A stretch of 56,244 nucleotides of DNA, filler included, from Sluysia triapertura (Eukaryota), in NCBI GenBank assembly GCA_046118255.1. It is 4 parts of 4 records of this genome, joined end to end, with 100 filler letters (N's around TTAATTAATTAA, not from the genome) between each part and the next. Parts side by side here need not be neighbours in the genome. Positions count along the whole stretch, not along the records: positions 28,758 to 44,063 come from JBJNIA010232010.1; 3 more parts are not named here. One strand, written 5' to 3'. Position numbers and translations under genes: made by a program. Below, piece by piece: positions 1 through 56,244 of this stretch. The notes below the pieces were generated by a model. It was not told where the DNA came from, made no database searches, and saw only the letters and a list, made by a program, of their open reading frames with translations. Numbering within the stretch: position 1 is the first letter of the stretch; the number at the start of each line of letters is the position of its first letter.

Positions 1-12565: not shown

Positions 12566-13364
12566 AAGAAAACAAAATTAGAATAACAAGTATAAAAGAT
12601 GGACTTTACTACACTTAAATAACTCGAGGATTTCGAAGAAGAGTACGATAGATGATGCAGTAAAATAAATATGGCTAAATTATAATGAGAAATTGGCAAT
12701 ACCGCGGTAAAAATAGATGGAATAAGATTAAAACGACTACTTTATTAAAGACTACAATTGGATATCGATTCTGAAGCAGAATCTGATTTTTGGTGCTGAA
12801 CTAATTTAGTTGAAAATCGCGCAGAATAAAATAATTCAAGAAGTTAATACTTTAGTTTTATTACTATTTAGCTTTTGTTAATACTGGGAAAGATTATTTT
12901 GAAATTTTTATCGTATTTCTATCTGTAACAACAGAGAGGAATTAGAATCGAGACTGTCATCTGTGTACATCCCTCAATAAAGTCGCCTTTTGGAAAGATA
13001 AATCAGAATGGACAGTAAAGTTTATAATTGCAACGAGCCATTAATAATCAACAATCATAGACTTAGTTGTCTAAAGTTAATATTACAATAATAATAATCT
13101 TATTTCTAGAATACATGCCAGATATTCGACTAGTACAAACTGTGATAGTGAGTTTATTTGATAGTTGTGTTAATGTTAGTGTTACGTTTGCAAAACATCT
13201 ATCTTTATTAGCTACTCTGTTTCTTTATGTGATACTCTAAATGGAGGTTAGTTCTACTTGTAACACTTGGAACTCGATTGAAATAAAAATTACTAAAACA
13301 CTATTTTTATGAAGAGGTTTTATTTTAAGATGTCTTATTATCACTGTGACTTATTCGGTGTAGA

Positions 13365-13517
13365 GTATTATTATGTCTCAATGAAGTATATTCATCTTCA
13401 TTTCCAATTTTCGTATTATTTCCAAAAGATATTCAGGACTTCCTTAATATAAGCATTTGTAAATTATTGCCATGATTTTAAATTCTATTCTTGCTTTTAT
13501 TGGCAACCAATGTAATT
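13365..13517 (-). mobile_element. LINE fragment (same family as 6150-6455)
   Basis: Reverse complement matches GAATTACATTGGTTGCCAA...AATAATTTACAAATG...TTCATTGAGACA of the 6.2-kb copy. Confidence 0.7.
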
Positions 13518-13547
13518 CTTTGAGATAGGGTGTTATATGAGATCTTC

Positions 13548-13647
13548 NNNNNNNNNNNNNNNNNNNNNNNNNNNNNNNNNNNNNNNNNNNNTTAATTAAT
13601 TAANNNNNNNNNNNNNNNNNNNNNNNNNNNNNNNNNNNNNNNNNNNN
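13548..13647. other. Artificial contig linker N44-TTAATTAATTAA-N44
   Basis: Exact 100-nt spacer with stops in all six frames; identical at three places. Confidence 0.98.
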
Positions 13648-13791
13648 ACAAGCTAGGTGATAGGTTGTATACTGTTTATGTCTCAAAAATATACAACCAG
13701 TTACCAGATAATGTCAAATTGCTGAAAGATTATGAAATATTTAAGAAAAAGACAAAGTTCTTTCTGTTTCAAAAATATTATGAGCGCAATA

Positions 13792-13850
<59 letters not shown>
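13648..13850 (+). mobile_element. LINE 3' end followed by (ATT)n tail
   Basis: YNQLPDNVKLLKDYEIFKKKTKFFL, near-identical to 6315-6447, followed by about 19 ATT units. Confidence 0.7.
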
Positions 13851-13852
<2 letters not shown>

Positions 13853-14349
13853 ACTGTGATTAAATTGAAGGTTAGCAATTTTAATAAATTATTTAACAAT
13901 AATAAAATATTTAAGTTAAAACATTTGATTCATAACAAAATTTATGTTTCAATTTATTATAAAAAATCTTATAAACTTATTAATCAAATATTATAGTTAT
14001 CTCGTGTGGTCTTTTTACATTATATTCTCATTGGTATTTAATTTAGCTCTTATAAAATAATGAAATTATTATCCATAAGATATTCCACATTTTGAAAAAT
14101 TATGTGACATTTGCAAATACTGAATAAAACTTATCTATCAAAGTTTAAAGTTAAAAATAATTGTTTTTAAAATTTTTTAGCTATTTATTACAAAAAAGAA
14201 AGTAACATTAATAACAATGTAAATAATTATCATTACTATTTAATTAATTTTTAAATAAATAATAAATTTGTTATTACAATATTTTAATCAAAAGCAACAT
14301 TATTAATTATTTAAGTGTAATTATTTTTTCAAAATTTTGGTTTCTTTAG

Positions 14350-14553
14350 AACAAAACAAGGAAATATCATTTATGCGAGAAAAACAAGAACAAGAATTAC
14401 GTAGAGTGATTGAAGAAAGAAAAATATTGCAGGAAAAGTGTGATAAATTAGAAAAACAATTAACCGAACAAATGGAAACTGTTGAAGCAGCGCAGCGATT
14501 AACTGAACACGTGGATCGAAAAGAAGATCAATTAGCTCGGTTGCAAGTTGAAT
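14350..14553 (+). CDS. TRIP11: TRIP11/GMAP-210 golgin, coiled-coil exon (first of 4 visible)
   Basis: tttag|...T|gttag, phase 1-1, 204 bp; ...LEKQLTEQMETVEAAQRLTEHVDRKEDQLARLQVE; joins in frame to the next exon. Confidence 0.85.
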
Positions 14554-15253
14554 GTTAGCTACTTTTAATTAATATCAATAGAAATAAATTTATTATTAGA
14601 TTTTTTCACAGTTTCGAATATAAATCTTGTTTATTGATCCGAATATAGTATTAACATTTGGCTGCATTAACTAACTAATCATGTTAATGATTTAATGTTC
14701 CTTCAGTATTTAGCTTTTGAATTTTTTAGTATTAAATTATATTAATATTAATTGATCATAATCTGAGTCTTTATTTGGTTCATATTGCAAAATTTTTATC
14801 GATTCTGAAAGAGGTTGACATGATTATTGAAAACTTCTAATATGAATGGTGGAGCTTGCTTGAATGATTTGCTTTCACTGAGTAAAGATTTTAAGTTCTA
14901 ATCTTCGAATATTCTATTTTATTGAATAATTTTCAGCAACTTATTAAACTTTTCTTTACTTTTCTAGTTTTTTAATTAATTTATTCCTTTATTACAATGA
15001 TTTTCTTCGATGATAAATTATGAAAAAAAGATGAAATGGATTCCTCATGCAGACTGTAAATTACAGTATAATTATTGTCTACTTTTTCAATATTCAAAAA
15101 ATTTTGAAATCTTGAATAAACAAAAAATAATGGAATAGAACAAAATTTAGGACCATATATTAATAACTATTTTGTTTCGCCAAATAATTTCTATATATTC
15201 TGGGCTTCTCTTTCTATACAACATTCATTATTTATTGCTGTTTAAATTTCATT

Positions 15254-15254
<1 letters not shown>

Positions 15255-15316
<62 letters not shown>

Positions 15317-15409
15317 TTATATTAAATAATTTTATATTTAATGAAAACAAAGTCTCAGGAAAACGTTTTAATATATAAAAATTTGTTAATGATGACACAT
15401 GATACGCAA

Positions 15410-15469
<60 letters not shown>

Positions 15470-15470
15470 T
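15255..15470. repeat. Perfect (AAT)n and (TTA)n microsatellites in inverted orientation
   Basis: About 20 AAT units (15255-15315) and about 19 TTA units (15412-15468). Confidence 0.95.
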
Positions 15471-16235
15471 TAATATTACTTTATTGCTTAAAGCTCTAAT
15501 TTATAATAAAACGTTTCACTTTTTACTTTGTGTGGAATTTATCAATCTGTACATTGTGAAGGTGAGTTCTAAACTAGTTTTTGATAATAAAAGATTCTGA
15601 TTGTCAATAACTGATGGCCAATAATTCTTTTGAATTCCATCCTATAATAATTTTTCCTGTAGTTAAGTACTTCCATCGAACAGTAACACTGATAAAGTAT
15701 AAAAAAAACTAAAAGTACAAATGGCCAGAATTAAAATGTAGCATGCAATTGACTATTATGTAGAAGAAATTGGTCATATAATCAAAAAAATACACAGATT
15801 TAGAACATAAGCATAAAAAGTGTTATAGAAAGAAATCAACTATTGTGAGGAATTTATTATAGTGGGGATGTCTTATAAGATAAGGATGCATTATCGTGAT
15901 AACATGGCCAAATTTTATCTCTATTTTCTAATATTAGCTTAATTCATAATTCATTAATACATTAATACATCGTTTATTGACTATGTGTTTAGTTTGTGTT
16001 TGTTAATATTCATTTCTAATTAAAAATAATAGATTGCTTTGTTCTTTCACTGCTACCATCCTATCAATATTCTTCTCGACTTGCTATTTAAGTTTGGCGA
16101 GTTTAAATCCTTGCATCATGTTTTTGTTTTCTTTCATTTTTGATTGCAGGATTTATTTAAAATTTTATTATAAACTTATTAACGTTTTTTTATAATCACA
16201 ATAAAATTAATTCTCACATTTTTATTAAATTATAG

Positions 16236-16317
16236 TGTCACAGAAAGAAGAAATTATTGATTCTCTGCGTTTTGAGGTTCGACAATTAAATACTGTTACA
16301 GAAAGCAAAGTTGATAA
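16236..16317 (+). CDS. TRIP11: TRIP11/GMAP-210 exon 2 of 4 visible
   Basis: tatag|...AA|gttagt, 82 bp, phase 1-2; LSQKEEIIDSLRFEVRQLNTVTESKVDK (cf. 'EGKVDK' preceding the GRAB domain). Confidence 0.85.
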
Positions 16318-18183
16318 GTTAGTATATTTAATTGTAATTAAATAAAAATATCTTTCATAAAAAAATTAATTCATATACAACTGAAACTACGTAATAATTT
16401 CGAATAACATCACACAAAATCATTTTATTTAAATTATTACACTGTTTGCTGGATTTAAAATATTTTAGAATACTAAATAAATAAATTTACTTGGTAATTA
16501 AATCAAAAACATTTTCTGATTCTTACAAACTCTTGAAACTCATTAAGAGTTAATTGACCTTCAAATTTTTGTTTTAAATAATTCTCCATACCTAACTGAT
16601 TTAATTGAATTAAAATAATTATTAATTAGTAATATTCAAAGTTGTTTATTAAATATATTAATGAGAAAAGTTATCTTTAAACTCTTGAAAAATATCAATA
16701 TTATATACCTGTTAAATAAGGAATTAATCCTTCACAATTATAGTTCCTCTTTGATTGAACAATGTTCTTTAATTGCATTGGAAATATTTTCTACATAAAT
16801 CCACACAAATGAAGGATTTATGATTTTCACTAACATCAAGTTTTACTTTGATAAACATTCAAAGTACAATTTGATGCGTTAATTCTAATGGAATCCTTTT
16901 TTTCTGGATCACAAGAGACCATTCCCAAAGAGATATTGCTGCAGTTATAAAACTTTGTAGATTTTATAACAATGTTTCTTATCTTGAATAAGTGCAGTAT
17001 TTATTCCCAGCACCTCATTAAACTGGTGATGATAATAATGGTCGCGCAGGTATGTGATTCTAAGATCTTTGGATTTTACATAAATGAATAATCATCGCAC
17101 AAACTTTAATCAGTGTTACAAGCTTTCCCAAACTTTTACACCTTTATTTCTAACAAATCCATATCTTTAAATATTTTTTTTTAATATTAAAACTGAAAGA
17201 AATGAAAAATGAAATTAAAATAAAATGTGTCAATTATTATTATCATTGGTATCATTCTTGTTATTATTTTATTTTTTTAATTTCGATTTTAATGTCGACG
17301 ACCTTAAGTTCAATCTTTTTCCATTACTCATTTTAAAACATTTTTAAATATTTAAAATTTTGGTATTAAAAGTTTAGAAATTCAAAAATGATTGAAGTTA
17401 AAACGGTTGCATATTACGATCTATAAAGATTATTTTTACAAATTTCTGAAGTGAAAAATTCTGGTTCTGGTATTAAATATGATGTGTAATCTCAAGGATT
17501 GTTCAAATGAAGGTTTTTGTTTATGTTTATGAATTAACGAAGTGTAATAAAAATAGTTCTTTATGTATCAATGATTATCGATAGTTTAATTAAGCTTTAA
17601 TAAAATTTTTATAATTTTAAAGAGGATTTTAGAAGTATTTTTTTAATTACTCGAAACTGACAATATCTATAATCAAATAAGCTAATTGTAATAATAATAT
17701 TATTATTATTATTAATATTAATAATAATAGTAATAATAATCGTATGTTTTGAAAAGTGGATCCTTGATAACAACTTCAAAGATTGTTCTTTCAGTGAAAA
17801 TAGTTCCTTCAATTCGAAAAATTTCGAAGATTTATAGTGCAAATTACTTAATTTAGTTTAACGATTTTGGATTGTTTTAAAACTTGAATTTAGATTAATC
17901 GTTTGAATTCTTTGCTATTTAACTCTTCTGTAACCATTGTATTGATAAATTGTGAAAATTCTTTGTTGAATAATTTGACGAAATTCTTTTTGTTAAATTA
18001 ATAATTTTGATAAATTGTTAGACTAAATTTAATTCATATGTTAATCTACGTTTCTTTTTTCAATGCTATGTATATAAAATTAAAGACGTAGTGTGATACA
18101 ATAAAGTGATATTAAATAAGCTTGAAAGCCTTGATTTTTTCAATAATAACATTATAATTATTAAAATCATCATCATTGTTATA

Positions 18184-18221
<38 letters not shown>

Positions 18222-18595
18222 TAATTATTGTATTATTACTTATTGCAATTGTCAGTATTATCATCATTACCATTACTAAATTACTATCATTATCATTTCA
18301 CAACCTCAAAAATATATAAATTCATATACTTAATTTTGGATAAACTCTTTTCCGGTTGGCCTCTGAGATTAATCATTTTGAAATCGTTACAGAAATTCAA
18401 AACCACTTACAGTGAAATCATAATTTAGCGACTGTTTTTTTAAAGAATTTCATTCTGGTCAAAGCCTCAAAGCTCTAGAACGAAGCTCTGGTATGTCAAC
18501 GAGCGATTATTGTAAATGTTGTCTTAGTGTATAATCGTAATTATGATATCGTTAATTGAGATAACCATTTAAAACAATAAATCTGTTGATGTTAA

Positions 18596-18776
18596 CCCAT
18601 TCAGTACCAATATTCCCATGTGGGACACTGTTGTTTTTTTCAAAATACAGATAAAATTGTACGTCAAAAGAAAACTATGTAATACAAATTTACTCCTTTT
18701 GGAACAAATAAATTTTCAATAAAACTTAATAATAAGTTTTGCAATTATTTTTTTGCACATATTGATGCTTAAAGAG
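18596..18776. mobile_element. piggyBac-type MITE (degenerate TIRs, TTAA flanks)
   Basis: TTAA|CCCATTCAGTACC ... GATGCTTAAAGAG|TTAA. Confidence 0.5.
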
Positions 18777-20077
18777 TTAATTATATCTTGATTATCCCAG
18801 CAGCTTTTTAAGTTTTACAAAGCCGTGCAAGTTCATTTTATCAAGTATTAATAAAAAATTGAAAGTTAAACTTGAACACGCCGAAATAGTAATGCGAGAG
18901 TAAACAAAATAAAATTTCGACTACGTCAAACCAACATTTACATACCTTGCAGGAAATCAAATATAAACTGAAACTATAATGCTAGAAACTTAATTTGTCA
19001 TTTCTAAAAAATGTTGCCGTTATTTAACAGAAAAGTTTGTAATTGATGATGCAATAAAATCTTTTACAATAAATACAATGTTGAAATTATATATGTTTAA
19101 TATTTCAAACACTATTATTTCTGAAATATTCAAAAAATAAATTTTTTTTATTATATTTCAGTTTTTAATGTAATTTAACAGCAACATAAATATAATAAAC
19201 TCAAGTAGGCAAATAATATAAAATATAACTTGTAACATTATAGTATATATATTTAGTATTTAAACTTAGTTTTATTTTTTGGAATTTATGAAGATAATGT
19301 CAGATCCGGATTCTATCTATACTTTTTAGATATAAATATGCAAATAAACTTTTTATAAATATACATAAAGTTTTTATAAAAGTACGAGAATTACAATATA
19401 GCATTTCTTTTCTAAAAATCTTCATATTTATCTTGTCATTGTTTATCTTAGTTTCAATTTTAAAAACGTCTTATATCCATAAGCAACACTAATTCTATTG
19501 TTAAGTATATTCGAATAATGATAAACATTTAAATGCGGTAATCGTATCATTTTCAGATAAAAATGAAACATTTCCTCGAAGTCCGCCTACTTCACAATAT
19601 CAAGAGATGCGTCATTTTAAATATCAAATTCTAAATATGTTACATGTTACTTTTAATAATTTATTCATATTTCGAAACATTTCCCAAAAACCCAAATAAA
19701 TCAATATATTTTATTTGTTCAAATCGAGTTTAATTTGTGTAATAAGCAATAAAAATCTTGACATAGTTGTGCAATTAGATGGAAAATCTATTAACCAGAT
19801 TTATTTAGGAATCATTTTTGATTGTTGAACTCACTGACTTTTCATTTTCAATTTAATGAACCTTACCAATACAATGTATGAACCATCTAATGTCTTCTGA
19901 AAAAATTTACACTTTATTGCACTTGTACTTCAAGAAAACATTGTTTTTTAATATGATTTAATCTATTTTACCACCTACAGAGAAAGTCACATTTTCTTTA
20001 TATCATGAAGTATTATAAAATAACAAAAATGCAAAAAAAAGTAATTGTAATTATTGTAATAAACTTAAATAAATTAA

Positions 20078-20139
20078 CACATTATGAGCTTGGCGGGTAT
20101 TAGTACCCGTTTTATGTACTGTCACTTAAGAATAATGTG
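20078..20139. mobile_element. Minimal 62-bp piggyBac-like MITE
   Basis: TTAA|CACATTAT ... ATAATGTG|TTAA with an internal CGGGTA-TTAG-TACCCG palindrome. Confidence 0.5.
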
Positions 20140-20674
20140 TTAATATAGAAAAAATTATTCGATTTTTCGGTATGAAAGTAGGAAATACTTGAATTCATTA
20201 TGCAAATGTGTCCTTAGAATTAAAATTAAAAACGAACTTTTTTAAATTACAATTTTATTTAAATCAAAACCAATGCGATATAGCGTAGTCCACTAAATAT
20301 TTTACAAAGAATTTTCACTGAAATTTCGATATGTTGAAAGTTTATTAATTACTTTAATTTGTTAATCTAATGTAATGTGCTTTTTTTCTTATTTTGGATG
20401 ACAATCATGGTGTGCATTATAGAAAATGAGAAATGTATAAAAGAATAAATTGTTACAAAATGTTTATTTTTATTCAAAGAAAATTTTTTTTTCACTACAG
20501 AGACCATTATTTTCCTCTTCTCAATTTCAATTATGCGCGCGTATTATAATTGGGTTGCTTATATTTTCTTACATTTAGTTAATTTTTAGTGGTGCTTAAT
20601 GTATTTGTATAATAAAGGTATTTGGATTTAATTTTTTAATAACACTGCTTTAATTTGTAATCATTTATATTTAG

Positions 20675-20789
20675 ATTACTTATGCGTAATTTGGTGGTTG
20701 GATATTTCCATACTCCGGAACGCAAGAAACAAGAGGCACTGCGAGTTATTGGAAGTTTGTTACAATTCTCAGATGATGATTATCAACAA
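20675..20789 (+). CDS. TRIP11: TRIP11/GMAP-210 GRAB-domain exon (3 of 4 visible)
   Basis: tttag|...|gtata, phase 2-0; LLMRNLVVGYFHTPERKKQEALRVIGSLLQFSDDDYQQ matches the GRAB consensus (LMRNLFIGHFHTP...EVLRLMGSIL). Confidence 0.9.
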
Positions 20790-21830
20790 GTATAAAAATA
20801 TTGATTTTTTTATTGTATCTAAAGATTACGAAGTTAAAATTAAATACTTGAAATGTTTAATTGAAGCAACTTAAAAATTATGACAAGTTATTTATTCGAT
20901 TTACCTATTTGAAAAATTAGTCCTTCCGTATGGGTTCACCTATAGTATGCCTTTTTATATTTTTGCGAAAGATGTATCTATAGGATTTCGATATCTGCAT
21001 ACCACGTACTTACAACATGATTCTCTTCTGAGTGTTAAACGAAATTAGAATTGATTGTTTTATCTTTTAGTGTTACTAGATAAGGATGATAGTTTTACAA
21101 AATGAGGCTATAGTTTATTTTTTACAAAAACAAAAAAACTTTTATTCAATATAATAAATAACAATTATAAGTTTTTAATAAAAATTTATCTCATTAGAAT
21201 TGCATCTAATGTGTTTGATGATATTTTAGTGATGATTTTGCAACTGGCTTAAGGCAGATGAAAAATGATATAAAGTTTGAGGTGATTTTATATTTTAAAG
21301 TATTTATCATAATAAACTTACGAATTCAGTTTAGCTCTAATAATAAAAATTGAAAGATAGTAGGGATCTTTGTTAAATGCGAATAATTGCTTTGTCATGT
21401 AGCCTGATTACACCACCCCAGGTACCGAGATCAGATTACATGTTTAATCGAATTGCTTCTTTTTCCCAATAATCGAATTACGCTTTTATCGATCGAATGC
21501 AATTGAATCTTTCTTTTCCCGTTACTATTATATTTTTTTGTGAGTCACCACGGTTCGTAAAGTTTTATATTTATATTAACTTATTTAGCATCTGGTGATA
21601 TTACATAAATCCATTATTTTTACATTTACATCATTAAATTTTACATTATGTTTTCAATTATAATTGCATTAGAATTTGCAAATGCTGTTTTTCTAACAAA
21701 ATTAAAATGAATAATTCTAAATAAATTCAATCCATCAATTCTGACACGTAACTTAAATAATATTTTTATTGATCTGAAATTATTGATAAGGTAACTGAGC
21801 AATAGTTTTATTTTCTATTTAAATTTAGTA

Positions 21831-23790
21831 CATCTGTCCCTCGATTTACATAGTAGATTGGTTCCTGAGAAAAACGTTTAAATCGAAATTGCAAATTTTT
21901 GAATGTAAAACCGTATATATGGAAAAGTATGCAAAAAATGCGTAATTTTGTTTATTTTTCAAATTTTCAATTTTTTTAAAGTTACATATATTAAAGAAAA
22001 ATATTGAATGGCAAAAAATATATGTATTGTTTTACTAATTGTGTACAAAGTACAAAGGAACAAAAAATAAAATTTAAAAGATTCATTAAAAAATTATTGC
22101 AAGGTATCATTCATCACTATCATTAATTACGGTTAATCTCTTCTTCGTAACTGGTTTGAGGTCTCTTTCATCATTATTTGTGCCGATTCGGTGTTTGTAG
22201 TAGAGATATTTGCACCCTGATTGGTAATGAAATCCGTTATTCACATTTGCTTCTGATTTCTTGGTAGATCTTTATAGACCTAATTACATTGAAATCGAAG
22301 AGCTCGTTCAATATTTCAGTCATTTTGATCAAAATGATTACCAAATTTTCTTCCCAAGTTTATTGAAATTCTTCTTAAGGATCATTGCCATGATCACTAG
22401 TTTCACCAATCATGTTAATTAAATCATCTCCAATTAGTTCTTTATCAGCTACTAGTTCTGTAAAATCGTCGAAACCTTCTCCACCAAGTGTACTATCTGA
22501 GAATATTCATCTTTTAATGGGGAAATAAAGTCTTCACAATTTCTTTCAACAACCATTGAGCGTTGATTGCTTAATCGCGGTGTATGATAATACATTGTAA
22601 GATTGTAAAAATTTTTCCAAGCATTAAATAAAAGATTGATTATTTTCCAATTCTTCGAAAATGTGCAAGAAGGTTCGTTTTTCGTATGGAACATTAAAAT
22701 TAAAATTATCCTCTGATCTAATGGCTATAATAATGACTTAGACATTCTCATGCTGCAGATCTTGCGGATAATCCGGTGTATTGTCAATTAACAAAAGCAC
22801 TTTAAAAGGCACTCCCTTTTCATTAAATATTTTTGGCATTCATGAAACCATTTATTAAACATTGTGGCAGTAACCCATGATTTCTTATTGGCCCTCCAAT
22901 AGACAAGAAGATGGTTGATATTTATTCCTTTTTGATTTCATAATGTGATCTTCTGAAATGCTACAGAAAAAAACTGTTTGCTGCTTTATGACCGTTAATA
23001 GGTCCTCTCTGACATTTTTTTTCCAAAACAACCTTGTCTCATAACTATTGAAAACTTGATCAGTAGTATATGAATTGTTGGCAACAATTTCAGCAAATTT
23101 TGTTAGATATTCTTGCGCTGCATCTAGATCGCCAGATGCCAGTTCACTTTTTAATTTTAAATTATGTCTTAATTTGAATCTTTCGAACCAAGCATGAATT
23201 GCTATAAAAGTCTACTTCTCAGATAAAGAAGAGGATAGTAAATATTCTCTAATTTTTTCATAAATCCGCAAAGCTTTATTTGTAATAGCGTTGGTATCAC
23301 TTGGCATCCATTTTTGAGTTTGGTCCTCTATCCATTGCAATACCTCTGGCACATGAAGAAGTGCTCGTACTTATATTAGTGCCAGCTGCTGCACTCCTAA
23401 TTGAGTTTTGATTTTTTCTTATGGTTCTTAGTGTAGCTTCATTCATGTTATTACTCTTTCCATTTCGTAAAAGATCCAAAATTTTTGTTTGGGTTACTAA
23501 ATATATAACTTTTTTACTTCCTTATTTTTAATTTTTTCGAATTAAAATATTAGTCAAGATATAAAATATGTTTGTTACTTATGAATATGAAAAAATAAAT
23601 TAACCTTCAGATGTGAATACATTCACGCACATTTTAGCGTTTTATAGTAGTTTTATAGAAAATGCAACCACACTTTTTACATACGAATGATTACCAGTTT
23701 ATGGCGGCCTTATAACAAGAAGATGTCTGTGTTCACATTCAAATTTCACGTAACGCATGTTCGATGTATAAACCATTTGACAGATTGAAA
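21831..23790 (-). mobile_element. Decayed pogo/Tigger (CENP-B/TIGD1-like) transposon in a TRIP11 intron
   Basis: Frameshifted minus-strand remnants MNEATLRTIRKN, WFERFKLRHN, QVFNSYETRLFWKKM, VYWRANKKSWVTA, FKVLLLIDN, PLDQ; one end TA|CATCTGTCCCTCGATTTAC. Right boundary approximate. Confidence 0.85.
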
Positions 23791-24047
23791 TAAAACTGCC
23801 ACCTAATGCCATAAATATCAAGTATATCTTATAATTAAGGTGGATTGTTTATTTTTTTATTGCAATTATATAAATAAAACATCTCAAGAAAATATTTTCT
23901 TAAAGTTCAATATTTATTGTGTTCAAAATGTTATACAGAAATCTTTTAATTTAATGGTTTAAAAATAAACTAAAATAATGACATTTTAATTGAAAACAGA
24001 ATAAAACTATTTCCAATGTTTGATTTTAATTATACAATTAATTACAG

Positions 24048-24164
24048 ATCGGTGTAGATATTGCCAATAAGTCACGATGGTTTAATTGGTTGAGAAGTTC
24101 ATCTTCTGGAATTTCACAAAATATAATTGAAGAAAATACACCAGGAGTTGAATCTGAGAAAAAG
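24048..24164 (+). CDS. TRIP11: TRIP11/GMAP-210 exon 4 of 4 visible
   Basis: ttacag|...AAG|gtttt, 117 bp, phase 0-0; IGVDIANKSRWFNWLRSSSSG... matches the post-GRAB W..WL segment. The final (GA1) exon was not found. Confidence 0.8.
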
Positions 24165-26826
24165 GTTTTTTATTGAATAAATTTATAAATTTGTAAACTT
24201 CAGAATAATAATACAAACATATGTATACTTACAAAGCGCTAAAAACATCTAATTCATTATCTTATTAAATATTTGTGCTATTTTTAAAATTTTGTATCAT
24301 GATGAAAATAATAGTACATCAATTACCGAGTTTATTATGTAAAAATAATGTACAATCTTCATTGCTTAATATTATTGTCTGGTGTTTTAGTCAATCTTGA
24401 GGCTATAAATTTTATTTAGAAAGATTGATTTGCTTTTTTCATATAAATTCAAATCATGTTTTTTTACTTCGAACGAATGTTGTCTTAACGAAAATGGTTA
24501 ACTTAAATTCAAATAACAAACACAAAATCGAGCTTTGTTCTACATAATGATATTTTAATTTTTTATAAGTGCAAAATATTATCACTTAACAATGTTTATG
24601 AACTTTTAAATATATTTTTAAAATAACTGTTTTGTAAATAATGGTCTGCGTTATTCTGATATTTATGTGTTACAATTTTTCTATTTTTAATTTCGCTAAA
24701 CTCAAGGTGCACCAACGAATTGATAAACATTAAAAGACTCAATAAATCCAAACGACATTTTCTAAAATTATTACGAAAGAAAATTATATATAATGATTAA
24801 CAAAAAATATTCAAATGTACTTTATAATTATAAAACAAATTTAATAAACTCCAGATAAATTATTGTTTGATGTTTATAAAATATATTTATATTTCAATAC
24901 TAAAATATTTATGGCCTTTACATTTGTGAAGGTTTTATGAATTTCTGTATCATAAACATTAGTTCTGAATTCTTCTCTGATGATAGAAATGGAGTGCAAA
25001 TTTCAGTATTTTATATATTAAATACTTTTATGAATTTTATTTTAATAATTTACTGTACTTACTTTAAATCAAAAAAATCAAATATAATTAGTTCTCACTA
25101 AGATTACCAAATGATTAAAATTGTGAAAATATCAGTGAAAAGCTTTCATTTGACCGAATTTCTACTACAGGGAATAATTTTGTGAATTCCATCATGTAAT
25201 AATTTTTCTATTCTTAAGTTTTCCTTACAGTTATTTCTTTGTAGTTAAAATCACTACGGAGATTGGTAGTATACGTCATTCCCATAGTTTACTCATGAAA
25301 ACGTTGGTGTAATTTAAAATCACTTTTTAGAATGAAAACCTAAAAATTCGTCAATGCGTAAATGTACATCGCAAAATAATCTTTTTTCATTTCTTTATTA
25401 AATGTATTTAATATTATTTTATAACTTTCATCATGTTTGATATTGATTTAAGAAAGGCTCTTAATTACTGTATCAATTATGAATTTGATTAAGATATAAT
25501 TTAGTTTCGAATTTCGGCTGAGATTTATTTCAGTTTCAATACGGAGAGTTTATTTCAATTCCAATCTCAAATTTAGATCTCATGAAGTTTGAAGTTAATT
25601 TTATTTCGCAAATTTTTTTACTATTATCTGGAGGTCATGCACGGCATGCAGTTATAAATTTAATATTAATTATAATATACAGATTTGATTTTAAAATAAA
25701 TTTGTAATATGACAATGATTACAAAATTTAGAAAACTTACTAAAAATTTTATCAACATATAAAACTTTAATTGTAGAGTATGGTTTACATCATCATCATC
25801 ATCATCATCATCCATTACTATTTAATATATAATTTTGCTTATATTACTTTAACTTAAATTTTGTTTTTTTAAATTTATTATATAGTTTCATTAGGTGGAA
25901 CAAAATCCTAAAAATCGTATAGGTTCTGGCAATGAAAATTAATTCCGAACTCATCTGTGATAGTAGAGATGGAAGCGTAAGTTGAATAATTAAAATTAAT
26001 TTAAAGTCTCTATACTCGAAAAGAAACTAAGCTTTATTTGATAACATAAAAAATTATAACACAATACTATAGATTTATTTTAATATTTGTAATTTAAATT
26101 ATCACATAGTTATAGGACTAAGTAATTTGCTCGTGCAATCAGTTAAAGTTCAAATTTAACTATAAGTCAGCTAATGTTAAGACAAATCTAATCATCTTCA
26201 TACTAATTTTGGTCTGTAATAATGCATTGGCCACATTATAATTCATTCGTACATATATATACATTTGTGTTGACGCGTATTAGTTTGATTTCTTTATTTC
26301 ATTTCTATTTTAATAAATTTTGGGTTTTTTTTCGTTTTTCGGTTATACAGCATCATCTGTAACTTTAATTTGCTAGTTAAATGTTGTGAATTTAAAGGGA
26401 TGTTGCTTGCCTTCTATCCACTTTCTTTTGTTTCTTCATTTCAGAACAGTTTAATATACTTTCTTAAAGTTTCTGAGATGTTTCTAATGATATTTTTCTT
26501 TAATTTACTATAAAACTAATTCTCAGATTATTATTATAAGATTTTTATAATGTTTATGTAAAAAAAGACAAAACTAATAACTATTTACATTAGGGTTGTT
26601 TACATATTTGACACTTAAAATTCGTATAATTCTAAAACTGAAGGTTAAATGGAAGAGGTATAACTGCGTTTCCAATAGTTTAAATTCCAAATCTATAAAT
26701 AAATTTCATACGTTAATTTAATATCAATGTATATTTATCAAAGTTGTTAAAAACTCGTTTAAATTTATTTGAAACTTTGTCAGATAATGAGTTTAATTTA
26801 GTTATTTATTTTAAGTTAATGATAAA

Positions 26827-27712
26827 ATGTTTTGTAAAGTTAGTGTAAGTGCCAAAATAAATTACGTTCTTCCAGATGTATCTGGATACAGTCAATGTGG
26901 TATTTATTTAAAGAAATAAATAAACTTTAAATCTCAAAAACAGAGTATCTAAATCTTTTCGAGTGGATTATAAAAATTTGATTCGGAAATTTTAAAGGTA
27001 TCATTTAGTACAAACAATGAACCTCTTAAAATGAAATCTTTTTCGATTTTGGTAGTTCATAACATGCAAACTACCAAAAATCTTCTAATAACAAGTTCGA
27101 TTATTACATTTTTGGTATTGATTCAGAATTTGAAATGTTTTGAGAAAGGTATTATTAGTAAAACCTATCGGTGTTAAAATTTTAACTGACGAGAATGGTT
27201 CTATTATTATAAAAGATGAAGAAGCATTCTATAAAATGAATAAACCACTTTTGTAATTTTAATATTACGTAGGTAAAAAATGAAAGTTTATATCCAATAG
27301 TTTATTTTGAGCTACTTTTCCAAAATACGAAATTATATTTCATGAACTGAGTATTTGTTTTTCTTACATCATACAATTATGGATTGTTTTATTCAATTAT
27401 TGTACATATATTAGTCTAATGGACAAATCTATTATTCATCTAGAAATAAGGCCAAATAATATTGATAAGTTCAATAAAATAGTAAAGATGTACAACTTTG
27501 AAAATATTTCTCAGTTTATTACTCCTACAAGGATTAAATGGAACAGTTTCTGTGAAGATTTCAGTATAAAACTATTAGCTGTCAAATTTGTAAATTTCAA
27601 ACGATTTGTTATAAAGTTCAATTTTAAGGTGTATTTTAGTTATCATGTGCTGGATCCTTCAATAATCTCTAAACTGGCTTCTTCGTTTTATGAAAAGTTT
27701 TATGAAAAATAA
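26827..27712 (+). pseudogene. Intronless, partly decayed ORF cluster of unknown origin (includes the 97-aa ORF 27419-27712)
   Basis: ATG at 26827 opens a coding-like frame with scattered stops (MFCKVSVSAKINYVLPDVSGYSQCGIYLKK*...), followed by MDKSIIHLEIRP...; no family recognised. Confidence 0.3.
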
Positions 27713-28581
27713 CACCATAAGTTTTATTTTAACTTGATTGTAAAATGCTTTAAGCCTGTTTCAGAAGCAATAAATAAACTAAGAAACCTTAAGTCTTATT
27801 TGAAATTAAGCCAGTGGCATGATTAATAATACAGTTTCAAGACATTAAACATAATTATATTAACATGAGATTATGTTTTATCCTGTTAAACGGATTTTTG
27901 TTTTATAATTTAAATATTGATGTGATGTCGATTGTAATAAGACTTATAAGCACAAAAACTAAACTTTTAAGTCCTTGTGATAATTATTGAAAGTGTTTTA
28001 AAGATACGTTCGTATGTAAAATGATTTTATGAAGAAAAATCTAGCCATACTTTTAAGACACAAGTTGATGTGAAATTTTTAATTCGTTTTTTCCAAAATG
28101 AAGTAGAAAAATCGAGTTTTCTGATTGTAGATAAGATCTTAATTCCTTTATCTTACTATCATTTTACTTCCATCATTAAATATTTAATCTACGTTTACAT
28201 GATTTTGGAGAATGTGTACAAATATATAACAAATTAATAACTGTATATAATAATGCAAGAATTTTATTAAAGATAATGTATATGAGAGTGTTGACAATAT
28301 ATGTCTATTCTGCGAGAATAAATGTCACTTAAAAGGTGAGTTCACCAACGTCTTGGTCTTACTGAGTTAACGGCCAAGCGTTGGATTTAAGTTAAAAAAC
28401 TCTATAAGTTAATGAAAATTTCTGGAGGTTTTAATTTTGCAATATAATGTTAATAAAATAATGATATCAATGAAATAAAATATCAAATAAAGATGTGATT
28501 TTGAGTAATAGATTTTATGGGCAATTTATTCAAGAATTTAAAAGATTTTATTTTATAATTTTAAAAATCCTATTATTAAAA

Positions 28582-28657
28582 TATATTACTTAGGTTTGTA
28601 TAATCAAACCTTTACAAAACAAGTATATTACTTAGGTTCACTTATTTGAACCTTTAC
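28582..28657. repeat. Tandem 34-bp hairpin units (42-bp period), truncated by the contig end
   Basis: TATATTACTT-AGGTTTG-tataat-CAAACCT-TTAC and TATATTACTT-AGGTTCA-cttatt-TGAACCT-TTAC. Confidence 0.85.
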
Positions 28658-28757
28658 NNNNNNNNNNNNNNNNNNNNNNNNNNNNNNNNNNNNNNNNNNN
28701 NTTAATTAATTAANNNNNNNNNNNNNNNNNNNNNNNNNNNNNNNNNNNNNNNNNNNN
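28658..28757. other. Artificial contig linker
   Basis: N44-TTAATTAATTAA-N44. Confidence 0.98.
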
Positions 28758-29888
28758 GTCCCTGAGACTATCGAATCCTTATATTTGGTTGTGGCTAGGG
28801 GAATTGTTAAGGTGACTTTAGTTGACACCGGCGCACCCTATTACATTCGTGTACATAGTTTTTCATCCCTACACTTAACGAAAGTACATAAGAAATGTGC
28901 TGTTCTAATAGAGGCTACGGAATATCCTACGTCAATAGCAATACTATTTCCTTTGCCTCTTTCAACATTCAAATCTTTCTTGCCTAATCTTTATAAGAAT
29001 GATATCACTAATTTGGAACGCTGGAAAAATGGGACTTCTTTTACTCATGTTCCCCCTATATTGGCTTGTGATGAGGAACGTCTCGTTTTTGTTTCTTTTT
29101 CATATGCGTTCGATTTTAAAGACCATCCTCACATTACACAGCTTACCTGTACGCCTTATTCAAAACAATTTCACACTAACATTAATATAAAACCACGTCT
29201 TCGTATAAGGAATTTTCTTAGAGATATTCAGGAGATGAAAGATTCCGATATCTCTGAAGCTAAGGACATAGATGACGTGCGTCCTTTTCTTTTGGGTCAC
29301 TTGCATGATAAGATCATGGTGTCGTTGAACCCATGTCTTGTTATTAAGACTATAGATCTGCCTTTTGGATGGCTTAAGGGAGTGATTAACCTGACTAATC
29401 ACAACCTTTTGTCTTATAATACCGATGACGTAATCCAGAGAGGACGTCAGACCTTTCGTTTATTGTATCCTGTTCCGCCACGAATGACGTGCATGAGGAT
29501 GGCCTCCGAGTTAATTCCTTTATTTAATCTCATTCGTGAAAAAGACACATCCTTCATTTCAAATTGTTCTAACCCTCCTCCTTCTCTTTTTTCTCCTCCT
29601 TCTACTTCTACTCTTTTTGATACTGTCGTGGCACTTCCAACAATCAAATCTTTGACTCCACCTCCATCATTATCACCATCATCATCCTCAGCTACAAAAC
29701 AATCGTCAACGAAACCACCGCCAGTGATACCATTACGGACTACGACAGCAACCTTATCACCACCATCGACTTCCTCCAATATTGAATCTATACCGAAATC
29801 TTCATTGATCACTAATCCAACTCTTCAGCACCATCGAAAGCGGCCATATTATTGGAATAATGAAAATGTTGACTTGGATGACTATTAA
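28758..29888 (+). CDS. 5'-truncated intronless orphan ORF (>=376 aa, Ser/Pro/Thr-rich C-terminus) at the 3' end of an LTR retrotransposon
   Basis: Frame is open from the contig edge (VPETIESLYLVVARG...) to TAA 29888; long and uninterrupted in very AT-rich DNA; about 120 bp upstream of a PPT/LTR. Confidence 0.75.
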   Translation, partial: VPETIESLYLVVARGIVKVTLVDTGAPYYIRVHSFSSLHLTKVHKKCAVLIEATEYPTSIAILFPLPLSTFKSFLPNLYKNDITNLERWKNGTSFTHVPPILACDEERLVFVSFSYAFDFKDHPHITQLTCTPYSKQFHTNINIKPRLRIRNFLRDIQEMKDSDISEAKDIDDVRPFLLGHLHDKIMVSLNPCLVIKTIDLPFGWLKGVINLTNHNLLSYNTDDVIQRGRQTFRLLYPVPPRMTCMRMASELIPLFNLIREKDTSFISNCSNPPPSLFSPPSTSTLFDTVVALPTIKSLTPPPSLSPSSSSATKQSSTKPPPVIPLRTTTATLSPPSTSSNIESIPKSSLITNPTLQHHRKRPYYWNNENVDLDDY

Positions 29889-29988
29889 TGGTGTATATAT
29901 CGCTAAATCGTATTATGATAATTCTATGATTACAGTATTATATCAATGATTATTATTTTATTTTTTTTTATATCGTCTTATGATTTTA

Positions 29989-30845
29989 GATTCGAGACGA
30001 ATCTTCCCTAATGGGGAAGTGATGTAAAGATTAAAAGATTTAAAAGCAAAAGGAAAAATAAAATCTAATTATAATTAAAAAGTACAAATAAGTTAATTAA
30101 AGAATATATTAATTATTTTATTAGATAAAAATTTTTTACAAAAAGATTATAAAATGTATACTAATTATTTTATCAGATAAAAATTTTTTAACTTTTAATT
30201 AACAGTACAAAGTGTATTAGATAAAAAATTTTTTAATCAAGACAAACTAAAATCTTTTAAAATTTAAAATCTAATTAAAAAATTTTACTAAATTAATAAC
30301 TATTTTACTAAAATTATCTTAATCTTTTAATTTTAATTTTTAATTATATCTAAATCTTTTAATTTAATCTAAAAACAAACATATATAAATAGACCTGCGA
30401 AAATCTTGGAACACTCGCACAAAAAAGTTAATTTTTTAAAAGTCTTTATAAAAGTCATTTTTTGCGAAAAAACCTGCTTGTCAGATTTGAAAATCTACTC
30501 GTGGAGAGCGCTGTATTATTTCAATTGGAAATTCCTGGTTCCTGCTTAATTTGGAAATTCGATTTCATTGGAAAAGCTTCCTGCTTAATTTTGTTTCGAT
30601 TTCATTGGAAAAGCTTCCTGCTTAATTTTGTTTCGATTTCATTGGAAAAGCTTCCTGCGTAATTTTGTTTCGATTTTATTGGAAAAGCTTTCTACTTAAT
30701 TTGGAAATTCGATTTTATTGTTGTGGACGAGACTCTTGATTATTTTGGAAAACAACTGAGGATAAATTTCAAAGATTTTCGTAAGCTATTTATTTTAAGT
30801 GATTCACAAGAATAATTGTGTTAAATTACACGTAAAATTACATAA
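29989..30845 (+). mobile_element. Ty3/Gypsy-like 3' end: pre-PPT hairpin, polypurine tract and 3' LTR
   Basis: GATTCG-aga-CGAATC followed by AATGGGGAAG|TGATGTAAAG (LTR start 30020 or 30023), TATATAAATAG near 30382 and an internal minisatellite. Likely end near ...AAATTACA(TAA) 30842-30845, which is uncertain. Confidence 0.65.
30521..30720. repeat. 37-bp minisatellite (~5 copies) inside the putative LTR
   Basis: Unit CGATTTCATTGGAAAAGCTTCCTGCTTAATTTTGTTT starts at 30560, 30597, 30634 and 30671, with 39-bp variants at the edges. Confidence 0.92.
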
Positions 30846-32001
30846 ACTCACACTCAAATATTACATTTGAGTTAAAATCCATTTTTAAAATATCTATATT
30901 AAAATATTAGGAGAAATCCTAAAATTGATTTAATTATTATTATTTATTATTTATTATTTGTTCGTACTTTTTGTATTGTTTGTGTTTTGTATTTAAACTT
31001 TTTCACTGTTTAGAATAAATTTTCATAGAACACGAAACGTGTTAACATTTGTTACTTAATTATTTAAAAAAGGGTAAAAGGTTTATAAAAGTTTATAAAT
31101 AAAATAGAGAAAAGTTTTGTTAATAACAACCCTCCATTTAAAGCATTCATTACTTAATTATTTAAAACAAAAGGAAGCAGTTTATAAATAACAGAGAAAA
31201 ATTTTGATTATAAAGACCCTCCATTTAAAGATTAGGAATCATCTTTCGCAGAATTAATTTCTAACCAATAACCAAGTCTTCTTTACGATTTAAATCTTGA
31301 GTTATTGGCGAACCCAGTAGGAATAATAAATTTATAATTGTTGAAACAAAGAAAAATTAGAACAATATTAATGAATACAAATTACAAAAACAAATATAAA
31401 TACTCATTGTTTTATAAAACTTTTGTAAAAAATTTTCAAATTTAAAACACCTAAATTACCTAAATTATCATTGAGATGAGGGCAACGTACTTTTACGTTT
31501 TTCGCAGTCTGTTACACAAAAAAAGGCGATAGCATATTTGTGTTAGAGAGCGGGTAGCGTATAAATAAGATGGGTATTGTATATGTGGTTTCTTTGTTTC
31601 ATTTTATCGAGTTAGTCGGTCTTTTATTGAATGACCAAACACTAGCAAGCTTCACCAAAATAAATGTATACTCACTATATATAAACGCAGCAAAGTGTAC
31701 TCACTTGTTAAAGTGTTAATTCTTCATTATTTTATCACATGACTACGTTATTTATTTAACTATTCATCAACTTATTATTCAATAGTAATTCAAATGTTTT
31801 TATAAAGATATGTTTGTCTTAAGTCCAGAAAATATCGCATTGTGGAATCCAAAAATATACAATGTAATAAAGAAATAAAAAACAAAATGCAAAAGGATCC
31901 ATAACACCAAAGTAATATTACAAATTCGAAATAAAAACAATTACGAATTCTGGAAACTATTTAAAACCATTTAGCACGACTAAATGATAGATCTATTATA
32001 A

Positions 32002-32276
32002 CAGGGGTGGCCAAGCTCCTTGATAGTGCGAGCCATTTTTCAAAATTTGAAACTTTTTCGCGAGCAGCAATTAAAAAAGTATGAAAAAAGGGTATTCGAT
32101 GGGTCATGTCATTTTTAACGCTGCATTTAGTCTTTCATATTTGTTGTCAGTAATATAAAAGACATTTTTAAAACACATACAGAACGATAATAATTTTTTA
32201 AAATATAATAACACAAAAATGAAAAGGGAACTCGAGAGCCACAAATAATCCTTCAAAGAGCCTCGGGCCACCCCTG
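32002..32276. mobile_element. hAT (Charlie-like) MITE
   Basis: TIRs CAGGGGTGGCC / GGCCACCCCTG; 8-bp TSD TATTATAA vs TATCATAA (7/8). Confidence 0.9.
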
Positions 32277-34332
32277 TATCATAATTAATATTACTTAATA
32301 TGTACGTTTATTTGAGAATTTTCACTTTACACAAGATAACAAAGAGTGAATACATTAAAGTTGTACACATTAAAAAGTGCTAAAATATTTGGGAATCTAT
32401 AACTGGATATTTCTTCAAAAGCACACTCAAATTCCTTTATTAGATCTTATCTTATCTTATGATTCTGCCGTTTACTTCTGAATCAGAAAATTACTGCTGC
32501 TACAACTAAGACTTTGTTCTTTGGAAAGTATTTTTGAAAACGAACTTTTACATAAAATAAATGTTGATATAAAATACATTTTCTTAAACGCATTAATTAT
32601 TTTCATAATTATTAATTATTTAAAGCATTACAGATATATTTGACAAATGCGTAACTAAAGTAATATCATAAAAGTTTAGATCAAAGTTTGCCTAATTGCA
32701 CAAAGCGTCAATAAATCTTATTTAATCGGAATAAACTTTTGACATAAAATTGAAATATTTGTTTTGATAAAATGTCTGTAGAAATCATAAAACCAACAAA
32801 ATCAAGTAATAGCATCAATTAACAATTTTAATATAATTAAATTTAAAATGTTAAAAACCTGTGGGAAATGATGATAAACTTGCCGTATTTCTTGAACCTC
32901 TTTTATTGTCTCTCGATGAAAAGTTAAATATTTATGATCATTTTCCAATGTCGTGTACGCTTTTTGCAAATTAGCCAATTTTGTCTTTTGTTTTGTTACT
33001 AAAAATGACTTCTTAAATTCAGATTTAACTAACTTTTATTCAATTCTTTAGCAGTACAATAATGTGAACTCGAATTCTAAATTGACAGTAAAATTTTCTT
33101 ATGAAAGAGTTATAATTATAAATACATACTAATCAAGAGGTAAGAATACTTACTTCGTATGTGTCTGAATTGTGCAAATACAAAAATTCCTTTATTTTTT
33201 CTTCATCATAATGAAACTAAATCAAATAATAAAATATAATATGCTAACTTTTGACATAACACCTTTTATTAGGTTATTACTGAGATGAGGATATTGTTTC
33301 TTTATAGCAAGAAACAAAATGCTACGCTTTTCCAAATCACACTCCATAAATTATCCCCTCATTAACAAATAAAATATTTATTCAAAAAAAGTGTATTAAA
33401 AAATTAGAACTAAATAAAAAAACTGCAACGTTACTAAAGATTATTAAGGGTTAAATAATTTTATATAATTATTAGGAATTTCCGTATACGAGAGTTAAAT
33501 TAATAAAACAAATAAAAATGAATCATCAGTAAAATTTATGATGCAGAAAATGAAAAATAAAATTTATATTTAGAAACTACGTTTAATGAATTCTGAAATT
33601 TTTACTTAATCAATACTTAACAATTTTATATTTTATTTAATTTTATCAAGAAACACCATTAATAATGTAATGAAAAAATCATTGTTATGTTATAGTTTCA
33701 TTGTTTTATACTTATAATTATGAAAATAAATGTAGTTATAAAAATTCTGTCTTCTCTTATTGTTGCATTAGAATTTTTCCATTTTGCTATCTTAAAAATA
33801 TCAAAAATTCTATTTTTATATTTGTTACGTCTTAAGATATCTTAGTTTAACTCCATTAACTATAAATTCAAGGCTCACTAAATAACAATGAAACTCAACC
33901 TCAATTATATTCTGTATAATGCAAATATCATAATCTGACAATTATGACGAATGAATCTAAACTAATTTTGCAATTATCAATTATCATGAACACATTCAAA
34001 ATAAATAAATATAATTATGTGCTGTTAAATATATATATCTCAAAGGTTACACAATTCGTATAGCACTAATCGCCGATGACAATCCAAAAGAAAATTAAAT
34101 TTTTAAAAAATATAATTGAAGTTATACTTCAGTTAAAATTATAAGTTCTAATTAAATCAAATCAAGTAGAATTATAATTTAAGATAATAATAAAATAAAC
34201 GATTACGTTTCTCATTGGTATTGAACCATTGCTGTCATCTTTATTACTGAGTTTTTAAAATCTTACAATTACTGCTTTTTATACTTTCTTATTATCCAAT
34301 CACTCTTGCATTTACAAGATATTTCCTCTTAT

Positions 34333-34905
34333 GCAAAATAAATCTGGAGTCCGTCCGACTAACTAGGTACGATTTATATCAAAAGATGACGTCCTAATTA
34401 GATTTAAAAAGATATTTAAACAGAGTTTAAAGGACTAATCTAAATGACTTGAACTAACTAGTTCCTTAAAAATTATAGTATAGTAAATGAGTAACTCTTA
34501 ACGTACTTGGTTAAACCAGCCTTCGTGCGGTCTGGTCAATAATAATATATATTAGGCTTTAAACCAGCCTTTTTACGGTCTGGTCAATAATTAGAGATTT
34601 TATAGAAAGACAAAAATAAATTTACCAAGAAAATTCCTATTAAACAAAAAATGTAAAATATAATTACAGACTAAATATAGCAAAGCAAAGTTAATTATTA
34701 TAATAATAATATGCAGTTTGCCAACTTAAGCTTATTGCTTAGTTGGAGTCAAATACAGATTTTAAAAAATGAAATTGACCTAGCCAGTTACGGTCTAGGT
34801 GTAAAAATTATTAACAGGATTTTAAGTAAGTAAATTTTAAAACCCTATTCTTACAATTAGGGATTTTATGAAATCTTATTTAAACAAAAATTACTTCTGC
34901 ATGGA
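34333..34905 (+). promoter_or_regulatory. Structured leader with three bulged hairpins upstream of an ATG (putative LTR end plus 5' leader), copy 1
   Basis: Hairpins at 34515-34536, 34563-34584 and 34778-34800, then AAAAATTACTTCTGC-ATGGA (ATG 34901). Same architecture on the minus strand at 43246-43820. Confidence 0.5.
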
Positions 34906-36464
34906 TATTTGATGATGAGTTGAATCCTGATTCCCAAAAATTTTGTGGACTTAATTCTTCTTTAATTTTCCTATGCTTGTGTTATGTTTACAAAAAATTC
35001 TTACCTTTTTATATTATTTTCATTTATGTGGGCGTTTGTTATTGGACATTTTAAAAATTAATTAGTTTAAACAAAAATTATAATATAATTAGTTTAAACA
35101 AAAATTATAATATTTTATTTTTATAAAAATTCTAATAATTTATAATAATTTTTAAAAATTTTAATAATTTATAATATTGATAATATTTTGGTATAACTTA
35201 CAAAATAATAAAATAATTATACAATAAAGTTTTAATAATATAATAAAAATTAATAAAATAAAATCAATTATAAATCAATTAAATCACTTATTATATCAAT
35301 CATAATAAATTATTATTGAAATTAAGTAATTCAGCCACCAAATTTCAGCCACCGCCTTGATGAATATTATGATAATTAAGATGCCAAATGCCAATGCCAC
35401 TGACCTTAACATAATAATAATTTGTAGTTTGGTTCTTTCATAGTCATTTAATTATTGTGTTACATTGGTTTAATTTCAGAGTTTAATTTTTGGGGTGAAT
35501 AATTATTGATACTAAATAAGAGAATTAAGATCAAATTTATATTTGATCAAGTGAATACTTAAGTAATTGAGATTCTTTTTAAGAAAATTAAATTGATATT
35601 TATTTTAAATAATTTAATAATTTTTTTAAGACGCAACATTACGAATTAACTTGCCCGATAGAACAGTTACTACGTCTCATCAATTTGCTCGATAACAGTA
35701 ATTATTTTCCGTTAGTAGTAATAATTTCGTTCGATAACAACTTCTTTTAACAATAACTTGATAACTATTGCTTTCCCTAGAAAAATAACTGTGCCGTTAG
35801 CATCACCCAAGTTTAACAAATCGATTATTATTGTGTTAAAATAGGCATTGCTATTTATACTGCTTTGTTAAATTGTGTTCAATAATTACAGCATGCATTA
35901 ATTTTACATGATACTACACAATTTTTACACATTATTAAATTTTTATCTATATCACTGATAACTGAATTTTAATTTTTATTAATCAATCTCAATTTAATCC
36001 TAATTTAATATGATTTCCTTAATATTCTAAATCTTATTTTTAAAATGATTTTGATCGAATATTACGCTCTTGAATTTTAATTTCATATTATTTTTATCTA
36101 ATCGTAATTTAGAATAATTTTATTTATTTAATCATCTGTATAATTTCGATTTAAATTGATTATTTCTTACTAAAGTTTAAATTTATATTACCTCTATGTA
36201 ATCTCAATTTAAAATAGTTATTCTATAGAAACATCGTGATCTCAAAATTGAACATTAAAATGATTTTAGATTATTAACATTGAGCATTACATTTACAATA
36301 AAAATAGAAAAATAATAAATTAACAAATATTAAATCAAAAAATAATCTATTTTCACAAATCACAATTTATCACAGTACAATAATGATAATAATAATACAC
36401 CAAAATAAGTGGCTAAAAACTCGTTACAAAAAAAGTACAAAATAATAATATAAAAATTATTATT

Positions 36465-36762
36465 AAGGGGGAATGTATTATAAACGATATAATAAAGTTC
36501 ACCAATAAAATTCACGAAAAATTCGATAGGTGGATATATAAATATAATATATAAAAGGACTCAATCATTCTACATGTTCAGTAGCTTTAATCTCCATCAT
36601 AGATTCGCAATGTTGATGGTCTCCGCGTGCTTTCTTGTGATACCAGTATGACAAGAACTCGAAGAGTATATTGAATAATGTACCAAGACCGGCGAAAATT
36701 AAATACTGCCAACTCTGAATAAAATGGTTTTATTTTTATATTTTATAACCGAAAACGCAACA
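36465..36762 (+). mobile_element. PPT plus short (~290 bp) LTR
   Basis: AAGGGGGAA|TG at 36465-36475, internal TATATAAAAGG and AATAAA, ending ...GCAACA at 36762. Confidence 0.55.
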
Positions 36763-36917
36763 GTGTACGTGCAACAATAATGACACGAGTCACCAAGACT
36801 ACTCCTAAATAGTGGATCTCATATCTCAACTAATAATCTACTTGTTACTGTGCAACTCATATTTTATAATCCGTAATCTTACGGCGGCATATAATTGGAT
36901 AACGAATCATACAAATA

Positions 36918-37030
36918 CAGTTGGGGCCAAATTATGAGACTAAAACAGAAAGAATGTTCATGGTGTTAACCTGCTACCCTGGCCTGGAAACTCTCCAGGT
37001 GAATTCCACAGAAAACCTGTGGGAGATTAA
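36918..37030 (+). mobile_element. Tc1-family fragment (same family as 1-282)
   Basis: TA|CAGTTGGGGCCAAATTAT end and frameshifted WPGNSP..NSTENLWE remnant. Confidence 0.75.
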
Positions 37031-37774
37031 TTTTAGTTTCACCAGAATTTTTTGGAGAAAGTAGTTATTTTCCGTATTTATACACTTCTTTAAGCAAACG
37101 AGATACGTATCTTTCCAAGAAATAAAACAGAACAGTAAAATATTAAGCCAATGTCAAAAAATATTTTAAACTGCAAATTTCATCCTTACAACCTTATTAA
37201 AAAATAAAATTTAATTTTTATATAATTTCTGATTGTTTAAAAACTCTTAGACAGTGTGTCAACGCGTTTGATTGGTTTGTAAAGGAAATAATAAAATTAA
37301 AATATAAAATTGTCAATCATTTGTGGCCGTGTTTCAATGACACAGACATTCATTACAATTGTGTTTATTTTCCATTTATTCAAATTGACTTATTTCGGTC
37401 TGGCTAATAAAATCAATGGACCGCAAATTGTTAAGAGGTCTTTTATAACCGTACTTGATTTTGACGATGATATAGAATGATTCTACATCGCATAAATTCA
37501 ATATCCATTGAGTATATTTATTTTATCTCTTTGTCTCAACGTATTCAATTAATTCTCATTGTTTCTTAATGCCCATCACTCAGCAGGCAGTGACTGCCAC
37601 AATTTTGCAATGTTATTATTCTTTCTAATATAAAACAACCTCGTACAACGTATGTAGCGTCTTTTTTAATTGTTTGAACTTGACTACAAATTCTTGGAGT
37701 GATACGGGTCAATTTTAGAGAGAATATTTATCAAATTATTTATATTCTTCAAGAATTAATATAAGTAAACAAAC

Positions 37775-37999
37775 AAGAGATTCAGTTAACTCCAGCTTAG
37801 CAACGAATATGACGATTATATCGCCGATTGCACTTGACATATACCAGAATGAGTTGACCAATGATTTCATACCGTCTGGAGCTTGATCGTACGAGAACAA
37901 TAGACCTGGGATGCTGACTAGAACTTCACCGACAGATATCAGTATGTACTGAGGAAATTGCCAGAATATTGATATTACACTACCGTTGTTGATTGTTAA
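37775..37999 (-). CDS. SLC15/PepT (POT/PTR2) oligopeptide transporter internal exon (TM10-TM11)
   Basis: tttcag|...|gtttgt, 225 bp, phase 0-0; SIFWQFPQYILISVGEVLVSIPGLLFSYDQAPDGMKSLVNSFWYMSSAIGDIIVIFVA matches PepT 'QIPQY....GEV..S..GLEFSYSQAP..MKS'. Confidence 0.92.
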
Positions 38000-38207
38000 C
38001 TGAAATTACACAAGCACTCTCGTGATTAATAAATCATCTGTTGATCTGATAATGTAGAAAAAGTATGTGGAAATTAAGAAACAAACAATTCTTCAAAGGT
38101 TTTTGCAGAACGTTTAAATTGTATTGATTCTTGATTTAAAAGATGTTCATAATTAAAGATATTAGAGATTTTAAAGTTACCAAAATATATGATTAATTTG
38201 AGATATA

Positions 38208-38540
38208 CATGGTGTCCCAAAAGTAACCGAACCGCAAACGTAAATAAAAATAGGATATCAGAAATAACAAATTTAATAGGTATATTTAGTATTTAACTTC
38301 GATACAAGCACAACACTGTGACATACTTTCTGGCAAGTTTCCTCTGAAATTTGGGTTCATTTTTGCTGAATACCTTGTTCTTTAGAATTCCCCGCAGAAA
38401 AAAGTCAGATCAGTTTAAATCTAAAGTCCTTCGCTGAATTTTTAAGAATGAGGGTCCAGAAGCGCACGATGAACAAAATCAATAAGATCACGCAACAAAA
38501 GCCAATCAAAAAAGGAAATAAATAGTACGAAGATACGATC
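38208..38540 (-). mobile_element. Deleted copy of the mariner-like element at 291-965
   Basis: TA|CATGGTGTCCCAAAAGTAACCGAA... and shared GAATTTTTAAGAATGAGGGTCCAGAAG. Confidence 0.8.
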
Positions 38541-38870
38541 AGTCAAAATTAAATGTATAGAAATTCGCTTACGAAGTTATCTTTTAATACGTTGATGATT
38601 ATGACATGCACATCCGACTTTAATGTGACAGCTTAGCTGCCTCATCCACCAATGTTTTAACTCTACTGTTTTTCTTAGTGTCTTAATGGGTGTTGCATAA
38701 GTGCGTGCGGTTTTTACAATTATGAAAAATGCATACAGATCAAGAATAAAAACCATGCAAAAATTCCAGATAACAAAATGAATTAATTAAATCATTAGAA
38801 AAAAAACAAATTTCTCCATAAACGTAACAAATCATTCTGGTGCCTTCTGCAGCGTTTAAATGTTTATTAA

Positions 38871-39107
38871 CCCTTTCAACCCCGGGACCACCATATGGCG
38901 TCAATGGCGATTTTTTCTCTTACACAACTGCTATGCAAGATTCTACTAAAGTAATACGAAGAGCATAATTTTATGTTTGAACTTTGACCTATATATTTTT
39001 ACTCCACGTCAATATTTACAATTTTCATACATTTTTCCTAAATCATCATCTATAAAGACAATAAATTACCTTATATCTTAAGGAAAAAAAATTCGGGGCT
39101 GAAAGGT
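38871..39107. mobile_element. piggyBac-type MITE
   Basis: TTAA|CCCTTTCAACCCC ... GGGGCTGAAAGGT|TTAA. Confidence 0.75.
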
Positions 39108-40021
39108 TTAATAGAGATTCTGCATTTTTCTTTTCTAATAGACAAGTTTTGTTTAACTCTAGCTTTGTTTTACAAGATTTTAATTCATTTTCTTTCGATA
39201 AAACTCTTGAATACAATTTGTACATGTTATAGTAAAAACCGACAATATTATTAAATTTTTTTAGAACTTTCTTTGGTTACAATTATACTAGAATATGTTC
39301 TCAAGATAAAATCACTTTGAATTCGATTAATAATGAATCCGTTGGCAGTCGAAATTTGAAATTTCGTTACGATGATATTGTGTTGTTGCAACTGCTTGAA
39401 TTTGACAATATAACTAACTAAGTGATCTTGAAAAATATTAGGAAATTGATATGATTATGGAAAGTTATGCATTGGATGTTACATAGGTGCAATTGAGCCT
39501 GCATGGACTATGGCTGTATAATACCAAAAAAGAAAAGCGTCGCTAGTAAGAAGACAAAAAGAGACAAGAATAAAAAATAAAATAAAACAATGTTATTATG
39601 TTCTAATACCTAGGTTACTAACTATTATTATTTAATAAATGTTTAGAATTAAAAAAATTTAATGTGTATGTGAAGAAAAGTTGCAGAAGTAAGAGTGAGA
39701 GGTGTTATTGTTTATAGGAAATGTGAAATTTAAGAATTTATGTTATAAAAAGAATGGCTAAGCATATCTAGAATAAAAGTAATTAATATTTAGAGGAAAT
39801 TGGCTATATAATAAAATAAACTATAGAGAGAAATTAATTATAGAATAATATTGGTCATAGTATAATATTAGTGGAAAATACTATATGAGCAGTTTTTCGA
39901 CATATCAACTAGAATAAATAAAAATGAAACAATTTCAAGCCAATCATCATCATCATCATCATATTTGGTAACTTACTGTCCACTTGAATTTGGTTAAACT
40001 GAATAATGCTAAACTGAATAC

Positions 40022-40180
40022 TGTTGGGATGAAAAAAGGCCTAAGGTGCCATTTGGTAAAATTGACTATAATAATCTAAAATTGTTAGACGGGGCTGATA
40101 GCTCAGTGGTAGAGCAATCGAACTGCGCAGCGATGGTCCCGGGTTCGATCCCCGGTCAGTCCATTTTACGAGGTCTAACA
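40022..40180 (+). mobile_element. tRNA(Ala-like)-containing short repeat bounded by TGTTGG...CTAACA (solo-LTR/TRIM-like), copy 1
   Basis: tRNA-like part 40091-40163 has A box TAGCTCAGTGG and B box GGTTCGATCC but a disrupted anticodon arm. The 69 bp upstream is partly shared with the copies at 48161 and 50669. Confidence 0.75.
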
Positions 40181-40680
40181 AATATATATAACAAATATAA
40201 ATAGATTCTTTGCAAATCTAAATCATGACCAAATTTGTTTTAACATTTCCTAAATGTTGAAAATTGTGAAAAAGCAATATTTTTAAAAAAGCATTCTATT
40301 AATCGAGGAAACATTTATTTTAGTCTTATTAATAATAAGTTGTAATTGAAAATGTGTCTTTTGTATTGTAACAAATGTATTTAATAGGACATAACTTTGG
40401 AAACGATTAATTTTAAAACTTTAAGACTTAATATTAGACTTCATTAAATTTTACTGTTTTCGTCTAGTTATTTTTAACATATTTAAATGGATACTTTAGT
40501 AATATATTCAGCAACAATTATTCTATTTTATTCTATGTAAAATGCTCTAAAATGACTTAAGTATTTTAAAACCTTTAAAATCACTTAAAAACATTTATTT
40601 TCGAAAATAAATTATTTTTCAAAAAAAGAAAATAAAATTTATAAAAAAATTAGCTTCTAAAAAAAGAATATAAGCTTCTA

Positions 40681-40758
40681 AAATATTCTGGAACATTCCA
40701 TCGATTCCCATTGGCTTTTGTTTAGTATATAAACTAGTTTAATGAGAATCGCCATTTT
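40681..40758 (+). promoter_or_regulatory. HSE + CCAAT + TATA + YY1-like module (copy 2)
   Basis: TTCtgGAAcaTTCCATCGATT...ATTGG...TAGTATATAAACTAG...TTTAATGAGAATCGCCATTTT, homologous to 1910-1993. Confidence 0.6.
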
Positions 40759-41364
40759 TAAAATTACTAGTAAAATATTAGTAACATAAAATCCACTTAA
40801 ATATTTCTATTTTAAGTAAATATTTAGTAGATTTGACTGAATTAATTATATTATTTTGTGTCATTTATTTCAATTTTAATAACATTTAAACTGCTTTTTT
40901 AATTCTTCAAAAATCAATGTTGATGTTAAAAATGTTGAATTGTAAAAATCATCATTTAATGTCCCTTTAGATGGATTTAATTCTATACATTTGATTTCTA
41001 AATCATAATTTTGCAGATAAACTGTATCTATAACCAAAATAACTTATTGGGATTTTACTTTAAAATATTTAGTAAAGTCAATTTTATTAAAGTTTTGGTC
41101 TAATACTCGTTTTTGAAGTATGGGTATTTTGGTAACAGAACTATTAAATTTGATTGGGATAATTTATTTTCTGAATTTTTATCATATGTAATTTATCATA
41201 TTTTTATCGTATATCGTATTGTTAAAATTATTAGTAACAATATATCGATATCAGTTTAAGTAGAATCACAATAATTTCAATATTCACTAGATCAAGTATA
41301 AAATATCACACATTTTCTTATTTTAATAATTATATTTATTCAACCTCAAAATTACTTTATTCAA

Positions 41365-41920
41365 TTAAATCGCCGGCGTTTCATAATGAAATGTTGCGCG
41401 ACTATCACTAAACCGCCGGGGTTGCATTAATGCAATCTGTAACATGTTTGTTAACAACGCATCTTTATTGATGGTCTTACGTGTTTTATCTTATCAATTG
41501 AAATGATACTGATTTAACCATTTTCTTATGCACACTTAGTTTCTTTGTGTACATTTATGTATGAGTTTCATACGCGATATATTTTTCCGTTAAATGAATT
41601 TTTCCTCAATATTTTAAAAAATAGTTATAAAATATTTAAAAAGAATGTCGATGTGTCACGATGAAAAAATCTAGGCAGATGAAGAACAATTTAGAAGAGT
41701 AATTTAGAAAATTCTGAAGACGAAGATTTTATTGACATTTCCGAAGATAGTGATGATTCTGAAATTATACGCGTCACAGAAAAATGTAAAACTAATTAAC
41801 CTATCGATACACCTACTGACTCAGAATCCGACATAAATGATGTTGAAAATGATTAGTCTCAAAGTGATAATGAACCATGTCTTGAACAATGTTTGGGAAA
41901 TACTGGAGTTACTTCAAATT
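41365..41920 (+). mobile_element. piggyBac left end with decayed acidic transposase N-terminus, interrupting another repeat
   Basis: TTAA-flanked GC-rich end, then LENSEDEDFIDISEDSDDSE...DNEPCLEQCLGNTGV remnant. The flanks (41270-41365, 42000-42105) occur almost contiguously at 51000-51200. Confidence 0.55.
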
Positions 41921-43245
41921 TCGAATTAAAAGATGCGAATAAGTATATCTGCGATTAAAATAATTGGCTGTCAAAGTGTTAGTAACAATAATTTAATAAT
42001 ATAATAATTACAAAATCAAAGTTGCTATTATACGTCTCCGCTTTAACAATAATATGAGTGCATTAACTAAACATGATTAAATCTCAAAATTAAAAATAAT
42101 TTTTATAATGTTAGTATGTAAATATGTTTAATTCAATTATTCAATACTTTATATAAATCGAGTTTGAAAATATACATTATAGCAAAGAATATGAAATTGT
42201 TATTTTATTGTTTTTTGAGGATTATTATTATTATATTACCTATTATTTATTAAAATTATATTATTATTAAATTTATATTATTTAATGTTATTAAAAAAGC
42301 ACTATAGTCATGTCTAGAGTAAACCATTAAATATTAGTGCAAAAGTATGTTTATGCGTAGTATTAAAGAGGTCACGACATTAAAAATAATATAAATAATA
42401 GATTGAAAATTCAGTTAACACGCAGTATTTTCATAATTCTAAAGCTCTCTGTAATATTGAACAAGACAAGTGTGAATAAGAATATTGTAATTAAAGCTGG
42501 GGGAATCGATCTATGTAAATTGAATTTAATTAAACGATTTCAAGAATATTAACTCTACAATAATACTTTACAGCCGATGGACATACTAAAACAAATTCTA
42601 AAATATTCGTTACTTTATACTATGTAGACTACTCAATCTTAATAAGGAAATTAAAATTTACGTAAACTTTTAATTTTTTAAAGGATAATTGAAAATTTAC
42701 TTATTTACGTAAAATATTTATTAAAATACTATTATTACGACTTATTATCAACAAGACAATAATAATAAAATTTCTTTTACCAGTTATTTTAACATTATCA
42801 ATGATTCTGATAAATATATAACGCATTACTTTGATGAAAAAATATATTATGAATTATACTACCAATTATAATCCCTTTTAATCACTTTTGTTGAGTTATT
42901 TTTATTATAATTTGTCTTATCTGATAATTTTGTTCTATTATCTTTTATTTGATTGTAAATTTTATTAAAATCATTATTAATATAAAATAATCGATACTTT
43001 AAATAAATCTTAAAAAATAAATACAGTAAATTTAAAATTTAAAAGTAATTAATTAAAAAATTACAATTATTCTAAAGAAAGGAAAGTTTATGTTGTTTAA
43101 ACAAATCAGTTTGAAAAATAAACAAGATCGCTACTCAAATTTATGTATAAAATATAGAAAACTTTTAAAATTACGTAATTTTAAGTTATTCAAGTTTCAA
43201 TTCTCAGTTTTCGAGAGCAATTTTCAAATTCTTTAATTTTTGGAT

Positions 43246-43820
43246 TCCATGCACGAGTAATTTTTTTGTGTAGGTTTATAAATCTCACTGTAAGCAAGGT
43301 GATATGAAATACTACTTAATTTCATTAACTTTGTTCTAGACCGTTAAAGGCTAGTTTAACTTTGACTTAAAATCACAAAAAATACTAACGAATTTACTAT
43401 CCAATAAGTATTGTTTAAAATAATTATAATTATATATTTTGTATTGAGCCTCATTTATACATTAGGTGTATAAGTTACTTAATAAACTTTACTAGTTCTT
43501 TATTGTTTTTATAATTATTAAAATAGTTAGAAAAAATATCACCAGTTGTTTAGACTAGACTTAATAAAACTTATTCAAAAGTTACTAGACCGTAAAAGGC
43601 TAGTTTAACTAAACTTCATACTAGACCATACTAGACTAGTTTAATCGTCATTCAAAATATTTTGTGATTAGTAAGATAAGTGAGATACATAAGACGATTA
43701 AGTTAGCCTGTACTAAAATAATTTTTCTTGTTTTTGAAACTTGCTTTAAACCCTATTAAAACATTTTCCACGTTGATATAAACCGTGTGTGTTAGGTGGA
43801 CTTTAAGTTTATTTTGTAAG
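43246..43820 (-). promoter_or_regulatory. Structured leader with three bulged hairpins upstream of an ATG, copy 2
   Basis: Minus-strand TTAAAC-TAG-YC-N-GG-T-CTAG units at about 43620-43644, 43584-43608 and 43336-43359, then AAAAATTACTCGTGC-ATGGA (ATG 43250). Confidence 0.5.
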
Positions 43821-43972
43821 TATAAGATTTAAATTTCTAATATAACACTTGTAGTTTGATAAAAAGATATGTTACGAATTATTATCATTTTGTTAATTAT
43901 ATTTATGAATTGTAAATTAAGTATACTTTTTCGAATTGTAAACTTAAGTTAAATCTCACTATTTTGTTATTT

Positions 43973-44063
43973 TGTTAGACTTCGTAAAATGGACTGGCCG
44001 GGGATCGAACCCGGGACCATCGTCTGCGCAGTCCGACTGCTCTACCACTGAGCTATCAGCCCC
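43973..44063 (-). mobile_element. tRNA-containing repeat, copy 2 (cut by the contig end)
   Basis: GGGGCTGATAGCTCAGTGGTAGAGCAGTCGG...GGTTCGATCCCGGCCAGTCCATTTTACGAAGTCTAACA on the minus strand. Confidence 0.8.
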
Positions 44064-44163
44064 NNNNNNNNNNNNNNNNNNNNNNNNNNNNNNNNNNNNN
44101 NNNNNNNTTAATTAATTAANNNNNNNNNNNNNNNNNNNNNNNNNNNNNNNNNNNNNNNNNNNN
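44064..44163. other. Artificial contig linker
   Basis: N44-TTAATTAATTAA-N44. Confidence 0.98.
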
Positions 44164-44522
44164 ATAAACAAATATATTTTATTAATGACAAATTAATATC
44201 TAAATTCATCTCACAATTATAAGCAGTGCACTGTCTATTATAAGAGCTATTAAAAATAATTATTTAACTTAAACTAGCTACTTATAAATTATATTAGTCA
44301 TAATTTACACAAAAAACTGCAAATTTATAAAGCAATTATTATTTAATAATTATTTAAAAATATAATATATATATATTTGTTTAAATTCAGTACGAATTTT
44401 ACACGGTATTAGATAATGTAAGTTAAATTTAAATATCACTTATATCTGCTTGGCAACAGTCGTAGTAGTTATCATATTGGAAATAAAGTTTGAATTATGA
44501 AATAACAAATTTTTATTAATAG

Positions 44523-44676
44523 ATATGGTCAATGGAAGTTAAAGAACAAAGTATTCGAAGTTTGTGGGCTTTAGCCGGAGTACATGTAACTGGACAAAGA
44601 TTTATAGCCGAAAGGATTGGTGCTTCATTACTTATTGAATTAATAATGTCAAAATCAGAAACTTTACAAACTATAG
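44523..44676 (+). CDS. ANKAR: ANKAR (ankyrin and armadillo repeat-containing) ARM-region exon 1 of 4 visible
   Basis: aatag|...G|gttaat; IWSMEVKEQSIRSLWALAGVHVTGQRFIAERIGASLLIELIMSKSETLQTI (cf. VKEQGAVALWALAG...QKYMAEQIG). Confidence 0.88.
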
Positions 44677-44764
44677 GTTAATTTTTATATTAATATGTAC
44701 TATTGATGTTTATAAGTAAGTAATTGTAGAAAAATTGAGTTTTCATTTTTTTGTACTTTTCAAG

Positions 44765-44923
44765 GATGCTATGCAATGTCAGCTTTGTGTAATGAATCGA
44801 AGATAAAACAAGAATTGATTCTTAAAGAAGGTGGTATTCAACCGTTGGTCAGATTAATTCGTTTATCATTGTGCAATAGTGTATTATTAACTGCTATAAA
44901 ATTGATTGGTATTATGTGTGTAG
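44765..44923 (+). CDS. ANKAR: ANKAR exon 2 of 4 visible
   Basis: ttcaag|...G|gtaaac, phase 1-1; CYAMSALCNESKIKQELILKEGGIQPLVRLIRL...IGIMCV. Confidence 0.88.
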
Positions 44924-45137
44924 GTAAACATTTTTATTAATTGTTGAATTTGATCTATTCAAGTTTTAAATCTTTATAGAAATTTTCCGTAAAGAATTTT
45001 GTCCTGAATTTTCTAGTAGTGAATTTAACCCAATAATTAATTTCAATTTTTGAAAGCATTGTTTAATAATTCTTAGTCTAAATAATGATTTTATTGATTT
45101 AATATTTTTGTTAATTATGTTCTTATCATGTATCCAG

Positions 45138-45379
45138 GTATAGCACATTGTAGTACAACCAATGTTCAAAGTGCTATTGCATCAGAAAATGCTATCGAAA
45201 TTTTAGTCGACTTATGGAATCGTTATATAGATGATTCTAAAGAAAAGTATGAAATATTAGTCGAAATTGGATACACATTAGCAGCCATTACACTTAATCA
45301 TCGAATGAATGAAGAAAAAATGAAACGTATATTTAATTTTTGTGATTTATTGAAATTATTGACATTAATTGAAGATCGT
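45138..45379 (+). CDS. ANKAR: ANKAR exon 3 of 4 visible
   Basis: tccag|...|gttagt, phase 1-0; GIAHCSTTNVQSAIASENA...VEIGYTLAAITLNH (cf. GVAHTSNPVSQ...ENA...VEVAFSLACIVLGN). Confidence 0.88.
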
Positions 45380-45468
45380 GTTAGTTTAGTTTTAAATTTT
45401 AGTTTATTTCAGTTTACTTATATTAATAAGTAAATAAAAAGTTGTTATTATTTAATTTTTTTCTGTAG

Positions 45469-45627
45469 AATCTATTATTACGTTGTTTAACTACAGTGGC
45501 TGTGTTTTGTTTTAATAATACCAACAATCAATTTATTATTAAAGAATATGGCGGAATAAAGTATGGATATTTTCAAAAGTTTTTAAAATCGGAAAATTTT
45601 GTCGAAAATATTCAAAGTGCTTATAAT
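45469..45627 (+). CDS. ANKAR: ANKAR exon 4 of 4 visible
   Basis: tgtag|...|gtatgt, phase 0-0; NLLLRCLTTVAVFCFNNTNNQFIIKEYGGIKYGYFQKFLKSE (cf. LFAFNNRFQQYLI...FERFLES). Confidence 0.88.
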
Positions 45628-45690
45628 GTATGTATAATAATTATATAAATATTTATTTTTACCTTATTTCGAATTATTTACTAATATGTA

Positions 45691-46406
45691 CAGTAAACTC
45701 CTAACATCTTTTTATTTTAAGAAGTACAATTTTATTTTTATTGATTTTAAAATTTGTACTACCTAAGTAACATATTTAATTCAACCTATGGATCAAGGGG
45801 TTATCTCCTTAATGAAACGCCATTATCACAATGATCTTCTTGGAGGCTTTTGCAGTGAGAATGACGATTTAAAAAATGACAATGTTGGATGCAATATATG
45901 GAGCTGTTAAATCTTGGAACAAAATTAAGCCGAAAACACTAATTCGATCGTTGTTGAAAATTGTGTCAAATGTAGAAAGTAATATTTCGGACTCTATCGA
46001 ACCTGAAATATGTAACATTTCAGAATTATGTGAACTAATGAAAAAGTTAAATGGCTTTTAAAATTTTGATAACCAAAATATTAAGAAATGGATGGAATTT
46101 GATTCATCTGATGCAGAGTGACACGGATATTATTTCAAACCCAAATGAAAATGAAAGTGAAACAGAAAGTGAAGTAGAAGATATTACCAATCGTATTAGC
46201 CACGACGCGGCACTGACTTCTGTCGATACTTTATTAGAATACGTCGATCAGATGATATTAAAAAGTCATTAAGAAATTACCAAACCAAAATTGAATCATT
46301 GAATGTATTTTCATTGTTTTTGTATTATACTAGTATTGTTTATTATTATTTTGTGGATTATCCGTGCAACCCTCCCCATCAATAGTCCGAATAATCGAGT
46401 TTACTG
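45691..46406 (+). mobile_element. Internally deleted pogo/Tigger (Jerky/TIGD-like) element
   Basis: TIRs CAGTAAACTC / GAGTTTACTG; remnants IQPMDQGVISLMKRHY and LDAIYGAVKSWNKIKPKTL. Confidence 0.85.
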
Positions 46407-47223
46407 CATATATTATTAGATAAAATGTATCTGAAATAGAAAGAAATTTGCCTTTTTCTTAAATATTTCATAATCTTCCAATAATTTGACATTCTCTGAT
46501 AGCCGGTTATGTATTTTTGAGTCAAACTATATCAAACTATTTCGGTTTCCCAATTTTTTATTATTTCTAAAAGATATTCATGACTTCTATAAAGTATTGT
46601 CATGATCAATATTTCAAAAAAATGAAATATTTTTTTAGATTTTATAAATTAAAATCGATCATTTTTCATGAGACATCAATTTTTTTAGCAAGCAATAAAT
46701 GTTTTTCTGTAATAATACCAAATAAAGGACACAACGCTAATTATTTTAATATTGTAAACTGATTTTACAAACTGATTTTCAAAAAAATTAATTTAATTAA
46801 CTATGTTATTGAATTTTTGACAAATAGCATTAAGAATAGCATAACATACTTTCAAAGTTCTCACTCAAACTTCAAATGTGCTCGTTATGTTATTCCATAT
46901 GTTGTATCGCTTTTAAGTAAATAATTATTGTATTATTTTTTAAATAAATAAATTTTTTACACAGTTCTTTATTGTGTAATTTTGATTTTGTTTGCCTTTT
47001 TTTACTATATTTTTAATTCACAATAAATTTGTATATTCTTGTATGAAATGGCGCCAAATTTTGTTTTGCTCAAAACCCTAGATCTGTCCCGGATCTTGAA
47101 TTTATATTATATGTAAATTATTCGTATTTGTTTTGTTTTATTTTAAAAGGGATGATGATTTCGCTGTACAATCCGCATTAATGTATTAAGAAGAAATGAA
47201 ATAAAATATTATAATTATTATAG

Positions 47224-48100
47224 TTGTTAAATGATCAAGTAAAAAATGTAAACGATAAATTACTAAATTTTGAAGTTTGTTTTCCTAATGTATCACATGT
47301 CGAACTTCCTAGTTTCTATTCGCAAAGACTTCCTTGATCATTTGATAAAGTAATTCTGAAACAGTTTAGTAAATGTGTAACGCCAATAGCAACGTCTGAC
47401 ATTAAAGTAATTAACAATATCAAGTTTCCCAGGTTATAAGAATTGAAATAAATTCTTATCCATGTGCATTTTACCGTATTGAGATTGAAATAAAACTAGG
47501 CCATTTAACTCTAATATTTAAATATAAAATATATTCGAATAGAAATTATGTTTATGTAAATATGAACAAAACAAACAAATGCAAACTCAAACTATAGTTT
47601 TATAATAATAATAATCAAGAAAATTATAGATTATAATCAAGATTACAAAGAACCTTCTGAATTTAAATTCCATTGCATTTTTCAATCGATTTGCATTAAT
47701 GAATGTAATTATATTGTGTCCAATGTCGTAAAAGTAAATCAAAACTTAATCAATGATCCTTTTTTAAGCATAACAATACTTGAATCTATGAAAAAATCAT
47801 ATTTTGAATATAATTCACTTGAAAAAATCTTCTGATCGTTCAGTGTCGCTCATATTTTGTGTCTCTAAAGTGGAATTACTAGGATTATTTTCCTTTCTCG
47901 ATGAGCATGCATATTCAGAAGACGATCTAATAGTATAATCAGATGATACACTGTGAGCTTTTAAATTCTGCGGTTAATAATGATGCATCAGAAGTTTCAT
48001 TTAACAACTTTCATTTATCAGAAGTACCAAAATTTGAGAATATATTTAGAGAAGTTAAATTTATGTATTTATTGATGGATGATGTGATTAAGTTTCAAAG
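47224..48100 (+). pseudogene. Coding-like but stop-interrupted segments of unknown identity
   Basis: LLNDQVKNVNDKLLNFEVCFPNVSHVELPSFYSQRLP*SFDK... and DYKEPSEFKFHCIFQSIC...EKIF*; no family recognised. Confidence 0.2.
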
Positions 48101-48160
48101 TAAAGTATAGTTTAGCCGAGTGATAATTATCGAATTATTGTGAAAATGAGCTCTACCTAT

Positions 48161-48288
48161 TGTTGGGATAGAAGCCTAAAGTGCTAGATGGTCAGATAGC
48201 TAGACGGTCAGAACATCGAACTGCACAGTTGTGAAGGTAGAAAGTTCTGAGTTCGATTCCCGGCCAATCCATTTATTGAAGTCTAACA
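48161..48288 (+). mobile_element. tRNA-containing repeat, copy 3 (diverged, internally deleted)
   Basis: TGTTGGGATAGAAGCCTAAAGTGC...GATAGCT...GTTCGATTCCCGGCCAATCCATTTATTGAAGTCTAACA; flanks CTAT / GTAT. Confidence 0.7.
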
Positions 48289-50668
48289 GTATATTGCATA
48301 ATGAGCTTGAATGTATCTTTAATGAAATCAACTTTAAATCATTTATTTTTATGTCAGAAATAACTTGAAATAGAAATATTAAAATAGTGGTAAAGTTTTA
48401 AAATGATAATAATAATGAAATATAATATAATAGTAATAGTAATAAATTTAATAAAAGGCTTTATATTCTTGTCTAAGTTGACATCCTAAGTAGCTGCAGT
48501 TTTTCAAATTTTATTGGAGTCATCAAGATATTTAATCAATTAACCGATTGCATTTTAGATATATTTAGAATCAGATTAAGAATCAGATATTAAGAATCAG
48601 ATTGATTGTAATTATAAGATAAATTTTTAAACATAAGATTAGCTTAGGATTTGCTTAGATACAGAAGCGCCCTCTTTCCGACATAAGACATTTTTCTGTA
48701 ACCAGACCTTTTTCATTTTTATTTTGTTGTATGTTAAATTCTAAGAAAAACCACAGCACATTCGTTAATTTATGATACAGTATAATTGGAACAATTTATT
48801 ACTTTTTTGATAATTTATTTAATTACACAATGTTTTTATTGTTTTGAGTTTTATTAAGTCTAACATTTAGAAAACATTCTGAATCGAAATTTTAAATTTA
48901 ATTCAATAGTTGCAGCAACACATTCCCGGCCAGTCGAATAGTTAAATTAAACAGCGCCATATTTTTAATAAAAATATGTTCAATTTCTAAAACATCGTTA
49001 TAGTGTATGAACAAAAACAAATGCGAAATCAAAATATCTTATAATTGATATATTTCATTAATAATAATAATAATATAATTAAGTTTCAATTATAAATAAA
49101 TTTCTGTAACTTTAAAATCCATCAAATAAATTTGCTTGAAAAAATACAATTATAAATCCTTCTATAAATCCGTGTCTTCAATTTTTCTCAATTTTGCTGC
49201 TCATTTATTAGCTCCATCTTCTCATTTCCAAAACTTTTTTTTCAATTTTCTAAAAACTATTTCTTTCTCATAAATAAATATATTTTCGGGATTAAATTAA
49301 ATCTTCACAGTTTCACCTGAGCCATCATACATCATCATACTCATACAGGATTATGACCAACTATATCTCCCTTATCCTCTTCAATTTTTATAGTTCATAC
49401 TCGATCAGTTTATTTCTCTATTTATATAACCTCCCTGTCATTTTAAAACTAAGTTATCAATAACACATATATCACAACTTCGAAACATATAAAATCTACA
49501 GTAAAATGCAAACATAACGTATAAATAATTATACAAATTTTAATACTGACAAATAATTGGATACTGATTAGTATTTGTGTGTATATAAAATAAACATCAT
49601 TACTAAATCTGAAATAAATAAATGTATTATACTTACTACAATGGAAAGTATATAATTAATAAAATTATATTTGTCTTCTGATAAATTTAAATTAATTAAT
49701 ACAATTCGATGTGTGTTCGATTTATCAGTGAAACATTCTAATTAAAACCCACAATAAGTAAAGTTAATTAAAAAATTGGCTCTCTTTTCACATTTTGATT
49801 TTTGCGTTATTTTCAATTTCAATTTTTTTTCCTTTATTTATTTACGATCCACTTAGTTTTATCAAATTATAAACTATAATGATTTTTTGTTGTTGGGTAT
49901 TATTGCTAGAGAAAAAACAGTTTTACAGATTAAGAAATTTGATAGGAAAAAATTTTTTAGAAAAAAATGAAAATAGTTTTTTTTTGGCTCTTATTAATTT
50001 TCAATTTATTAATGCTACTGCTGCTTTGTGTAATTAGTTATGGTTTATTGATTTTCAATTGAGAAATGTTAATTTTTGGATATCTTTTATAATGCTGATA
50101 TACAGATTTAAAATGTCAAGTAATAAAAAAGTTGATAACGACTAAGTGAAATAGAAAATAAATGAAAGAAAATGCTCATTTGAGGTTAATTATTATTAAA
50201 TTTGTTTTACTTATTTTAATAAGTAAAATGAAATGGGAAAAAATTATATTATTATTTTTTATAGTTTAAAATTATATATGATGTCTTAATATGAAAGAAC
50301 CTCAAAAACTAAAGATTATAATATTTATATAATATATTAACAGACTTACAATTGAGAATAATTATTAGTTATTAAAATACAATTTAAAATATATATGTGC
50401 ATATTGTAATACATTGGTTTTTGTATGAAATAGGAATGAAATATGTATATACTTTTAGACATAATTCGAAAATTATAAATAAATTAAAATATTAAACATA
50501 CAGAATAAGAACAGTTCATAAGAACAAAACGGTGAAACACAAACACTTTATTTTAACAATAAATAAATAAACTTTTAAAAGAACAGTGATTTTACCTTCT
50601 GCTTCGATACAAGCCGAAGCATCATGTTTAGAAATATGTAGAATTCGTACTTACTGATGTCTTCAATT

Positions 50669-50815
50669 TGTTACATTTCATAAAATGGACTGAACGGGAA
50701 TCGAACCCGGCATCTCTCGCTTCACAGCTTTGCAGTTCGATACTCTGACCACTGAGCTATCAGCCTCGTCGAACAATTTTGTTCTATTATACTATCACTA
50801 TTCTATGGCACCTTA
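50669..50815 (-). mobile_element. tRNA-containing repeat, copy 4
   Basis: Minus strand: TAAGGTGCCAT...AAAATTGTTCGAC-GAGGCTGATAGCTCAGTGGT...GGTTCGATTCCCGTTCAGTCCATTTTATGAAATGTAACA. Confidence 0.75.
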
Positions 50816-50999
50816 ATTATGCAAATAATAATTAAAGTTATTTGAATTCATAAAAAAGAAATTTTAAATCAGTCAGTTCACTTGTGATCCTAATCTTACG
50901 CAATTAAGGGCTTGTTTACAGGATTTAGTAAAACGAGAGTAATGTGAAAAAAGCCCTTTTTTATGCCTAATAAAAAAATTAATTTTCTTAAATAGAATC

Positions 51000-51200
51000 T
51001 CAATAACTTTATCACTAAATCAGGTATAAAATATCACAAATTTTCTTATCTTAATAATGATATTTATTCAACCCAAACATTTCGTTTTTAATTTTCAAAT
51101 TAATAATAAAACTCAATATTATAATAATTACAAAAATCGGATACAATAATATGAGTAAATTAACTAAAAACGATTAAATCTCAAAATTAACAATGATTTT
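51000..51200 (+). repeat. Dispersed repeat; uninterrupted form of 41270-41365 + 42000-42105
   Basis: Shared GTATAAAATATCACA.ATTTTCTTAT and ACAATAATATGAGT..ATTAACTAAA...GATTAAATCTCAAAATTAA. Confidence 0.75.
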
Positions 51201-54200
51201 GTTTTTAAACTACATTAAGCATATATTACTATATCCAAAGGAACCAGAGGTGAAGCTAAAAAAATTAAATTATCTATATCTAAAAAGTTGGAAATAATAA
51301 TAATACTTATATATTTAGGAATAATTTTATTCTATCTTAACAACAGAAAAGTTACAAAATAATCTGGACAGGGAATGGACAACTTATCAATAACTTTAAA
51401 AATTAAAAGTAAGATAAAAATTAAATATAACTCAAAATACTTCAAAATAATTCGACCAAGGAGCCTCCCAAAAAATCAATTTGTTAATAACTTAAAAATT
51501 ATTATAGTGGCAAGAGTTAGCTAAATATTTCCCCAAAAAATTATTTTTAATAATTAAAATAATAAAAATAATAAATAATTATCATAGTCATGGTGCGGGG
51601 AAATCACATCAAAATTTCAACACTTCATCACATACAAACACTTCTTACATACACAGAACACTACTTGACTCGTTCAAAAAACAAACATAGTCATTGTACA
51701 TAATTATCACGAGTTATAGTTATTGTTATTATAAATCCATTTGTAATAATAATTCTAATAATAATTTCGTATAATAATTCTTATAATAATATCACAATAT
51801 CATCAACATCATCATATTAAAATATATAAAATTATGTTATTGTTGTCATTATGACTCCTTTTATTTTTATCATCAATTTTCCTTCTGTTCTATTGTTTTT
51901 TTGAATTTGTATATATTTATGTTTATGTGATTCCGTTCAGTTTACTTTTGTTTATGAAAATTTGAACTACATGAATTCATTTGAAACTTTAGAAGTAAAA
52001 CTGAATCATACAATAATTGCTACATCTCTGTGGTGTCACGCTACAACATATAACATACATCTCATCCATCATCACCATCAATCACATAAACCTCATCACA
52101 AACAAAAATCATATCAAAATAAAATACATTTACAACACCTGCAGCATCACACTTTTATCTCCGCAAATCACAAACGCGTAATAAAATATTTTTATTAAAT
52201 CTTTTTACTAAAACCCTTTTTATTAGCATTTTCTTATACGTAACGCCTGTTGCCAACTCATCATCATTACGACACTACCTTTTTTTATATTTTAGTATTT
52301 TTATTATTATTTTCTAATTGACATCGAATAGTAATGAGTAGTGATTATTCAAAACGCATTCCCAAAAAGAAAAAGATTAATGTTCGAGGTGAAAATGTAG
52401 GAGATGAAGAAAATTTTGTTTCGAAGTCAATACTTAACAAAGATGATTCTGAACCTAGACCAGCTATTGCGATTTAAATCTTAGTACTACATTGTGAATT
52501 CTACTTTCAAAAGATATTAAAAGTTGCGAAACGCATGGTTGAAAGAAGTTTAACACTGGACGTATCAAGGTTTGATGTATAGCTATTCATACAATCAAAG
52601 GTCATTTGACCGGTACCAATATATAAATTAAATCATTATAAAAAGGTAAAAAGCAATAAACTTTTTGTTAACTAAAACAGAACTTACGGTAACTCATTTG
52701 AAGCCTATTCTAATAAAATCAATAAATGGTTTTACACAGGACAGCTAGAAATCATTTGTATTTAGTTTTCATAAACCTATAAATTTTAACATCTACACTA
52801 AAACAGTGCATTCTCAAGCATCCGTGAATTAATCACTCCGTACTAAATCTCCAACTTTATTAAATAAAGACATTAAAAAGCATACAGTTAATGAAAATTT
52901 GATAATCTAGTCTATATATGAACAATTTTTAAGAAATATTTCGTTTATATAAAATACACTGTGGAAACAATAAAGATGAACTAATTTATAAAATAAGTGT
53001 TATTCACATTTTCTTTAGTTTGTTTCAATATACAATCAATTGGAAATTCATTTGTTTCATTTAAATCATTTACTTAATTAAATGCATCAAAACGTCTATC
53101 GATGTTATTTTTAAAATTGATAATTAATGATTATGAAACTTCACATTGATTACTGATTGCAAATCATTCAATATTGTCATTGGGTTTTCCAATGAAATTG
53201 AACATTTTGTATTCTACATTTACTTAATAATAATTAATAAATAATGAAAAGAAATTTAAATTATAGTGTTTTGTTAATTATAAAAACTGCTTAAGCAGAT
53301 GTTACTAGTGTACTATATTTAAATTAAATGTACGTGATAGCTAAATTTCAACTATTTTAATGTTATTTTATTATTTATGCTATTCTTTTAATCATATTCA
53401 TTTTGATTTATGAACAAAATTTCGTTTTGTTTTGAAAGATTTTGTAAAATTTTGGTATAGTCGTTATGCAGTGTTTTTTGTTGATTTTTTATGAAAATTT
53501 AATTAATATATTTCCTTTTAACATTATATCGAGCAAATTCTATATATATATATAAAGGTTTTTGTAATGCAATGAAAAAAATATATAATTCGCATAAAAA
53601 TGAATTACTAAGGAATTTAAAAGTTGATTTTAAATTAATTTTAATTTAAAAAAAAATTAAGCTCGATTTATCCTAAAAAATCGTTGATTATCTAGAGATT
53701 TATCGAGAGAATTAAATATTCCAATTGGAATTGAATGGAGTTTAAAAACATTATGTTCGAGGTTTGTTTCGGGCATGTTAACTGGAAAGTTATAGCAATT
53801 TTTGCACTTTAATTAATGAAATAAATGTATATTTACCTAAAATTAGGAAAGAGTTTTATGAATGAAAATATCTTGAAGGGTCAGTCTCTCTAATAGTTAA
53901 AAGCAGAGAAATAATGATGTACTACTTGATTTTGTGGAAAATGAGCAAATTCTAATTGCTAACATTGTCAAACACTATTCCCATAATAAAAATTAATCGA
54001 AGAATTAAAATCGTCACTTGAATCTGGATGATTTTAGCTGATAAGAGAATAAAAATATGAAATTTCAGAAATATTTCAGAATACGATCGAAAGTTATACG
54101 TATATTTGCCATTTATGTTTATATTTATTTTATTTCTATTTTAGGCTCATTAATTAATAAACGTATTACATATTTAAAAATTAAATTATAATTAATTAAA

Positions 54201-54706
54201 CATAAATATTACTTCGACGATACATTTGATTGGCTGAAGAGACTTGTAAGGAATCCAAAAGCAATAAAAAGACAAATATTTGACAAACTGAAATATATTA
54301 ATAAAAATATATTAATAAAAATATATTAATAAAATTAAATTATTATAACATAATATTTGAAATTAAAAAAAATACTGTTGCATAAAAATTAAATAAATAA
54401 GTACATCAAATTGAAAATAATTGAAATTCCAAAAAAATCAATATTTTATTTTATTGGATATTCAAATTAAAATTCCACCCAATATAAGTTTATATATTAT
54501 CAAACAGCATAAGTAGTTATATAATCACAATGTTCGTTTAAAAGTTAGAATAAAATATATTAAATTTAATATAAATGTTTCTATAAAATTATTATTTTTA
54601 ATGTTCATTTTTAATGCAACACTACACGTAACTTTTATTTAATTTAAATTGGATTTTTAAGAGTTATTATGTAGAGTCAGAAATACCAATCAAATTAATA
54701 AATTAA

Positions 54707-54862
54707 CAAATTAATAAATGAAGTAGAATTTTTTGTAAAAACAATTTATGTGAACTTTTTTTCAAATTTTTACACTTCTATATTAATGTTTGTGGTCATA
54801 AAAGGTTTGCAAGCTCCACAAATTGAAAGTATCACGAGTATATTCGTAACTGGCAGCGAATT
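54707..54862 (+). repeat. Dispersed repeat, copy 2 (copy 1 at 7781-7960)
   Basis: Direct alignment by eye to 7781-7960. Confidence 0.8.
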
Positions 54863-56244
54863 TATTAATATAAACAAAAACAGCGTTTATAAAGTTAAAA
54901 CGACAATTAGATAAGAAAATGTAAATAAATATATGAACAGTGCATTTTAAAATAAGCGCTTACTTCGGTTTTAAACTGATTTAAAATTAATTGTTTATAA
55001 AATATCATTATTAAAAAAGGATGATAAATCGCAGTTTGAATTAATTATTCAAATATTTGTCAGTCTGAATGTAGCTTAATGACAAGTTTATGATTTAAAT
55101 GTAATCAGTCTCCATGAAAAAGAATTAATTACATTTAAATTTTCTTATAATAATATTGTTGTTGCGTCTTTAGCAAATTAATTTAAAAGTTTTAGTAATT
55201 TTAAATTAAATCTTAAAAATTCAAAGTAAGACTTTATAACAATTATATTTTTATATACGTATTTATCAATTAATATAACAGAATATATTTTAATCAATAA
55301 TTATCAATTAACTCGAACAATAGTAAAATATCCCGAAAAAACATTATAACCAAAATGCTAGATTACAAGTTAAATAATTATATAATGACAATTAAATTAA
55401 TTATTAATAAATTACTTAAATAATTAATAATGACAGTAATTAATAAACTAAAAACAAATTAATAACAAAAAACAAATAAAAATAAAACTGAGAACTTAAA
55501 ATTATATTTAAAAATTTCAACTTAAAATAATAATAATAAAATAAAAAATTACTTCTTTCTTGGATCTTGAGTTATTGTCATCATTATCATAATTGTTTTT
55601 GTTAGTGCTGCGTTAACACTTTTACAGCTACTACCTTTTACACTTTCTCATTATCTAGTCACTCTTAAGTTTTACAATCAAATATTTTTCTACACAAATT
55701 ATCTGAACATTCTTTGAGAATGTAACTGACAATGACGGTCTTTAAGTACGAAACACAATTAGTTGATTAACGATCAACCATTATTTTCCTCTATTGCACT
55801 TCACTTATTTTCTCCTAAATTATTTATCACATTAAGATAACAACATGATTGAAAATAATGAATATTACTTTGGCTTTCAGAATTAAATTAATTTTCAGTT
55901 ATTCACATTCAATTTTCTAATGAAGAGTGCTTAAGGTTGTTATACTCAAATAAATCATTTTAAATGTTAACTAATGATTGAATTTTGAACACTGACTAAT
56001 TGATTAAATATAACAGTTGTTATTTGAATATGACAGTGAATATGTGTTGATTTTGTGGTGATATAAATATATATTTTTATATATATTCATTTAAATAACT
56101 ATTTATTTATTGATTATTTGTGCTATTTGTGATTTTAAAAGTACGTTTAATTTTAATTTTATACGCTTAATTTTTATTTTAATTTTAAGATATTTTATTG
56201 AAATTATTACAAATTTTTAATTTTATTAGAATATTTTATTAAAA

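Follow-up and report, generated by a model that had tools for sequence, protein, structure and literature searches.

Bulged-A hairpin arrays in the LTRs of a gag-env-pol Ty3/gypsy element of Sluysia triapertura, a putative packaging-type or response-type RNA signal

The window analysed here is a stretch of 56,244 nucleotides from Sluysia triapertura (assembly GCA_046118255.1), and both hairpin loci are located in the third of its four joined parts (28758-44063). Each locus is a lone long terminal repeat (LTR): copy A of 1099 bp (34313..35411, minus strand, sense start TG at 35411) and copy B of 965 bp (42889..43853, plus strand), both with ends that are sharp across copies. TG..CA termini are common to the dispersed copies, and both window copies end in TA instead of CA. 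A preliminary description had reported a triad of hairpins shared by two diverged copies. The six hairpins were found at the claimed places (plus strand 34516, 34564 and 34780; minus strand 43639, 43603 and 43354), as were all parts of the common layout at each locus (CAAAATAAA..AGTCC, TTTATATCA, a stem with CTTACA and TTACTnnTGCATGG). The hairpin pattern had no further match in the window, and a looser pattern gave one extra, unrelated match. The extent originally assigned to the feature, 34333..34905, was too short for these units. Instead of forming a pair, the loci belong to a set of more than 1000 dispersed copies: searching the genome with each locus returned 1027 (A) and 245 (B) first-look candidates. 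The spacers between the hairpins, described as unalignable, align weakly between copies A and B (68% over 239 nt).

Both loci are LTRs of an LTR retrotransposon, which is practically certain from the flanks of related copies. A purine tract precedes the LTR at loci linked to internal sequence (L048, L127, L128, L132, L139, L142, L153 and L154); the start sequence of copy A follows it in L048, L127 and L128, and that of copy B in L153. At the other end, the LTR end word CTTGCA stands before a tRNA-Lys-like primer site, which we take to be that of tRNA-Lys, with 31 matches vs 1 in the control. In 27 of 30 loci (L253-L282) the LTR end is separated from the primer site by a spacer of 5 nt; an earlier pattern restricted to gaps of 0-4 nt had given 17 matches vs 9 and nothing consistent, the true gap being 5. 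Most elements have a gap of 0-3 nt at this place, and the long gap may reflect unusual end processing by the integrase. A similar gap was seen between the purine tract and TG (L048, L127, L128). Of the 30 loci, 13 have gag on the strand of the primer site and downstream of it, 13 have hairpins upstream of the primer site, and 7 have both, these seven being related subfamilies and none exactly that of copy A. Because primer site and gag follow one LTR end and the purine tract precedes the other, the sense strand is opposite to the strand on which the hairpins had been read, and the unpaired T of that reading is an A bulge on the sense strand. Exact 4-bp target duplications flank 3 of the 10 complete copies vs 1 of 90 cross pairs, where the ten had both ends by pattern and the ends of three copies are doubtful; the flanking 4-mers of the window copies are identical at 2/4 letters for copy A and 3/4 for copy B. 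Copies with internal deletions or rearrangements are frequent, as are LTRs that have inserted into related elements (L129, L154, L155, L237, L239). A repeat present in several flanks was set aside as an unrelated abundant repeat of varying orientation.

The carrier is a high-copy gag-env-pol Ty3/gypsy element, whose whole gene order was pieced together from separate contigs, none of those examined carrying a complete element. One contig (L242) holds an LTR end with the terminal stem of the family, the primer site, gag, a glycoprotein gene and pol, and another (L153) holds integrase, a membrane ORF, a RING ORF and a 3' ORF (ORFX) upstream of a B-type LTR start. Gag contains a zinc knuckle. The glycoprotein between gag and pol was assigned to the Pfam family Monjiviricetes_fusion (E 3.7e-58), and in L234 its end and the protease are in one frame. 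The order protease, reverse transcriptase, RNase H, integrase in L234, L236 and L242 is that of Ty3/gypsy elements (Metaviridae), and the best solved-structure match of the reverse transcriptase, from a sister-clade copy, is Ty3 Gag-Pol (E 1.5e-47). Several additional coding features were observed. A second protease-like domain follows the integrase in frame (L147:3737-5128, L243:304-2019; Pfam E 3e-5 and 2e-4), and the outside proteins P0122 and P0123 likewise have extra protease-like stretches. The RING finger ORF before ORFX (L147:8080-8646; zf-RING_2, E 7.8e-8) has its own pyrimidine tract and acceptor. Weak hits to the Bcl-2 family upstream of the glycoprotein (L234:4217-5830, E 0.03; L238:2986-3651, E 0.002) were below the cut-off.

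Other classes of element were considered and rejected. Non-autonomous Helitron2/Helentron elements make no target duplication, insert at T-rich sites and have neither purine tract nor primer site; here 4-bp duplications, a purine tract and a primer site are all present. DIRS and Ginger-like DNA transposons do not agree with the purine tract and primer site found here and with the lack of a long terminal inverted repeat. The LTR ends, the 4-bp duplication and the env gene do not fit Troyka, which is characterized in the available text by CG..CG ends, a 3-bp duplication and no env (PMC12440569). By gene order the carrier is likened to the GAG-ENV-POL Ty3/gypsy errantiviruses with HSV/gB-type env, which have been reported from Platyhelminthes, Nematoda and Bryozoa and include six elements of 14.5-18 kb in Schmidtea mediterranea (PMC13524379, available part). 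Shared with them are gag, a class III-type glycoprotein, protease, reverse transcriptase, RNase H, integrase and a flatworm host, whereas the second protease-like domain, the membrane ORF, the RING ORF and the dead exonuclease described below are found in the carrier only, as far as the available part of that source describes its elements. No LTR or primer site is given there for the Schmidtea elements, and its main text contains neither "stem-loop" nor "RING" and uses "hairpin" solely for protein structure. As for the host, the assembly has four long COX1 copies, and the AT-rich copy carries AAA at conserved Asn sites, as in the flatworm/echinoderm code. Three different GC-rich, fish-like mitochondrial COX1 copies (L335, L336, L337) indicate foreign DNA in the assembly.

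ORFX is predicted to be a dead exonuclease. Its structural model (pLDDT 79.9) comprises a jelly-roll domain followed by an ISG20-like exonuclease fold (vs ISG20: Z 13.5, rmsd 3.5 over 139 residues; Foldseek E 1.8e-5), while a first model had a pLDDT of 39.7 and its fold matches were set aside. The acidic residues of ExoI and ExoII are missing in every aligned genomic ORFX and present in two outside homologues; a profile search returned 6 distant homologues and a word-index search none. In the hairpin-bearing clade, a pyrimidine tract and a phase-2 acceptor were recognised in front of ORFX in 6 of 8 copies; by the rule used, two copies are without an acceptor, and in two of the eight an in-frame Met occurs farther upstream. 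The bdelloid elements Juno and Vesta likewise have a DEDD-fold ORF just before the 3' LTR (DEDDy ORF3), but they keep the catalytic D/E residues and have no env, whereas the carrier has an ISG20-like fold with lost acids and a preceding jelly-roll; "hairpin" is not mentioned in the available text of that report (PMC5408684).

A sister clade has the same gene set, with an ORFX 45-50% identical to that of the hairpin-bearing clade and starting at its own ATG in 23 of 26 copies. One member lies in the window and is not part of copies A and B: its ORFX, with jelly-roll and exonuclease fold, occupies 28758..29888 (plus strand), and its purine tract and LTR, mapped only to 31000, occupy 30002..31000 (plus strand), the LTR starting at about 30020-30023 and lacking the hairpin core. 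This is the LTR start at 30020 to which TTTATATCA had been related; it belongs to a clade without these hairpins, and TTTATATCA, which occurs 9 times in the window, is at the two loci an unrelated part of the LTR terminal stem. None of the 10 sister-clade LTRs with a donor found had the hairpin core, and other hairpins occur at that place. Because a clade with the same genes is without the core, the motif is not required family-wide. At 30518-30720, ahead of its donor, the sister LTR in the window carries a ~40-nt tandem repeat with a small palindrome; the tandem repeats seen at the corresponding place in other sister LTRs are unrelated to it.

On the sense strand, the hairpin module has a lower stem of 5 bp whose sequence is free, followed by a bulged A and an upper stem of 2 bp; its (G/U)UAA loop is 5-8 nt long and begins GUAA or UUAA. 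Four hairpins, not three, are present per locus on the sense strand of the LTR: the triad first described is there, and the CTTACA stem, taken for a separate element, is a fourth copy of the same bulged hairpin. It is hairpin 1 of copy A (34843..34862, minus strand; upper stem UU/AA), which is followed on the minus strand by hairpin 2 (34778..34800; fold z -2.8), hairpin 3 (34564..34583; z -3.3) and hairpin 4 (34516..34535; z -3.5), whose loop differs from the usual GUAA. Copy B carries on the plus strand hairpin 1 (43282..43303), with upper stem CU/AG and one lower-stem mismatch, whose predicted minimum-energy fold is in another register without the bulge; hairpins 2 (43336..43354) and 3 (43585..43603), found by both pattern match and fold; and a decayed hairpin 4 (43621..43639), whose upper stem has a C.A mismatch when read in sense. 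A predicted terminal stem lies at 34359..34401 in copy A (minus strand, including TTTATATCA) and at 43752..43796 in copy B (plus strand), and a comparable stem was seen ahead of the primer site both in L242 and in loci of the L253 type. The 3' halves of the LTRs fold at z -2.95 (A) and -1.22 (B). In some lineages there are up to five or six hairpins, the module being repeated 2-6 times per LTR.

Genome-wide, the strict motif was found 1514 times vs 0 for the reversed control, and the hairpin core at 5073 sites vs 391 for the control. When the hairpins were masked, 27 of 30 and 27 of 28 sampled motif loci still matched anchored LTRs on the same strand (54 of 58 together), 6 and 10 of the two sets additionally matching LTRs on the opposite strand. 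The preliminary description had placed the hairpins in a retroelement leader; they lie instead within the LTR itself, 200-600 nt before the primer site. In L242, one bulged-A hairpin variant is located past the primer site, in the leader before gag; in 28 related loci no such hairpin was found between primer site and gag. A metagenome scan for the motif gave 24 hits; paired arms and AT-rich context were absent from all of them, and they were taken as chance. With Rfam covariance models no match to the hairpins was obtained, the only hits being three tRNA-like ones elsewhere in the window (E up to 1); tRNA-like units with broken anticodon arms were seen at 40092-40163, 43990-44062 and 50686-50766. 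A look-alike of U5 snRNA loop 1, an snRNA-type promoter, RNase P/MRP and telomerase RNA were rejected, as there was no Rfam support and the copy number is high.

The hairpins are, with little room for doubt, a selected single-stranded structure. Among 32 hairpins anchored on the core in the first 29 loci, lower-stem positions were paired in 81% of cases in register vs 20-21% when slid. Lower-stem pairs 1, 3 and 5 beat all 5000 shuffles and pair 4 was equalled by 6 of them, while pair 2 is nearly invariant and hence uninformative for covariation. In 208 cores, 21 left-arm types recur, with letters wholly different between lineages, and 15 of the 21 are paired at all five positions; at the pair next to the bulge G-C, C-G, U-A and A-U are all in use. 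The covariation was counted by script without a tree and, because the copies are related, the counts overstate independent events; they bear out the earlier claims that the stems covary and that the signal, in its fixed context, is a structure-selected one of an LTR retroelement. Hairpin 1, found within 75 nt of the predicted donor in 25 of 38 LTRs, exchanges its upper stem (UU/AA in 15, CC/GG in 5, CU/AG in 3 and wobble in 2). Dimerisation, which had also been suggested, is not favoured, as the loops are not self-complementary and the lower-stem types are mostly non-palindromic.

Less is said by these data about the strand on which the structure works. Wobble in lower-stem pairs 1-5 showed no strand preference (G.U 27, A.C 27), and at pair 6 G.U was on the sense strand in 51 cases vs 2, from few lineages; these counts were pooled over sites inside and outside LTRs, most LTR ends having been missed by the end pattern. 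Both strands fold, and of the eight window hairpins 6 are more stable on the sense strand and 2 on the antisense strand.

Along the sense strand of the LTR, a TATA-like box comes first, then ATG-N5-GTAA and the first two hairpins; hairpins 3 and 4 lie beyond an AT-rich gap and are followed by the terminal stem and the LTR end. The TATA-like box, a predicted promoter by its sequence word, lies at 35004..35013 (minus strand) in copy A, and 19 of 25 LTRs have such a word 80-190 nt ahead of the predicted donor. The ATG-N5-GTAA word (34891..34903, minus strand, in copy A; 43248..43260, plus strand, in copy B) is inferred to be a start-codon mini-exon with its splice donor, by which the 5' hairpins would be intronic. 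At 38 sites chosen by an ATG-GT word near a hairpin, the spacing from ATG to GT was 5 nt in 27 and 8 nt in 5, so that phase 2 is kept in 32 of 38; hairpin 1 begins 31-37 nt after the predicted donor. The ATG previously read as an ORF start on the other strand runs into a stop after 3 and 5 codons at the two loci and is the palindromic CATG of this predicted mini-exon. AATAAA was found ahead of the distal hairpin cluster in 9 of 23 LTRs vs 2.9 expected, and its reverse complement in 12 of 23; copy A has no AATAAA at that place.

Operator hairpins of the leviviruses MS2 and Qbeta have a lower stem, a 5' bulged A, a short upper stem and fixed loop letters, and the motif here has the same stem-bulge-loop plan, by analogy only. 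A hairpin of the totivirus L-A likewise has a sequence-free lower stem, a 5' bulged A, a short upper stem and fixed loop letters (PMC8951182, available text), and MS2 has been reported to have multiple packaging signals (PMC4751978, available text). These viruses and their proteins are unrelated to the carrier, and the loop here is 5-8 nt long with a GUAA or UUAA start. Retroviral and Ty Psi regions are structured 5' regions with bulges and purine-rich loops behind the main donor. The array here, which would likewise lie behind the donor, differs in that every copy stands before the primer site, within the LTR, and in that a single small module recurs 2-6 times; this comparison, and the statement of 2016 that the RNA structure of Ty3 was uncharacterised (PMC4974528), follow the accessible parts of the sources (PMC12789967, PMC4974528). 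The response elements RexRE of HTLV and RmRE of MMTV and the lentiviral TAR are also LTR RNA structures of elements with spliced accessory ORFs, as described in the accessible part of PMC12789967; the carrier has no homologue of Rex, Rem or Tat, its candidate partner being by prediction an exonuclease-fold protein. No published description of these LTR hairpins was found in the open-access literature, to which the search was confined.

It is probable that the hairpins act as sense RNA bound by a protein. The array is likely a repeated protein-binding tag, and its leading candidate reader is Gag, for packaging of the unspliced genomic RNA; that the protein is Gag and the job packaging is a tentative assignment, somewhat short of even odds (about 0.4). 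Transcription would start behind the TATA-like box, and ATG-N5-GTAA would serve as the splice donor joined to the 3' accessory ORFs. If splicing removes all 5' hairpins, only unspliced RNA would have them at its 5' end. The protein would recognise the bulged A and the (G/U)UAA loop, with the stems merely holding the shape, and Gag would select the hairpin-bearing unspliced RNA. The position after the predicted TATA box and donor would fit a retroviral-type packaging signal. In the available text of two reports, retroviral packaging signals are stem-loops with bulges and unpaired purines bound by Gag (PMC12789967), and totivirus packaging hairpins require the A bulge (PMC8951182). If hairpins 1 and 2 lie in R, they would also be present at the 3' end of spliced RNAs, which would blur a packaging role.

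The same array could be read by ORFX. Made from spliced RNA, it would bind the hairpins in a Rev/Rex-like switch that promotes export, stability or non-splicing of the genomic RNA, a possibility on the unlikely side; here the candidate element protein is given by the predicted fold and the predicted splice. This is consistent with the modelled ISG20-like fold without catalytic acids, with the position of hairpin 1 31-37 nt behind the predicted donor, with inactive DEDD domains known to retain RNA binding (Maelstrom, EXD1; PMC5408684, available text) and with Rex and Rem response elements in or over the LTR (PMC12789967, available text). However, the sister clade retains ORFX without the motif and, this being a single split, gives no sign of co-evolution. 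A fuller version is a little less probable again: through splicing, the LTR would supply the start codon of the dead exonuclease, which in turn would bind the hairpins of that very intron and shift output from spliced to genomic RNA. Bulge and loop are constant across lineages whose Gag differs by 20-45%, which would suit an unchanging partner, such as a host RNA-binding protein acting in transport, in stability or, jointly with U1 at the donor, in the choice of the poly(A) site, a control of the foamy-virus kind. An LTR donor upstream of the poly(A) signal has indeed been described in foamy virus (PMC3694450, available text), but foamy-virus control works by donor occlusion and not by repeated hairpins, the host partner is only hypothetical, and the distribution of poly(A) signals does not fix the site; we regard this as doubtful, below either form of the ORFX reading.

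Readings at the level of DNA fare worse. The structure might work while the element is reverse-transcribed, in single-stranded cDNA (strong-stop DNA or strand transfer) and perhaps on the bulged-T strand. This would agree with the folding of both strands, the early copying of R-U5 and the absence of wobble bias at pairs 1-5, but the G.U excess at pair 6 and the greater sense stability of 6/8 window hairpins speak against it. Strand transfer is not known to require that loop and bulge stay constant in as many as five or six copies, and the reading is quite improbable. Least probable are transcription-factor sites in duplex DNA, or local inverted repeats that are neutral. The CC..GG flanking an A/T-rich core resembles a CArG box (CC-N6-GG), but the CC..GG spacing varies from 5 to 8, mostly 7 and 6, hairpin 1 exchanges CC/GG for UU/AA, and the flanks covary. 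Reading by Gag for packaging stays our preferred, tentative explanation.

The signal is real, structure-selected and repeated, and it lies in the LTR of a known kind of element; in its manner of working it would resemble a packaging or response element, and its membership in either class is putative. Cis-acting RNA signals of Ty3/gypsy elements have been poorly mapped so far, and the thousands of diverged copies are a natural covariation screen that defines this one to the nucleotide in a little-studied gag-env-pol lineage. Two candidate partners can be named, Gag and ORFX, and each is plausibly an RNA binder as judged from the domain content and the model. If ORFX is not the reader, a well-defined LTR signal of moderate interest is left. 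If it is, Rev/Rex-like control would have arisen outside the retroviruses, from a nuclease fold, and should the ORFX switch be true, hairpin and protein would form a new compact pair of the MS2 type, from an animal element.
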